Source: Saprospiraceae bacterium (GTDB taxonomy: Bacteria; Bacteroidota; Bacteroidia; Chitinophagales; Saprospiraceae). Taken from it: a stretch of 58,535 nt of DNA. The DNA lies in NCBI GenBank assembly GCA_045106885.1, contig JBGCFJ010000108.1, forward strand, positions 1 through 58,535. Reading direction: 5' to 3'. The notes under the pieces were generated by a model. It saw only the letters and a program-made list of their open reading frames with translations, did no database searches and was not told the DNA's origin. Positions 1 through 58,535 of this stretch are shown piece after piece. Position 1 is the first letter of the stretch, and each line of letters opens with the position of its first letter. The position numbers and the translations under genes were made by a program.

Positions 1-106
1 AAATTGAAAATTGAAAATTATCAAAAAGGGCGTTTTTCCATTTTTATAAGAAAACCCTTTAATCCGAGATGCCCATATCCGAGATATAAACTATTCATCT
101 TAACTT

Positions 107-970
107 GTGCATCTTATTTTTTATCCGTTACTTAGCAGTAGCTATAACAATCCTGTTAATCCACCTTTAAATCTCCGATTAAAATACGGAGTTAAAACCT
201 GTCATCCTGTGAGACCATACATCCTTGCCGAAACAAATTGGAAAACTGTCAAAGAGACGGACTATAAAGTAGCCGTTATGCCTTGGGGCGCAACCGAAGC
301 CCATAATTATCACCTACCCTATGCCACCGATAACTACCAAGTAGACCATGTGGCGGCAGCGGCTGCTAAAGTAGCTTGGGAAGCAGGCAGCAAAGTAATC
401 GTATTGCCTTGTATTCCCTATGGTATTAATACTGGACAATTAGATGTCAATTTGTGTATGAATATCAATCCTAGTACCCAAATGGCGATTCTAAAAGATA
501 CCGTAGATGTACTAGTTCGAGCAGGCATTGATAAATTGGTTTTGTTGAATGGGCATGGTGGCAATAATTTTAAAAATATGATTCGGGAGATGTCTTTTCA
601 TTTTCCAGAAATGTTTATTTGTTGGGCCAATTGGTATCAAGCAGTCGATTGGACAAAATATTTTGACGACCCTGGCGACCACGCAGGGGAAATGGAAACA
701 AGCGCAATGATGCATATAGCACCTGATTTAGTTCGACCTCTAGCAGAAGCAGGAGACGGGGCAGCCAAACGCTTTAAAATTAAAGCTTTCAAAGAAGGTT
801 GGGTCACTTCTCAACGGAAATGGACGCAAGTGACAGCCGATACAGGCGTAGGTAATCCTTATCCTTCAACGGCGGAAAAAGGAAAGATTTATTTGGATGC
901 TTGTGCTAAAAATATTGGGCAATTATTGGTAGATTTAGCTAAGACGCCGAATGCGGAGTTGTATGAGTGA
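107..970 (+). CDS. creatininase (creatinine amidohydrolase) family protein
   Basis: 287-aa ORF. MPWGATEAHNYHLPYATD and LNGHGGN match the metal-binding signatures of the creatininase fold. The track start at 107 is a GTG. The in-frame GTG at 209 (VRPYILAETNW) is a more plausible start. Confidence 0.75.
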   Translation: MHLIFYPLLSSSYNNPVNPPLNLRLKYGVKTCHPVRPYILAETNWKTVKETDYKVAVMPWGATEAHNYHLPYATDNYQVDHVAAAAAKVAWEAGSKVIVLPCIPYGINTGQLDVNLCMNINPSTQMAILKDTVDVLVRAGIDKLVLLNGHGGNNFKNMIREMSFHFPEMFICWANWYQAVDWTKYFDDPGDHAGEMETSAMMHIAPDLVRPLAEAGDGAAKRFKIKAFKEGWVTSQRKWTQVTADTGVGNPYPSTAEKGKIYLDACAKNIGQLLVDLAKTPNAELYE

Positions 971-1012
971 TGGTGGTGGAATGTTCTAATGCTCTAAAAA
1001 CTTTATCTTGAG

Positions 1013-1143
1013 TGTCGTCAGGAGACGACGAGATAATCATTCCTAGTCTGGAGACTAGGAATATCGGTGCTCGATGTGTCTAGTCTCCAGATTAGACATG
1101 ACTATCCGCTGAGCCTGCTCCGATTTTATCGGAGTCTCCTGAC
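1013..1143. repeat. cluster of nested short hairpins; contains one dispersed 24-nt unit
   Basis: Read directly: gtcgtcaggagacgac, attcctagtctggagactaggaat, tgtctagtctccagattagaca, ctccgattttatcggag. Outer pairing is tcaggagac (1018-1026) with gtctcctga (1134-1142). The unit gagcctgctccgattttatcggag (1111-1134) recurs inverted at 8488-8511. Confidence 0.8.
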
Positions 1144-1233
1144 CAGCATTGAGAACTTACAAATAAATTATTTGATATTTAGTTATCTCGCCGAAAATGA
1201 CTTTTAGAGAAAGCCCAACAATAAAACAATCAT

Positions 1234-1863
1234 TTATTCTCCATACCTCCTTGTTCCAAAATTTTTCCCTAACGCCCGTAGTTTATTCCTTCGTTCTTCT
1301 TTACTCAAGGATTCATCGTTGTAAATAGCATCTAATCCTTGACTGAATAATTCGTGATTTCGAATAGCGGTATTAATCCATTCGGTAAATTTGGCATCAT
1401 CTCCATGTTCCCAATACCCAGATTCATCTAGCACTTCAAATACCTCAAAGTACTTACTGGACAGGTGTTTAAATAATTTGCAAAGGGCTAAATGTCCAGC
1501 CCCTTTATCATAACCCGTTTTGACTCTTTGCCAAGGGAAGACTGCATCATCTAAGAAAAAAGTGGGGTTGGTTAGGGTGAGTAGGGACTGCAATAACCCA
1601 TTAGGCAAAAAGGTCAACCAAATGCCTTCGGAATCACCAATGCTAAAAGAGATGCCTTTGAGTGGTGCATGGCCCTCAAAGTTCATAGCACCATCTCCAA
1701 AACCCATAGATAAGGTTTGCGGTGCTGTCCAATCTTCTTCCCATACTCGGTAGGACCAGCCATTGGTACGGCAAATATCCTCTGTTTCTTTGATTAGTTG
1801 AAAAACATCGTTAGGTTGTTTTAATTGACCTCGATAACGAATTTTGAGGTAAAAATCTGACAT
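1234..1863 (-). CDS. hypothetical protein (209 aa, soluble, no recognised domain)
   Basis: Long ORF with ordinary codon composition. It is flanked on both sides by palindromic elements. No motif I can name. Confidence 0.5.
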   Translation of the reverse strand: MSDFYLKIRYRGQLKQPNDVFQLIKETEDICRTNGWSYRVWEEDWTAPQTLSMGFGDGAMNFEGHAPLKGISFSIGDSEGIWLTFLPNGLLQSLLTLTNPTFFLDDAVFPWQRVKTGYDKGAGHLALCKLFKHLSSKYFEVFEVLDESGYWEHGDDAKFTEWINTAIRNHELFSQGLDAIYNDESLSKEERRNKLRALGKNFGTRRYGE

Positions 1864-1904
1864 GTTGTGTAGTTTTTAGATAGTCAGATTGAAAATTGAT
1901 AATC

Positions 1905-1938
1905 ACGTGTCGGACACCTCCAAAGGTGTCCGACACGT
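1905..1938. repeat. 34-nt palindrome, GTGTCGGACAC family
   Basis: acgtgtcggacacctccaaaggtgtccgacacgt is a perfect 14-bp stem. Related copies lie at 30401-30431, 30464-30494 and 36021-36049, with half-copies at 14798-14824 and 15183-15202. Confidence 0.85.
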
Positions 1939-2234
1939 TCGACTAACCATTTATCAGTTTTTTATCTGACGCTCTATTAGTTTTCAAATATGTTGTTGTT
2001 AGTCTATTGCAATTTAGTTTTTTTGACACAAGTTTCACTGATTTTTATGATTTTTTAGATAGAAAAGTCGTAGTAGATGGAATAAGTAATCAGATTAAAA
2101 ATAGGTAATTGTCTGTTGTCTTTCTTCACCCGTTGGTGAGAAATAGACCAGCGGAGGACTCTAACTATGGGATAATAATTCCAATAAAATCATAAAAAAT
2201 AGCTTAATAATCAGCTTCAAAAAAGAAAAAATCC

Positions 2235-3716
2235 TTACAAATCCATCACCGCCTCCACATCAGGGTCAAGCTCTGGTTTTTCTGATGCCAAAGAAATCCC
2301 AATAAATAAAATCAGAGAAACGGTCAAAGCCAAAGCTCCCACATCAATATTATAAGGTACCGATATTTTAAATATTTTAATGACAAAATTTACGACCAAA
2401 CTGGAAATAACGGCAATATTTGCTGCCATTGGAGTTGCTCGTTTCCAATTAAAACCAAGCACCACTACAGGCACAATAGCAGCGGCAAAAGTTCCCCAGC
2501 CAAAAGCACCCAAGATAGCCACTAAGTCACCAGAGTAAAGCGCAAAAACTGCCGCAAATATGGTGATTAAAGCAGTCGTCATTCTTGCCCAAAATAATTC
2601 ATTGTTAATCGTTTTGCCAATGGCTTTTGGAATATCGTGCATAATAGCCGCCGTTCCGATATTCAAAAAAGCATCAGCGGTAGACATAATTGCAGCAAAT
2701 AAACCAGCAAATACGACCCCTGCTAAAACTGGATGGGCATAATTTTGTAAAAATTGAGAGGCGGCGGCATCCGCATTTGCCAATTCTGGTTGTACGCCTT
2801 GAATCACTAAAGCACGCATGGCTAAACCTATCCCTATCCATAATAAGGCAGAAAATAAATAACCCATTGCGGAAAGCGGTAAAATATATTTGGCATCCTT
2901 CACATTTTTATACATCATCATTTTGGTAATGACATGCGGTTGTCCTGAACTCCCCAATCCAAAGACAAAAAACCAACTCAGACAGCCGACCATTCCCAAT
3001 GTTCCCCAAGGTCCAATCGCTTCTGGGTCATGCTCTTGGATGGTTTGACTAATTTCTGCAAAGCCATTATCAAACGTATAAACGACGGTCAGAAAGACTA
3101 AAGTTGCCGCAACGACCATCACACCACCTTGAATTAAATCCGAATAAACGGAAGCGACAATCCCACCCGTTACACTATAAAAAACCAAAATAGAGCAAGA
3201 AATCAAAACACACATTTCTAGACTAATATTGGCTAAAAAATCTGTTTCGATTAATATATCTTTTAAGACCACTGCCATCGCCAAAATTTGCGTAGCTAAA
3301 TACCCCAATACCCCTAAAACAATAGCTAAAGCAACTAGAAAACTAGTAGACCGCTTTCCATATCTCAAAAAAACAACATCGGGTAAAGACAACGAATTTC
3401 CTAATTCAGAAAATAAGCGCAAGCGTTTCGCCAAGAGCATAAAAGAAATATTATAGCCCATCACCGCACAAACGACCATCCACACAGAACTCATCCCCAG
3501 TTTATACACCAAGCCTGGTCCACCAACAAAGCCGAAACCACTCAAAGTACTAGAAAACACCGCAAAAGCAGTTACCATAATCCCTAAATCCCGTCCTGCC
3601 ATGAAAAAATCATGGGTCGATTTAGTTCGGCGCAATGCCCAAATACCTACGCCTATGCATAAAAGCATGTATAAGGCAACAAAGGTTAAAATGATTGGAT
3701 TTCTATAGGCTTCCAT
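2235..3716 (-). CDS. sodium:solute symporter (SSS) family transporter
   Basis: 493 aa with about 13 hydrophobic segments. The overall pattern (GRDLG, SGFGFVGGPGL, GSSGQPHV) is typical of the SSF/PutP-PanF-like family. Confidence 0.8.
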   Translation of the reverse strand: MEAYRNPIILTFVALYMLLCIGVGIWALRRTKSTHDFFMAGRDLGIMVTAFAVFSSTLSGFGFVGGPGLVYKLGMSSVWMVVCAVMGYNISFMLLAKRLRLFSELGNSLSLPDVVFLRYGKRSTSFLVALAIVLGVLGYLATQILAMAVVLKDILIETDFLANISLEMCVLISCSILVFYSVTGGIVASVYSDLIQGGVMVVAATLVFLTVVYTFDNGFAEISQTIQEHDPEAIGPWGTLGMVGCLSWFFVFGLGSSGQPHVITKMMMYKNVKDAKYILPLSAMGYLFSALLWIGIGLAMRALVIQGVQPELANADAAASQFLQNYAHPVLAGVVFAGLFAAIMSTADAFLNIGTAAIMHDIPKAIGKTINNELFWARMTTALITIFAAVFALYSGDLVAILGAFGWGTFAAAIVPVVVLGFNWKRATPMAANIAVISSLVVNFVIKIFKISVPYNIDVGALALTVSLILFIGISLASEKPELDPDVEAVMDL

Positions 3717-3722
3717 AACGTT

Positions 3723-3813
3723 AATGATGAATGATGAACTATGAATGATGAATTCGTTAAAACTGCCGACTGATAACTGCTAAACTGTCACACTGCCAAA
3801 CTGCCTACTGCCC
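3723..3813. repeat. two back-to-back word arrays: (ATGATGAA)n ending in GAATTCG, then (ACTGCC-like)n
   Basis: aatgatgaatgatgaactatgaatgatgaattcg (3723-3756) starts 7 nt upstream of the SSS start codon. aactgccgactgataactgctaaactgtcacactgccaaactgcctactgccc (3761-3813) overlaps the stop of the upstream gene. Confidence 0.8.
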
Positions 3814-4338
3814 CCGTTCCCTCCGTCTAGCCATAATCTCCTCAAATCGTTTTTCGTCTTCGGCATTATAAATCCATGTTTCGAATTGAGTGGAATAGCA
3901 ATAGGCGATAAAAAAAGGGGTTAGCATAATGCCAAAAAGCATCCAAGCGGTAGGTTTGGGTAAGCCCATAAAATAATCCATATTATTGGTAGCGACATAT
4001 TCCCACCAAGACCGTACTAGCATGGTATAAACAAATAGCATAGCGGTGATGCCGATAGCTAAGGCTCGATATAATTTTTTTCTGATAGTCGCCTCTTTTT
4101 TCCGACCACCTATAAATAGCATAAACCCAAAAATGGAGATAATGCCCACCCCAAACAGATAAGCTAGATATTTGACTGTCGGATTCGCCACTACTGTTTG
4201 ACCACTTTTATTTAACGTCGCAAAAGTTGTGTCCGTTAAGCCCGTCGCATTTTCTGGTACGTCAGAAGTCCATAAAGCAATAATCAATACCCCAAATAAA
4301 AGCAAAAAGCCAAAAAATAATTTTACTATTTTATCCAT
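3805..4338 (-). CDS. hypothetical integral membrane protein, co-directional upstream partner of the SSS transporter
   Basis: 177 aa with about 4 predicted TM helices and a charged C-terminal tail (RRRERGQ). It ends 88 nt before the SSS gene. Confidence 0.55.
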   Translation of the reverse strand: MDKIVKLFFGFLLLFGVLIIALWTSDVPENATGLTDTTFATLNKSGQTVVANPTVKYLAYLFGVGIISIFGFMLFIGGRKKEATIRKKLYRALAIGITAMLFVYTMLVRSWWEYVATNNMDYFMGLPKPTAWMLFGIMLTPFFIAYCYSTQFETWIYNAEDEKRFEEIMARRRERGQ

Positions 4339-4500
4339 GTTTTTTGTTTTGGAATTGCTAAAGTCCTAAAATTAATATCTTTTTTGACTTTATTTAGGAA
4401 TGGGGAGGGGATTTGGGAAATTTATTGATGGTTTGAGGAGTAGAAAATAGACTTAACACAAAAAAGCCCCATCCAAAAAATGAATGAGGCTTTAATATAG

Positions 4501-4582
4501 TACCGAAGGCGGGAATCGAACCCGCACATCCGAGGATACTGGATTTTGAATCCAGCGCGTCTACCAGTTCCGCCACTTCGGC
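4501..4582 (-). tRNA. tRNA-Leu (anticodon CAA)
   Basis: The reverse complement reads GCCGAAGTGGCGGAACTGGTAGACGCGCTGGATTCAAAATCCAGTATCCTCGGATGTGCGGGTTCGATTCCCGCCTTCGGTA. It has a 7-bp acceptor stem, an anticodon stem CTGGA/TCCAG with loop TTCAAAA, a long variable arm and a GGTTCGATTCC T-arm. CCA is not encoded. Confidence 0.93.
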
Positions 4583-4809
4583 AATTTAAGAAATAGGGTA
4601 GTTTATTTCGGAGGGCAAAAGTAGGAAATATTTATAATACTAGCAATATCAAAGACGGTCTATTTTTAAGTCATTTTTTGATTTAGTAAAATTATCCTTA
4701 GTAAGTGACTTTATTAGTATGCTTCGTCCAATTAAAAAGTCAGTCCAACCCGTCTATTTTGACATTTGACCAAAGGTTATTATACGATAACCTTAAAAAA
4801 AGAAGTATT

Positions 4810-5019
4810 ATGGCTTGGGGAGATGAAAACTTATCGGATACGGTAAAAGAAAAAATTAAAGATTTTGTATGGTCTAATTTAGCTTCAAGAAGAATCATGG
4901 CACAAACTGCTGATTTGTACACGGATAAGATTCTATCTGTAATTATTGCAATGCTTGGTGGAAAAGAACCAGACAAGGACGATGCAGATGGCCCCTCCGA
5001 AGAAGATAATTTAGGGTAG
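4810..5019 (+). CDS. small hypothetical protein (69 aa, acidic C-terminus)
   Basis: The ATG at 4810 (MAWGDENLSD) lies inside the 4705..5019 ORF, whose own start is a GTG. A strong terminator hairpin follows directly. No domain recognised. Confidence 0.4.
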   Translation: MAWGDENLSDTVKEKIKDFVWSNLASRRIMAQTADLYTDKILSVIIAMLGGKEPDKDDADGPSEEDNLG

Positions 5020-5023
5020 CAAT

Positions 5024-5071
5024 AAAAAAGGTATCAAATCAGATGATCGCTGAATTGATACCTTTTTTTTT
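5024..5071. terminator. bidirectional rho-independent terminator
   Basis: aaaaaaggtatcaa-N17-ttgatacctttttttttt: an A-run, an 8-bp GC-containing stem and a T-run, between convergent genes. Confidence 0.7.
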
Positions 5072-5094
5072 AAAGACGGTGTACGGTAAAATGG

Positions 5095-5176
5095 TTCACT
5101 GCCCACTGCAAACTGCAAAACTGCCTACTGTAAACTGTTCACTGCCGACTGCAAAACTACCTACTGTTCACTGCCA
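5095..5176. repeat. ACTGCC-type word array
   Basis: ttcactgcccactgcaaactgcaaaactgcctactgtaaactgttcactgccgactgcaaaactacctactgttcactgcc. It overlaps the last codons and stop of the minus-strand BNR gene. Confidence 0.8.
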
Positions 5177-8100
5177 ACACCACTTCGCACCGCCTCTTTC
5201 ACTTTCGCAATTGACCGATAAGCGGCAACATGTTTTTTCAACAAACCAGATAATTCCTTTAATCTAGTAATCGCATCGTCCCCTGGCTGTTGGTCTGCCG
5301 CATCAATCATGTAATTAAGGTAACGGAACTGGTCTAACAACATCGGTTTTTGATAGCGCCCTTTCTTGGTCACAAACTGCTGCATCAAATCATCTAATTG
5401 CTCGATTTGTTTGATTTGAGATTTGCTGCGTTTATCCAATGGAATAGTCGTTAATTTAGTTTTTATTTTTTCGATATTGGCGAGGGTTTGTTTCGCTAAA
5501 TTTCTTTGTGTCCTTACTTTTAAATTGATGGTTTCTTGTGCTTTTATTTCCGCAATGGTTACGCCACTGGTTGCCACTTTTGGGTCCATTTTAATCGTAA
5601 ACGTTTCATGAAAAGTTTGCCCATTCACTTTCAAACGTGCCGTATATTCGCCAGGGCTGACTAACGCACCATTTCTGCCACTTCTTTTAGCGTCTTTGTC
5701 CCAAACCCCTTCGTGTCGCATATCCCAACGAAATTGGTGTAAGCCTTCACCTGTTTTTAGTAATGGTGTTGTGCCTCTACCCGAAAATTCAGTAGACATA
5801 TTTCGCTCTTTATCTACTTTCTTTTTGGCGGCATCTACACTTCTAAAACTACGAATGGCCTCTCCTGAACTATTTAAAATATCTAAGCTAATCATGCTTT
5901 TAGCAGTATTCTTTAAATAGTAATTAATATTAACGCCATTGGAAGGGTAGTGTGGAATGCTATTTTTACTAGTTCCTCTATATCGCAATCTGTATTCGTC
6001 TCTTGGCTGGAATAATTGGGCATCTGTTGCAGCTATTTTATCCATAGATTCGTGTAAAATGGATAAATCATCTAATATCCAAAATGACCGCCCCATAGTA
6101 GAAACGACCAAATCTTTTTGGTGGACTTTTAAATCGCTAATTGGGGTAACAGGTAAATTATTCTGGAAGGCATGCCAGTTTTCCCCATCGTCTAAAGACA
6201 CAAATAGCCCATACTCTGTACCTGCATATAATACCCCTTCTTTATCGGGGTCTTCTCTAAGTACTCTTACTGGATAATCATTTGGAATGCCCTTGGTAAT
6301 CAATGTCCAATCTTGACCATAATTTTCTGTTTTATAAATATAGGGTGTCCAGTCGCCTAATTGATAGCGCAAAGAAGTGAAATAAGCTTTTCCTGCTTGA
6401 TGTGCTGATGGTTCTACACAATCTATTCGACCACCTTTTGGTAAACTTTTAGGGGTTACATTTTTCCAACCATCTTTGCCGCTATCTTGTGTCACATAGA
6501 CAGGCCCATCGTTTGCCCCTGTCCAAATTAATCCTGCTTGTAACTGCGATTCTCTGATGGAATAAATGGTGCTATAAAATTCTTCTCCTGTTACATCTCT
6601 AGTTATTGGGAAACCAGAAATTACTTGTCTTTTTGGGTCAAAATCTGTTAAATCTGGCGAAATGGTTTCCCAAGTTTGCCCATCATTGGTGGTTTTGTGG
6701 ACATATTGAGAAGTATGGTAAACCACATCTGGATTATGTGGCGAGACATGGATTGGAGAAACCCGCTGGAAACGATATTTTAACTCTTTCGGATTGTGTC
6801 CATACATATTACTAGCACCGACATAATACTTTTTTTCTTGCCCTGTTTTTTTATTATAAACCCCAAATCGACCTTTACAATTAGCGTAAACAATATCTGG
6901 ATTGCCTGGTTTGGGTACAACTGGTCCCGTTTCACAACCACCTACACTTAATAAAATTTGCTCTTGTCCACCAGAACTCAAAAAAGTGGGTAAACTAGGT
7001 AAAGCTAAAGTCGAATTATCTTGTTGTCCTGCATAAATCCAATAAGGTACTTGGTCATCCACTTCAATTTGGTATAATTCTGCGGTTGCTTGATTAAATT
7101 GGTTCGACCAACTTACCCCCCCATTTAAAGTTACATTAACCCCACCATCATTCGCCTGAATAAAATTCATAGAATCGGCTGGATTAATCCAAATATCATG
7201 GTTGTCGCCATGTGGGGTACGCATTCTTTTCCACGTTTTTCCAGCATCTTTAGATTTAAAAAATCGAGTGGCAGAAGCGTATAAAACATCCGCATTTTGC
7301 GGGTCTGCTTTGATATTACAATAATAAAATGGACGGTCTAGTAATTCTTTTTTATAAGAGACTAATTCAAAACTAGCACCGTAGTCATCAGACCGATATA
7401 GCCCGCCTCTACCTGCTTCACTTTCTTCCTCAGGCGCTTCAATTAGGGCATAGACTCTGCTAGGGTCATTGGCAGAAACGGTTAAATCCGCTTTTCCAAT
7501 TAATCCTTGTGGTAAGCCTTTTGCTAATTTAGTCCAATTGTCTCCACCATCTGTTGATTTATAAATACCGCCTTCTTTCATCCCTCCACTAATAATCGTC
7601 CAAGGTGTTCGTTGTGCTTTCCATGCTGCCGCATAAATAATATTCGGATTGTCTGGTGCAAATTCTACATCTACAATCCCTATTTTATCATTGATGTATA
7701 AACTTTTTGACCAAGTTTTGCCGCCATCTTTCGAGCGATACAAGCCTCTTTCTTCATTGGGATTAAAGGCTTGACCAATAGCGGCTACAAAAATGGTGTT
7801 GGGGTCAGTTGGATGAATTTCTACTGCTCCAATTTGTCCCGTTTTTGATAAACCAACATGTTCCCAAGTTTTGCCCTCATCGGTGGTTTTATAAACCCCT
7901 TTTCCAGCAATAATATTACTTCTAATTCCATCTGAACCTGTTCCTACATAAATCGTTTTTGGATTTTTTTGGTCAACGGTAATCGCACCAATGGAAGGGG
8001 TAGCAAAATAGCCATCCGAAATATTTTTCCAGTTGATACCATAGTCTTCCGTTTTCCAAACGCCTCCACCTGTTGCTCCCATATAATAAGTAGACGGTTG

Positions 8101-8283
8101 AGTGTTTACTCCTGCAACTGCGGTTACTCGACCACCTCTCGTTGGGCCAATACAACGGTAGTCAAAAGTTGCTAGGATGGTGGTATCTATCCACGTTTTT
8201 GATACTTTTGTTTGTGCAAAAATATCAGTGGTGCTATTGAGTACTAGAAAAAGGATGAGGTATTTAAGGTACTGATTAGGCAT
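5161..8283 (-). CDS. BNR/Asp-box repeat protein (VPS10/sortilin-like, often annotated glycosyl hydrolase), secreted
   Basis: 1040 aa with an N-terminal signal peptide. Many Asp-box motifs are present: TEDYGINW, TTDEGKTW, SKDGGKTW, STDGGDNW, SKDAGKTW, TNDGQTW, SLDDGENW. Confidence 0.75.
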   Translation of the reverse strand: MPNQYLKYLILFLVLNSTTDIFAQTKVSKTWIDTTILATFDYRCIGPTRGGRVTAVAGVNTQPSTYYMGATGGGVWKTEDYGINWKNISDGYFATPSIGAITVDQKNPKTIYVGTGSDGIRSNIIAGKGVYKTTDEGKTWEHVGLSKTGQIGAVEIHPTDPNTIFVAAIGQAFNPNEERGLYRSKDGGKTWSKSLYINDKIGIVDVEFAPDNPNIIYAAAWKAQRTPWTIISGGMKEGGIYKSTDGGDNWTKLAKGLPQGLIGKADLTVSANDPSRVYALIEAPEEESEAGRGGLYRSDDYGASFELVSYKKELLDRPFYYCNIKADPQNADVLYASATRFFKSKDAGKTWKRMRTPHGDNHDIWINPADSMNFIQANDGGVNVTLNGGVSWSNQFNQATAELYQIEVDDQVPYWIYAGQQDNSTLALPSLPTFLSSGGQEQILLSVGGCETGPVVPKPGNPDIVYANCKGRFGVYNKKTGQEKKYYVGASNMYGHNPKELKYRFQRVSPIHVSPHNPDVVYHTSQYVHKTTNDGQTWETISPDLTDFDPKRQVISGFPITRDVTGEEFYSTIYSIRESQLQAGLIWTGANDGPVYVTQDSGKDGWKNVTPKSLPKGGRIDCVEPSAHQAGKAYFTSLRYQLGDWTPYIYKTENYGQDWTLITKGIPNDYPVRVLREDPDKEGVLYAGTEYGLFVSLDDGENWHAFQNNLPVTPISDLKVHQKDLVVSTMGRSFWILDDLSILHESMDKIAATDAQLFQPRDEYRLRYRGTSKNSIPHYPSNGVNINYYLKNTAKSMISLDILNSSGEAIRSFRSVDAAKKKVDKERNMSTEFSGRGTTPLLKTGEGLHQFRWDMRHEGVWDKDAKRSGRNGALVSPGEYTARLKVNGQTFHETFTIKMDPKVATSGVTIAEIKAQETINLKVRTQRNLAKQTLANIEKIKTKLTTIPLDKRSKSQIKQIEQLDDLMQQFVTKKGRYQKPMLLDQFRYLNYMIDAADQQPGDDAITRLKELSGLLKKHVAAYRSIAKVKEAVRSGVGSEQ

Positions 8284-8419
8284 AATTTGAAGTGCTAGGT
8301 TTGTTAATATCGCAATGAATTATGAAGCATTCATGCCCAACAAAGGTATAAAATGTTGTTGAACTGTTTGCATAAAAATCGTTTTTGTCTTTTAGCAACA
8401 GTAATCCGCTATCTTTTTA

Positions 8420-8427
8420 TAATTTTG
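8420..8427 (+). promoter_or_regulatory. candidate Bacteroidota -7 promoter box (TAnnTTTG) for gldA
   Basis: TAATTTTG followed by CAG, about 120 nt upstream of the gldA ATG. This is a motif match only. Confidence 0.3.
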
Positions 8428-8547
8428 CAGCCACTATCACGTTAAGTTTAGTGCATCTAATTTGTTTATAATTTTCATTTGGTAGACCTCCGATAAAAAT
8501 CGGAGCAGGCTATGAACCGTCTACCGTGAACCGTTAACCGTCCATCA

Positions 8548-9453
8548 ATGTCAGTAATTGTTAACAAGCTAACAAAAATATATGGTCAACAGAAGGCCAT
8601 TAATAATATTAGTTTTGAAGCTAAAAAAGGAGAAGTGCTCGGTTTTTTAGGACCGAATGGAGCTGGGAAAACAACGACTATGAAAATTGTTACTTGTTTT
8701 ATCCCTCAAACGGAAGGCAAGGCAGAAGTCTGTGGTTATGATGTAGCAACTGACCCTTTGGCAGTTCGAGCAAGAATTGGTTACTTGCCTGAACATAATC
8801 CTGTTTATAAAGATTTATACGTTAAAGAATATTTATCTTTTGTCGCAGGTTTGCATAAAGTAAAAAACAAGCGAAAAAGAGTAGCAGAAATGATAGAACG
8901 GACAGGCTTGCAACGAGAACAAAACAAAATTATCGGTTCTTTGTCTAAAGGATATAGACAAAGAGTGGGCTTAGCACAAGCAATGCTGCACGACCCCGAA
9001 GTATTAATTTTAGACGAACCTACTTCTGGTTTAGACCCCAATCAATTGATAGAAATTCGGCGTTTGATAAAAGAATTGGGGCAAGAAAAAACGGTTATCT
9101 TTTCCACGCATATTATGCAAGAAGTTCAAGCACTTTGTGATAGAGTGATTATTATCAATAAAGGAGAAATGGTTGCTAATGATACCATTGCAACCCTCCA
9201 ACAAAAAGTATCTGGAGAAACGGTTATTACGGTAGAATTTGCCCAGAAAATCTTGCAAAAACAATTAACTAAAATCGAGCAGATTAAGACGATTAAATCT
9301 TTAGGGAATGGTCGTTGGCAATTTGTTTCTGAAAAAAATAAGGATATTAGAAGCGATATTTTCAATTTTGCGGTCGCTAATAATTTGACTTTATTGGAAA
9401 TGAAGAAAGAGCAATATAGTGTGGAGGATGTATTTCAAGAATTGACAAAATAG
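8548..9453 (+). CDS. gldA: gliding-motility ABC transporter ATP-binding subunit GldA
   Basis: 301 aa with Walker A GPNGAGKTT, signature LSKGYRQR and Walker B LILDEPT. The N-terminus resembles Flavobacterium GldA, and gldF and gldG follow. Confidence 0.8.
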   Translation: MSVIVNKLTKIYGQQKAINNISFEAKKGEVLGFLGPNGAGKTTTMKIVTCFIPQTEGKAEVCGYDVATDPLAVRARIGYLPEHNPVYKDLYVKEYLSFVAGLHKVKNKRKRVAEMIERTGLQREQNKIIGSLSKGYRQRVGLAQAMLHDPEVLILDEPTSGLDPNQLIEIRRLIKELGQEKTVIFSTHIMQEVQALCDRVIIINKGEMVANDTIATLQQKVSGETVITVEFAQKILQKQLTKIEQIKTIKSLGNGRWQFVSEKNKDIRSDIFNFAVANNLTLLEMKKEQYSVEDVFQELTK

Positions 9454-9500
9454 ATAGTCATTGGTCAGTTAGATAATCAGATGAAAAACTGATATTTTTT

Positions 9501-9611
9501 AGAGGTCAGAAGTCAGACCGAAAATTGAAATTTTCTGTCAGAAGCCAGATTGAATATAGGCAACAAACTGAATGTCAGAGATTTATATTTATTCAATCTG
9601 ACTTCTGACAG
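9501..9611. repeat. dispersed ~50-nt repeat (copy 1) plus local inverted repeat
   Basis: agaggtcagaagtcagaccgaaaattgaaattttctgtcagaagccagattg (9501-9552) matches 11457-11506 with 3 mismatches. ctgtcagaagccagattg (9535-9552) pairs with caatctgacttctgacag (9594-9611). Confidence 0.8.
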
Positions 9612-9724
9612 TTTATGTAATAAACGGTCTGACTGCTCACTTCTTTCTAGGTATCAATTTTCTTTCTGATTATCTAGTAGTGCATTAGTCATTGATTATC
9701 AACAATTAATTCTAAACATAAATA

Positions 9725-10444
9725 ATGAATAAAATTTACTTTTTAAATAAATGGAACAGCATGAATCTTAGGAATTTGGGGCATTATTTTCCTGTGGTAT
9801 TAATTTTATGCCTACTGTCTTTTGCAGTGAATGCCCAAACCCAATTGACGCAATCTTTCCGTTTTGAGAATGGTGTTTATAAATCCTTTGAAGCTTTTCA
9901 AAGAAATATGCCCACGCATACGGGCAATATGATAGAAGGTAATTTTTTTATTAATGAAAAAACAAAGCAGGCGAAAATAGAATATATTCGCTTAAAAGGG
10001 ACAGGCAAACGATTGGATTTGGATTCGATTTGGGGCGTAGTGATTCGAGGCATTCCTTATGTCAAAGCCAATCCTAATTTACCTGCTTATAGCCTGAAGG
10101 TATTTGCTGCTATGGAGGTACGAGGAAATATTTGCTATTACGCCTATGATGATATTGAAGAAAAAGAATTGACTTTTAAAGCTTATAATCCATTAATCGG
10201 TAAACCTTTTCGGACAGGAAAGGCGATGCGGAAATTACCCGTCATTAAAGAAAAAATGCTGCGGTTTGCTACGGGAGAAGTAATTGATTTTAACTACGAA
10301 AATCTTTTAGCATGGACTGCGGAAGAACCTGATATTATCCAAGCATTAAAGAGTTTGGGTGCTGTAAAAGCAGAAGACAAATTATTCGATGCCTTGTTAT
10401 TATATAATGATAAGCATGCCGTTAACTTCCCTGTCAATCAGTAA
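9725..10444 (+). CDS. hypothetical secreted/membrane-anchored protein between gldA and gldF
   Basis: 239 aa with a hydrophobic N-terminal segment ending AVNAQ (signal peptide-like). No domain recognised. An alternative start is the ATG at 9761. Confidence 0.55.
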   Translation: MNKIYFLNKWNSMNLRNLGHYFPVVLILCLLSFAVNAQTQLTQSFRFENGVYKSFEAFQRNMPTHTGNMIEGNFFINEKTKQAKIEYIRLKGTGKRLDLDSIWGVVIRGIPYVKANPNLPAYSLKVFAAMEVRGNICYYAYDDIEEKELTFKAYNPLIGKPFRTGKAMRKLPVIKEKMLRFATGEVIDFNYENLLAWTAEEPDIIQALKSLGAVKAEDKLFDALLLYNDKHAVNFPVNQ

Positions 10445-10541
10445 GACGGTAGATGGTTTACGGTACACGGTGTGGAATAGGTTTAGAATCAGCTCATAGA
10501 ACGATGAAAATAATTAATAATCAATCAACTAATCAACCTAA

Positions 10542-11273
10542 ATGCTCAGCATCTTTTATAAAGAAATAAATACTTTTTTTAGTTCACTAATTGGCTATAT
10601 TGTTATAGGCATTTTCTTGGTTTTTATGGGCTTAATACTCTGGGTATTTCCAGATTATAGTTTGTTGAAATACAAGGTCGCTTCTCTAGACGCCTTGTTT
10701 GAAATAGCGCCCATCATCTTTTTATTTTTGATTCCTGCTATTACCATGCGCTCGTTTGCGGAAGAAAAACAAACAGGCACGATTGAGTTATTGGTGACTC
10801 GCCCTTTAAGAGATTGGGAAATCGTTTTGGGGAAATTTTTTGCCTGTTGGTTATTAGTCATTTTTGCTTTGCTACCAACGCTTTTGTATTATTATACGAT
10901 GCATGAATTGGGTTCGCCTAAAGGGAATTTAGATGCAGGAGCGATTGCTGGTTCCTATATTGGCTTGTCTTTATTAGGCGGTACTTTTGTAGCCATTGGC
11001 TTATTGGCTTCTTCTATTACAGATAATCAAATCATTGCTTTTATACTGGCTTTCTTTTTCTGCTTTTTGTTTTACTGGGGCTTTGATTACCTCAGTAGAT
11101 TACCTGTTTTTTTAGGGAAAACAGATGATATTGTACAGATGATTGGCATTGACTATCATTATATGTCTATTAGTCGAGGGGTTTTGGATAGCCGAGATTT
11201 GATTTATTTTATATCGGTTATTGGGGTGTTTTTAATGGGTAGTCAAGTGGCTTTGGAAAGTCGGAAGTGGTGA
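10542..11273 (+). CDS. gldF: gliding-motility ABC transporter permease GldF
   Basis: 243 aa with 6 TM segments. The N-terminus MLSIFYKEINTFFSSLIGYIVIGIFL is the typical GldF/ABC-2 opening, and gldG lies immediately downstream. Confidence 0.8.
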   Translation: MLSIFYKEINTFFSSLIGYIVIGIFLVFMGLILWVFPDYSLLKYKVASLDALFEIAPIIFLFLIPAITMRSFAEEKQTGTIELLVTRPLRDWEIVLGKFFACWLLVIFALLPTLLYYYTMHELGSPKGNLDAGAIAGSYIGLSLLGGTFVAIGLLASSITDNQIIAFILAFFFCFLFYWGFDYLSRLPVFLGKTDDIVQMIGIDYHYMSISRGVLDSRDLIYFISVIGVFLMGSQVALESRKW

Positions 11274-11456
11274 TTTACAGGATGACAGAATTATGCAGGA
11301 TTAACAAGGTGGACGAGCTGGGAGGATGCAATACTGATTTGGATGGATTTAACAGATATAAACGGATTTTTAGTTCTCTTACAAGTTATTTTCTGCGCAA
11401 ACCCCGACTTTCGGGGCAGGCTTTGGCAAGAGTTTATTCTAAGAGGTTGATAGTCA

Positions 11457-11536
11457 AGAGGTCAGAAGTCAGACCAAAAATTAAAATTTTCTGTCAGAAG
11501 TCAGACTTTTGACGAGTGCCAAATCTGACTGACTTC
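11457..11536. repeat. dispersed ~50-nt repeat (copy 2)
   Basis: agaggtcagaagtcagaccaaaaattaaaattttctgtcagaagtcagac is in direct orientation relative to copy 1 at 9501. A partial inverted arm aaatctgactgacttc follows. Confidence 0.8.
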
Positions 11537-11663
11537 TATGGTACTGGCTCTGCCAGGTTAGGGGGTGCATATTTTAAAATGTAGTTTTTCAGAATTAACA
11601 AAATTTATAAAGAGTGGGCGAAATCTCTATTCTCTAATCTCGCCTCTCTATTCTCAAAAAGAT

Positions 11664-13352
11664 ATGAAGCAATCTATTTTAAATTTATTATTAGTTATCG
11701 GCATTGCTATTGGATTGAATGTAATTGGCAATCATTTTTATGGTTACTTGGATTTGACCGAAGAAAAGCGCTATACATTGACCCAACCAACGCAGGATTT
11801 ATTAGAAAATCTGGATGATGTGGTTTATGTCAATGTGCTTTTAGAAGGTGAATTTCCAGCTGGATTTAAGCGATTGCAAAAAGCAACTAGAGAAATTTTA
11901 GACGATTTTCGGAGTATTTCGGGCTATGTGGACTATGAATTCGAAGACCCAATTCCAAATAGCTTACCCGTTGAAGAAAAGAATAACCGCATCAAACAAT
12001 TACAAAACGATGGATTAAGGGCGAAAAATTTAAGGATTCGAGATGGTAAAGAACAAAAGACGGTTCGTTTTTATCCTTATGCAGTTTTGACTTATAAAGG
12101 CAGGAGTATTCCCGTTGATTTGGTGGGCGAAGATATTCCAGGGATGTCTTCTCATGAGGCATTAAATAATAGTATTGGCTTATTAGAATATAAATTATCG
12201 AATGCCATTCAAAAATTACAGACTTCTCGAAAACCAGTGATTGCTTTTACTTCTAGTCATGGCGAATTACCAGTGGCAAATACTCAAGATATTAGAAATG
12301 AATTGCGTGCTTTTTATGAGGTAGGAGATGTTATTTTAGATAGTCTAGTACAAATTAATGCTGGAATTTCTGTCTTAATTGTAGCTAAACCAACTACGGC
12401 TTTTAGTGAAAAAGATAAGTTTAAAATTGACCAATATGTGATGAATGGAGGGAAGGTGATTTGGTTGATTGATGCCATGAATGTAAATTTAGATAGTCTT
12501 GGGCGTTCAGGAGCTTATGCCCCTTATCCTTATACTTCTGACCTTTTTAATTTGGATAATTTACTCTTTAATTATGGAGTGAAAATCAATAATAGTTTAG
12601 CTATGGATTTGCAGAGTACTCAGATTCCGCAAATTATTGATGAACGGGGAACACCGCAATTATTTCCGTGGCCTTATCACTTAATGTCTATTCCTAATCA
12701 AGAACATCCTATCACAAAAAGTTTAGGCCCTGTCAACTTATTATTTGCGAATACCATTGATTCTTTCCGAACTAAAACGCCTATTGACAAAACCTTTTTA
12801 TTGACGACTTCTGAACGAAGTAAGGCACAATTATTTCCAATGCGCTTAAGTTTTGAAATCCTCAAATCTAAGCCTGATTTGGCTACTTATAATAAATCGT
12901 TTCAACCACTTGGGATATTATTAGAAGGGGAATTTCCATCGCTATACGAAAACCGACCTAAAGGAGATTTTTTAAAAGTTTATAACCAATTGGGATTTGA
13001 GTATAAAACGAGAAGTACGCCGACAAAAATGTTAGTCGTGGCGGACGGAGATATTATTAGTAATTATGCCGACCCTGCCCAAAATAGATATGCACCGCTA
13101 GGGTTTAATCGTTATGTTAAACATACGTTTGCTAATAAAGACTTCTTAATTAATGCCATCGAATATATGGTAGATGATAATGGGGTGATTGCCGCTCGTT
13201 CTAAGGAAGTGAAATTGCGCTTATTGAATGAGACAAAAGCGGAAGAGGAGGAAACAAAATGGCAAATCATAAATATTGTAGTGCCGCTGCTTTTATTGTT
13301 GCTGTTTGGATTTGGGTATAATTATTGGCGAAGATGGAAGTATGCTAGATAA
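11664..13352 (+). CDS. gldG: gliding-motility ABC transporter auxiliary protein GldG
   Basis: About 562 aa from the ATG at 11664 (MKQSILNLLLVIGIAIG). It has N- and C-terminal TM anchors, and its size and position after gldF fit GldG. The track start at 11565 is a likely over-extension. Confidence 0.75.
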   Translation: MKQSILNLLLVIGIAIGLNVIGNHFYGYLDLTEEKRYTLTQPTQDLLENLDDVVYVNVLLEGEFPAGFKRLQKATREILDDFRSISGYVDYEFEDPIPNSLPVEEKNNRIKQLQNDGLRAKNLRIRDGKEQKTVRFYPYAVLTYKGRSIPVDLVGEDIPGMSSHEALNNSIGLLEYKLSNAIQKLQTSRKPVIAFTSSHGELPVANTQDIRNELRAFYEVGDVILDSLVQINAGISVLIVAKPTTAFSEKDKFKIDQYVMNGGKVIWLIDAMNVNLDSLGRSGAYAPYPYTSDLFNLDNLLFNYGVKINNSLAMDLQSTQIPQIIDERGTPQLFPWPYHLMSIPNQEHPITKSLGPVNLLFANTIDSFRTKTPIDKTFLLTTSERSKAQLFPMRLSFEILKSKPDLATYNKSFQPLGILLEGEFPSLYENRPKGDFLKVYNQLGFEYKTRSTPTKMLVVADGDIISNYADPAQNRYAPLGFNRYVKHTFANKDFLINAIEYMVDDNGVIAARSKEVKLRLLNETKAEEEETKWQIINIVVPLLLLLLFGFGYNYWRRWKYAR

Positions 13353-13370
13353 GCTTATAATAAATAAAAT

Positions 13371-13440
13371 ATCCGTTGCCTTTATTCATTCATTGGTTAA
13401 ATTGTTTTAGATAACCCACGGATAAATGAAGGCAACGGAT
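13371..13440. repeat. 70-nt hairpin, ATCCGTTGCC family; likely terminator of gldG
   Basis: atccgttgcctttattcattcattgg ... ccacggataaatgaaggcaacggat. A second family member lies at 49537-49599. Confidence 0.8.
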
Positions 13441-13521
13441 ACTATATTGTATAATTGAAACTAATACCTATGTTACTTTTGATTTTTAATACAGATTTTA
13501 GACGATTTTTCCAGCTACACG

Positions 13522-13556
13522 GAATTCATCATTCATCGTTCATCGTTCATCATTCC
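13522..13556. repeat. GAATTCATC word array
   Basis: gaattcatcattcatcgttcatcgttcatcattcc abuts the dehalogenase stop codon. It is the same family as 3723-3756 and 33927-33952. Confidence 0.8.
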
Positions 13557-14450
13557 TTAAGTCGTTTGCATAAACTCAACCATCAACCTAGCAATCTCTT
13601 CCCCTTTATCATCTTGTAAAAAATGCCCACCACCTTCGATAATGGTATGTTTTTGACCTTTTGTGCCTGGAATTAACTTTTGTAATACTCTTTCTCCACC
13701 TTTTGTAATGGGGTCGCTATCAGAAAATAAAGTTAAAAATGGCTTGTCAAATTTCATTAAAGAAGCCCATGCCTTTTTATTATTGACGGTTTCTGGATTG
13801 TCTGCTGTTGTTGGTACTAAAGCTGGGAAGATTCTTGCGCCTGCTTTATATGTTTCATCTGGAAAAGGTGCATCATAAGCGGCAATTTCAGCGTCTGTTA
13901 ATTCGACTACCGTCGCTTTTTGAATCATAGACCCAACAGGGAAAACAGAAACCGTTTGAGAAAAATGTTGCCATTTTTTAAAAGCTTCATTAGCGCCATG
14001 TTCTCCTGTAGGTAAACCTGAATTACCGACAACGCCTCTACTAAATCGTTCTGATTCTTCTGCTAATATTCTAAGTCCTATTAATCCTCCCCAATCTTGA
14101 CAAAATAAATTGATGCCTTGTAAATCTAATTGATGGACCAATGATTTAGTCCAGTCAATATGTTTTTGATAGGTATAATCTGATGTTTTGGTCGGTTTAG
14201 AAGATTTTCCAAAACCAATTAAATCTGGAGCAATAGTTCGATAACCTGCTGCTACAAAAACAGGAATCATTTCCCTATATAAATAAGACCAACTAGGCTC
14301 CCCGTGTAATAATAAAACGATTTCGCCATCTTTTGGTCCTTCGTCCACATAATGCATTTTCATGCCTTCGCCTACTTCGACATAATTAGGTGAAAAAGGA
14401 TAGTCTGGTAAATTGTCAAATCTTGAATCGGGTGTGGTTAAAAATTCCAT
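13557..14450 (-). CDS. haloalkane dehalogenase (alpha/beta hydrolase, HLD-I type)
   Basis: From the ATG at 14450: MEFLTTPDSRFDNLPDYPFSPNYVEV, HGEPSWSYLYR, and the nucleophile elbow CQDWGG. The 46 extra N-terminal codons in the track ORF look non-coding. Confidence 0.75.
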   Translation of the reverse strand: MEFLTTPDSRFDNLPDYPFSPNYVEVGEGMKMHYVDEGPKDGEIVLLLHGEPSWSYLYREMIPVFVAAGYRTIAPDLIGFGKSSKPTKTSDYTYQKHIDWTKSLVHQLDLQGINLFCQDWGGLIGLRILAEESERFSRGVVGNSGLPTGEHGANEAFKKWQHFSQTVSVFPVGSMIQKATVVELTDAEIAAYDAPFPDETYKAGARIFPALVPTTADNPETVNNKKAWASLMKFDKPFLTLFSDSDPITKGGERVLQKLIPGTKGQKHTIIEGGGHFLQDDKGEEIARLMVEFMQTT

Positions 14451-14854
14451 TTTTTGATTAGGTTTAAAACTGGTAGCACAGACTTTAGTCTGTTCCGTTA
14501 AAAGGTCTTTAGACCTTGGTTTAGTCAAGCTAAATAAATACCAACCTAAAGGTCGTTGAACAGGACAAACTAAAACTTGTGCTACCAATAAATAGAAATA
14601 ATGGCTAATTTACTATTTTTCTTCAAATTAGTATTTAAATACTAATTTCTTTTAATGAATTATTTTTTGCCAATCAAAATTAGGAATGATTTAGTTCTAA
14701 TGAAGACTGTTTCTAATATAAAATGAAAGTTTGGTTTTTATTTAGCACTATTTTCAAAAGTATGGGTAACGGTAAAATACTGATTCAAAACTGATGTGTT
14801 GGATACTTTCAAAGTCTGACGATTACCCACAGAATAGTTTTTAATAGTGGTTCT

Positions 14855-15144
14855 CTGACAAATCCTGTGAAATGAGATTTTAATCGTCCGATGACTGCGT
14901 CGTCGGATGATTAAAATCAGCTCATCCGACGACGCTAGTCATCGGACGAGCTGATTTTCCATGGGATTTGTCAAAGACCCTTAATAGTGCCGAAGCTACG
15001 CTCCTTTGAAAAAAGAGCTACAAAAATGATACTATTACAGACGGTGTCGGAGCGATGCTCCTTTAAAAACGTCTAAAGAGCATCGCTCTGACCCCGTCTG
15101 TAGCAAAATGATATTAAAAATGCACCAAAGGAGCGTAGCTTCGA
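14855..15144. repeat. two adjacent complex nested inverted-repeat elements
   Basis: Element 1 (14855-14973): outer tgacaaatcc/ggatttgtca, inner gattttaatc/gattaaaatc and cagctc/gagctg, and a 25-nt arm cgtccgatgactgcgtcgtcggatg pairing with catccgacgacgctagtcatcggacg. Element 2 (14990-15144): outer gaagctacgctcctttg/caaaggagcgtagcttc, inner acagacgg..gagcgatgctc / gagcatcgctc..ccgtctgt. Confidence 0.8.
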
Positions 15145-15242
15145 CCCCGTTCTGCCATTTTATGCTGTAGGTAATCAATAGACTTTCAAAGTGTCCGACA
15201 CGTTAAATATTTTGTACGCTCCAAGCGTTTTGACTACTAATA

Positions 15243-18200
15243 TTAAGACTTTGCTTTAGCAATATTCGTCCTTTTCCCAATTTTACTTCCCTTTCCAATT
15301 TTTCCACCTTTTGAAATAGTTGGACGGCCCATAGTACGAGTAATCGTTATTGATTTTTCAGTGTTTCCGCCCTCATTCTTAGCAATGACTTTAATCTTAT
15401 TTGACCCTAATTTTAATGGAATCATAGCGACTAATTTTCCATTATTAAAATCAAAATCGTTGAAAGTATTGCCATTTACCTTTAAGGTTAAATCGCTATC
15501 CTTATTCACATTTTTGATAGAAGCTGTTACCCGTTCTCTGGTTTGTTGTGTTTGACTTTGCTTAGCAGTCAATTGAACGCTTGGCTTAGCCATCATCGGG
15601 CGATAATTCAAAGTCAACACTTCTTCAACACTAACATTCCTACTATTAGCAACTAAGCGAATAATATTTCTACCTTTTTTCAATTTAATCGTACTACTAA
15701 GTGTTCCTCTATTAAAATCAAAATCAGTTGACTTGTTGTTTACGGTTAATTGCAAGTCGTCTTTATTATTGACATGTTTTAAGGTTGCTTTTACCTTGAT
15801 TCTATCTTCTCTTACTTCCGTCTTATCCTCATGACTGACAAAAGTTATAGTCGCTTTTCTAGTTCGTAAGTAATTGATTTGTAAATTCACTTCCTCCTTA
15901 CCATACTCATTATTCACCTTAAAAATCAGCGTATTTCTACCTTCTTTTAAGCGAACAGGTACGGTAAAATAATCTCCATCTAAGGTTGAATTTTCTGCAA
16001 GTACCCCATTTACAAATAACTTCGCATCTTTTTTCCTAGTTACATTTTTGACTGTTGCCGCAAATTCAATCCGACTAGTTTCAAAGGTCTGATTGTCTCT
16101 AATATTATCTAAAGCAATACTTGGCGGTTGAGGGAGATAGTAGTCCACATTTTTCACTTCTCTAGTTTCTCCGTATTTATTGGTTGCAATTATTTCAATG
16201 CTGTTTTTTCCCTCACGTAATCGTAAATTAGCGTCCAATTTATTATCTCTAAATCGGTAGTCGCTAACTACTTGGTTGCCTAAAAATATTTGTAAATCTT
16301 GCTTGTTGTCAATATGCTCAATCGTTGCTTTTAGTCGAATTTCTTTTTTATCGGTAGTCGCAAAATCTGGCGTTCTTAATTTAATGATTGGTGCATGAGG
16401 TCTTTCGTGAAAAACAGTGATTCGCTGGTGGTCTGTGCCATTTGGATTATTTACTTTAAGCACGATTACATTTTCTCCTTTTCGTAAATCTACCTTTGCT
16501 CGGAAATTGCCGTTGCTTGGATTAAACCTGAAGTCAAGACAATCTTCTTGGTTTACTCGAAACTCAATATCTCTTTTATTTAACACACCACTTAAATTTG
16601 CTTTTATCGTGATTGCTCGTTCCTCAAAAACATCATTTCTCCTTGGTTGGTAAATATCCACATTTGGAATAATGACAACTGGTGGTGGAGGTGGTGGCAA
16701 TGGTACTTCAAAATTAATAAGGGCGTTAGCATCTGCTCTTCCTGCCTCATTTTGTGCTTCAATCAATACTTGATTGATACCTGCACTTAAATATAAATTA
16801 TGTCGCAAAACCCCTGTATTCGGATTGAAATCAAAATCATAAATAGTCAATCCATTATTCATCAATCGAATATCAGCTTTGTTGAAAACATTTTCTACCG
16901 TCGCATGAATAACTACTAGTGCTTCTATAGTGGTAGATTCTCGGTATTGTGGCGCATTAATAGTGACCCTTGGTCGACGTACCGTTGGCGTATATCTTCG
17001 CTCGTAATTAATCGTTCTTTGGTCTCTAGCTTCTCCTCTTTTATTCCTCGCAATGACTTCAATTTTATTGCTGCCTTCTCTTAATTCAATGTCCGCTTTT
17101 AAATGTCCATTCTGGTAATCAAAATAGAAATTTGGTTCGTTTCTGTCATTTACAATTAATTGAATGTCAGAAGATTGTGCAATGTGTTGTAAGTTGACTT
17201 TTATAGTGGCTAAGCGATTATCTACTTTTGCATTATTATAAGTCGGACTTGTGAAGTTTACCGTTGGAAAAGCAATCGGTAATTCTCGGTAAAGCGTTCT
17301 AGTTATGCGTTGCTCGCCACTTCTATTTTTAGCTTTTATTTCAATAGTATTTGTACCTTCTCTTAAATCTATTACTGCCTCTAAAATACCAATTCCTGCA
17401 TCAAAATCAAAGCGTTCTTTTTTACCATTTACGTTTAATTCTATCGCTCTTTTATCGTCAACCAACCTTACTTTAGCCCTTACTTTAACACGATTTTCTG
17501 TTGTCTTTTCATTATCGTAAGCAGGAGCGGTGAAAATAATTTCTGGTGTACCAAAGTCAATGACTTCGGCAGATTTAGGGATATTTTTTTCATAGGTTAA
17601 AAAGATGGTCTTTTTAGCTGTTCCTGCTGCATTATTTGCCGTAATAACGATTTTGTTTTCGCCTGCTTTTAAGCGAATTTGACCTGCTAATTTATGATTA
17701 GAGAAATTAAATCGCTGCTCTATTCCATTCACGGTTAAGTAAACATCAAAAGGATTCTCTACTCGACTAATATTGGCTTCAATTGGCACAAGGGCTTTTC
17801 TCGTACTTAAGCCACTACCATAAGGTTCGACTAGTTCTATTATTGGTAGTCGATTTTTTTGAGGCGTATTTTTTTGATTAAACCTATATTTTAAACCCAA
17901 AGAAGTATAATGCAATCTATCGTTATTTCCTGTCAAAGCACTGGCATTTGTCCACTGTTGTCCGTCCAATAAATCTGTGCCAGAGAAAGTCATTCTATGG
18001 CCAAGTCCTACCGCTAAATTATTGGTTAAATCATAATCTAATTCTACGCCTAAAGAAGGCATAATACCAAATTTTCCAGCCGACCCAAAACCATCTGCTA
18101 ACGTTTCGTATTCTCCATCTCGAAGACTTTCTAATTGAGACAAATTAAATGGCTTCGCACCACCTGCGTCTACTCGACTATAGCCATCTGCATAGAGTCC

Positions 18201-18722
18201 ATTGGCATCTCTTTGGTCAATTTTTGCTTGGTACCAATTTAAACCTACACCTCCTGTAAAAGAAATACCTAAACCAGTTGCTTCTCTTAAGCCATTGAGC
18301 GTCAAAACACCTTCCATACCTAATTCTACTTGATTGGTTTTATGATTGGCATAGACTAAATCACCACCAGGTTCTCCGCTGTAATCCAAGGTTTTTTCTC
18401 CATTTAAGGCATCGTTATTAGCAATGCCTAGAGAAGGGCGAATATCTGTTCCAAAAGAACGAGCGACTTGAAAACGGCTCCGAACATCGAAGCTAAATGG
18501 GGCGTGTGGCGCATAGATTAAATTTTTACCATAAGTCAATCCTAGACCAAAGCCACTTAAATCAGTAGCCACGTCACTCTGTTGGTAGGCAGCGCCTCCA
18601 TTAATACCAAAGATGTAATCTCCTTGTTGTCTGTTTTGGGTGGTTGTTTGCTGGGCAGTTAAGTCTGTTGTCAAGAAAATTGCAAAAGTCATTAAAACTG
18701 CTAATTGGGTCCATCTAATCAT
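15243..18722 (-). CDS. large outer-membrane protein: N-terminal beta-barrel domain followed by 9 tandem ~90-aa Ig-like repeats and a Lys-rich tail
   Basis: 1159 aa with a signal peptide. Residues ~25-281 have alternating beta-strand character and end in an OMP-like terminal strand, YTSLGLKYRF. Nine repeats follow with the pattern V.A.V..V....D..L.VNG....F.F....G.L.A.I.L.EG.N.I.I.A.N..G. A PPPPPP linker lies mid-protein. Confidence 0.7.
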   Translation of the reverse strand: MIRWTQLAVLMTFAIFLTTDLTAQQTTTQNRQQGDYIFGINGGAAYQQSDVATDLSGFGLGLTYGKNLIYAPHAPFSFDVRSRFQVARSFGTDIRPSLGIANNDALNGEKTLDYSGEPGGDLVYANHKTNQVELGMEGVLTLNGLREATGLGISFTGGVGLNWYQAKIDQRDANGLYADGYSRVDAGGAKPFNLSQLESLRDGEYETLADGFGSAGKFGIMPSLGVELDYDLTNNLAVGLGHRMTFSGTDLLDGQQWTNASALTGNNDRLHYTSLGLKYRFNQKNTPQKNRLPIIELVEPYGSGLSTRKALVPIEANISRVENPFDVYLTVNGIEQRFNFSNHKLAGQIRLKAGENKIVITANNAAGTAKKTIFLTYEKNIPKSAEVIDFGTPEIIFTAPAYDNEKTTENRVKVRAKVRLVDDKRAIELNVNGKKERFDFDAGIGILEAVIDLREGTNTIEIKAKNRSGEQRITRTLYRELPIAFPTVNFTSPTYNNAKVDNRLATIKVNLQHIAQSSDIQLIVNDRNEPNFYFDYQNGHLKADIELREGSNKIEVIARNKRGEARDQRTINYERRYTPTVRRPRVTINAPQYRESTTIEALVVIHATVENVFNKADIRLMNNGLTIYDFDFNPNTGVLRHNLYLSAGINQVLIEAQNEAGRADANALINFEVPLPPPPPPVVIIPNVDIYQPRRNDVFEERAITIKANLSGVLNKRDIEFRVNQEDCLDFRFNPSNGNFRAKVDLRKGENVIVLKVNNPNGTDHQRITVFHERPHAPIIKLRTPDFATTDKKEIRLKATIEHIDNKQDLQIFLGNQVVSDYRFRDNKLDANLRLREGKNSIEIIATNKYGETREVKNVDYYLPQPPSIALDNIRDNQTFETSRIEFAATVKNVTRKKDAKLFVNGVLAENSTLDGDYFTVPVRLKEGRNTLIFKVNNEYGKEEVNLQINYLRTRKATITFVSHEDKTEVREDRIKVKATLKHVNNKDDLQLTVNNKSTDFDFNRGTLSSTIKLKKGRNIIRLVANSRNVSVEEVLTLNYRPMMAKPSVQLTAKQSQTQQTRERVTASIKNVNKDSDLTLKVNGNTFNDFDFNNGKLVAMIPLKLGSNKIKVIAKNEGGNTEKSITITRTMGRPTISKGGKIGKGSKIGKRTNIAKAKS

Positions 18723-19713
18723 AACGTCGGATTTTTGCTAAGTATACTAGGGGGAATTTTAGTCTAGTTACTAGCTGTTTACTAAATCATGTTGTGTTTT
18801 TTTAGATTAGAGATGAGCGACTAAAGAAAGGAAACTAAACTTAGCGTATCATTAGCTTTATAAGATTTCAGTTACTATAAACTAATTAGATTTCTATGTC
18901 TTGTCTCTATTCTCTGTTCGCTTCTCTCGATTCTATTACTTACTTAAAAGACTATTCTTTTTTCTAAAGGTAGGCAGGAAAATGGAAGGATAAAAATTGA
19001 TTAAATTTAAATTTTAACAAATTGTAAGTAGCTATAAATGTTTTAGTTGGTTGATTAATGATAAGTTGATTACTATTGTTTTAGTTGATAAGTGCTTGAT
19101 TTTCAGTGAACTAAAATGACTTAGTGTAAAATTGACAAAATGACCTCAAAATAACTTTTACCTAAAACAGACAATCGTTAAAAAACAAAACTTTCCGATT
19201 TCAGTTTAACTAATCTTTAAGACTCCATTTACTTTTTTTTAAGTCGTTTTTTATGAAAAAAGCTGCGTTTGGTACTTATTGGCATAAAATTCTCCTTAAA
19301 TTAAAGGGTTAGAAATGGGCTAGGTGTACACCAAATAGGGTATAAAAATTACTGAAAAAAAGATTTTTATACCTAACAAGGGAAAAAAAAATTGTTAGGC
19401 ATTTTTTTTTAATAATATATATGAGCAGTTAGTTTGTATTTTACTTATATTTGTGGATAGTTATTACTTTCCTTAAAACTGTACCTTTTACTATTAATAT
19501 TTTACACCTAAACTTAAAACGAGAGATAAACGCCCAAGTTTATAACAAAAAGGTTTGATTTCCTAAATTCCGATTACACTATAGCAATGAATAAATGATT
19601 GCCCCTATCACTTATTGGTTGTTTATTAAGATTAGTTTGATTAACTAACCTTACTAATGCTTTTAGAATCTTGAAAATATTATAGACCTAGAAAAGTATA
19701 AATACCTGTATAA

Positions 19714-22587
19714 ATGAAAAGACATATTACATTTGCATTAACATTAACTTTTTTTGTTACGACTCTTTTTGCACAAGAAGTTAGAACGTACGATGGTTCT
19801 AGTAATAATTTGAATAACCCGACATGGGGAGCGACACATACTCAATTAGCTCGATTAGCTCCTGCTGATTATGCTGACAAAATTGCTGCACCAGCAGGTG
19901 CGCAACGTCAAAATCCAAGAAAATTAAGTAATGCGCTTTTTGCTCAAGAAGGACCATTAGCGGATAGAATGGGTTTAAGTGATTTTGTTTGGGTCTTTGG
20001 ACAATTGATAGACCACGATATTACCCTTTCTGAAGGGAGCGATGAACCAGCAATGATTCCAATTAATTTCCCTGATGTACATTTTAATCCTGGCGGTGCT
20101 ATTCCGAATGTAATGATTAGAATGAGTCGAACAGCGGCAATGGAAGGTACTGGAACTGATGAGAATAACCCTAGAGAGCATTTTAATGAAATCACAGCTT
20201 GGTTAGATGCTTCTTGTGTTTATGGGTCTGATGCTTTTAGAGCGAACTGGTTAAGAACTTTTGAAGATGGAAAATTGAAAGTGTCTGAAGGGAACTTATT
20301 ACCATTTAATACAGAGAGTGGAGAGTTTAATAATCCTGTATATGTTGATGCGCCAAATATGGCAGATGATGTGGGCCGAGCTACTCGATTATTTGTAGCA
20401 GGAGATGTCCGAGCTAACGAGAATGTATTATTGACTGCTTATCATACCCTATTTGTAAGAGAGCATAATAGATTATGTGAAGAATTGATTTTGCAGCATC
20501 CCGATTGGCAAGATGAGCAAATTTACCAACATGCCCGAAAAATTGTTGGAGGTATTTTACAAAGAATTACATTTGACGAATGGTTGCCAGCAATGGGCGT
20601 TAATTTGGCTACTTATAGAGGCTATGATTCAAGTGCTGACCCAAGTATTTTTAATGGCTTTTCTGGTGCTGCTTTTAGATTGGGGCATACCCTTCTGAGT
20701 GGAGATATTTTGGTGATGGATGCAGAAGGTAATGAACGAGCAGAAGGACCGTTGGCATTAAGAGATGCTTTTTTTAATCCAAATGCGCTAATTGATAATG
20801 GAGGATTAGATCCTTTTTTTAGAGGAATGGGAGCGCAAATGCAACAGCAATTTGATGCTAAAATCGTAGATGATGTAAGAAATTTCTTATTCGGCCCTCC
20901 TGGAGCTGGTGGAACAGATTTGGCATCTATTAATATTAATCGAGGTAGAGAAAGAGGCCTGCCAGACTTTAATAGTTATCGAAGCGCCTTGGGGCTAACT
21001 CCTTATCGCTCCTTTAGAGAAATGAATGATAATTCAGCTGTTATTGAGGCATTACAATCAAACTATAGTAGTGTTGATGATATTGACCCTTGGGTAGGAA
21101 TGTTGGCAGAAAAACATATGCCAGACGCACTTTTTGGGGAGACAGTTAGAGCTTTTCTGCATTTACAATTTTCTGTTCTTAGAGATGGAGACCGATTTTA
21201 TTATGAAAATGACCGTAGCTTATCAACTGAGGAAAAAAACAATATTAGTGCGACTACCATGCGAGATGTTGTAATGCGGAATACAGGCATTAAATTAATG
21301 CAAGATAATGTCTTTGAAGCTATGCCCATGCAAGAAATTTGTGGCTTCTTCGGAGAGTCTGCTCAATTACAAGGAGTTGTTACCAATGAATTCGGTGCAA
21401 CAGTTTTAAATGTCGATATAGAATTAACGGATGGTTCTAACCAAGTTATTGCTTCAACTATTGCTAATGGTGGTTTCCAAGTTAGTGATGTTTCTACTTG
21501 TGAAGATATTATTGTACGACTTGATAAAAAAGATAACTATAGTAATGGTATTACGACTTTAGATATGGTTTTAATTTTAAAACATATTCTAAATATTGAA
21601 GCTTTTGACTCGCCCTATCAGTTTATTGCGGCGGATGTTAATAAATCAAATTCTATTTCTGCGGCGGATTTAGTAGCTATTAGAAAAGTAATTTTAGGTA
21701 CTACTAAAACTTTCCCAAATAATAATGGGTCTTGGCGTTTTATTGATGCGGACTATAATTTCTTAGATGATAATCCATTAGATGAGGCTTTTCCCGAAAC
21801 TTTGACGATTAATTTGTCTAAAGATACCGACTTTAATTTCGTAGCTGTAAAAGTAGGAGATGTGAATGGAACAGCTGACCATACCAGTGCCATTGATGCC
21901 GACGGTTTAATAAGTGGGGAATCTAGAACGTCTAAAAGCTTAGCTTTCACGACCGAAGATATGCAAGTGGTTGCTGGGGAGACTTACACGATTCCATTTA
22001 AGGCAAATAGTGAGGAAGCTATTATTGGGTATCAATTTACTTTAAATTATAGTCAAGATGCTTTAGCTTTTGAAGCTTTAAATACTTCTGCTACTTTGAC
22101 CGCAGATAATATAGCGATGGATAATGGCGTCATTCGAGCAAGTTGGAATAGTATTAATGCTGTGGATACCGAAACTTTGAATTTTGCTATGACTTTCACG
22201 GCAACTAAAAATGGTCGATTAAGCGAATTACTAAGCATTCAATCTAATCCAACAGTAGCCGAAGCTTACGATGCTAATTTAGATATATTGCCTGTTAATT
22301 TAGCATTTACTCAACCAGTCTCTAAGGATTTAGCTTTATACCAAAATCAACCAAATCCATTTAAAGGAAATACAACTATTGGATTTGACTTACCAGCAAG
22401 TAGCGCTGTTCAATTACAGATTTTTGATGTGGCTGGTAAACAGCTACAATTGATTGAAGGAGACTATTCAAAAGGTTATAATGCCATCGAACTGAATACT
22501 ACTAACCTAAGCACTAGTGGTGTTTTGTATTATCAATTACATACGTCGTTTGGTAGTTTGACTAAGAAGATGATGGTGGTGGAGTAA
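19714..22587 (+). CDS. secreted animal-type haem peroxidase family protein with dockerin-like, cohesin-like and T9SS C-terminal sorting domains
   Basis: 957 aa with a signal peptide. The peroxidase N-terminus has RTYDGSSNNLNNPTWG and FGQLIDHDITL. The dockerin-like segment reads ADVNKSNSISAADLVAIRKVILG. The C-terminus LYQNQPNPFKGNTTIGFDLP...LQIFDVAGKQL is a type A T9SS CTD. Confidence 0.75.
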   Translation: MKRHITFALTLTFFVTTLFAQEVRTYDGSSNNLNNPTWGATHTQLARLAPADYADKIAAPAGAQRQNPRKLSNALFAQEGPLADRMGLSDFVWVFGQLIDHDITLSEGSDEPAMIPINFPDVHFNPGGAIPNVMIRMSRTAAMEGTGTDENNPREHFNEITAWLDASCVYGSDAFRANWLRTFEDGKLKVSEGNLLPFNTESGEFNNPVYVDAPNMADDVGRATRLFVAGDVRANENVLLTAYHTLFVREHNRLCEELILQHPDWQDEQIYQHARKIVGGILQRITFDEWLPAMGVNLATYRGYDSSADPSIFNGFSGAAFRLGHTLLSGDILVMDAEGNERAEGPLALRDAFFNPNALIDNGGLDPFFRGMGAQMQQQFDAKIVDDVRNFLFGPPGAGGTDLASININRGRERGLPDFNSYRSALGLTPYRSFREMNDNSAVIEALQSNYSSVDDIDPWVGMLAEKHMPDALFGETVRAFLHLQFSVLRDGDRFYYENDRSLSTEEKNNISATTMRDVVMRNTGIKLMQDNVFEAMPMQEICGFFGESAQLQGVVTNEFGATVLNVDIELTDGSNQVIASTIANGGFQVSDVSTCEDIIVRLDKKDNYSNGITTLDMVLILKHILNIEAFDSPYQFIAADVNKSNSISAADLVAIRKVILGTTKTFPNNNGSWRFIDADYNFLDDNPLDEAFPETLTINLSKDTDFNFVAVKVGDVNGTADHTSAIDADGLISGESRTSKSLAFTTEDMQVVAGETYTIPFKANSEEAIIGYQFTLNYSQDALAFEALNTSATLTADNIAMDNGVIRASWNSINAVDTETLNFAMTFTATKNGRLSELLSIQSNPTVAEAYDANLDILPVNLAFTQPVSKDLALYQNQPNPFKGNTTIGFDLPASSAVQLQIFDVAGKQLQLIEGDYSKGYNAIELNTTNLSTSGVLYYQLHTSFGSLTKKMMVVE

Positions 22588-22637
22588 TTTGCTAAATCTC
22601 CGAGATTTAGTAAATTTATAGACATTCAGATAAATAT

Positions 22638-22680
22638 AAAACGGCTTACTTTGAACTGCTTCAAGGTAAGCCGTTTTTAT
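22638..22680 (+). terminator. rho-independent terminator of the peroxidase gene
   Basis: aaaacggcttactttgaa-ctgc-ttcaaggtaagccgttttta: a long GC-containing stem followed by a T-run. Confidence 0.7.
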
Positions 22681-22800
22681 TTGCTCTAAATCATTTTTTC
22701 TCCATCGCGAATAAACAATCCTCTCTTTTCTTCCTATAAATTATTCTTTTCTATAATAAAGGAATTATCTTAGCAACTTTTCAAAGTGAATTATCAAAAA

Positions 22801-25800
22801 ATGAAAAGTACGTACTCATCCCATTCGGTTTTATTCATGCTGTTCGTAGCAATTATTTTGGCTTGTTATTGCTGTAAAAGCACCACTTCACAAGCATCGG
22901 AAAAACTAGTCTATCCTGAAAAAATAATCAAAATAGACCCTACCAAAGCAGCGGAACTCTCCGAAAAAATCAAGCAAGAAGTAGCGGTAAAAGTAATGGA
23001 GGGTTTAGAGTTAAGCCTATGGGCATCTGATTCTTTGGTGACGGATCCTATTTCTATTAGTATGGATGATAGGGGAGGTATTTATTATACGAATGCGGTG
23101 CGTTTGGAAAATTCTGAATTTGATATTCGAGGGCATCGAGACTGGATGACGGAATCTATTTCTTGGCAACATGTCGAAGACCGTCGAGCTTTTTTACGAA
23201 AAGAATTAGCCCCTGAAAATAGTGAAAAAAATGAGTCGATTGTCAATGATATGAACGAAGATGGTTCGCATGATTGGAAAGATTTATTGGTTGAAAAAGA
23301 AACGGTTTGGCGAGTGGAAGATTCGGACGGTGATGGATTAGCAGACCAAGCTAAATTATATATTGAAGATTTCCACGAAGAAATTTCTGATTTAGCGAAT
23401 GGAGTAGAAGAGCACGACGGCGATGTATTTATCGCTGTAGGGCCTGATTTATGGCGAACAACGGATACGGACGGTGATGGCATTGCCGATGAAAAAGAAT
23501 CTATTAGTCACGGTTGGGCAGTCCATATTGGATTTGGGGCACACGGCATGTCTGGCGTAAAAGTTGGCCCACAAGGCAGAATTTGGTGGGGTATTGGAGA
23601 TATTGGGATGAATGTAGTTGATAAAGAAGGCAAAAATTGGAAATACCCAAATCAAGGCGTGATTGTTCGCTGCGACCCTGATGGGAGCAATTTTGAAGTA
23701 TTTGCTAGAGGTTTGCGAAATACACACGAATTTGTCTTTGACCAATATGGGAATTTAATTACAGAAGATAATGATGGGGATCACCAAGGCGAACGAGAGC
23801 GCTTGGTCTATGTCACGAATGGTTCTGATGGCGGCTGGAGAACCAATTGGCAATTTGGAAAATATACCGACCCCGATAATAATGGCTATAAAGTATGGAT
23901 GGATGAAAAATTGAATATTCCTAGATGGGAAGGACAAGCAGCTTATATTACGCCGCCAATCATTAATTATGTGAATGGTCCAACAGGGATGGTCTATAAT
24001 CCAGGAACTGCTTTAGGCGAACAATGGGCGAATCATTTTTTCATTGCTGAATTTAGAGGGACACCTGCTAAATCTCCATTGCATGCTTTTACTTTAAAAC
24101 CTAAAGGTGCTTCTTTTGAACTGGAAACGACTAAGGAAATTGTTAGTGGCGTATTGCCAACAGGATTAGATTTTGGCCCTGATGGTGCTTTATATTTTGC
24201 AGATTGGATTGATGGCTGGGGGGTAAAAAATGAGGGTAGAATCTGGAAATTAGATGTACCTAATGCCTTAAAACATCCTTTGCGAGCGGAAACAAAAACA
24301 TTGGTACAAGCTGATTATAGTAAAAAAACAATTAGAGAATTAGGCGGCTTATTAGGATATGCAGATATGCGAGTTCGACAGAAAGCACAGTTTGAATTAG
24401 TGAAGAGAGGGGAAGAGGGTTATAAAAAATTATTGGGGACGGCTACAAATGGACAAGAACCGCAATTAGCTAGAATCCATGCGATTTGGGGCATTGCTCA
24501 AATGACGAGAAAAGAAGCTAAATATGGAAATATTTTAACGATTTTATCAGGCGATAGAGACCCAGAAATTCAAGCACAAGCGGCTAAAATGATAGGAGAT
24601 GTTCGCCTAAAAGGAGCGGGTGATTTTTTAGTGCCTTTATTAAAATATTCTCCTTCCTTGAGAGTGCAGTTTTTTGCAGCAGAAGCATTAGGGAGAACAG
24701 CAGATAAGAAAGGGATAGAGCATATTATTGCCATGTTGGAAAAGAATAATGATGAAGATGCTTGGTTGCGTCATGCTGGTATATTGGCTTTGGCAAGAAT
24801 TGGAGAAGCTGCTCCGATTATTGCTTTAAAAGATAGCCCTAGTAGGGCTTTGAGAATTGCAGGAGTCGTCGCTTTACGAAGAATGAGCGACCCAGCTGTT
24901 GCCGAATTTTTAAAAGACGAAGATGAATATATTGTCACCGAAGCAGCTAGAGCGATTAATGACGATTATTCTATAGCAGCAGCTTTGCCCGATTTGGCAA
25001 TGATTTTAAAAGAAAAAAGATTTAAGGGGGAACCACTTTTAAGAAGAGCGATTAATGCTAATTTAAGAGTGGGAAAGGCAGAAAATATTGCTTTGCTAAC
25101 TGAATATGCCAATAGAAAAGATGCACCAGCAGCTATGCGTGCAGAAGCTTTGGCAACCCTAAGTGGTTGGGCAAAACCTTCTGTTTTAGACCGAGTGGAC
25201 GGACGTTATCGAGGACCAATTGAAAGAGATGCTGCACCAGTGATTGCGACTATTCAACCTAGTTTAAATAGTCTCCTAATAGCAGAGAATGAAGCGGTTC
25301 AAATAGCGGCAATGGAGGTAGCTAGTAAATTGAAAATAGATGCTGCTGCGGGCACTTTATTTGAATTATTACAAAATTCAACGGTTGATAAAGTTAGGGA
25401 GTCTGCCTTAAATGCCTTATCCAAAATGCAATTCCCTAAAATGGCAAATGCTATAGAAATGGCTTTAGCTGATAAATCTAAAAAGGTAAGAAGTGCTGCT
25501 TTAGGCATGCTAGGAGAAGCCGATTTGACAGAAGAAAGTGCGGTTAATTTATTTACCAATATCTTACAAACAGGGTCAATGATAGAAAAGCAAGCAACTT
25601 TGGCAGCTTTGAGTAAATTAAAAGGGGTAGCTGCAGTAAAGGTCATTATGCAGCAAGTAGACCAATTAATTGCAGGAAAAGCAGCACCTGAGCTTAAATT
25701 AGATATTGTAGAAGCGGCAGAAAATAATGGGTCGGCAGTTTTAACAAGTAAATTAATGACTTATCAAAAAGCTAAAATTGCGAATGATCCATTAGTCGAT

Positions 25801-26247
25801 TACGCAGAAACTTTAGCTGGTGGAAACGCTATAAAAGGGCAAAATATTTTTTATAGAAATGAGGCTGCGCAATGTGTACGTTGTCATGCTATCTTTGAAT
25901 TTGGCGGCGATGCAGGCCCTGTTTTAGCAGGAATTGGTTCTAAGCGAAGCCCTAAAGAATTATTGGAATCTATCATCGAACCCAGTGCAAAGTTTTCCCC
26001 AGGTTATGGTGTTGCTACGCTTACTTTAAAAGATGGAACGACAACAGCAGGTATCGTTATGGAAGAAACGGAGACTGTCATCAAACTAAAAATAGGGAAA
26101 GAAGATTTACAGACGATTGCTAAAAACGAAGTAGAAACTAGGGAAGATATTCCTTCTAGTATGCCTGGGGTAAAAGAGATTTTGAGTAAACAAGAAATAC
26201 GGGATTTAGTGGCTTTTTTGGTTAGTTTGAAAGATGAGGAACTTTAA
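22801..26247 (+). CDS. PVC-type haem-binding CxxCH protein (membrane-bound dehydrogenase-like propeller + HEAT repeats + cytochrome c domain)
   Basis: About 1148 aa from the ATG at 22801. It has an N-terminal TM/signal, DGDG-rich propeller-like blocks, a central HEAT-like helical repeat region and a C-terminal AAQCVRCH haem c motif. Confidence 0.7.
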   Translation: MKSTYSSHSVLFMLFVAIILACYCCKSTTSQASEKLVYPEKIIKIDPTKAAELSEKIKQEVAVKVMEGLELSLWASDSLVTDPISISMDDRGGIYYTNAVRLENSEFDIRGHRDWMTESISWQHVEDRRAFLRKELAPENSEKNESIVNDMNEDGSHDWKDLLVEKETVWRVEDSDGDGLADQAKLYIEDFHEEISDLANGVEEHDGDVFIAVGPDLWRTTDTDGDGIADEKESISHGWAVHIGFGAHGMSGVKVGPQGRIWWGIGDIGMNVVDKEGKNWKYPNQGVIVRCDPDGSNFEVFARGLRNTHEFVFDQYGNLITEDNDGDHQGERERLVYVTNGSDGGWRTNWQFGKYTDPDNNGYKVWMDEKLNIPRWEGQAAYITPPIINYVNGPTGMVYNPGTALGEQWANHFFIAEFRGTPAKSPLHAFTLKPKGASFELETTKEIVSGVLPTGLDFGPDGALYFADWIDGWGVKNEGRIWKLDVPNALKHPLRAETKTLVQADYSKKTIRELGGLLGYADMRVRQKAQFELVKRGEEGYKKLLGTATNGQEPQLARIHAIWGIAQMTRKEAKYGNILTILSGDRDPEIQAQAAKMIGDVRLKGAGDFLVPLLKYSPSLRVQFFAAEALGRTADKKGIEHIIAMLEKNNDEDAWLRHAGILALARIGEAAPIIALKDSPSRALRIAGVVALRRMSDPAVAEFLKDEDEYIVTEAARAINDDYSIAAALPDLAMILKEKRFKGEPLLRRAINANLRVGKAENIALLTEYANRKDAPAAMRAEALATLSGWAKPSVLDRVDGRYRGPIERDAAPVIATIQPSLNSLLIAENEAVQIAAMEVASKLKIDAAAGTLFELLQNSTVDKVRESALNALSKMQFPKMANAIEMALADKSKKVRSAALGMLGEADLTEESAVNLFTNILQTGSMIEKQATLAALSKLKGVAAVKVIMQQVDQLIAGKAAPELKLDIVEAAENNGSAVLTSKLMTYQKAKIANDPLVDYAETLAGGNAIKGQNIFYRNEAAQCVRCHAIFEFGGDAGPVLAGIGSKRSPKELLESIIEPSAKFSPGYGVATLTLKDGTTTAGIVMEETETVIKLKIGKEDLQTIAKNEVETREDIPSSMPGVKEILSKQEIRDLVAFLVSLKDEEL

Positions 26248-26299
26248 TAATTATTATTAAAATTGATGATTTTTATCAATTTTTTCATATATTTGATAT

Positions 26300-26770
26300 A
26301 TGAAAATTTTACACAAAAAAACAAATGAATATCACGAAGCAGTTATAGAATTAGTGGAAGATGAGGATTGGGAAGTCATTGAAAAATCAGGAGATTTCAT
26401 TTTTAATTGGAGTAAAGAAAAGGACTACCTTGTTCACAAAATTCGCCTTCAATTAGAAGATAAAATACTTGGTTTAATTTCTATAGAGGATATTCCTAAA
26501 GAATATAGGTTACATATCCATTTAGTAGAAAATAGTAATGCTAATAAGGGGAGAAAGAAGATTTATGATAATATAGCAGGGTGTTTAATTGCACATACTT
26601 GTGAAATCGCTTTTGAAAAAAATTATGATGGATTTGTTTCACTAAAACCCAAAACAGAAATAGTTGAACTCTACAAAAATAAATATGGGTTCTCTGAAAT
26701 GGGACAGTTTTTATTTACAGAATTGAATAATTCAGAATCCTTAATCAAAAAATATTTGAGTAATGAGTGA
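26300..26770 (+). CDS. hypothetical protein, possibly GNAT-like fold (156 aa)
   Basis: AT-rich ORF. The segment ILGLISIED..HIHLVENSNANKGRKKIYDNIAGCLIAHTCEIAFEKNYDGFVSLKP..LYKNKYGFSEMG resembles the beta4-alpha3-beta5-alpha4 core of acetyltransferases but lacks a clean Q/RxxGxG/A motif. It overlaps the next ORF by 8 nt. Confidence 0.5.
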   Translation: MKILHKKTNEYHEAVIELVEDEDWEVIEKSGDFIFNWSKEKDYLVHKIRLQLEDKILGLISIEDIPKEYRLHIHLVENSNANKGRKKIYDNIAGCLIAHTCEIAFEKNYDGFVSLKPKTEIVELYKNKYGFSEMGQFLFTELNNSESLIKKYLSNE

Positions 26771-27287
26771 AAAAGAGAAGATATATAAAAGCTTACAAAA
26801 AGAATATACCCTAGCAGAATTAGCAGATGCGGTTATATTATCTGATGCTTCAACTAAAATGGAAGAAGAAGAATTTGTAAAATTGAGATTAGCTCGAAGA
26901 AATACTTTATCTGAGAAAGAACAACTCTTTTCTAGTCTTCTATCGCTTAAATATGAGATGAAGTTTTATTTAAATAAAACTAAATTTGAGCCTAAGAATA
27001 ATTTTGGAATTTACTTGAAAAAGTACCTTAAAATAGTAAGGAGAACACAGAAAAAATTAGCAGAGGAAATTGATATACATCCTTCTCGATTAAGTCGTAT
27101 TATCAAAGGAAAGGAGCGAGTAGGGAAATCGCTTGTCTATAGATTAGAAAGTCATTCTGGAGATTTGATTCCTGCTATCTTTTGGTGGAAAATTTTTCAA
27201 AAGGAAGTAGAACAAGAAATTGTGAATGCGATAAAAGAAAGAGAAATAGAAAAGCAATATGTTAAAAAAATAGCTTATCGAACTTGA
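26763..27287 (+). CDS. XRE/HigA-like helix-turn-helix protein (174 aa)
   Basis: The C-terminal half, LKKYLKIVRRTQKKLAEEIDIHPSRLSRIIKGKERVGKSLVYRLESHSG, matches the HigA/VapI antidote-type HTH. The start ATG lies inside ATGAGTGA, overlapping the upstream stop. Confidence 0.6.
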   Translation: MSEKEKIYKSLQKEYTLAELADAVILSDASTKMEEEEFVKLRLARRNTLSEKEQLFSSLLSLKYEMKFYLNKTKFEPKNNFGIYLKKYLKIVRRTQKKLAEEIDIHPSRLSRIIKGKERVGKSLVYRLESHSGDLIPAIFWWKIFQKEVEQEIVNAIKEREIEKQYVKKIAYRT

Positions 27288-27313
27288 CTAAAACCAGAAA
27301 AGAAAACTTTAAT

Positions 27314-27739
27314 TTAAGATTTTTCCTGCTTACGGATAAATAACTCGTATTCTTTTCTATCTAAAATAAAAACTAGGATGAGCGCAAAAACACTCCCAAT
27401 CAAATACCCATAAATGTCCTTGATGTCAAATACGCCTAAAAAATTAACGAAAAGTGCAGCTATTTCCGATAGTAAATAAAAGCAAGTCACTAAAAAAACA
27501 TCAAATACCTTATTAAATTCACCATTTATTTTTACTGTTCCTTCTTTCGATGTAAACCCCCAAAAGAATAAACATAAAATTAAAACAACTACAATATTAC
27601 CTCCTGCATCAGCTATAAAAGCATTACCGTTACCACTTTCGTAAACTTCTTTTCGATAATGACTACTTAGAAATGCGCCAATTCCAAGAAATAGCACCAA
27701 TAGCATTCTGTAAATATTTTTTTTCTTATTGGTTGACAT
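27314..27739 (-). CDS. hypothetical membrane protein (~141 aa, 4 TM)
   Basis: The start is taken at the ATG at 27739 (MSTNKKKNIY), which removes the overlap with the upstream gene. AT-rich, no domain recognised. Confidence 0.5.
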   Translation of the reverse strand: MSTNKKKNIYRMLLVLFLGIGAFLSSHYRKEVYESGNGNAFIADAGGNIVVVLILCLFFWGFTSKEGTVKINGEFNKVFDVFLVTCFYLLSEIAALFVNFLGVFDIKDIYGYLIGSVFALILVFILDRKEYELFIRKQEKS

Positions 27740-27744
27740 TTGGC

Positions 27745-28827
27745 TTAAAACAAATCCTCCATTCGATTTTTTTGAATCGCTTGCCAAGCCATCACACTCA
27801 ATCCTTTCACCGCATGATTCATATTCGCAAATTTAGGATTGGTAGAATGTCCTGTTTTATATCGCTTATAGATTTGCTGCACAACTACTGCAATTTTAAA
27901 TAAACCAAAGACATAATAATAGACAATATTACTTAAATCTCTTCCACTTGAATTGGCATAAATTTCCGCAATTTCACTTCTAGTTGGATTACCAGATAGG
28001 GTCGTCGGACTTAGTGCTATTTGTTTAATCCAATCTGGGTCATTCGGATTGGTCCAATAACAAAGCGAAGTGCCTAAATCCATGAGTGGGTCACCTAAGG
28101 TGCACATTTCCCAATCTAAAATAGCAATGATTTTTGTCCAATCATTACTATCCAAAACAACATTATCGTACTTATAATCATTATGAATCAAACAACTATC
28201 AGACTCGGGTAATAGATTATCTGCTAACCATTTACTGACCTTTTCTATTTCTGGTACTTCGTCCGTTTTAGCATTAAAATATCGCTTTGTCCAGCCTCTT
28301 ACCTGTCGTTCGTTATATCCTGCTGGTCTTCCTAAATCTCCTAAACCTGTTGCGTCATAATCTACCTTATGTAAATCCACCATTGTTTCTACCAAGGAAT
28401 GGGCAATACCTCGCATAACCGTTGGTGCTGGATGCATTTCCTTTGGCATTTTAGACCGCAGAATGACCCCTTCTACGCGTTCCATAATATAGAATTCTCG
28501 ACCAATAATGGACTCATCTTCACAGAATAATAAAGCCCTTGGTACTTTATCATAAGAACTAATCAACTTAGAAAAAAGCTTGTATTCTCTGGACATATCA
28601 TGGGCAGACTTAATTTTTGGCCCAAAAGGAGGGCGACGTAAAACCAATTTTGTATCGCCAATATTAACTGCATAAGTCAAATTAGATGCTCCACCAGGAA
28701 ATTGATTAATGGACAAATCGCCTGTATATTGAGGTAAATGTTCACTTAAATAAGCTTTTAATGTTGCTTGATTTAATTCCTCTCCTTCTCGAACAGCTAC
28801 TGCTTTATCTTTCCAGTTCTTGGACAT
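27745..28827 (-). CDS. phosphotransferase (APH/ACAD10-11 N-terminal kinase-like) family protein
   Basis: 360 aa with the catalytic loop LIHNDYKYDNVV (HxDxxxxN) and ILDWEM (DxE/D). Confidence 0.75.
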   Translation of the reverse strand: MSKNWKDKAVAVREGEELNQATLKAYLSEHLPQYTGDLSINQFPGGASNLTYAVNIGDTKLVLRRPPFGPKIKSAHDMSREYKLFSKLISSYDKVPRALLFCEDESIIGREFYIMERVEGVILRSKMPKEMHPAPTVMRGIAHSLVETMVDLHKVDYDATGLGDLGRPAGYNERQVRGWTKRYFNAKTDEVPEIEKVSKWLADNLLPESDSCLIHNDYKYDNVVLDSNDWTKIIAILDWEMCTLGDPLMDLGTSLCYWTNPNDPDWIKQIALSPTTLSGNPTRSEIAEIYANSSGRDLSNIVYYYVFGLFKIAVVVQQIYKRYKTGHSTNPKFANMNHAVKGLSVMAWQAIQKNRMEDLF

Positions 28828-28855
28828 GTTTTATGTTTATTTGTTTTGCGTAGAT

Positions 28856-29158
28856 TTATTTTGATAAGGCAACCATGCCTTTAGTTATAGCTCGTTCTAA
28901 TTTTATTTCTTCAAGAGATTTTGAAAAAAGAGCAATTAATTTATCCTTATCTATTTGATAAATTTCAGCAATGCCTTCTGTTACAATTCCCATATATCTT
29001 AAAAAAGTCAATGTCTTTTCATTCTTGGGAATCTCCAAAATAAATTCGGATTCAAATTTTAGTTTTTTAGGAGGAACAAATTGAATGAATTTATCATTTC
29101 CTTTAGATAATTTCCAATCCTTTGATTTTAAAAATGCTATGATTGTTTCTAATTTCAT
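28856..29158 (-). CDS. hypothetical protein (100 aa), downstream partner of the DUF4365-like gene
   Basis: Very AT-rich ORF starting 6 nt after the upstream stop. No recognisable motif. Confidence 0.5.
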   Translation of the reverse strand: MKLETIIAFLKSKDWKLSKGNDKFIQFVPPKKLKFESEFILEIPKNEKTLTFLRYMGIVTEGIAEIYQIDKDKLIALFSKSLEEIKLERAITKGMVALSK

Positions 29159-29164
29159 TGCTAC

Positions 29165-29698
29165 TTAAATTGTATTATTATGAAAATGATTGAACATAGT
29201 ATTGAAAAAAGTTTTACTAATTTTATTCTTAGTTGGAATTAATATTCTAGTTTTTCCTATATTTTTTGATATGTTAGAAGTGTTGTTGGGATAAAACCAG
29301 TATTTTTCGGCATTTATAATAACCTTTTTTGATGTCATTTCTATCCAAGCATCCTCAATACTCGGCAAAATTACGAGAATTAAAATGAGCGGAATTACCT
29401 CTACTTCATTTTGTCTTATGAATAAATCATTATAATTTTTGACAGGCAAATCAAAAACTACATTATCTTTTCTTCTTTTTAATGATTTTTCAGTAGTACA
29501 TTTTAACTGAATATCAAGTGCCTTCCCAGTATTCATAAAACGTACTTTTCCCATTAATTCATACCTTCTAACACTTTTAATTGTTAAATCTACTCCATTA
29601 TCTAGATTATCCTCAGCTACTTTATATCCCTCATTACTAGCTAATAGCATAATGAGGTATTTTGAAATCAATTCTTTAATTTGTTCTTCTTTCAACAT
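29165..29698 (-). CDS. DUF4365-like / PD-(D/E)xK nuclease-fold protein (177 aa)
   Basis: An N-terminal helix is followed by DNGVDLTIKSV and ALDIQLKCTT (a D...QxK core), then the hydrophobic strand VIPLILILVILP and YWFYP. This is the layout I associate with DUF4365. About 20-23% G+C in hand-counted lines. Confidence 0.5.
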   Translation of the reverse strand: MLKEEQIKELISKYLIMLLASNEGYKVAEDNLDNGVDLTIKSVRRYELMGKVRFMNTGKALDIQLKCTTEKSLKRRKDNVVFDLPVKNYNDLFIRQNEVEVIPLILILVILPSIEDAWIEMTSKKVIINAEKYWFYPNNTSNISKNIGKTRILIPTKNKISKTFFNTMFNHFHNNTI

Positions 29699-29737
29699 GT
29701 CTTCTCAAATTTAATTAAAATTTGGCAGCAATGAAAG

Positions 29738-31525
29738 TCACTTGCTTTTTTGATTTTTTATAAAATAATAATATCCTCGCCAAACCTCTGCATTTCCCAC
29801 ATTAGGCGTCTTAATTTCTAAAATAGCAGGGCGATTATTTTTTGATTTTTTGTAAAACGGAATAAGTACCTTTTTTAAAGTAGCTTCATTTTCTGCCACA
29901 AAATAGTTTAAATTATATGTTTTGGCAAGATACTTTGCACTTCGTTCTTGCTGGGCTTCAAAATAATCGGCTAATTGAGCGGTTGTATCTGGTCCTTTGA
30001 TAAATCTAAAGATATTGCCACCGCCATTATTAATTAAAATGATGCGTAAATTAGGAGAGAGGTGGTGTTGCCAAAAAGCATTAGAATCATAGAAAAAAGA
30101 AATATCTCCTGTAATAATTGTTGTTGGTAATTTAGTAATATAAGCTGCACCTGTCGCTGTAGAAGTAGAACCGTCTATCCCTGCCACGCCTCGATTAGCA
30201 TTATAAATAATGTCTTTTCTGATTTTAAATAATTGAGCATATCGAACGGGTGTACTATTCGCCAATTGTAAATTGGTGTTTTTAGGAAGTTTGGGTAGCA
30301 GAGTTTTGAAGACTTGTAAGTCTGACCATTCTGCTTTTTTTAGATATTCTTTTTTCGATTTTTGGACTTTTTTTGCTTGAATTTTCCAAGTTGCCTGATA
30401 GGTATCGGACACTTTCAAAGTGTCTGATACCTTAATTTGTACATCATCTTTTTTTATCACTAACATATCAGATACTTCCAAAGTATCAGATATGTGTGGG
30501 CGTAACTGCTCAAAAAAAGTAGTAGGTTTCATATTAATAGTTGTTGTCAAACTTTGAAACGTATCCAGATGATACTCAATTTCCCCAATATGCCAATGTA
30601 CTTTTGGTGGATGTTTTCGCAACCATAATTTAATCCGTTTAGAAATAAAAGAACCGCCAATAGTTACCAGTAAATCAGGCTGAAATTGAGAAATTTCTGA
30701 TTCTGCCACGGTACTTAATACACTATCAAAATCAGCTACAAAATTTTTATGATGAAGATTGGAAGTAATTTCTGGTAAAACGGCTACCGTAGGGTCTTGG
30801 CTAATTTTTTTTAATTGTTTATTTAAAGCAATATTCCCTCTCTTATCGAGTGGCAATAGTCCCCCTAAAATCATTTTTTTATTGGAGGATTGCCAGATAT
30901 TAACAAATGTTGATAACTGTATTGGTAACAGTCTTTTTTCAAAAGCCGCTGTATTTATTATTTTTGGTAATGGTAAATGGGTATAATCCTTAGTATCATA
31001 CAAAGGTTCTTGAAAAGGAATATTGATATGCACAGGACCACCACTTCCTTCGGTAGTTTGGTCGATTGCTTCGCAAATAATCCGATTGGCACTCCATAAG
31101 CCATCTTTATCTTTTACTTCTTGTGGTAATTCATAACTCCGTTTGACATAATTGGCAAAAACATTCCGCTGAGCAATAGATTGTCCTTCTCCTTGATGAA
31201 TCCATTCTACGGGACGGTCTGCTGTTAAGATTAATAAAGGTATTTTTTGATAAAAGGCCTCGGCAATAGCAGGCGCAAAATTTAGGGAAGCGGTTCCAGA
31301 AGTACAAGTAATGATAACAGGTTTGCGAGTTTGTTGAGCGATTCCTAAAGCAAAGAATCCTGCGACTCGTTCATCGGGAATACTGATACAATCGAATTTA
31401 CTATGTTCACCAAAAGAAATAACAAGGGGAGCGTTTCTAGAACCGGGAGAAATAATGACTTGTTCAATGCCTTTTAAAGCACAAATTTCTACTAGGTTAC
31501 GAATATGTGGCTTGTTTGAGAGCAT
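29738..31525 (-). CDS. menD: 2-succinyl-5-enolpyruvyl-6-hydroxy-3-cyclohexene-1-carboxylate synthase (MenD)
   Basis: 595 aa with ThDP-enzyme motifs SPGSRNAPL, TCTSGTA and GDISFFYDSNA..NNGGGNIF. It is adjacent to menF, menE and menC. Confidence 0.85.
   Translation of the reverse strand: MLSNKPHIRNLVEICALKGIEQVIISPGSRNAPLVISFGEHSKFDCISIPDERVAGFFALGIAQQTRKPVIITCTSGTASLNFAPAIAEAFYQKIPLLILTADRPVEWIHQGEGQSIAQRNVFANYVKRSYELPQEVKDKDGLWSANRIICEAIDQTTEGSGGPVHINIPFQEPLYDTKDYTHLPLPKIINTAAFEKRLLPIQLSTFVNIWQSSNKKMILGGLLPLDKRGNIALNKQLKKISQDPTVAVLPEITSNLHHKNFVADFDSVLSTVAESEISQFQPDLLVTIGGSFISKRIKLWLRKHPPKVHWHIGEIEYHLDTFQSLTTTINMKPTTFFEQLRPHISDTLEVSDMLVIKKDDVQIKVSDTLKVSDTYQATWKIQAKKVQKSKKEYLKKAEWSDLQVFKTLLPKLPKNTNLQLANSTPVRYAQLFKIRKDIIYNANRGVAGIDGSTSTATGAAYITKLPTTIITGDISFFYDSNAFWQHHLSPNLRIILINNGGGNIFRFIKGPDTTAQLADYFEAQQERSAKYLAKTYNLNYFVAENEATLKKVLIPFYKKSKNNRPAILEIKTPNVGNAEVWRGYYYFIKNQKSK
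30401..30494. repeat. two GTGTCGGACAC-family palindromes inside the menD reading frame
   Basis: ggtatcggacactttcaaagtgtctgatacc (30401-30431) and catatcagatacttccaaagtatcagatatg (30464-30494) are translated as SDTLEVSDMLVIKKDDVQIKVSDTLKVSDT. Confidence 0.85.
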
Positions 31526-31612
31526 GTTGCGGTTGTCAGTTTCCAGTTGTCAGTTGTCAGTTTCCAGTTGTTTGTTCCTGCCTAGGACGCCAAACTGGCA
31601 ACTGGAAACTGT
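31526..31612. repeat. CAGTT word array with inverted arm between menF and menD
   Basis: gttgtcagtttccagttgtcagttgtcagtttccagttg ... caaactggcaactggaaactg fills the whole 87-nt intergenic gap. Confidence 0.8.
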
Positions 31613-32659
31613 TCACACTAATTCTTTAAAGTATACTTTTTCGATAACGCTTGATAAGGTCTTCGCTTTCATTTCTGTTTCTTCCCATTCTTTTTCTGGG
31701 TCAGAATCGGGTAAGATACCACCACCGACATACAAGGCAAAATAATCTTTCATCACTTGCATACAACGCAAATTTACATAGAGATTGGTTTCTTTATGTA
31801 AATTAACAGGGCCTAAAAAGCCACAGTAATAATCTCTGGTATGAGGTTCTTGGTTAATGATAAATTCTTTGGCAGATTGTTTAGGCATGCCACAAACCGC
31901 TGGACTTGGATGTAAATCAGAGACTAATTCATAAACCTGTCCTCTTGGATTAAAAGCAAAATCTGTTCGTAAGTGTAGAATATTTCCAGCTTTAACGGTT
32001 TGTCGTTTAGACTTTTTGAAAGTGATTTGCTGATTCTTTAAAATGCGTTGAAAATATCGTTCGACAATGGATTGTTCTTCAATTTCTTTCTTTCCCCAAT
32101 GTACTTTTTCTAAAGGTAATCCTAAATCTTTTTGTGTACCCGCTAATGCCATAGTATGCGCTAACCCATTTTGCGTATATAAAATTTCAGGAGAAGCACC
32201 TATCCAACAACCTTCATTGGCAATATTCACTAGGTAAATAAAAGCGGTCGGATAACTTGATTTTAGCGCTTCAAATAGCTTAAATAGATTACCTGGCTTC
32301 GTATTTATTTTTTTGATTCTTGAAAAGATTAATTTTTTAAAACGAGCTTTGGTCGCTCCAATAAACTGATTAACCTTATCAATATAAGTTGACTTGGAAA
32401 TAGAAACAACTGGGTTGTGATGCGTAGATTGAAAATTAATGACTGCGTTCTTAATGACTTCTTCACTCTTGATGAACACACTAGGCTTACCGCTTGAGCG
32501 AGTAAATGGATAAAAGACAAATCCTTTTTTATTAAAGGTATTCGTATCCAAAAAACTATAGCCGTTATTTTTTTGCTTAACAAAAAAATGGTTCAACTGA
32601 TTGGGTAATCGGTATAAGGCGAATGTGTCTTTGTGTGTTAATTCAATCAATGTATTCAC
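31613..32659 (-). CDS. menF: isochorismate synthase (MenF)
   Basis: 348 aa with a chorismate-binding C-terminal core (GTQKD, HPSPAVCG, YCGFLGP, GGGILPDSDPEKEWEETE). Lies within the men gene cluster. Confidence 0.8.
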   Translation of the reverse strand: MNTLIELTHKDTFALYRLPNQLNHFFVKQKNNGYSFLDTNTFNKKGFVFYPFTRSSGKPSVFIKSEEVIKNAVINFQSTHHNPVVSISKSTYIDKVNQFIGATKARFKKLIFSRIKKINTKPGNLFKLFEALKSSYPTAFIYLVNIANEGCWIGASPEILYTQNGLAHTMALAGTQKDLGLPLEKVHWGKKEIEEQSIVERYFQRILKNQQITFKKSKRQTVKAGNILHLRTDFAFNPRGQVYELVSDLHPSPAVCGMPKQSAKEFIINQEPHTRDYYCGFLGPVNLHKETNLYVNLRCMQVMKDYFALYVGGGILPDSDPEKEWEETEMKAKTLSSVIEKVYFKELV

Positions 32660-32815
32660 AGTATTTTTTTCAGCAATAGGTTTAATTTGCTAAATCTTTA
32701 AGATTTAGCTAATTTCAAATCAACAAGTTTTAGATGGACTCAATTCTAAAAATTTAGTAAATCATATCTTGAAGAATAGAACAAATATACAAACTTTCAG
32801 AATTTTCTGAAAGTT

Positions 32816-33919
32816 TTATAAGTTAAACCTTTCGACTTTTTCTTTTGTTCGCTGTCGCTGAATTTTTTTTGTTGGTGTTTCTTCAAATTGTGCTACAAAA
32901 TAAATGGCTTTTGGTTGCTCAAATTTAGATAAAACTTGCTTTAAATCAAGTTTTAACGCATTAATTTTTTCTTTTATCCAAGTGTTGGATTCGATGATTA
33001 GAGCAACTTTATTTTCTAGTTTTTTATCTTGAAAAGAAGTAATAAAAAAGCGAACGTTAATGATTTTTTCCAGTTTTGCCTCTATTTTTTCTGGAAATAC
33101 TTTTACGCCACCTGTATTGATGACATTATCAATCCGCCCCAACCATTCAAATTGTTGATTATTTCTCAGGTCGATTATATCGTTTGTTACCACTAATTCT
33201 TGAGCTAATTGAGGGGCATGAATGGTTAAACAACCTCTTGCATCTGTAGCAAATTGAATATTAGACAGGCCTTGAAAATAATCTGCTTTATGTTTTCCAT
33301 TTAGACCTTTGATAGCGACGTGCGTAATTGTTTCGGTCATACCATAGGTCGCATAACATTCGGTGGGAATTGTTTGTAATTTAGCTTGTAATTGTGCATC
33401 AACTTTACCGCCGCCAATGATTAATTTTTTAATTAATTTAAATTTTTCAGGACTTTGTTCAAAAATAGTCATGACTTGTAGAGGTACCATTGCTGCAAAA
33501 TCAATTGGTTGGTTAATCGTTTCCATTGGGTTGCCTGTAGGCGGGACTAATTGTAAATCTAAGCCCCACATTATTGAGCGCAGCACCATCATTTTTCCAG
33601 CGATATAATCACAAGGCAAACATAATAAGGCAGTTTGTCCACTTTTAAAACCAAAATACTTCCCTGTCATAAACGCACTATTCATCATGCGTTCTTTGGC
33701 TAATTGAATTTGTTTAGGTTTTCCAGTAGAGCCAGAAGTATTCACTATAATAAAGTCCTTTTTATCGACCCAATCCAAAATAAATTGATGTAAACTTTGT
33801 TGCCAGTCAGCTCCAATTTTATTCGACAAAATACCTACACTACTAGGTGCTAGTAATTTATCGTCGGTATAATTAATACCATTCATTAATAAGGAAACAT
33901 ATCTGCTATCGAAAGGCAT
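32816..33919 (-). CDS. menE: O-succinylbenzoate-CoA ligase (short AMP-binding enzyme, MenE)
   Basis: 367 aa with the AMP-binding motif TSGSTGKPK, then YGMTET and GGVKV. Lies within the men gene cluster. Confidence 0.75.
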   Translation of the reverse strand: MPFDSRYVSLLMNGINYTDDKLLAPSSVGILSNKIGADWQQSLHQFILDWVDKKDFIIVNTSGSTGKPKQIQLAKERMMNSAFMTGKYFGFKSGQTALLCLPCDYIAGKMMVLRSIMWGLDLQLVPPTGNPMETINQPIDFAAMVPLQVMTIFEQSPEKFKLIKKLIIGGGKVDAQLQAKLQTIPTECYATYGMTETITHVAIKGLNGKHKADYFQGLSNIQFATDARGCLTIHAPQLAQELVVTNDIIDLRNNQQFEWLGRIDNVINTGGVKVFPEKIEAKLEKIINVRFFITSFQDKKLENKVALIIESNTWIKEKINALKLDLKQVLSKFEQPKAIYFVAQFEETPTKKIQRQRTKEKVERFNL

Positions 33920-33926
33920 AATTATA

Positions 33927-33952
33927 ACGATGAATGATGAACGATGAATTCG
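33927..33952. repeat. GAATTCATC word array abutting the menE start codon
   Basis: aacgatgaatgatgaacgatgaattcg lies 8 nt upstream of the menE ATG. The position and orientation match the array in front of the SSS gene. Confidence 0.8.
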
Positions 33953-34107
33953 TAAAATGAAAATTCTGGTTATAATGGATTACTGTGACTCCAAATGTTA
34001 ATCCCTTTAAACATGCTCTAAACTATACTCGTCAAGAAAAACTCCGTTAACTCAATGTTCTTCGTTTCTCCATGGTGAAAAGAATCTAGTAAATTTGATT
34101 GTGACTT

Positions 34108-34500
34108 TTATGATTTTCGAGTAGCAAATTTAGTATCATAATGCACTACTGCATTGAACCATGCTGCTCTAGAAGTTCTAAATAGCCAGACAAAGAATAT
34201 GGCAGAAATACCCAGTAAAACTAACGTTGTTTTATTAACACTCCAGCCTAAGCCCATAATGCAAGTACCTCCAAAAATGACACAAAAAAAGCCCCAGAAT
34301 ATATAGGATATAAACATTGCACCATAATAAAAGCCTGGCTCAGGCATATAGTTTTGCTGACAATTGGGACAATTATCAGGCATGCCTGTAATGTCTTGAA
34401 AAGACCAAGTACTAGTATGGAATAAATCGCCTTCGTGACAGCGAGGGCATTTTAAATTAAGAATACTGTATAGTTTATTTCCTTTTTTGAATAATCCCAT
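34108..34500 (-). CDS. DUF983 domain membrane protein
   Basis: From the ATG at 34500: MGLFKKGNKLYSILNLKCPRCHEGDLF....CPNCQ, followed by 2-3 TM helices. The upstream 18 codons of the track ORF are translated tandem repeat. Confidence 0.65.
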   Translation of the reverse strand: MGLFKKGNKLYSILNLKCPRCHEGDLFHTSTWSFQDITGMPDNCPNCQQNYMPEPGFYYGAMFISYIFWGFFCVIFGGTCIMGLGWSVNKTTLVLLGISAIFFVWLFRTSRAAWFNAVVHYDTKFATRKS

Positions 34501-34507
34501 GAGTGAA

Positions 34508-34619
34508 GGTTTAAAGGTATAAAGGTTTAGAGGGGTAAAGGTACAAAGGTACAAAGGTATAAAGGTATAAAGGTATAAAGGTATAAAGGTTTAGAGGTAC
34601 AAAGGTTTAGAGGTACAAA
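34508..34619. repeat. 14 tandem copies of an 8-bp unit (GGTAYAAA / GGTTTAGA)
   Basis: Units read directly: ggtttaaa ggtataaa ggtttaga ggggtaaa ggtacaaa x2 ggtataaa x4 ggtttaga ggtacaaa ggtttaga ggtacaaa. The array starts 8 nt upstream of the DUF983 start. Confidence 0.9.
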
Positions 34620-34718
34620 GGTTTGTTGGAATGAAAATAAGAGCGGTATCTAGCAGTAGGATTTTCTTATAGAAACAGGTATAAAGGTTTTATATATCAA
34701 TGTCATACATGCTGAATA

Positions 34719-34838
34719 GACTGTTCAAATAACTGTGTTTAGGCAAAATTTTAATATTGAAAATCAAGGCTTTACTGCCCACTGCCCACTGCCACTGCCA
34801 CTGCCCACTGCCTACTGCCACTGCCACTGCCTACTGCC
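34719..34838. repeat. dispersed element copy A: conserved 55-nt unit + ACTGCC array
   Basis: gactgttcaaataactgtgtttaggcaaaattttaatattgaaaatcaaggcttt is followed by (ctgccNactgcc)n. It matches 55175-55229 with 2 mismatches, and that copy is also followed by an array. Confidence 0.85.
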
Positions 34839-34871
34839 ATTCGTGGGGAATCGCTATTTGACTCATTTTTA

Positions 34872-35927
34872 TCAATTCCTCAAATTACTCAAACTCCATT
34901 GACCATCCTGACTATAATAAATTCCTCCATCCTCTACTTTCAAGGGTGACTCTATATTATTTGTATATAATTGCCCTGTTCCTAAACCTTGTGGCATCGG
35001 ATTATTCAAAACCGCCGTCCATTGAGCAATAGCATTTAAGCCAATATTAGATTCCAGAGCTGAGGTCATCCACCAAGGCGTATTAAATTTTTTGCAAAGG
35101 TCAATCCATTCTTGAGTGCCACTATAACCACCAATAAAACTAGGTTTGAAAATAAGATATTGTGGTCGAATGGTTTCAATGATTGCTCGTTTTTTATCGG
35201 ATGAAAAGACACCAATCAACTCTTCGTCTAAAGCAATGGGGAGCGGTGTTTTTTCACAAAGCTCTGCCATTTCGGGTAATTGTCCTTGTTTGATGGGTTG
35301 TTCGATAGAGTGGAGGTCAAATTCAGCAAGTCGCTTTAATTTTTCTAAAGCATTGGTGGGTTTAAATGCGCCATTGGCATCGACTCGTATTTCTATTGCT
35401 TTGGCAGAAAACTGTTGTCGAATGTATTTTAGTAAATCCAATTCTGCTGCAAAATCAATGGCGCCAATTTTTAATTTAATACAGTCAAAACCAGCAGCTA
35501 ATTTGGTTTTGATTTGGTCAAACATGAATTTTTTTTCTCCCATCCAAATTAAGCCATTGATAGGAACAGGCATTTCTTTTGCTGTAAAATCTGATGGAAA
35601 TAAAATTTTCGACCCTTGGTTTGCCAAATCTTTTAGTGCTATTTCTAATCCAAAATGAATAGATGGAAAGGTTCGTAATCCTTCACTTAACCAATAGGCA
35701 TGATTATTAATTGTCTGACAAACTTCTGCTACCTTGACTTCATATTCTGGCACATCGTCTGCACTTAGACCTTTTAATAAACCACATTCTCCAATACCTG
35801 TAATAGCTGGATTATCGCTGTGTTGTAAAAAAATAAACCAAGAATCTTTAGTGCGAAGTACGCCCCTAGAAGTCCCGCTAGGTTGTTTGAATTGTAGCGT
35901 ATATTTTTGAAAAGTTGCTTTTAGCAT
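34872..35927 (-). CDS. menC: o-succinylbenzoate synthase (enolase superfamily, MenC)
   Basis: 351 aa with a muconate-lactonizing/OSBS-like barrel (KLKIG, RVDANGAF, IEQP, LDEEL). The call over dipeptide epimerase rests on men gene context. Confidence 0.65.
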   Translation of the reverse strand: MLKATFQKYTLQFKQPSGTSRGVLRTKDSWFIFLQHSDNPAITGIGECGLLKGLSADDVPEYEVKVAEVCQTINNHAYWLSEGLRTFPSIHFGLEIALKDLANQGSKILFPSDFTAKEMPVPINGLIWMGEKKFMFDQIKTKLAAGFDCIKLKIGAIDFAAELDLLKYIRQQFSAKAIEIRVDANGAFKPTNALEKLKRLAEFDLHSIEQPIKQGQLPEMAELCEKTPLPIALDEELIGVFSSDKKRAIIETIRPQYLIFKPSFIGGYSGTQEWIDLCKKFNTPWWMTSALESNIGLNAIAQWTAVLNNPMPQGLGTGQLYTNNIESPLKVEDGGIYYSQDGQWSLSNLRN

Positions 35928-36020
35928 GAATGAGTATAATTTTGTCTACTAATAAGGCATTACGGTGAAAATTGTGGGTTACTATGAAGTTCCTTTAAAG
36001 GTATTCGTTTTGTAGTCCCA

Positions 36021-36049
36021 CGTGTCGGACACTTTTGAAAGTGTCTCGA
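36021..36049. repeat. degenerate GTGTCGGACAC-family palindrome
   Basis: cgtgtcggacacttttgaaagtgtctcga. Confidence 0.7.
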
Positions 36050-36676
36050 TTTACTTCACTTCTTCAAAAAATGCAAAAATTGTCGAAGAATCCATTTATA
36101 TAAACAAGTTGGATGGTCACCAACTTCCCTAAAATTACAAATAATACCATTTATAGCCAAAAAACGCATTTCCTCTATAAAAACTGCATTTTTTCCTATC
36201 CGCCATTTCCGAAAGTATAAAAAAAACATACATAAGTATAACTTTAATTACCGTTGCTATAAACACTCTAAAATGACGGAAAATAGCCTATACCTTTGAA
36301 TCATGAAAAGAAAGTATTCCTGTTTACAATATTGATTCGCTAGCAAACATTAATACTATCTCAAATAAAACAAATATAAATTTATCGTGCAACAACTACC
36401 TTCATTTAATCTTTTTTTAAAACCGAAAGTAACTGTTTAGGAATGAAATATAAATGAGCACTGCAATTTTGAGTGTGTATTTTTTTCTTTAGACAAGGCG
36501 CAAAAAACATGAGCGAGTGTAAACTCGTGAACCGCTTGCGGACGGGATGCATGCCTTAGCATAATGAGTATTTTTGCAACGTAGGATAAAGGAGAAAAGA
36601 CCAGTCAAAAAGAAGTGACTATTTTTATTCCATTCCTCTACCCGCCAAAAGCAGTAACTTAAAACACCTACTTAAA

Positions 36677-38575
36677 ATGAATATTTTAAAAAGAATCTTT
36701 GTCCTTACCTTAGTCGCATTAGCAATGGTAGCTTGTAATAAAGACCAGGAGTTCGCTGCTGGTACTAATAATAAGTCCATCACAAAAACCGAAACAACTG
36801 TATTTGAAACTAACCCCGCAAGAAAAAGAGCTTGTGCGTCTCATGACCATACGGAAAAATTACTACAAGACGATACTTTTAGAAAAGCTTATGAAGAAAG
36901 AAAAGCTAAATTCGCTAGAGCATTAAAAACAAATGTTGCTGAAAGTAGAGCACTTTGCAGCAACCCGAAAATCTTACCAGTAGCTGTTCATTATCAAGGT
37001 GCAAATGCAGATAGAGCTTGTTTAGTTGCTTTAGCACAAAATCAGATTGCGATATTAAACGCAGATTTTCAAGGAAAAAATAGTGACATCGTACAATGGG
37101 TGAATACTGCGGCTTCCACTTTCCCTGGGGTCAGTAATGGAGAAGCTTGTATTGAATTCTGTTTGGCTTCTAAAAATCACCCTTCTGGCGCTAATTTAAA
37201 TGATGGAGATGCTGCCGTAACGGTTAATCAAACCAATGGCGACCAAATCAATGCTTGGGCTGGTTATATCAATATTATTGTCAACGATGCAGATGGAAAT
37301 TTAGGTTACGCTCCTTTAGGTGGCAGTGGAAATGGAGACGGTGTGGTGATTAGCAGAGATGCTTTTGGTGCAGGAAATGGTTGTACTGGTGTAAGCCCTC
37401 AATCTCCTTATGATTTGGGTCGAACTTTAACGCATGAAATGGGACACTATTTAAACTTAGACCATATATGGGGCGGAGGTTGTAATCAAGATGATGGCAT
37501 TGCGGATACACCAGAACAAGGTTCTGATAATAGTGGTTGCCCAAATATAGGCATACAATCTTGTGGTTCTGCTGATTTACACATGAATTATATGGATTAC
37601 ACGAATGACGCTTGTATGTATATGTTCACCGCTGGTCAAGCATCTGTAATGGAAAGTTGGATGAATGCTAATTTAAACCTTAAAGACCCAGCTACTGTAT
37701 GTGGTGAAATAACTGATGGTGGTGGAGACAATGGAGATGGAGATAACGGTGGAGATAATGGTGACGGAGGAGACAACGGCAACGGAGATAATGGTGGTGA
37801 CAATGGAGATGGTGATGGAGGCGACAACGGCGAAGATGGCGATACTGGAGCAGACTGTACCGCACCAACTTCAAGTTCTGTTGTACAAATTAATGATACA
37901 GATATTAGAGTAGATTGGGAAGATGTACCAACTGCTATTAGATACCAAATTCAATACCGTCCACAAGGAGGTGACTGGACAAGAAAAGCAGGGACTAATT
38001 CTCAAAAACGATTGAACGATTTAGTACCAGGTACGACTTACGAATACCGATTGAGAACTAGATGTGGTGATAATATTTGGACTAGTTATTCAAGTATTTC
38101 TACTTATAGCCTTCCTGGTGGTGATGATAACGGTGGCGGTGATAATGGAGACGGAGATACAGGCAGCACTAGTCAAGTACAAATCAAAGTAACTTTAGAT
38201 GATTTTGGTTCTGAAACAAGCTTTGCTATCGAAGATGGCACTGGAAATATTGTGAAATCTTGGGGCCCATTCGCAGACGGACAAAATGGCGTAACTAAGA
38301 CTAAGAATATTGATTTACCAACAGGTATTTACACATTTGTTATCTTCGATGAATACGGTGATGGTATCTGCTGTGACTTCGGAGACGGTCAATGGAAAGT
38401 AAAAGTAGATGGTTCTGTAATTGCTTCCTCTGATGGGGTCTTCGGATTCTGGGAAGAATTTGATTTCGCTATCGGTGGTGCTAGATTAAGTGGCCCTGCT
38501 TCTAGAAAAGATGCGAAAGATTATAGTAAATTAGTAGGGACTGCAAAATATAAAAGTGCTATTATTAATGAATAA
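36677..38575 (+). CDS. M43 (pappalysin/cytophagalysin-type) zinc metalloprotease lipoprotein with FN3 domain and Gly/Asp/Asn-rich linkers
   Basis: 632 aa. It has the lipoprotein signal LVALAMVAC, the zinc site HEMGHYLNLDHIWGG, two GGDNGDGDNGG linkers, an FN3-like segment (IRVDWEDV..YQIQYR..GTTYEYRLRTRC) and a C-terminal Cys-containing beta domain (DEYGDGICCDFGDG). Confidence 0.75.
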   Translation: MNILKRIFVLTLVALAMVACNKDQEFAAGTNNKSITKTETTVFETNPARKRACASHDHTEKLLQDDTFRKAYEERKAKFARALKTNVAESRALCSNPKILPVAVHYQGANADRACLVALAQNQIAILNADFQGKNSDIVQWVNTAASTFPGVSNGEACIEFCLASKNHPSGANLNDGDAAVTVNQTNGDQINAWAGYINIIVNDADGNLGYAPLGGSGNGDGVVISRDAFGAGNGCTGVSPQSPYDLGRTLTHEMGHYLNLDHIWGGGCNQDDGIADTPEQGSDNSGCPNIGIQSCGSADLHMNYMDYTNDACMYMFTAGQASVMESWMNANLNLKDPATVCGEITDGGGDNGDGDNGGDNGDGGDNGNGDNGGDNGDGDGGDNGEDGDTGADCTAPTSSSVVQINDTDIRVDWEDVPTAIRYQIQYRPQGGDWTRKAGTNSQKRLNDLVPGTTYEYRLRTRCGDNIWTSYSSISTYSLPGGDDNGGGDNGDGDTGSTSQVQIKVTLDDFGSETSFAIEDGTGNIVKSWGPFADGQNGVTKTKNIDLPTGIYTFVIFDEYGDGICCDFGDGQWKVKVDGSVIASSDGVFGFWEEFDFAIGGARLSGPASRKDAKDYSKLVGTAKYKSAIINE

Positions 38576-38728
38576 GAGACAGTAATAAAGTAGGCAATTA
38601 GCAGTAAATGCCGTTAGCTGGACGGTCTCAAATAAAAGCTAAAATTTTGGTTGCTACTTTTTGTAGTAGCTGAAATTTATAAAGATGTTATAGGTGATTT
38701 AACTCGAAAGGGTTAAAATTTTACTAAG

Positions 38729-38764
38729 CCCGATTGGAGAATGCTTCAATCGGGTTTTGTTTTT
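38729..38764 (+). terminator. rho-independent terminator of the M43 protease gene
   Basis: cccgattg-gagaatgctt-caatcggg followed by ttttgttttt. Confidence 0.7.
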
Positions 38765-38815
38765 AATTTTATTCCACTACTTGTTAAAAAACTGTATCTT
38801 TATTAAAAAAATTAA

Positions 38816-39397
38816 ATGGCTGAAATTATCCATATCAATGTTGAAGATTTGAGTGCAGACTTAATTGAAGAAATTAAGGAAAAATATCGTGGTGCAAAAC
38901 TTCAAATAAAAGTAAGTCCTCAACCATTTAGTTCAGAGGAAGAAGATTGGTTCTGGCAAGTAATCGCTAAGTTGGATTGGAAAAAAACAAACATTAATGA
39001 AGCTATTATCAAACCTGTAATTAATTATTTAAGCACAGAATCTAACGAACGAATTTTTCTTTTTCAAGATATTCTTTCCCAAAAATTACATGCCTTAGAT
39101 GGTCAAAAATTTGCAGAAAATATTGGCGAAAATGCTTATGGTAAAGGCAAGTATTTTTCTGGAGATGAATTCTTATATATTCGTTGTGCCGTTATTGCCA
39201 ATGGAAAAAAGACTTATGAGGAAATATTAAAAACGCCTGCTAAAATATTAAAAAATAAATCTTTTACTCCACTTTTATATCTCGCAGAGCGTGCTTATTT
39301 ACAAAAAAACAAAGTAGAATTAAACCGTTTGCCAGCTTATGTTTATGAAACTTTTTTTAATGAAGATGGTTGGGGAGATAAAGCGATAAAACTGTAA
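38816..39397 (+). CDS. hypothetical protein, DUF4240-like
   Basis: 193 aa. EEDWFWQVIAKLDWKK and GDEFLYIRCAVIANGKKTYEEIL resemble the DUF4240 pattern as I remember it. Not verified. Confidence 0.45.
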   Translation: MAEIIHINVEDLSADLIEEIKEKYRGAKLQIKVSPQPFSSEEEDWFWQVIAKLDWKKTNINEAIIKPVINYLSTESNERIFLFQDILSQKLHALDGQKFAENIGENAYGKGKYFSGDEFLYIRCAVIANGKKTYEEILKTPAKILKNKSFTPLLYLAERAYLQKNKVELNRLPAYVYETFFNEDGWGDKAIKL

Positions 39398-39414
39398 TCA
39401 AACAACTAAAACCA

Positions 39415-39681
39415 ATGCCTATACACGGTAATTCTAATGAAAACGATGAACTCCATCATCTTTATCAAATTGATGATATTCAAGAAAAAGAAGTCTTTAA
39501 ATATGGCATAACTGATGACCCAATTGAAAAAGATGGCTTATCTAAAAGAATTCGTTATCAATTAAATTTATATAATCGGGTTGCAGGTATTTTTAGGTTT
39601 ACTGCCAAAATCCTGCTTATAAATATTATTGGTCGCACAAAAGCAAAAGAGATAGAAGAAGAGTATGTTAAAAAAATATGA
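39415..39681 (+). CDS. small hypothetical protein with GIY-YIG-like motif spacing (88 aa)
   Basis: HLYQI-x11-YGIT, then KRIRYQ, then KAKEIEEEY. The spacing resembles the GIY-x(9-11)-YIG ... R ... E core. The call is tentative. Confidence 0.4.
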   Translation: MPIHGNSNENDELHHLYQIDDIQEKEVFKYGITDDPIEKDGLSKRIRYQLNLYNRVAGIFRFTAKILLINIIGRTKAKEIEEEYVKKI

Positions 39682-39754
39682 GAAAAAACATGGCAAACGA
39701 CCAAGAGGTAATCCTGAATAGACTGTAATTAGCCAAATAGATAAGAATTTATAA

Positions 39755-40747
39755 TTACTTCTCTACTGCTTTCATTCTTAATACCTTTTCTGCAAAACTA
39801 TAAGTTGCCTTCCTAACTGCTTCAATATCCTCCGACTGTCGTAAAGAACAAACTACATGATTATTCACATTTGCAAAAGGTACGAGTTGTTTTTGATTGG
39901 CAGGTGTAGCTGTTTGTTTATCCATTTCTAACATAGCTGCAACAGAAACAACAGGGTCTTGTACTTCTTCATTTTTATAAAAATAACCTACAAAATACGG
40001 TGATTTAATTTTGTTAAACGTTTCAGGAATCATCGTTTGTTCCAATAATGCTTCTAGCGCAATAATTCCTTTAGAATGATATTGGATGGTTGCCATATTT
40101 TGCATTTCTGGCTTGCCATAAGCACCCGATTTTACATAATCTCCGACCATAGCCCCCGTCAAATATTCTCCCCAAGGCATAGTCGTTAATTGAGCGGCAG
40201 CACTAGCAATCGCAATATTCGGAGAATACATAATTTGCGCATGCACCATTTCTGGATTATGTGCCGTCAAATACAAGGAATGCGTACCGCCAGTAGAACA
40301 AGACATTAAAATGACCTTTTCTCCTAATTTTTGCCCAATAGCAATGGCTTCCTTAGCGGATTCTACATAATTTTTAGGGGTCAAATTCTTAAAAGTATTC
40401 TTATCATCAATGCCATGGTCTTGTTGTCGAGCGAGGTATAAATTAGCACCATATCGTTTGGCAAATTGCGTATGAATGGCATCTCCTTCCCAAATACTTG
40501 CGGAGAACCCATGTAAGTAAACGACAGCGTATTCCGTTTTTCGAACCGAATCTGCCCAAATAATTCTAGCTTCGTTATTGGGTTTTAGATTAACCACTTT
40601 GGCTTCTTTCTCTTGAATGTATTCGTCCAATTGTTCAATTGAAAGCTTAATCGGGTCAATTTTTCCATCAACTGTTTCAAACTCCGCCTTTGGACCAAAG
40701 AAAAGTGTACCTGCAAGCAGGGCGGATAGAATATATCTCTTTTTCAT
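39755..40747 (-). CDS. secreted alpha/beta hydrolase
   Basis: 330 aa with a signal peptide, VVYLHGFSAS and the nucleophile-elbow-like MSCSTGG. Confidence 0.65.
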   Translation of the reverse strand: MKKRYILSALLAGTLFFGPKAEFETVDGKIDPIKLSIEQLDEYIQEKEAKVVNLKPNNEARIIWADSVRKTEYAVVYLHGFSASIWEGDAIHTQFAKRYGANLYLARQQDHGIDDKNTFKNLTPKNYVESAKEAIAIGQKLGEKVILMSCSTGGTHSLYLTAHNPEMVHAQIMYSPNIAIASAAAQLTTMPWGEYLTGAMVGDYVKSGAYGKPEMQNMATIQYHSKGIIALEALLEQTMIPETFNKIKSPYFVGYFYKNEEVQDPVVSVAAMLEMDKQTATPANQKQLVPFANVNNHVVCSLRQSEDIEAVRKATYSFAEKVLRMKAVEK

Positions 40748-40841
40748 GATTTTATTTTAAGGTATCAGTTGAGAGGTACTAGGTATCGGGCTAGACACAT
40801 GCATAACCTGATACCTGACACCTAGTACCCGAAACCCATGA

Positions 40842-41864
40842 TTATTTCGCTAAAAATGCGGCTGCTCGTTCTTGTGCATTTTCTCGCACATTCATATAAT
40901 AAAAATTAAAATCGGCGATATGGTAATTTGGGTCTTTTAATAAAAAACTACCAAAAAACTTAGGTTTATCTGCCCAAAGGATTCCGTCTTCTGGAACTAC
41001 TTTTGCGCTGCATAATTGAGGGTAAACCTTTTTCAATTTTCTTAAGACTGCTCCTTTATTTTGTGTTTTATTAACAGGTGTATCATCGGTTGTCCAAGTT
41101 AATGGATTTGTAACTGCTACTTTATCGGAAGTATAACTTTTAGGTGTAAAACCGCTTTCAAAAGTTCGCCAAGATGTAAAGCAACCAGTTTCGGAAGGTG
41201 ATTGACAAACAGAAATATTCTCAAATTCCTCTTTTAAAACGGGAATACCCACTAGATAACCTGCTACAAATTGCTTTTGTAAAGGGGTGCCGTCAAAAAA
41301 CTCTTTCACCAATCTTCGACTATGCGTAGTCCCTTGACTATGAGAAGCAATGATAATTGGTCTGCCATTGTTATAATTATCTAGATAATATTGAAAAGCA
41401 TTTTTTAAATCTTCGTAAGCTAAATCAAATATTTCTTTCGCCTTGGCTTGGTCTTTAATATAATAAGCATTGATATGGGCTTGTCGGTATCTCGGTGCAT
41501 AGACTTTTCCTACACCATTAAAAATACTCGCTTGGAATCGAATCGTACTTTCATCGACTCTTTTATTTAAAGCAGGGTCATTCACAGGGCCATTCCATTG
41601 GTCATCTCCTTTCTGTCCTGTATAAATGGTTGGGTGCATGAAAAAGACATCTACTTTGGCATTGGCTTGTTCGTCTGCTACGCCTTTGGGAGTGCCATCT
41701 GCTTCATCTTTTTTAGTCGGTAAAGCGGCCCAATAAGCAGACTTGGTATAATCTGGTGCTTTAGCAGCTTTGTCTTCGCTGAAATTTCCTGTTGGTGTGA
41801 TATAGACAGATTTGCAATTGGTGAAAGCTAAAACGACTAGTAGACTGAAAAATAAATACTTCAT
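40842..41864 (-). CDS. DUF3089 domain protein (alpha/beta hydrolase-like), secreted/lipoprotein
   Basis: 340 aa with a signal peptide ending FTNC, DVFFMHPT, YAPRYRQA and ASHSQG. Confidence 0.65.
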   Translation of the reverse strand: MKYLFFSLLVVLAFTNCKSVYITPTGNFSEDKAAKAPDYTKSAYWAALPTKKDEADGTPKGVADEQANAKVDVFFMHPTIYTGQKGDDQWNGPVNDPALNKRVDESTIRFQASIFNGVGKVYAPRYRQAHINAYYIKDQAKAKEIFDLAYEDLKNAFQYYLDNYNNGRPIIIASHSQGTTHSRRLVKEFFDGTPLQKQFVAGYLVGIPVLKEEFENISVCQSPSETGCFTSWRTFESGFTPKSYTSDKVAVTNPLTWTTDDTPVNKTQNKGAVLRKLKKVYPQLCSAKVVPEDGILWADKPKFFGSFLLKDPNYHIADFNFYYMNVRENAQERAAAFLAK

Positions 41865-42135
41865 TGCTAGGTTTGATTATACTGTTGGTTGGTATTTGTG
41901 TCATTAGAGTAATTGTTTAACGAGTGGAATTGTTTTATAGATGCCTAGGTAAAGTGTAATAATTGGGAATAACAGAATATTTGCTAAATATTTATACTTA
42001 TTCTAGAAGTGTTTATCTAAAAAAATAATAGTCTTCCACTTTTTTAATATATTTTGTTACTCACAAAATCAATTAATCGTACTAGAACCAAATTTTGAAA
42101 CATAACTTAAAATATACCAAGAGTTAGAAAGATTA

Positions 42136-42261
42136 GGGGCGAGGCAATAAATAACCTACCAGAAATGACGAGGTTATTTTTTCTTTTTGTGAACCGCTTG
42201 CGGATGGGCGGCAAAGGAAAAAGAATCCGTCAGGCTGGTAGGTTATTATTTTCCTCGTCCC
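42136..42261. repeat. 126-nt palindromic element with AATAACCTAC termini (left flank of R-M cassette)
   Basis: ggggcgaggcaataaataacctaccag ... ctggtaggttattattttcctcgtccc. The interior carries gtgaaccgcttgcgga, which also occurs at 36527-36542. Confidence 0.8.
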
Positions 42262-42327
42262 TTAACAAAATAAATTAAATCAAAATAGTTTCCTTACATT
42301 TACATCGTCGATAACGAATACAAAAAA

Positions 42328-43014
42328 ATGAAACTCACAGCCAAAGAATTATACCTAAAATTAGTAGAAGATTATAAAATCATCGGTCAAAAAGGGGTGA
42401 TTCATTTCACCTTAAAAGATTTAACCATTGCCGTAGAAACTAAAGATTCGGTAGGTAATTTATTGCAAGAGTGGTTAAAAGCGTGGCTGAAAGCTAATGA
42501 AATTGACTTCTTAGAAAACGAAAACACCCAAAGATTCCCTGATTTTTATTTAAATACTGAAAATCAAAAACAAGGTCTATTAGAAGTTAAAACATTCGAT
42601 TGGAAAAGAGGTCCAGGATTTGATTTAGCTAATTTTGATTCCTATTGCAATTCTTTATTAACTGATGCTTATAGGATAGATTCGGACTATTTAATCTTTG
42701 CTTATGAATTAAATGGAAGTGAGCTAAGTATTAAAAATGTGTGGTTAAAAAAGATATGGGAATTGGCTTGTCCAAGTGGTACCTATCCAATTAAAGTACA
42801 AGAAAAAAAGAAGATAATTTATAATTTAAGGCCATCTACTTGGTATTCCACCAGAAGTAAATTCAAGCCCTTCAATGATAAAGAAAAATTTTTGGCAGCT
42901 CTGAATAATACTCGTTATCAATATGCTCAAACTCGGTTGGATAATTCTCATTGGTTAAGAAAAGTACTACAGAATTATGAAAATCATACCGGTATTGCAC
43001 TTAATGTTAAGTGA
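42328..43014 (+). CDS. putative type II restriction endonuclease (family not recognised)
   Basis: 228 aa with a candidate PD-(D/E)xK core, FPDFYL ... LLEVKTF. It is convergent with the C5-methyltransferase, the 3' ends overlap by 31 nt, and it is AT-rich. Confidence 0.55.
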   Translation: MKLTAKELYLKLVEDYKIIGQKGVIHFTLKDLTIAVETKDSVGNLLQEWLKAWLKANEIDFLENENTQRFPDFYLNTENQKQGLLEVKTFDWKRGPGFDLANFDSYCNSLLTDAYRIDSDYLIFAYELNGSELSIKNVWLKKIWELACPSGTYPIKVQEKKKIIYNLRPSTWYSTRSKFKPFNDKEKFLAALNNTRYQYAQTRLDNSHWLRKVLQNYENHTGIALNVK

Positions 43015-44327
43015 GCTTGATTGGTATAAACTTTAGCAATTCTATCAGTGACTGCCTCCATTACAGGAACGGCTACCGTATTTCCTAAAAGGTCAAAAGC
43101 TTCTTTTTCTTTGACAGGTATTTCGTACCATTCAGGATAACCAAAAAGACGTAGCCCTTCTCGGATAGACAACCCTCTTAACCCATTACCATCAACTACC
43201 GCAATTCTAGAAACATCGGTCGCTACCAAGGTTGGCGCTATGTCGTTGGGGTCCAAAATTTTATTAATTTCAAAACTCAATTTTCCAGTAACTATATTAT
43301 AACCTTTGGGTAATTGTTCGTCAAATACTCGATATTTTTTGATACCTCCGTTCTCTGTTTCCTCTTTAACTAATTTTTTAGGATGTTCTAATTTTAAATA
43401 TCCTTTTGCTACCAAATCATCTAATAAATCCTTCAAATTTTTCTTTGGAAAAAAGGTACTAATTTGTGCTAAAGTTAAGGACATACCATCCATCCAATCT
43501 ATACCATTTTCGATGGCCCATTTTTTCTTTCTGCGCTCTTTAAACAGTTGATTCAACAGCTTCTTTTGTGTTAGACTAACTTTTCCTTTAATACCAATAT
43601 CCCAACTATGGATATTATTCTTTCCACCTCGTTTATCTTTGATAGATTTACCATACAATTCTTCAATGGAATAATTTTGCAATAACTTTCGAGTAAATTT
43701 AGTATCTCTTGTTGGCAGTCCTGATTCTAAAATTTCTTTGACAAAAGTTCGTTGAACAGTAAAATTCGTTAAATCAATTGCTTTGTCTTTTGTACCAATA
43801 ATAAAGACTCTTTTTCTAGATTGTGGCAAAGCAAAATTAATGGAGTCTAATAATTGATAACTTACCTTATAGCCTAATTCTTCTAATTTAAATAATATCG
43901 TTTTTAATGTGTGGCCTATTTTATCTTTTTTATTGGCTAAATCGTGTTTGATTAAGCCCTCTACATTTTCAAGAATAAACCCATAAGGTTGTTTAGCTGC
44001 TAAAATTCGTTCAATTTCAAAAAATAAAGTCCCTCTAGTATCTTGAAAACCAAAGCGTTTACCACTTGCGCTAAAAGGTTGACAAGGAAAACCGCCTAAC
44101 AAAAAATCAAAATCTGGAATGTCCTCATTTTTTACTTGAAATATATCTCCTACAAAATGTTCGCCTTTAAAATTTTCTTTTAACGTTTTAAGCGCATAAG
44201 GCTTTATTTCCGATGTCATTACACATTCAGTATCAAAGCCATGTTTTTTGAAAGCATTTTGAAAACCTAATTTCATGCCTCCCATTCCTGCAAATAAATC
44301 AATAAATCTTACTTTCTTCTTATCCAT
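42984..44327 (-). CDS. DNA (cytosine-5)-methyltransferase
   Basis: Motifs: I FIDLFAGMGG, IV GGFPCQPFS, VI ILENVEGL, VIII QSRKRVFIIG, X GNTVAVPV. A long variable region lies between VIII and IX. The ATG at 44327 is preferred over the TTG at 44354. Confidence 0.9.
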   Translation of the reverse strand: MDKKKVRFIDLFAGMGGMKLGFQNAFKKHGFDTECVMTSEIKPYALKTLKENFKGEHFVGDIFQVKNEDIPDFDFLLGGFPCQPFSASGKRFGFQDTRGTLFFEIERILAAKQPYGFILENVEGLIKHDLANKKDKIGHTLKTILFKLEELGYKVSYQLLDSINFALPQSRKRVFIIGTKDKAIDLTNFTVQRTFVKEILESGLPTRDTKFTRKLLQNYSIEELYGKSIKDKRGGKNNIHSWDIGIKGKVSLTQKKLLNQLFKERRKKKWAIENGIDWMDGMSLTLAQISTFFPKKNLKDLLDDLVAKGYLKLEHPKKLVKEETENGGIKKYRVFDEQLPKGYNIVTGKLSFEINKILDPNDIAPTLVATDVSRIAVVDGNGLRGLSIREGLRLFGYPEWYEIPVKEKEAFDLLGNTVAVPVMEAVTDRIAKVYTNQAHLTLSAIPV

Positions 44328-44456
44328 TCTTTGATGCTGTTTAGTATTTCTCAATTTATCGCTAAAATTGTCGTCTTAGAGCAAATATGCAAAAATACCT
44401 ATAAAAATAAAAAATAGTAAGTAGATTAAAACAAATATTTTTTATTTAGGGAAAAC

Positions 44457-44591
44457 GAAAAAATAACCTACGTAAATTCGTGGGGTTGGATAATTCGTGG
44501 GGGAAATTAGTAACGAAATTCCCCCACGAATTATCCAGCCCCATGAATTATTTTTTTAAAACATATAGTATTGTTGCGTAGGTTATTTTTT
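44457..44591. repeat. 135-nt nested palindromic element with AATAACCTAC termini (right flank of R-M cassette)
   Basis: The outer arms are aaaaaataacctacg / cgtaggttatttttt. The inner ~34-nt arms are aattcgtggggttggataattcgtgggggaaatt / aaattcccccacgaattatccagccccatgaatt. Confidence 0.85.
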
Positions 44592-44651
44592 GCCAAATCC
44601 CTTATTAAAAATAAAACAAAAGAATTTAAATTGATACAACAATTAATAATG

Positions 44652-45971
44652 TTAAACCGCTCCTTGCACCACCTTAAAAGCCTTATCCAAAACATCCAAA
44701 GCCATCGCTATTTCTTCCTCATTAACGGTCATTGGTGGCGAAATTCTAACGACATTTCCATAAAGTCCACCTTTACCGATAATCAAACCTAATTTCCGAG
44801 TTTCCTCAAATAAATGTTTGGTGGCTGCTGCTGCAGGTTCTTTGGTTGTGCGGTCTTTGACCAATTCTAATCCTTGCATTAAACCACGACCTCTTACATC
44901 TCCAATAATGGTATATTTCTCTTGCATTTTGTCTAAACCTGTTCGTAGCATTTTTCCTAATTCGGCTACTCTGCTTGGATCCGCATCTTTTTCTAATACA
45001 TTCATCGTTGCCAAAGAAGCGGCACAAGCTACAGGATTTCCACCGAAAGTACTTAGGGTTAATTGAGCGTCTAGCATACTTTGTGCAATTTCAGGTGTCG
45101 TTATCGTATTGCCTAATGGAAAGCCATTAGCAATTCCTTTTGCCATCGTCATAATATCTGGTTCTACATCCGAATGTTCGATGCCAAACCATTTTTCTCC
45201 TGTTCGTCCAAAACCAGTTTGTACTTCATCCGAAATCATTAGTCCACCATAATGTTTGGCGATTTCACTGGTAATTTTTAGATATTCTGCTGGTGGTGTA
45301 ATAAAACCTCCAACCCCTTGAATTGGTTCTGCAATAAAAGCGGCAATTTTTCCAGAAGTAGTTGTTTTGATGACCTCTTCCACATCTTGCGCGCAAGCCA
45401 CGCCACAACTTGGATAAGTCATCTTTAACGGACAACGATAACAGTATGGGTTTAGGGCATGTTTGATGCTGCCTATAGCTGTTCCGCCAATTCGCCAAGT
45501 ACCAACGCCTGTCAAAGACATCCCCATAGCTGACCGCCCGTGATAAGCATGACGAAGGGCAATAACTTCTTGGTTGCCCGTATGCGTTTGTGCCAAAACA
45601 ACCGCTGTTTCATTGGCACCAGTTCCAGAAGTGGTAAAGAAAGAAACTTGTAGTTTTTCTGGGGTTAATTCCGCCATTTTTTCTGCCAAATTCACATGCG
45701 CTTCATTTGGATATAGCGTAGAAGAATGAATGATTTTTTCGGTTTGTTGTTGTACTGCCGTTGTCACCTCTTTTCGATTATGCCCAACACTTGTAGTCAA
45801 AATTCCGCCAAAAAAATCTAAATATTTTTTACCTTCTGTATCCCATAAAAAAACGCCTTCTCCATGGTCAAAAGGCAAAGGTTCTGTATAATATAAAATA
45901 TGGTTTGGAAAAAGATATTTCTTTTGCTTATCAAGAATTGCTGCTTTTTTATTTTTAACGGAAGTGGACAT
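44652..45971 (-). CDS. class-III (aspartate aminotransferase family) PLP-dependent aminotransferase
   Basis: 439 aa with SGTGANE, DEVQTGFGRTG and TMAKGIANG (PLP lysine), typical of omega-aminotransferases. Confidence 0.8.
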   Translation of the reverse strand: MSTSVKNKKAAILDKQKKYLFPNHILYYTEPLPFDHGEGVFLWDTEGKKYLDFFGGILTTSVGHNRKEVTTAVQQQTEKIIHSSTLYPNEAHVNLAEKMAELTPEKLQVSFFTTSGTGANETAVVLAQTHTGNQEVIALRHAYHGRSAMGMSLTGVGTWRIGGTAIGSIKHALNPYCYRCPLKMTYPSCGVACAQDVEEVIKTTTSGKIAAFIAEPIQGVGGFITPPAEYLKITSEIAKHYGGLMISDEVQTGFGRTGEKWFGIEHSDVEPDIMTMAKGIANGFPLGNTITTPEIAQSMLDAQLTLSTFGGNPVACAASLATMNVLEKDADPSRVAELGKMLRTGLDKMQEKYTIIGDVRGRGLMQGLELVKDRTTKEPAAAATKHLFEETRKLGLIIGKGGLYGNVVRISPPMTVNEEEIAMALDVLDKAFKVVQGAV

Positions 45972-46343
45972 AATCGTTTTATTTAAAGTGGTTTGTGAAT
46001 TTGATTAGAAGGCAATGAGTTAATGAGGAGATAAGGTAAACTTTCTTTCATCAACTCACTTCTTCCTGTAAATATGGCTTTTTTACAAAAAAAAGCAAAA
46101 TTAAATTCACATAGTCATTCAATTAATATTATTTTTTAAAAAACTATAGCGAAAAGATTGACTACAATTAACAGAGCAACTACATTTGCAGTCGCAAATT
46201 TTGCGATTTAATTAAGCAACTGCTTAAATGAAAGATGGAGCTTTGGTTCTATTCTTATTTTTCGCTGGGATTATCTCTAATTATTGAGATTGTCCAACAT
46301 GCTTTTATAATCATTTCTAATAATTCACTAAAACTATTTTATT

Positions 46344-46463
46344 ATGGGTAGAGGAGATAAAAAATCTAAAAAAGGTAAACTTCGACGTGGGTCAAATGGC
46401 AAAGCTAGACCAACTACTAAGAATGCTGCTAAATTAAAGAAAAGAGCTTTAGCTGCTAGTTAA
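46344..46463 (+). CDS. 30S ribosomal protein THX
   Basis: 39-aa ORF below the track cutoff: MGRGDKKSKKGKLRRGSNGKARPTTKNAAKLKKRALAAS. The MGRGDKKSKKGK..RGS.GK.RP pattern is the Bacteroidota THX signature. A TACATTTG box lies at 46181-46188. Confidence 0.8.
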   Translation: MGRGDKKSKKGKLRRGSNGKARPTTKNAAKLKKRALAAS

Positions 46464-46528
46464 AGCCATTGGAAGCGTGTGGAGTGGATGGAATTATTAA
46501 TTCTACCCACTCCGTACTCTTCCTTATA

Positions 46529-46805
46529 TCAATCCTCTTCAACAGGAATAATCACTTCCACCTTAGTGCCCAAAGCATTCCCTGCTTCATCCATCAAATC
46601 AATAATTTCCAAACTATTTTAACAGCTTTACCACTGCGTAATAAATTCAATCGTTCTCTAGTAATCTCTAAAGCTGCACAACTGGAAAAGTCACCGCATT
46701 AATCGCCATACCTTTTAAATGAATAAAATAAAAAGTTGCCCCTATTCCGTCACTCATTACTAGTGGGAAGGCTAATCGGGCTAATATTTCTCTGAAATTA
46801 AGCAT
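46529..46805 (-). pseudogene. degraded 3' remnant of a HisKA_3-type sensor histidine kinase
   Basis: Minus-strand translation gives MLNFREILARLAFPLVMSDGIGATFYF..KGMAINAVTFPVVQL*. In shifted frames it continues EITRERLNLLRSGKAVKIV and IDLMDEAGNALGTKVEVIIPVEED*. These resemble a DxGxG G1 box, GL.GMRER..LGG and G.GT.V...IP. The reading is broken by one stop and at least one frameshift, and there is no N-terminal part. Confidence 0.4.
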
Positions 46806-47010
46806 TGCTAAAAAGAATTATTAATCAAAATTAAAGGTATCCCTAAATTTAATAAAAATAAATAAAAAAGTACTTAGTGTAAAAAGTACAATAATTATTA
46901 CTTTTTTGTATTTTTGCAGCCAATTTGGATTTTTAAGAATAGAGCATAAAGAAGAAAGAATAGAGATGGGAATTTTATTCTCTGTTCTCTCCGCTCGTAT
47001 CTCAAAATAA

Positions 47011-47976
47011 ATGGCTGCAAATAACAACGTTGTATTAGGAATTGACTTAGGTGGTACGCAAACAAAAATTGGTTTTGTCAGAAAAGATGGAACAGTGCTA
47101 GGATGGGATGTTTTCCCTTCACTAGCAGATAAAGATTTCATTCACTTTATCAATCAATTATCCAGTAAATTTAAAGCACTTAAAGAAAGCATTAAAGAAG
47201 ACTTTACTTTAGAGGGAATTGGTTTAGGGGCGCCGAATGCTAATTTTTATACGGGGAATATGGAAAAGGCGGTTAATTTCCAGTGGGGAGAAATTGTACC
47301 TTTAGTAAATGCCATTGAAAAAGCATTAGGTACGAAAGTCGTGATTACCAATGACGCTAACTTAGTGGCAATAGGAGAACAAGAATATGGAGTCGGAAAA
47401 GGGATGAAAAATTTTATTGTCTTGACACTTGGTACTGGTGTAGGAAGTGGATTTATCGTTAATGGGGAGTTATTATTAGGACATGAAGGCATGGCTGGTG
47501 AAATGGGACATGTGAATGTTAATCCTGATGGGCGACTTTGTAACTGTGGTTCTACTGGTTGTTTGGAAACGTATGCTTCTGTTAACGGCATAAAAAGGAC
47601 GGTGTTTAAGTTAATGGCAGATATGAAAACGCCTAGTGTCTTAAGAGATTATAGCTATAATGAATTGACGGGTAAAATGATTGCAGAGGCCGCTTTGGAG
47701 GGTGACCCTATTGCTATGCGTGCCTTTGAATATACAGGAGAAATTTTAGGCACCAAATTAGCAGATGCAGGGGCATATTTTAATCCAGAAGCAATTATTC
47801 TAGCAGGGGGATTGACCAAAGCAGGTGACTTACTATTAATTCCTACAAGAAACAGTATGGAAAAGCGAATTTTTCAAGCATTTCGAGGGAAAATTAAATT
47901 GATAATTTCTGATATGGGGCAAAAATATGATGGTGTTTTGGGAGCAGCGGCTTTGGCTTGGCGACACTTTGGGTAA
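47011..47976 (+). CDS. ROK family sugar kinase (glucokinase-like)
   Basis: 321 aa with VLGIDLGGTQTKIG and the ROK zinc motif GHVNVNPDGRLCNCGSTGCLETYAS. Confidence 0.85.
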   Translation: MAANNNVVLGIDLGGTQTKIGFVRKDGTVLGWDVFPSLADKDFIHFINQLSSKFKALKESIKEDFTLEGIGLGAPNANFYTGNMEKAVNFQWGEIVPLVNAIEKALGTKVVITNDANLVAIGEQEYGVGKGMKNFIVLTLGTGVGSGFIVNGELLLGHEGMAGEMGHVNVNPDGRLCNCGSTGCLETYASVNGIKRTVFKLMADMKTPSVLRDYSYNELTGKMIAEAALEGDPIAMRAFEYTGEILGTKLADAGAYFNPEAIILAGGLTKAGDLLLIPTRNSMEKRIFQAFRGKIKLIISDMGQKYDGVLGAAALAWRHFG

Positions 47977-47991
47977 CCTATTTTTTTGTAG

Positions 47992-48019
47992 CTTAGGCTT
48001 CCAGCCTGAGTAGTTTTTT
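47992..48019 (+). terminator. rho-independent terminator of the ROK kinase gene
   Basis: cttaggct-tcc-agcctgag followed by tagtttttt. Confidence 0.5.
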
Positions 48020-48042
48020 GGCAGTGGATTTCGGCAACGGAT

Positions 48043-48166
48043 GTAACAGGACTCTCTGAGCTGTGAATGTATTGCGGCTGAGAAATATCACGGATATAGG
48101 GCATCACGGATGGAGGCGTATCACAGAAGTAACAGGGCTCTCTGAGCTGTGAATGTATTGCGGCTG
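48043..48166. repeat. 38-nt direct repeat, two copies 86 nt apart, interspersed with ATCACGGAT words
   Basis: gtaacaggactctctgagctgtgaatgtattgcggctg (48043-48080) and gtaacagggctctctgagctgtgaatgtattgcggctg (48129-48166). atcacggat occurs 3 times nearby. Confidence 0.85.
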
Positions 48167-48311
48167 TAGGGTATCACGGATGTATTAGACGCGCACCATA
48201 AAGCACTCAACCTCTCTAAACTCTTTCCTATATTTCTGATTACAAATACGATATAATTTATAATTCAATTTACGCCGATAAATCGGACAAACCTATAAAC
48301 GCACTACACCA

Positions 48312-49103
48312 ATGCCAGAATTACCTGAAGTCAATACTTTCCAACGCTATTTCGATGGTACTGCTCTGAAGCAGAAAATTAGAGAAGTCGTGGTGCATGA
48401 TGATAAGATTATTCAAGATATTAATGGGATGGAGTTTGCGGAGAAATTGCAAGGGACTACTTTTATTAGTTCTTATCGGCAAGGAAAATATCTTTTTGGG
48501 GAACTAGATAATGGGCATAATGTATTGCTACATTTTGGAATGACGGGGGATATTAAATATTATACAGATGATTTAGACCAACCTAAACACGAACGATTTG
48601 CTTTTCATTTTGAAAATGGTAGCCGCTTGGGATTTGACTGTCCTAGAAAATTTGCTAAAATTCGCTACTTAGAAGATAGAACGGCTTATTTAAATAAGAT
48701 TAAACTAGGAACAGACGCCTTACGAATTTCTACTAAAGAATTTTTAGAAAAAACCAATAATAAAAAAGCATCAATTAAAGGCTTTTTACTCAATCAAAAA
48801 CAATTGGCTGGCGTTGGCAACCTCTATGCTGACGAAGTACTTTATCAATTAAAAATTCATCCTGCTTCTAAAGTGAATAAACTCTCTAAAAGACAGCTCA
48901 CCAATATTATTCAAAAAACCCAAGAAATTTTACAAAAAGCTATTGACCGAACTGCCGACTATAAAGATTACCCAGATGATTGGTTTTGGCAATGGCGTAA
49001 AGAAGGGGCAATTGCCCCAGATGGGAAAAGTAAAATTAAAACGGATAAAATTGGTGGGCGAACGACCTATTTCTTTCCTAAATATCAAAAACTTTACGTC
49101 TAA
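48312..49103 (+). CDS. Fpg/Nei family DNA glycosylase lacking the C-terminal zinc finger
   Basis: 263 aa with the catalytic N-terminus MPELPEV and the H2TH motif GVGNLYADEVLYQLKIHP. There is only one Cys in the whole protein, so no CxxC..CxxC finger. Confidence 0.8.
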   Translation: MPELPEVNTFQRYFDGTALKQKIREVVVHDDKIIQDINGMEFAEKLQGTTFISSYRQGKYLFGELDNGHNVLLHFGMTGDIKYYTDDLDQPKHERFAFHFENGSRLGFDCPRKFAKIRYLEDRTAYLNKIKLGTDALRISTKEFLEKTNNKKASIKGFLLNQKQLAGVGNLYADEVLYQLKIHPASKVNKLSKRQLTNIIQKTQEILQKAIDRTADYKDYPDDWFWQWRKEGAIAPDGKSKIKTDKIGGRTTYFFPKYQKLYV

Positions 49104-49536
49104 GTTTTGTTATAGATTAGACATAAAAAAAAAGGCACACACTTAGCAAGCAAGTATGCACCCCGTACAAATACTTTCGAGTAATTGAGACAACTATTCG
49201 GGGGGTATAAGTATTTGATTACAATATTGCAAAGCCTATGCCAAAACATTAAATATTTAAAATTTTCGTATAGAAAATTTAAATTTATTTTAAAAATGAC
49301 TTATAAATCATTTTGAGACTATGACTAATTTTAGTTATTTGATGCCATAAAAAATTGATAATCAGTATTTTATAAATTATATTGACTTGATTTAAGCCAT
49401 GTTTGCTATCCAAAAAAGAAAATATTAACTACTTCTAGAATTATCTTTTGTAAATAAGAGGAACGATGTTAATGTGTAGTGGGTTAAAAGATGTAGGCAA
49501 TTTTGCTACTAGATAGGCAATTTAAAAATATACAAT

Positions 49537-49599
49537 TATCCGTTGCCTTCATTTATCCGTTGGTAGAAAACAAACCAACGGATGAATGAAGACAACGGA
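49537..49599. repeat. 63-nt hairpin, ATCCGTTGCC family
   Basis: atccgttgccttcatttatccgttgg ... ccaacggatgaatgaagacaacggat, same family as 13371-13440. Confidence 0.8.
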
Positions 49600-49673
49600 T
49601 TTGACGAGCTAGATGCTACTTTAAATACTGTTTTAATATCATTTTTTAGCGGGCACTTAATCATAAAAAAATA

Positions 49674-49712
49674 AGGCGGCAATCATCACGATTGCCGCCT
49701 TACTAACTAAAT
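49674..49712 (-). terminator. rho-independent terminator of fbp
   Basis: On the minus strand: aaggcggcaatcg-tgatg-attgccgcctt followed by attttttt, 30 nt after the fbp stop. Confidence 0.75.
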
Positions 49713-49740
49713 CTAGAATACGTTTAATTTAAAATCATAT

Positions 49741-50799
49741 TTATACTAGTTCAGAAACTGCTCCATTGGTTGCAGGAGCGCCATTTTTAGAATGTGCCAA
49801 AGGCGGCAAAGTATATCGCTCCACAAACGTTTTCATCTCATCTACCATATCTGGTGAACCTATCGCAATCGTTGCTTTTTGATGTAATTGGGTAATCGGC
49901 AAATCTAAAATTCGTTCTAATTGACAACTCATTGCTTTCCCTCCTGCTTGTTCTACAATAAACGATAATGGATTGCACTCATATAATAAGCGCAATTTTC
50001 CTTGTGGGTATTTTCTAGTATTTGGATAGAGAAAAATACCACCTTGGAAAAGAATTCGATGAATATCTGATACCATCGAACCTATATAGCGCAAACGTAA
50101 ATTTTCGTCACAGCAGTTGTCTATATATCGGCGCATTTCTACATCAAATTTCAAGTAATATCCTTGATTGACGGAGTAATAATTTCCTCTGTTAGGAATT
50201 TGGATATTTTTATGAGACAAGCAAAATTCCCCAATCGTTGGGTCTAAGGTAAAGCCATTTACGCCATTACCTGTAGAATAAACGAGCAGGGTAGAAGTGC
50301 CATATAAAACATAGCCCGCTGCGACTAAATCTGACCCTTTTTGTAAAAAATCTTTTAATTGTACCGTGTCGGTTATTTCACTTTTTCGGCGATAAATACC
50401 AAAAATAGTTCCAACTGAAACGTTCACATCTATATTAGAAGAACCGTCCAAAGGGTCGAATACGACTACATATTTGCCTGATTTGCCATTGATGCCTTCA
50501 ATAGGGATAAATTCTTCATTTTCTTCTGAGGCAATACCACAACATTCTCCACTATTTTTTAAACAAGCAATTAGTTTTTCATTGGCATATAAATCCAATT
50601 TTTGTACACTATCTCCAGATGCATTTTGTGTTTGTGCAGCACCTAAAATATTTAATAAGCCTGCTTTATTAACCTCTCGATTGATGATTTTAGCAGCGAC
50701 ACCAATGTCTCTTAACAAGCCAGTTAATTCACCTGTTGAATACTGAAAATCATTTTGGCGGCGAATGATGAATTCGTCTAAAGTTACTATTTGATTCAT
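49741..50799 (-). CDS. fbp: fructose-1,6-bisphosphatase class 1
   Basis: From the ATG at 50799 (MNQIVTLDEFII), with DPLDGSSNID, GSMVSDIHR and YECNP motifs. The track start at 50823 is a TTG. Confidence 0.88.
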   Translation of the reverse strand: MNQIVTLDEFIIRRQNDFQYSTGELTGLLRDIGVAAKIINREVNKAGLLNILGAAQTQNASGDSVQKLDLYANEKLIACLKNSGECCGIASEENEEFIPIEGINGKSGKYVVVFDPLDGSSNIDVNVSVGTIFGIYRRKSEITDTVQLKDFLQKGSDLVAAGYVLYGTSTLLVYSTGNGVNGFTLDPTIGEFCLSHKNIQIPNRGNYYSVNQGYYLKFDVEMRRYIDNCCDENLRLRYIGSMVSDIHRILFQGGIFLYPNTRKYPQGKLRLLYECNPLSFIVEQAGGKAMSCQLERILDLPITQLHQKATIAIGSPDMVDEMKTFVERYTLPPLAHSKNGAPATNGAVSELV

Positions 50800-50917
50800 G
50801 AGATAGTGATTTTTTCGCCCCAATAGTTTGTCCGATTGGACGCTTATTTATTCGGAGCGTTTCAATAATTTGATGAAATACTATTGCTTACGCTAATAAA
50901 TATAACCAAGTTACAGC

Positions 50918-52492
50918 TTATACTAAAGCGACTTCTGCCACGTCTTCTGCGTGATGTTGCTGATAATTTTCTTCAAATGCGGCTAACAATTTTTTAGCCG
51001 TTGTCTCATAAGCCATTCTATCTTCCCAATTATTTTTTGGGTCTAAGATGCTATTTGGTATGCCAGGGCATAAAACTGGAATATTTAAACCAAAAACAGT
51101 TTCTTTCCTAAATGGTAATTCTGCTAATCCTCCTTTTAATACTGCTTGAATTAAAGCTCTAGTATAGCTTAATTTAATTCGACTACCTACGCCATAAGCA
51201 CCACCTGTCCAGCCTGTGTTGACTAACCAAACGTTGGTGTTGTGTTCTTCCATTTTCTCCCCTAACATCTGTGCATAATGTGCTGGTGCTAGTGGTAAAA
51301 ATGGTGCGCCGAAACAAGAAGAAAAAGTCATTTGTGGTTCGACTACGCCTGCTTCTGTACCTGCAACTTTAGCGGTATAGCCTAACAAAAAGTACTTCAT
51401 TGCTTGCGCACTGTCCAATTTAGAAATAGGAGGCAGCACTCCGAATGCATCACAAGTCAAGAAGAAAATATTTTTTGGATTGCCTCCCTTAGAAGGTGCC
51501 ATAATATTAACAATATGGTGAATAGGGTAAGAAACTCTAGTGTTTTGAGTAATATCCGTATTGTCAAAATCAGGGGTACGAGTTCCTTCTTTAAATTTGA
51601 TATTTTCTAGAATCGCTCCGTGTCGAATCGCTTTATAAATTTCTGGCTCTTTGTCGGCACTCAAGTTGATACACTTCGCATAACAACCACCTTCAAAATT
51701 GAATACACCTTCTTTAGACCAACCATGCTCATCGTCGCCAATCAATTTTCTTTCGGAGTCCGTAGAAAGCGTTGTTTTTCCTGTTCCTGATAAACCAAAA
51801 AATATAGCAGTGTCTCCGTCCCTTCCAACATTGGCAGAACAATGCATTGGCAAGACGTTTTTTTGTAAGGGTAAGGTATAGTTTAAAACAGAAAAAATAC
51901 TCTTTTTGATTTCTCCAGTATAACCACTCCCTCCTATTATGACTAGCTTTTGAGAAAAATTAACAATTGTGAAATTATGTTGACGAGTACCATCTTCCGC
52001 AGGAATAGCCATGAATTTTGGTAAGCATAAAACGGTCCACTCAGGGTTGAAATTTTCTATTTCTGTAGCGCTTGGATTCTGGAACATATTATGTGCAAAT
52101 TGGCAACTCCAAGGGAATTGTGCAATCACTCTTACATTCAACCTATAGCGAGCATCTGCACAAGCAAAAACATCTTGAATGTATAATTCCTGTGTTTCCG
52201 CATAAGCCAACATCTTTTTTACTAAACCTTGAAAATGTTCAATAGTAATAGATTGATTGATGTCATTCCAATCTACGGTATGCTCTGTAATAGCATCTTT
52301 GACAATAAATTTGTCTTTTGGAGAACGTCCTGTGAATTCTCCCGTTTCAATGACCAATGCACCTTGGTCAGACAAAATACCATGTCCTTGTTTAATGGAT
52401 GCTTCCGTTAATAATTCAGGCGCTAAATTCCAATGAGCTTCCTTACATTTAATATTAAATTTTTTCTCGAAAACTGTTTTAAGCATTGTCAT
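50918..52492 (-). CDS. pckA: phosphoenolpyruvate carboxykinase (ATP)
   Basis: 524 aa with the kinase-1a motif FFGLSGTGKTTLS, plus LIGDDEHGW and NTGWTGG. Confidence 0.9.
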   Translation of the reverse strand: MTMLKTVFEKKFNIKCKEAHWNLAPELLTEASIKQGHGILSDQGALVIETGEFTGRSPKDKFIVKDAITEHTVDWNDINQSITIEHFQGLVKKMLAYAETQELYIQDVFACADARYRLNVRVIAQFPWSCQFAHNMFQNPSATEIENFNPEWTVLCLPKFMAIPAEDGTRQHNFTIVNFSQKLVIIGGSGYTGEIKKSIFSVLNYTLPLQKNVLPMHCSANVGRDGDTAIFFGLSGTGKTTLSTDSERKLIGDDEHGWSKEGVFNFEGGCYAKCINLSADKEPEIYKAIRHGAILENIKFKEGTRTPDFDNTDITQNTRVSYPIHHIVNIMAPSKGGNPKNIFFLTCDAFGVLPPISKLDSAQAMKYFLLGYTAKVAGTEAGVVEPQMTFSSCFGAPFLPLAPAHYAQMLGEKMEEHNTNVWLVNTGWTGGAYGVGSRIKLSYTRALIQAVLKGGLAELPFRKETVFGLNIPVLCPGIPNSILDPKNNWEDRMAYETTAKKLLAAFEENYQQHHAEDVAEVALV

Positions 52493-52542
52493 GATATTCT
52501 ATTTTGTTCGTTAGGAAAAGGACTTTACTTTGTACCTATTCA

Positions 52543-52670
52543 GCAAAAGGTATTGGGCGTAGGGCAAAGGAGAAATCTATTTATTTTTGAAAGATTTTCT
52601 CTTGTAAACCTAAAATTTATCAACGATTTGTTCATTTAGATGCCTCCGCCCTATGCACTAAGCCTTTTGC
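52543..52670. repeat. long-range inverted repeat in the pckA leader region
   Basis: gcaaaaggtattgggcgtagggca (52543-52566) pairs with cgccctatgcactaagccttttgc (52648-52670): an 8-bp stem plus a 9-bp stem with one G-T pair, separated by an internal loop. Confidence 0.6.
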
Positions 52671-52783
52671 TAAATAAATACTTTATTTTTTTAAAAATTA
52701 TGTCTACAAATACATCAAAGAAAAATTACCAATTTATTTTTGATGATTAATTACAGGCACAATCTATACCATTTTTTCGTAAT

Positions 52784-52800
52784 TAGCGAAATTTTCGCTA
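52784..52800. promoter_or_regulatory. 17-bp perfect palindrome TAGCGAAATTTTCGCTA, candidate operator
   Basis: Read directly. It lies in the 540-bp divergent region between pckA and the XRE-family regulator. The core AGCGAAATTTTCGCT recurs at 52983-52997. Confidence 0.45.
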
Positions 52801-52982
52801 AAATAATTTATTTCTCAAATAGAGTTTATTTATCAATTAGGCTTATTTTATTTTTGGTAAAAACACAGAAACTACTATTTTTTCGCTATTTTGCAGCCTT
52901 TTACCACATTTTACTAGGCTAAAAGAGGATTTCAAGAAATATTTTTCTTTTTTAGGAAGAATTAAACTTTAACACTTTTTGG

Positions 52983-52997
52983 AGCGAAATTTTCGCT
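52983..52997. promoter_or_regulatory. second copy of AGCGAAATTTTCGCT palindrome, candidate autoregulatory operator
   Basis: The identical 15-bp core lies 36 nt upstream of the regulator ATG. A half-site TTTTCGCT lies near 52879. Confidence 0.45.
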
Positions 52998-53032
52998 ATA
53001 AGCGATAAGGATGAATAAAAAATAATTTTTCT

Positions 53033-54520
53033 ATGATAGATGATAATCAAATAATAAAGATGATTTTTGGGTTTAAGGTGCGCTATTTGCGACAACAGGA
53101 AGGTTTATCTTATCAACAATTGCAAGATAAAACAGGACTCTCTTTATCTTATTTGAGTGATATAGAAAAAGGTAAAAAATATCCGAAACCTAATAAGATT
53201 ACTGTTTTAGCAGATGCCTTTGGAGTGGACTACGATTTTATGGTCTCGACTCATGCCTCCAAAAAATTACAGCCAGTTATAGATTTAATGAGTTCTGATT
53301 TTTTCAAATTGTTCCCGCTAGATGAATTTGGCATTAGCCCTAAAAAATTAGTAGAATTATTTACGAATACCCCAGATAAAGTCAACGCTTTTATTGGTAC
53401 TATTTTCCAGATTCGCCGAAATTATCAGATTACGCAAGATGAATTTTATGAGGTAGCCTTGCGTGCTTACCAAGATATGCACAATAATTATTTTGAAGAT
53501 TTAGAAAAAGCGGTCGATGAATTTAGAGCAGAATATGGTGTACCTGAAACGTTACCATATACTAGAGATTATTTGGAAGCTAAATTAGCTGATATATATG
53601 GCATTGAAGTAGATAGAACTACTTTGCCAACTAAAGAAAATTTAAAAAACATTCGGTCTTTATATGCACCAAAGCGTAAAGTTTTGATGATTAATGAAGG
53701 TTTGGAAGATTCTCAAAAGAATTTTTTATTGGCAAGAGAACTAGGCTTTCAGTATATGGGCTATAAAACTCGCCCTTTGGAAACTAGAATGGTGCAAACC
53801 TCTTCTTTTGAGAAAATATTAAATAATTTTTTTGCTTCTTATTTTGCCGTCTCCTTATTAATGAAAGAGGAAACATTGGCGAAAGATTTTCGGACGATTG
53901 TACAAAAAAATACTTGGCGACCAGAATTATTTCTAGAATTAATGGAGAAATATGATGTGACCCAAGAAACGTTACTCAAACGACTTTTAAATATTTTACC
54001 GCATCATTTTGGTATCGAACAATTGTTTTTCCAGCGGATGACGGGGAGTCAGGATTTAAAACAGTTTGTCATGACCCAAGAATTGCATCTAGGTCAATTG
54101 CATAATCCTTACGGAAATTTATTGAATGAACATTATTGCCATCGTTGGGTCGCTATTAAAATTTTGAAGAAACTGAGAATGAATATGGCATTAGACCCTA
54201 GCATTAAGCAATTGGTCAATGTGCAAATCTCGAAATATTGGGAATCTGAAAATGAATATTTATGTATTTCATTGGCTAAACCAGATTTCCACAACCCTAA
54301 AGAAAGTGTAAGTGTCACCGTTGGTTTTCGGTTAAATACCAAATTACGAAGTATCTTTAATTTCTTAAGTGACCCCGATTTAAAACATAGAACGGTTAAC
54401 ACCACTTGCGAACGCTGCTCTATGCCTAATTGTGATTCTAGAGTGGCTGCACCTGTCGTCATCGAAGAGGAGCGACGAAAAATAGCGATGAAAGCAGAAT
54501 TAAAAGCGTTGAGCAAATAG
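53033..54520 (+). CDS. XRE-family HTH regulator with large C-terminal ImmA/DUF955-DUF2083-like domain (RamB/ScfR-like)
   Basis: 495 aa. The N-terminal HTH reads LRQQEGLSYQQLQDKTGLSLSYLSDIEKGKKYP. The HExxH position is degenerate (ARELGF). A C-terminal Cys cluster is present (HYCHRW, CERCSMPNC). It is divergent from pckA. Confidence 0.6.
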   Translation: MIDDNQIIKMIFGFKVRYLRQQEGLSYQQLQDKTGLSLSYLSDIEKGKKYPKPNKITVLADAFGVDYDFMVSTHASKKLQPVIDLMSSDFFKLFPLDEFGISPKKLVELFTNTPDKVNAFIGTIFQIRRNYQITQDEFYEVALRAYQDMHNNYFEDLEKAVDEFRAEYGVPETLPYTRDYLEAKLADIYGIEVDRTTLPTKENLKNIRSLYAPKRKVLMINEGLEDSQKNFLLARELGFQYMGYKTRPLETRMVQTSSFEKILNNFFASYFAVSLLMKEETLAKDFRTIVQKNTWRPELFLELMEKYDVTQETLLKRLLNILPHHFGIEQLFFQRMTGSQDLKQFVMTQELHLGQLHNPYGNLLNEHYCHRWVAIKILKKLRMNMALDPSIKQLVNVQISKYWESENEYLCISLAKPDFHNPKESVSVTVGFRLNTKLRSIFNFLSDPDLKHRTVNTTCERCSMPNCDSRVAAPVVIEEERRKIAMKAELKALSK

Positions 54521-54719
54521 CCTTTACCTAATTACTATTCTTAGGTTGGAAATTTATTTCCAATTAATTTTTTCTCTTGGAAATGAATTTCCATGCTACG
54601 ATTAGACGTACCATAAATCTGACTATTTTATAAAAAAATAACTATTTTAGCGTTTGTTCTAGCAACTACAAAAATTTAGATTGGTAGTGCTACCTTCTTT
54701 TTACTAAAATAATATCAAT

Positions 54720-55052
54720 ATGGAAAACTTACTACAGGGAGACGGTTTTAATTTAATTGTCATGGTTATCGTTGGGGCCATTGCAGGTTCATTAGCGGCA
54801 AGAGTCATTCGAGGGGATAATTTTGGCTTTATTATCAATGCTATTTTAGGTATTGCGGGCGCCGTTGTTGGTGGTCATATTTTTAATTGGTTAAAAGTTA
54901 GCCCTGGTAAAGGCATAGTAAAAATTATTGACGATACATTTGGAGTGAGTTTACCAGAAAACTTAGTCGGTATGGTTGTATCTGCTACAGTAGGCGCAAT
55001 TGTCATTCTTTGGATAATGAGTATTTTTAAAAGCCGTAGCAGTCGTAGATAG
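54720..55052 (+). CDS. GlsB/YeaQ/YmgE family (transglycosylase-associated) stress membrane protein
   Basis: 110 aa with Gly-rich TM helices: IVGAIAGSLAARVIRG, ILGIAGAVVGGHIF. Confidence 0.7.
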   Translation: MENLLQGDGFNLIVMVIVGAIAGSLAARVIRGDNFGFIINAILGIAGAVVGGHIFNWLKVSPGKGIVKIIDDTFGVSLPENLVGMVVSATVGAIVILWIMSIFKSRSSRR

Positions 55053-55174
55053 TTTATATAGTATACGGTCTTAAAAAGTTTATTGAACCACAAAAGGCAT
55101 GAAGGTACATAAAAGAATTGCCACAAAAGGAGAAAAATTAACTTTTGTGTACTTTTGATTCTTTTGTGGTTCGA

Positions 55175-55327
55175 GACTGTTCAAATAACTGTGTTTAGGC
55201 AAAATTTTAGCATTGAAAATCAAGGTTTTACTGCCCACTGCCACTGCTGACTGCCTACTGCCACTGCTGCCTGCCCACTGCCACTGCCCACTGCCCACTG
55301 CTACTGCCACTGCTGCCTGCCTACTGC
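55175..55327. repeat. dispersed element copy B: conserved 55-nt unit + ACTGCC array
   Basis: gactgttcaaataactgtgtttaggcaaaattttagcattgaaaatcaaggtttt is followed by about 98 nt of ctgccNactgcc-type words that run into the decarboxylase stop codon. Confidence 0.85.
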
Positions 55328-56739
55328 GCAAATTCTTTTAACTTCCCTATAGTCTGCCTAATATCTGCCTTCATCAATCCTGGATGAATCGGACACATTC
55401 GCAAAACGGTCAAATCATTAATTTTCGTTGTCGTTATCATGGCAAAGCCGTCCTGCATAATCTTTTCAGCAATTGCCTTAGAGGAAGCATCTATTGCTGC
55501 TAAACTAGCTCCTGTCGGTGCATAAACAAAATTGATAATACCCAATTGGGCGGGGGTAATAATTTTCCAATCTTTTTCCCGACCTAATAGTTTTTCGGTG
55601 TATTCTGCCATATCTATCCCTTTTTGAATCGCTTTTTTGAAAGCCTTCAGCCCAAAAGTTTTTAGGGAGAGGTATAATTTTAAAGCCCGAAAAGAACGGG
55701 TTAATTGAATGCCGTGGTCATAATAATTAATTTCCTCCAACCCTTTGGCTTTGGTATCTTCTAAATATTCTGCGGACACTTGGAAAGTTGTTTTTAAATG
55801 GTTGGCATTTTTTACTAATAAACAGCCTATTTCCATTGGTTGGAACCACCATTTATGTGGGTCTAAAGTTAGCGAGTCTGCTTTTTCGATGCCTTTTAAT
55901 GCCCTTTTACCTGTTCTCGTTAACATAGCTGCTGCACCATAAGCTCCATCTACATGTAACCAACAATTATATTTTTTAGCCATTTTAGCCATTTTATTTA
56001 ATGGGTCAACTACCCCTGCATTGGTCGTTCCTGCGTTGGCTACGATACAAAAAGGTGTTAACCCATTTTTTATATCTTTTTTAATTGCCTTTTTTAAAGC
56101 CCTTAAATCAATTTTTAAATCCTTATCAATCGGAATTGGTCGTCGATATTTTTCACCAATGCCCAATACTTTTAAGCCTTTGGCTAAAGAAGAATGCGTT
56201 TGTTGGGAGTAATAGACAACGCCTCTTCTCCCTTCATCCTGCAATTTAATTTTTCGAGCGGTTGCAATAGCAGACAAATTTGCCATTGAGCCACCACTTA
56301 AAAATAAACCTCCTCCTGTCTTCGGAAATCCACAAATATCTTTTAGCCAATCAATCGTAATTCGCTCTACAGCTGCTGAACCTGACCCTGCTAACCAATG
56401 CCCATTAAATACATTAAAACCTTTGGCTAAAGTATCTGCCATGACGCCCATAAAATTGCCAGGCGAAGGAATGAAAGCATAAAATCGAGGATGGTCTACA
56501 TGCAAAACATTTCCAAAAACTTCTTGCTTGGCTTGTTCGATTAATGCCAATGGATTTTGTCCTTTTGTGGGGATGTTACCCCCTAATTTTTCATTTAAAT
56601 AAGCAGGAGATTGTTGTGCATGAATTTTAAGGTCTTCCATTTCCGTTAAATGCTCCACGATGGTATCAATGACTTTATAGCCAACTTTTTGCATTTCTTT
56701 TTTGGAGAGGGAGATGGGATTTTTTCGTTGTTGTTTCAT
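55321..56739 (-). CDS. group II pyridoxal-dependent (aromatic amino acid/glutamate-type) decarboxylase
   Basis: 472 aa with HPRFYAFIPSP, GGSMANL, HVDGAYG and SLTLDPHKW (PLP lysine). Confidence 0.8.
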   Translation of the reverse strand: MKQQRKNPISLSKKEMQKVGYKVIDTIVEHLTEMEDLKIHAQQSPAYLNEKLGGNIPTKGQNPLALIEQAKQEVFGNVLHVDHPRFYAFIPSPGNFMGVMADTLAKGFNVFNGHWLAGSGSAAVERITIDWLKDICGFPKTGGGLFLSGGSMANLSAIATARKIKLQDEGRRGVVYYSQQTHSSLAKGLKVLGIGEKYRRPIPIDKDLKIDLRALKKAIKKDIKNGLTPFCIVANAGTTNAGVVDPLNKMAKMAKKYNCWLHVDGAYGAAAMLTRTGKRALKGIEKADSLTLDPHKWWFQPMEIGCLLVKNANHLKTTFQVSAEYLEDTKAKGLEEINYYDHGIQLTRSFRALKLYLSLKTFGLKAFKKAIQKGIDMAEYTEKLLGREKDWKIITPAQLGIINFVYAPTGASLAAIDASSKAIAEKIMQDGFAMITTTKINDLTVLRMCPIHPGLMKADIRQTIGKLKEFAQ

Positions 56740-56761
56740 ATTATTCTATCTAAGGTCGCAG

Positions 56762-56880
56762 ACAACTGGTAGCAAAGCCTTTAGGCTTTCCCGTGCCCGA
56801 CCTTCAGGTCGGAAATGTGCATGATAAAATAGGTCTAAAGACCTTTTACAGGAAAGCCTGAAGGCTTTACTACCAGTTTG
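56762..56880. repeat. 119-nt nested palindromic element
   Basis: The outer ~30-nt arms are acaactggtagcaaagcctttaggctttcc / ggaaagcctgaaggctttactaccagtttg. Inner hairpins are ccgaccttcaggtcgg and ggtctaaagacc. Confidence 0.85.
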
Positions 56881-56883
56881 TGC

Positions 56884-57576
56884 TTATAATGTCAAAAGTA
56901 TTTTTTGTGCTTTATCGCTATAAAAACCATCTGTTTGAATGATTTGCGTTAGTTGTTGCCTCGCCTTAATTAAGTCTTTATTTTTAAGATAGGCTAAACT
57001 CAAAAACCAATTGGTTTCTTCCCAAAATTTTTCTCCTTGCGCTATTTTTGCTTGTGCCAATACTAATTTTTCTACTGCTTTTGCCGATTTCCCTTCATAT
57101 AAATAGCTCAATCCTGCAAATAAAAAATCTTCGTTTTCGACCGCATTACTATTTAATACCTTTTCATAAATTTGACTAGCAGTTTCGTAATCTTGGTTAT
57201 TATAAGCATTTTTCGCTTGCTTTTTTAAGTCGGCTATTTCTATTGAGGTAGTACTTCTTTTATTATCAGGTAAGGATAATCTATTTTCCAGATAATTATT
57301 TGCTAATCGTTGAGCTTCGGGTTGTAAATAATCTTGTAGAAAAGGAAGCAATGACAATAAAAATAAGAAGGAAGCGGCAATTGCTAATTTTCGAAAGTGT
57401 AATTGGAAAAATTTAACCTTAGGTTTAGTCCTTTCAATTTTATGTTCGGTAGCTAATTTTTTGGTCCATTTTTCTTTTTGGGCTTGGTTAAATTTAGCTC
57501 TTACTAACTCTCCTGTAAAAAGGTCTAATTCTTCTTCGCTTAATTTTCCTTGTTTATACTTATCTAAATCCATCAC
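56884..57576 (-). CDS. membrane-anchored TPR-repeat protein, possible anti-sigma/partner of upstream sigma factor
   Basis: 230 aa with a cytoplasmic N-terminus, one TM helix (LAIAASFLFLLSLLPFL) and C-terminal TPR-like helices. It starts 6 nt after the sigma factor stop. Confidence 0.55.
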   Translation of the reverse strand: MMDLDKYKQGKLSEEELDLFTGELVRAKFNQAQKEKWTKKLATEHKIERTKPKVKFFQLHFRKLAIAASFLFLLSLLPFLQDYLQPEAQRLANNYLENRLSLPDNKRSTTSIEIADLKKQAKNAYNNQDYETASQIYEKVLNSNAVENEDFLFAGLSYLYEGKSAKAVEKLVLAQAKIAQGEKFWEETNWFLSLAYLKNKDLIKARQQLTQIIQTDGFYSDKAQKILLTL

Positions 57577-57582
57577 AAAAAT

Positions 57583-58131
57583 TTAGGAAACTTTAAGAAA
57601 TAAATGACGCAATTGTTCGACACATCTTTGTTTTTGTTTTCTAATGGCAGCAGGTGATTTTTCATTTTGTATGGCAATCTCTTGTAGCGTAACGCCTCCA
57701 TAGTAAAATGCTTTGAGTAACGCTGCACAATTTTCGCCTAATAAAGTCCAAGCCTTATTTAATAATTGCAAAGCTTCTTTGTCAATAGTGGCACTCGGTG
57801 TTGGTAAATCTACTAGTTCTAAGGTTGTTTTTAGTTGTTCTTTCTTAATCCATCGTACATAAATTTGCCCTGCAATCTGTGTAAATAAAAACCGTAAGTT
57901 GCCATATTGAATTTTATCCGCCTTTAAGCGATTACAAAAAACAACCATTGCATCCATCGTAGCATCATAAGCATCTTCCTGACTTGCTTGAAATTTATGC
58001 TGTAAATAGTTCCGACAGTCTTGAAAATGTGCTAGAAAAATTTTTTCATACAATGTTTCATCACCCGCTTTTAACGCCATTACCAATGCTTGAAAAGCAT
58101 TTGCAGATAAACCAAAATTCTTTTTTTCCAT
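57583..58131 (-). CDS. sigma-70 family (ECF-like) RNA polymerase sigma factor
   Basis: 182 aa. The region 4 HTH reads GVTLQEIAIQNEKSPAAIRKQKQRCVEQLR, and the N-terminal half is region 2-like. Confidence 0.65.
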   Translation of the reverse strand: MEKKNFGLSANAFQALVMALKAGDETLYEKIFLAHFQDCRNYLQHKFQASQEDAYDATMDAMVVFCNRLKADKIQYGNLRFLFTQIAGQIYVRWIKKEQLKTTLELVDLPTPSATIDKEALQLLNKAWTLLGENCAALLKAFYYGGVTLQEIAIQNEKSPAAIRKQKQRCVEQLRHLFLKVS

Positions 58132-58300
58132 GAGTACCTGTGATTTTGCTACTGCAAAGAACGTTAGTTATCAGAAGAAAAAGAAATGAGTCTACGGATA
58201 ATTGGAAGACCCCTTTTATACCTATAAGTTAACCGACTAGTTTATGTGACATTTAATTTTAAAAAATGTTTTCTTTGACAAATTTTGCAGTAGAGTCAAT

Positions 58301-58368
58301 GTAGCTTAGACCTCTGGTCTGAGTAGTGGTTTCGTGCTACTCAGACCAGAGGTCTAAGCTACTTTTTT
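58301..58368 (+). terminator. 26-bp perfect hairpin followed by T-run (terminator-like palindromic element)
   Basis: gtagcttagacctctggtctgagtag-tggtttcgtg-ctactcagaccagaggtctaagctac-tttttt. Confidence 0.6.
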
Positions 58369-58535
58369 AAGTATTATCAAAGAATCAAAAAATAATTTAT
58401 AAAAAATGTCACACTTCTTTTTTCGAAGACTTATAGAGACAGAAACCTTGAAAAGTAACTTAATCAAAATATAGAATATGGAAAATATAAAATTTGATAA
58501 TCTGCAAAGTAAAAAAATACGCATTATAATTATTC

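Follow-up and report, generated by a model that had tools for sequence, protein, structure and literature searches.

A two-gene cassette behind menD in a Saprospiraceae bacterium: a domain-reduced variant, by sequence, of the candidate anti-phage system PDC-M02

Nucleases of the DREN/DUF4365 family are the effectors of SPARDA systems and have already been applied in nucleic-acid detection. The SPARDA effector degrades DNA non-specifically; as a monomer it is inert, and partner-driven oligomerisation switches it on, resulting in abortive infection. On its own, the SPARDA DREN domain is a monomer with no activity, and in NbaSPARDA the D41A mutation abolishes nuclease activity while Q60 and K62 are necessary for it (PMC12205087). 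In TmuRE, the residues necessary for activity are Q62 and K64. The DxGxD...QxK motif was defined for EAT16, a DUF4365 protein that is cytotoxic in E. coli; mutation of the motif abolishes toxicity, three of its four residues each being required (PMC11297309). Another DUF4365 protein, Divona, is described as an anti-phage defence system carried on integron cassettes (bioRxiv 10.1101/2024.07.02.601686). Lastly, PDC-M02 is a phage defence candidate of PADLOC-DB v2.0.0, made up of the genes M02A and M02B and obtained in the guilt-by-embedding screen of Payne et al., whose 145 PDC systems are predicted candidates (bioRxiv 10.1101/2024.01.29.577857). No searchable paper contains the string "PDC-M02".

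The locus described here belongs to a 58,535-nt stretch of DNA from a Saprospiraceae bacterium (GenBank assembly GCA_045106885.1, contig JBGCFJ010000108.1), hereafter the window, and comprises two co-directional genes, A and, downstream of it, B (Table 1). The two ORFs and their spacings, as given in a preliminary description made from the sequence alone, are exact by coordinates: the menD stop (29738) lies 39 nt ahead of the A start codon, A and B are 6 nt apart, and the gene of an APH-family kinase starts at 28827, 28 nt past the B stop. Every motif quoted there (GVDLTI, LDIQLKCTT, VIPLILILVILP and YWFYP) is likewise found in the sequence. Its account of base composition is right in direction and wrong in size, since the cassette has a G+C content of 26.5% (A 26.4%, B 26.1%) against a window mean of 35.8% (sd 3.5% in 843-nt windows, 0.4% of which are as low as the cassette), compared with the claimed 20-23% against about 45% for menD. 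The actual values are 35.0% for menD and 36.9% for the kinase gene. Comparison with a 92%-identical relative (L001) yields dN/dS values indicative of purifying selection on both genes (A, 0.11; B, 0.18), and the B length of 99-100 aa is kept in homologues down to 56% identity; therefore, A and B are real genes and not chance ORFs.

Table 1. Features of the cassette and of its junctions, in window coordinates.
Feature	Position	Strand	Description
Gene A	29165..29698	-	177 aa; predicted DUF4365/DREN-type PD-(D/E)xK nuclease, PDC-M02A family
Gene B	28856..29158	-	100 aa; putative stand-alone counterpart of the PDC-M02B N-terminal domain
D33-N-G35-V-D37 codons	29588..29602	-	DxGxD half of the predicted DUF4365 catalytic signature
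Q64-L-K66 codons	29501..29509	-	QxK half of the predicted catalytic signature
menD-A spacer	29699..29737	-	39 nt; holds the TAAATTTG box (29706-29713), candidate promoter
B-kinase spacer	28828..28855	-	28 nt; right-hand cassette junction

The spacer between menD and A holds TAAATTTG, which we take, from the Bacteroidota promoter consensus, to be a -7 promoter box and which is a candidate for a cassette-borne promoter element of the Bacteroidota type. The pattern TAnnTTTG is found at -15 from the A start in the window and in two relatives (L001 and L008), and at most 45 nt from it in three others (L005, L031 and L033), against a background of 0.78 occurrences per kb per strand. A sigma-70 promoter scan reported 22 matches versus 24.6 expected and was discarded, this model being the wrong one for Bacteroidota, and terminator prediction for the minus strand reported no intrinsic terminator at the two cassette junctions. 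The cassette appears to have its own promoter and to be passive between menD and the kinase gene, and is unconnected with menaquinone synthesis. A 25-nt imperfect inverted repeat around A (29153-29177 / 29712-29736) was treated as a chance occurrence, because only its 10-nt core is perfect and it is one of 20 such pairs in this AT-rich DNA.

The A protein is a predicted DUF4365/DREN-type PD-(D/E)xK nuclease with an intact predicted active site, an assignment that follows from its Pfam and PADLOC matches, its AlphaFold2 model, the Foldseek analysis of this model, and its invariant catalytic residues. Pfam analysis reports a hit with DUF4365 (PF14280; 52.7 bits for a cut-off of 24.3, E 6.2e-14, residues 16-162), and PADLOC a hit with PDC-M02A (PDLC04290; E 4.8e-33, with residues 1-172 aligned to positions 1-163 of the 170-position profile), 23 M02A sub-profiles being matched in all. 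The AlphaFold2 model (pLDDT 88.9, pTM 0.85) finds its best Foldseek matches among SPARDA DREN-APAZ chains (E 3.6e-7 to 8.6e-5), followed by Hjc (E 1.7e-4) and then by EcoRV and I-Ssp6803I, the query-normalised TM-scores of these fold matches being only ~0.5. The DUF4365-like nuclease fold proposed earlier from the layout of the protein is thereby supported, as is the structural similarity to PD-(D/E)xK nucleases that was to be looked for. The full DxGxD...QxK signature is present in A; D37, Q64 and K66 are invariant in all 77 distinct homologues and D33 is found in 75 of the 77. The D...QxK core singled out in the preliminary description is the very core that has been mutated experimentally in DUF4365 proteins, Q64 and K66 of A being equivalent to the TmuRE and NbaSPARDA pairs mentioned above. 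Sequence-profile searches of the PDB with A, the short B and full-length B did not return anything meaningful.

Compared with the SPARDA effector, A belongs to the same DUF4365, i.e. DREN, nuclease family, has the same D...QxK residues, and finds there its best structural match. However, A consists of the nuclease domain alone and is devoid of APAZ, the genes flanking the cassette do not encode an Argonaute, the screen of the rest of the window being confined to a summary of the top 25 families, and the 100-aa partner is unrelated. No guide-RNA logic can be inferred. EAT16 (PMC11297309) and Divona also resemble A by their DUF4365 domain with the DxGxD...QxK signature. Both, however, are single proteins devoid of any B-like partner: the former is a multi-domain eCIS toxin with an extra C-terminal domain, and in the latter the fusion partners of DUF4365 are an Mrr/RecB-like nuclease and a crr6 domain.

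The B protein does not return any match in Pfam, NCBIfam or PHROGs, and had been described as having no recognisable motif. In contrast with that statement, profile comparisons indicate homology between B and the N-terminal part (~90 residues, ~16-97) of the ~380-aa PDC-M02B. PADLOC profiles match B weakly (E 0.015, positions 20-89 of 391, ~18% coverage), and three short B proteins give such weak matches independently and in the same register. An HMM built from 43 full-length B proteins only matches residues 4-80 of B at positions 16-92 (E 3.3e-7), and hhalign analysis of the short B against 31 full-length B proteins reports a strong hit (97.1% probability, E 6.1e-11). An exhaustive search retrieves 34 proteins of 351-413 aa, all of them matched N-terminally and with library-wide E values down to 5e-10, together with 64 representative clusters of stand-alone short forms. 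The AlphaFold2 model of B (pLDDT 91.1) exhibits an α-β-β-β-α-α-α topology, and Foldseek aligns it with gp37 of the Leptospira phage LE1 (381 aa; TM 0.66, rmsd 1.9), which is a full-length B according to the HMM. It is from these matches, taken together, that B is assigned to the PDC-M02B N-terminal domain (N-domain).

The remainder of PDC-M02B, namely its middle (M, ~95-293) and C-terminal (C, ~294-376) domains, is not encoded by any window ORF of at least 40 aa, and Pfam analysis of the 31 full-length B proteins reports scattered single weak matches only, with no domain for the M and C parts. The partners of A fall into length classes of ~340-420 aa, ~180-193 aa (N and C domains), and ~94-112 aa (N-domain only), the last of which occurs in at least three separate A clades. 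Two short B proteins encoded on low-coverage long-read contigs (L173 and L174) probably represent frameshift-split full-length B (109+259 and 102+260 aa) and were left out of the N-only count. The N-domain is also joined to other C-terminal modules; among the matches of intermediate length, no natural A-B fusion was found, the additional parts being other domains. The N-domain is the sole part of B that is retained in every variant. A longer β1-β2 hairpin, the element of the tetramer interface in SPARDA, was considered as a possible mark of A proteins with N-only partners and is uncorrelated with partner type, since Bacteroidota A proteins with full-length B share the same spacing.

By these sequence comparisons, the cassette is a domain-reduced variant of PDC-M02, itself a candidate, predicted anti-phage system. 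It had been called an orphan module, a term that no longer fits, because A belongs to this PADLOC candidate. The cassette shares with PDC-M02 a full-length M02A homologue, the A-then-B order, co-directionality, and tight coupling. It differs in that its B lacks the M and C domains of M02B, with no full-length partner of ~370-400 aa adjacent, and in that the defence-system neighbours on which the prediction of PDC-M02 was based are present at canonical loci and missing here. The cassette B would probably not be called by PADLOC.

Across 80 genome loci, A is nearly always followed by a B variant, with a typical overlap of 4 nt. PDC-M02 is found in Bacteroidota, Cyanobacteria, Proteobacteria, Chloroflexota, Bacillota (an Oscillospiraceae plasmid), and Actinomycetota (Streptomyces and M. 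abscessus prophages), as well as in the Leptospira phage LE1. Within the N-only A clade, A identities go down to ~34%. The pair formed by A and a short B is present in two different genomic contexts and thus is a conserved unit, a point raised by the preliminary description together with the state of the menD/kinase junction in relatives. This junction is unoccupied in three close relatives (L092, L096 and L093), where menD is directly followed by the kinase gene and the cassette is absent, and relatives with empty and occupied sites interleave phylogenetically. A single metagenome-assembled genome carries the cassette twice (L026 and L027). The mobility of the cassette is supported by the two insertion contexts, the empty sites, the low G+C content, and these two copies. 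At the sequence level of the junctions, the empty site of L092 has AAAGCAAATAAAC as the counterpart of AAACAAATAAAC, which immediately precedes the kinase ATG, and the cassette of L001 is flanked by a 10-nt direct repeat, AAAAGCAAAT. Since the divergence of the cassette tracks that of its flanks, the cassette may have been inserted long ago and later lost from the L092 lineage, possibly between the 10-nt direct repeats.

The surroundings of the canonical and short forms differ. Canonical A and B pairs adjoin genes for MmeI-type methyltransferases, T5orf172, AAA_15/21 and SIR2 proteins, type I restriction-modification (RM) systems, PD-Lambda-1 and PD-Lambda-5. Phage LE1 and a conjugative megaplasmid carry such pairs as well, and in M. 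abscessus they occupy the left end of prophages. Confinement of homologues to housekeeping contexts, which the preliminary description had named as contrary evidence, is therefore not observed, the canonical representatives lying near RM and other defence genes, in temperate phages, and on a conjugative plasmid. A tblastn search of phages with the window A returned nothing, LE1 and the mycobacterial prophages having surfaced with more divergent A and B queries. In the window, the only defence-type genes are a type II RM pair (42328-44354) located ~13 kb from the cassette, which is neither inside nor adjoining a defence system. The number of defence families matched near the loci is 44 for the short and 209 for the canonical forms, a crude and qualitative comparison that counts families and not proteins per locus.

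What such a module does is, in our judgement, somewhat better than evenly captured by a minimal mobile two-gene nuclease module, in which the N-domain embodied by B binds and controls A, and which acts in abortive defence or in a toxin-antitoxin-like manner. In the resting cell, A would be inactive, being either sequestered by B or kept monomeric like the SPARDA DREN domain. A trigger such as phage infection, cassette loss, or a drop in the level of B would then bring about the self-assembly of A and a non-specific degradation of DNA, leading to death or dormancy. The toxicity assumed in this scheme draws on EAT16, which kills E. coli, and on three loci (L005-L007) in which a 4-nt deletion falls exactly in the QxK motif (inside DVQ[LK]C) and frameshifts A, leaving B intact; these frameshifts represent one evolutionary event. 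For the N-only form, B as an inhibitor is mildly favoured over B as an activating scaffold, it being borne in mind that A may require an activator rather than an inhibitor, since the isolated SPARDA DREN domain is an inactive monomer. Several observations go against this explanation. A and B are equally basic, with a pI of 9.4 each, and B is devoid of any antitoxin family, HTH, RHH or other DNA-binding domain in Pfam, NCBIfam, PHROG, PDB sequence and fold searches. The M and C domains, missing in the short form, presumably sense the trigger in canonical systems, and the Bacteroidota short-B loci sit behind housekeeping genes (ileS, thrS, menD, and a permease) and, in the crude comparison above, have fewer defence matches around them than canonical loci. 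A defence or toxin-antitoxin function has the status of a candidate, the one that the preliminary description had given it, and its overall interpretation is supported as such; none of the findings that it had named as contrary, such as a lack of similarity to PD-(D/E)xK nucleases or of joint conservation of the two genes, was made.

The same evidence is open to being read as a pure addiction module, which we regard as unlikely, with A as a toxin nuclease and B as its labile proteic antitoxin, maintained by selfish post-segregational killing and conferring no protection against phages. Toxin-antitoxin and abortive-defence roles are compatible, so that this alternative differs from the preferred one mainly in the trigger. 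The small, coupled, toxin-first layout with a promoter-like box is what it would predict, and the isolated position of the cassette behind housekeeping genes and outside defence islands, the two copies in a single metagenome-assembled genome, the broken toxin gene beside an intact partner in L005-L007, and the toxicity of a DUF4365 protein in E. coli all agree with it. HicAB and HigBA are indeed small toxin-first two-gene operons with tight coupling as well. However, A is a DNase-fold protein and not an mRNA interferase, B is devoid of the DNA-binding domain of an antitoxin, and what B resembles (non-significantly, E 0.3) is the toxin HicA rather than the antitoxin. Moreover, B does not resemble any antitoxin family and is basic instead of acidic, and the full-length relatives associate with RM systems, prophages and plasmids as defence genes do.

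The likeness to HicA leads to a second alternative, one that we hold to be decidedly improbable, in which the N-domain of B is a dsRBD/HicA-like sensor that nucleates an active A oligomer on foreign nucleic acid, A alone being inert and the module harmless at rest. A parallel exists in SPARDA, where the Argonaute filament nucleates DREN. Residues 1-67 of the B model adopt an α-β-β-β-α topology, its best PDB fold matches are of the HicA type (dsRBD-like; probability 0.8-0.9), B is basic, and the N-domain is retained everywhere. These fold matches, however, lack significance (E 0.1-0.5; TM 0.56-0.59 with normalisation to the target but 0.35-0.40 with normalisation to B, over 47-64 residues), and a binding of nucleic acids by B is hypothetical. 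B does not contain any histidine, hence lacks the HicA catalytic residue, and is not a HicA-type RNase. It would also be left unexplained why A, and not B, is the inactivated gene. Finally, a decaying PDC-M02 remnant that now lacks any function, or a repair enzyme akin to Holliday-junction resolvases together with an accessory factor, is very improbable: B amounts to one quarter of the canonical partner, the A fold also matches the Hjc resolvase, and the cassette lies in a biosynthetic gene string, but purifying selection on both genes, the conserved B length in two contexts, the 64 clusters of stand-alone short forms and the depth of the N-only A clade all oppose decay, and the patchy occupancy of the junction and the low G+C content oppose a core housekeeping role.

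These comparisons portray the large subunit of PDC-M02 as modular and repeatedly cut down to a domain of 100 residues, which remains paired with the nuclease. With 277 residues in total, the cassette offers an experimental entry point into how a DREN nuclease stays off and is switched on. As current defence-finder profiles probably miss the reduced forms, surveys would undercount them. A bolder extension of the preferred two-gene nuclease module, doubtful yet worth stating, is that the N-domain of B would be a previously unrecognised, self-sufficient regulator of DREN nucleases, defining a new minimal toxin-antitoxin or abortive family that arose by repeated shedding of sensor domains, spread behind essential genes, and escapes current libraries. 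If this were true, phages might use free N-domain-like proteins as decoys to keep the nuclease silent. One candidate for such a decoy is a 101-aa Nodularia phage protein that resembles the N-domain of B in Foldseek analysis (E 0.03), no A gene having been found in phage records.

The two-gene cassette, comprising a 177-residue nuclease-like protein (A) and its 100-residue partner (B), is best filed as a domain-reduced form of the two-gene phage defence candidate PDC-M02, not previously catalogued as such, while both this system and the family of its nuclease are already catalogued. Pfam assigns A to DUF4365 above threshold (E 6e-14), and 23 PDC-M02A profiles of PADLOC-DB match it over its whole length (best E 4.8e-33). 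For the AlphaFold2 model of A (pLDDT 88.9, pTM 0.85), the nine top-ranking PDB matches are all DREN nuclease domains of SPARDA, a short prokaryotic Argonaute system (E 3.6e-7 to 8.6e-5), with the Hjc resolvase, EcoRV, and I-Ssp6803I next, which bears out the restriction-endonuclease-like assignment of the preliminary description. DUF4365 corresponds to the DREN domain, and mutants of its catalytic residues have been studied in three systems (PMC10810196, PMC12205087, PMC11297309): Q62/K64 in TmuRE (PMC10810196), D41/Q60/K62 in NbaSPARDA (PMC12205087), and the motif DxGxD...QxK of the eCIS toxin EAT16, formed by D42, D46, Q66, and K68, three out of four of which are each required (PMC11297309). 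The D...QxK core claimed for A is present as D33-N-G-V-D37 and Q64-L-K66, and D37, Q64, and K66 are invariant among 77 distinct homologues. At the level of sequence, A retains an intact DREN-type active site. The segment VIPLILILVILP of A, previously read as a hydrophobic strand, is indeed a core β-strand in the model (E104-111) rather than a membrane helix, and a holin match of A is weak and below threshold.

The partner B had been described as devoid of any recognizable motif. Pfam, NCBIfam, PHROG, and PDB sequences return no match with it, but B is not an orphan, being homologous to the N-terminus of PDC-M02B, and it is the current libraries that miss it. Three short partners including B yield weak PADLOC matches, all at ~16-100 of the ~380-residue PDC-M02B profiles. 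An HMM trained only on 43 full-length B proteins from the 80 genome loci surveyed matches B at HMM positions 16-92 (E 3.3e-7), and when the profile of the short-B family is aligned with that of 31 full-length B proteins, the probability is 97.1% (E 6.1e-11). An exhaustive HMMER search with the short-B profile over 1.84 billion representatives identifies 109 proteins, 64 of at most 152 residues and 34 of 351-413 residues, all 34 of the latter being matched at their N-terminus (library-wide E down to 5e-10). AF2 models B with an α-β-β-β-α-α-α topology (pLDDT 91.1); among viral models, it is most closely matched by the N-terminus of a 381-residue protein of the Leptospira phage LE1 (E 2e-4, TM 0.66, rmsd 1.9 Å), itself a full-length B according to the HMM. 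On this profile evidence, B is the N-terminal domain of the canonical partner of A. Comparison with PDB folds reports nothing significant, the best hit being HicA toxins (E 0.3); as B contains no histidine, it is not a HicA-type RNase. Of note, a stand-alone 101-residue protein of the Nodularia phage vB_NspS-kac65v162 (BFVD A0A482MK90) resembles B in fold (Foldseek E 0.03, TM 0.57 over 80 columns, 9% identity), and a tblastn search of Nodularia phages detects no homologue of A. The phage protein might serve as a decoy or in anti-defence, or the likeness of the folds might be coincidental.

Partner classes were defined by the gene following A in the genome-locus survey. Full-length B (~340-420 residues) comprises N, middle, and C domains, the ~180-193-residue partners of Oscillatoriales comprise the N and C domains only (HMM 1-92 and 294-376), and those of ~94-112 residues consist of the N domain only. 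The middle and C domains are missing from the remainder of the short-B loci and of the window. N-only partners belong to at least three separate clades of A in a neighbour-joining tree without bootstrap: the Bacteroidota clade including the window, a second Saprospiraceae pair, and Chamaesiphon. Since the N-domain is kept in all partner classes and is also joined to other C-terminal modules, it represents the constant module of B, and we infer that it is the part contacting A. Among proteins in which it is fused to other modules, P0161 carries a C-terminal multi-pass membrane region, and P0158, P0215, and P0226 an unrelated C-terminal domain of ~170 residues; P0224 and P0169 display an N-terminal extension, and P0145 a Cys-rich N-terminus.

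Homologues do occur near defence genes, a point raised in the preliminary description. The full-length pair of locus L010 adjoins MmeI-type methyltransferase, T5orf172, and AAA_15/21 genes, that of L173 adjoins MmeI and SIR2 genes, and the neighbours of nine canonical loci include type I restriction-modification (RM), PD-Lambda-1, PD-Lambda-5_B, and PDC-S08. Full-length pairs are also found on the temperate phage LE1 (gp38/gp37), in two M. abscessus prophages (genes 1 and 2, at the left end), and on a conjugative Pusillibacter megaplasmid. PDC systems are candidates defined by guilt-by-embedding (bioRxiv 10.1101/2024.01.29.577857); the name 'PDC-M02' is absent from the searchable literature. 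By analogy, the cassette would work like a PDC-M02 system, from which it differs in having neither a full-length B nor an embedding among defence systems. With SPARDA it is alike at the effector level, and of the defining features it has the nuclease domain only. As noted earlier, no known defence partner adjoins it: among the family matches listed, the only other defence-type genes of the window form a type II RM pair ~13 kb away. These two genes are convergent, have a G+C of 31-33%, and encode an NgoBV-like restriction endonuclease and a C-5 cytosine methyltransferase.

Positions of the cassette genes and of other features, in window coordinates unless a locus is named
Feature	Position	Strand	Remark
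A	29165..29698	-	177 aa
B	28856..29158	-	100 aa, 6 nt after A
Inverted repeat around A	29153-29177 / 29712-29736		25 nt, imperfect
Type II RM pair	42328-44354	+ / -	endonuclease 228 aa (+), methyltransferase 456 aa (-)
Second AT-rich gene pair	26300-27287	+	156 aa and 174 aa, 8-nt overlap
Low-G+C intergenic region	18723-19713		~1 kb
REP-like copies	30400-30432, 1923-1939, 15188-15203, 36020-36035		first copy inside menD
Empty-junction spacer	L093:1547-1691		~145 nt
Broken A homologue	L005:7462-7991		4-nt deletion

The ORF listing confirms both minus-strand genes and their coordinates. The menD stop lies 39 nt upstream of the A start, and 28 nt separate the end of B from a 360-residue APH-family phosphotransferase, hereafter the kinase (Pfam APH, E 1e-46). 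The G+C dip reported for the cassette is real but smaller than hand counts had indicated (26.5%, versus 35.0% in menD), the kinase gene having 36.9% and the window a mean of 35.8% (sd 3.5%, 843-nt windows), with 0.4% of windows as low as the cassette. The inverted repeat that brackets gene A exactly shows 76% complementarity, including a perfect core of 10 nt (TTTCATTGCT/AGCAATGAAA), and is probably a chance occurrence in an AT-rich stretch. The window belongs to a Saprospiraceae bacterium (Bacteroidota), and its nearest public sequence, an uncultured Saprospiraceae metagenome-assembled genome, has the identical order menF-menD-A-B-kinase. As judged from dN/dS values relative to the closest relative (A 0.11, B 0.18, kinase 0.04), both A and B are under purifying selection.

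The 177+100 pair is kept as a unit, A with a short B being found in two genomic contexts: between menD and the kinase (window, L001-4, L008, L012) and after an amino-acid permease (L005-7, L009, P0005 contig). Other Bacteroidota N-only pairs directly follow ileS, thrS, or a lipid-synthesis gene. Two diverged A + N-only-B copies (L026 and L027) are present in a single metagenome-assembled genome of Saprospiraceae, R4_Bin_Bin_85_1; ileS immediately precedes one of them, and a 1232-residue ORF without Pfam match precedes the other. Comparison of the menD/kinase junction among relatives, as proposed earlier, reveals empty spacers of ~30 nt in L092, ~41 nt in L096, and ~145 nt in L093. When relatives are ordered by the identity of their flanks with those of the window, occupied and empty junctions interleave (kinase identity 94% in L001, occupied; 93% in L092, empty; ~85% in L008, occupied; 81% in L096 and 76% in L093, both empty). 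The 10-nt direct repeat AAAAGCAAAT brackets the cassette in L001 and is present as a single copy in the empty L092 site. Either a gain or a precise loss may account for this pattern; cassette divergence tracks flank divergence, which suggests an old insertion with later loss. The L093 spacer is a small repeat element of another kind at this junction, built from nested palindromic repeats (GTAAGACGGATTCGTAATCCGTC...). All three menD-context lineages carry a TAAATTTG box, in keeping with the -7 promoter consensus of Bacteroidota, 15 nt upstream of the start codon of A, and three other lineages have one within 45 nt of that start; no terminator is predicted at either cassette junction. The data show the A + short-B pair to be conserved, mobile, and subject to selection.

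DREN degrades DNA non-specifically; its monomer is inert, and its active form is a D2 tetramer that a partner scaffold assembles (PMC12205087). Further, the DUF4365 protein EAT16 can kill E. coli (PMC11297309). In the mechanism that we propose, the B N-domain would bind A and set its activity, and a trigger would release or assemble A, which would then degrade DNA, leading to abortive infection or post-segregational killing. In L005-L007, a 4-nt deletion takes LK out of the catalytic DVQLKC of A and shifts the frame, leaving ORFs of 82 and 110 residues followed by an intact 99-residue partner. These identical sequences, two of them from JGI samples and the third from an NCBI metagenome-assembled genome, represent a single event, which fits A being the dangerous gene of the pair. 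Against B being an antitoxin stand its basic character (pI 9.4), the lack of any antitoxin-type domain, and a fold weakly resembling dsRBD or HicA. This weak likeness would suit B as a nucleic-acid sensor or activator instead. We therefore commit to a nuclease plus control subunit, and hold activation of A by B to be somewhat less probable than inhibition. Dissecting B into its modules, together with the repeated occurrence of N-only partners, offers a compact, testable handle on DREN control outside Argonaute systems.

The window contains a second AT-rich gene pair (28-30% G+C), in which an ORF without family match overlaps a HTH_3 protein that weakly matches the HigA antitoxin family (NCBIfam E 3e-6, below cut-off) and the PHROG 'plasmid antitoxin with HTH domain' (E 1e-7). 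L001 and L002 retain the pair, but L092 lacks it downstream of the kinase; the two genes may form a toxin-first toxin-antitoxin pair. A region of very low G+C (~26-27%), without ORF of at least 60 residues or Rfam match, separates two divergent genes whose large products possess signal-peptide-like N-termini. Lastly, short REP-like palindromic elements resembling ACGTGTCGGACACTTT return 8 matches versus 0.32 expected; the copy within the menD coding sequence folds into a hairpin of 15 bp, one of them G-T and the other 14 Watson-Crick, where the menD protein exhibits a repetitive 'KVSDT/EVSDM' segment.
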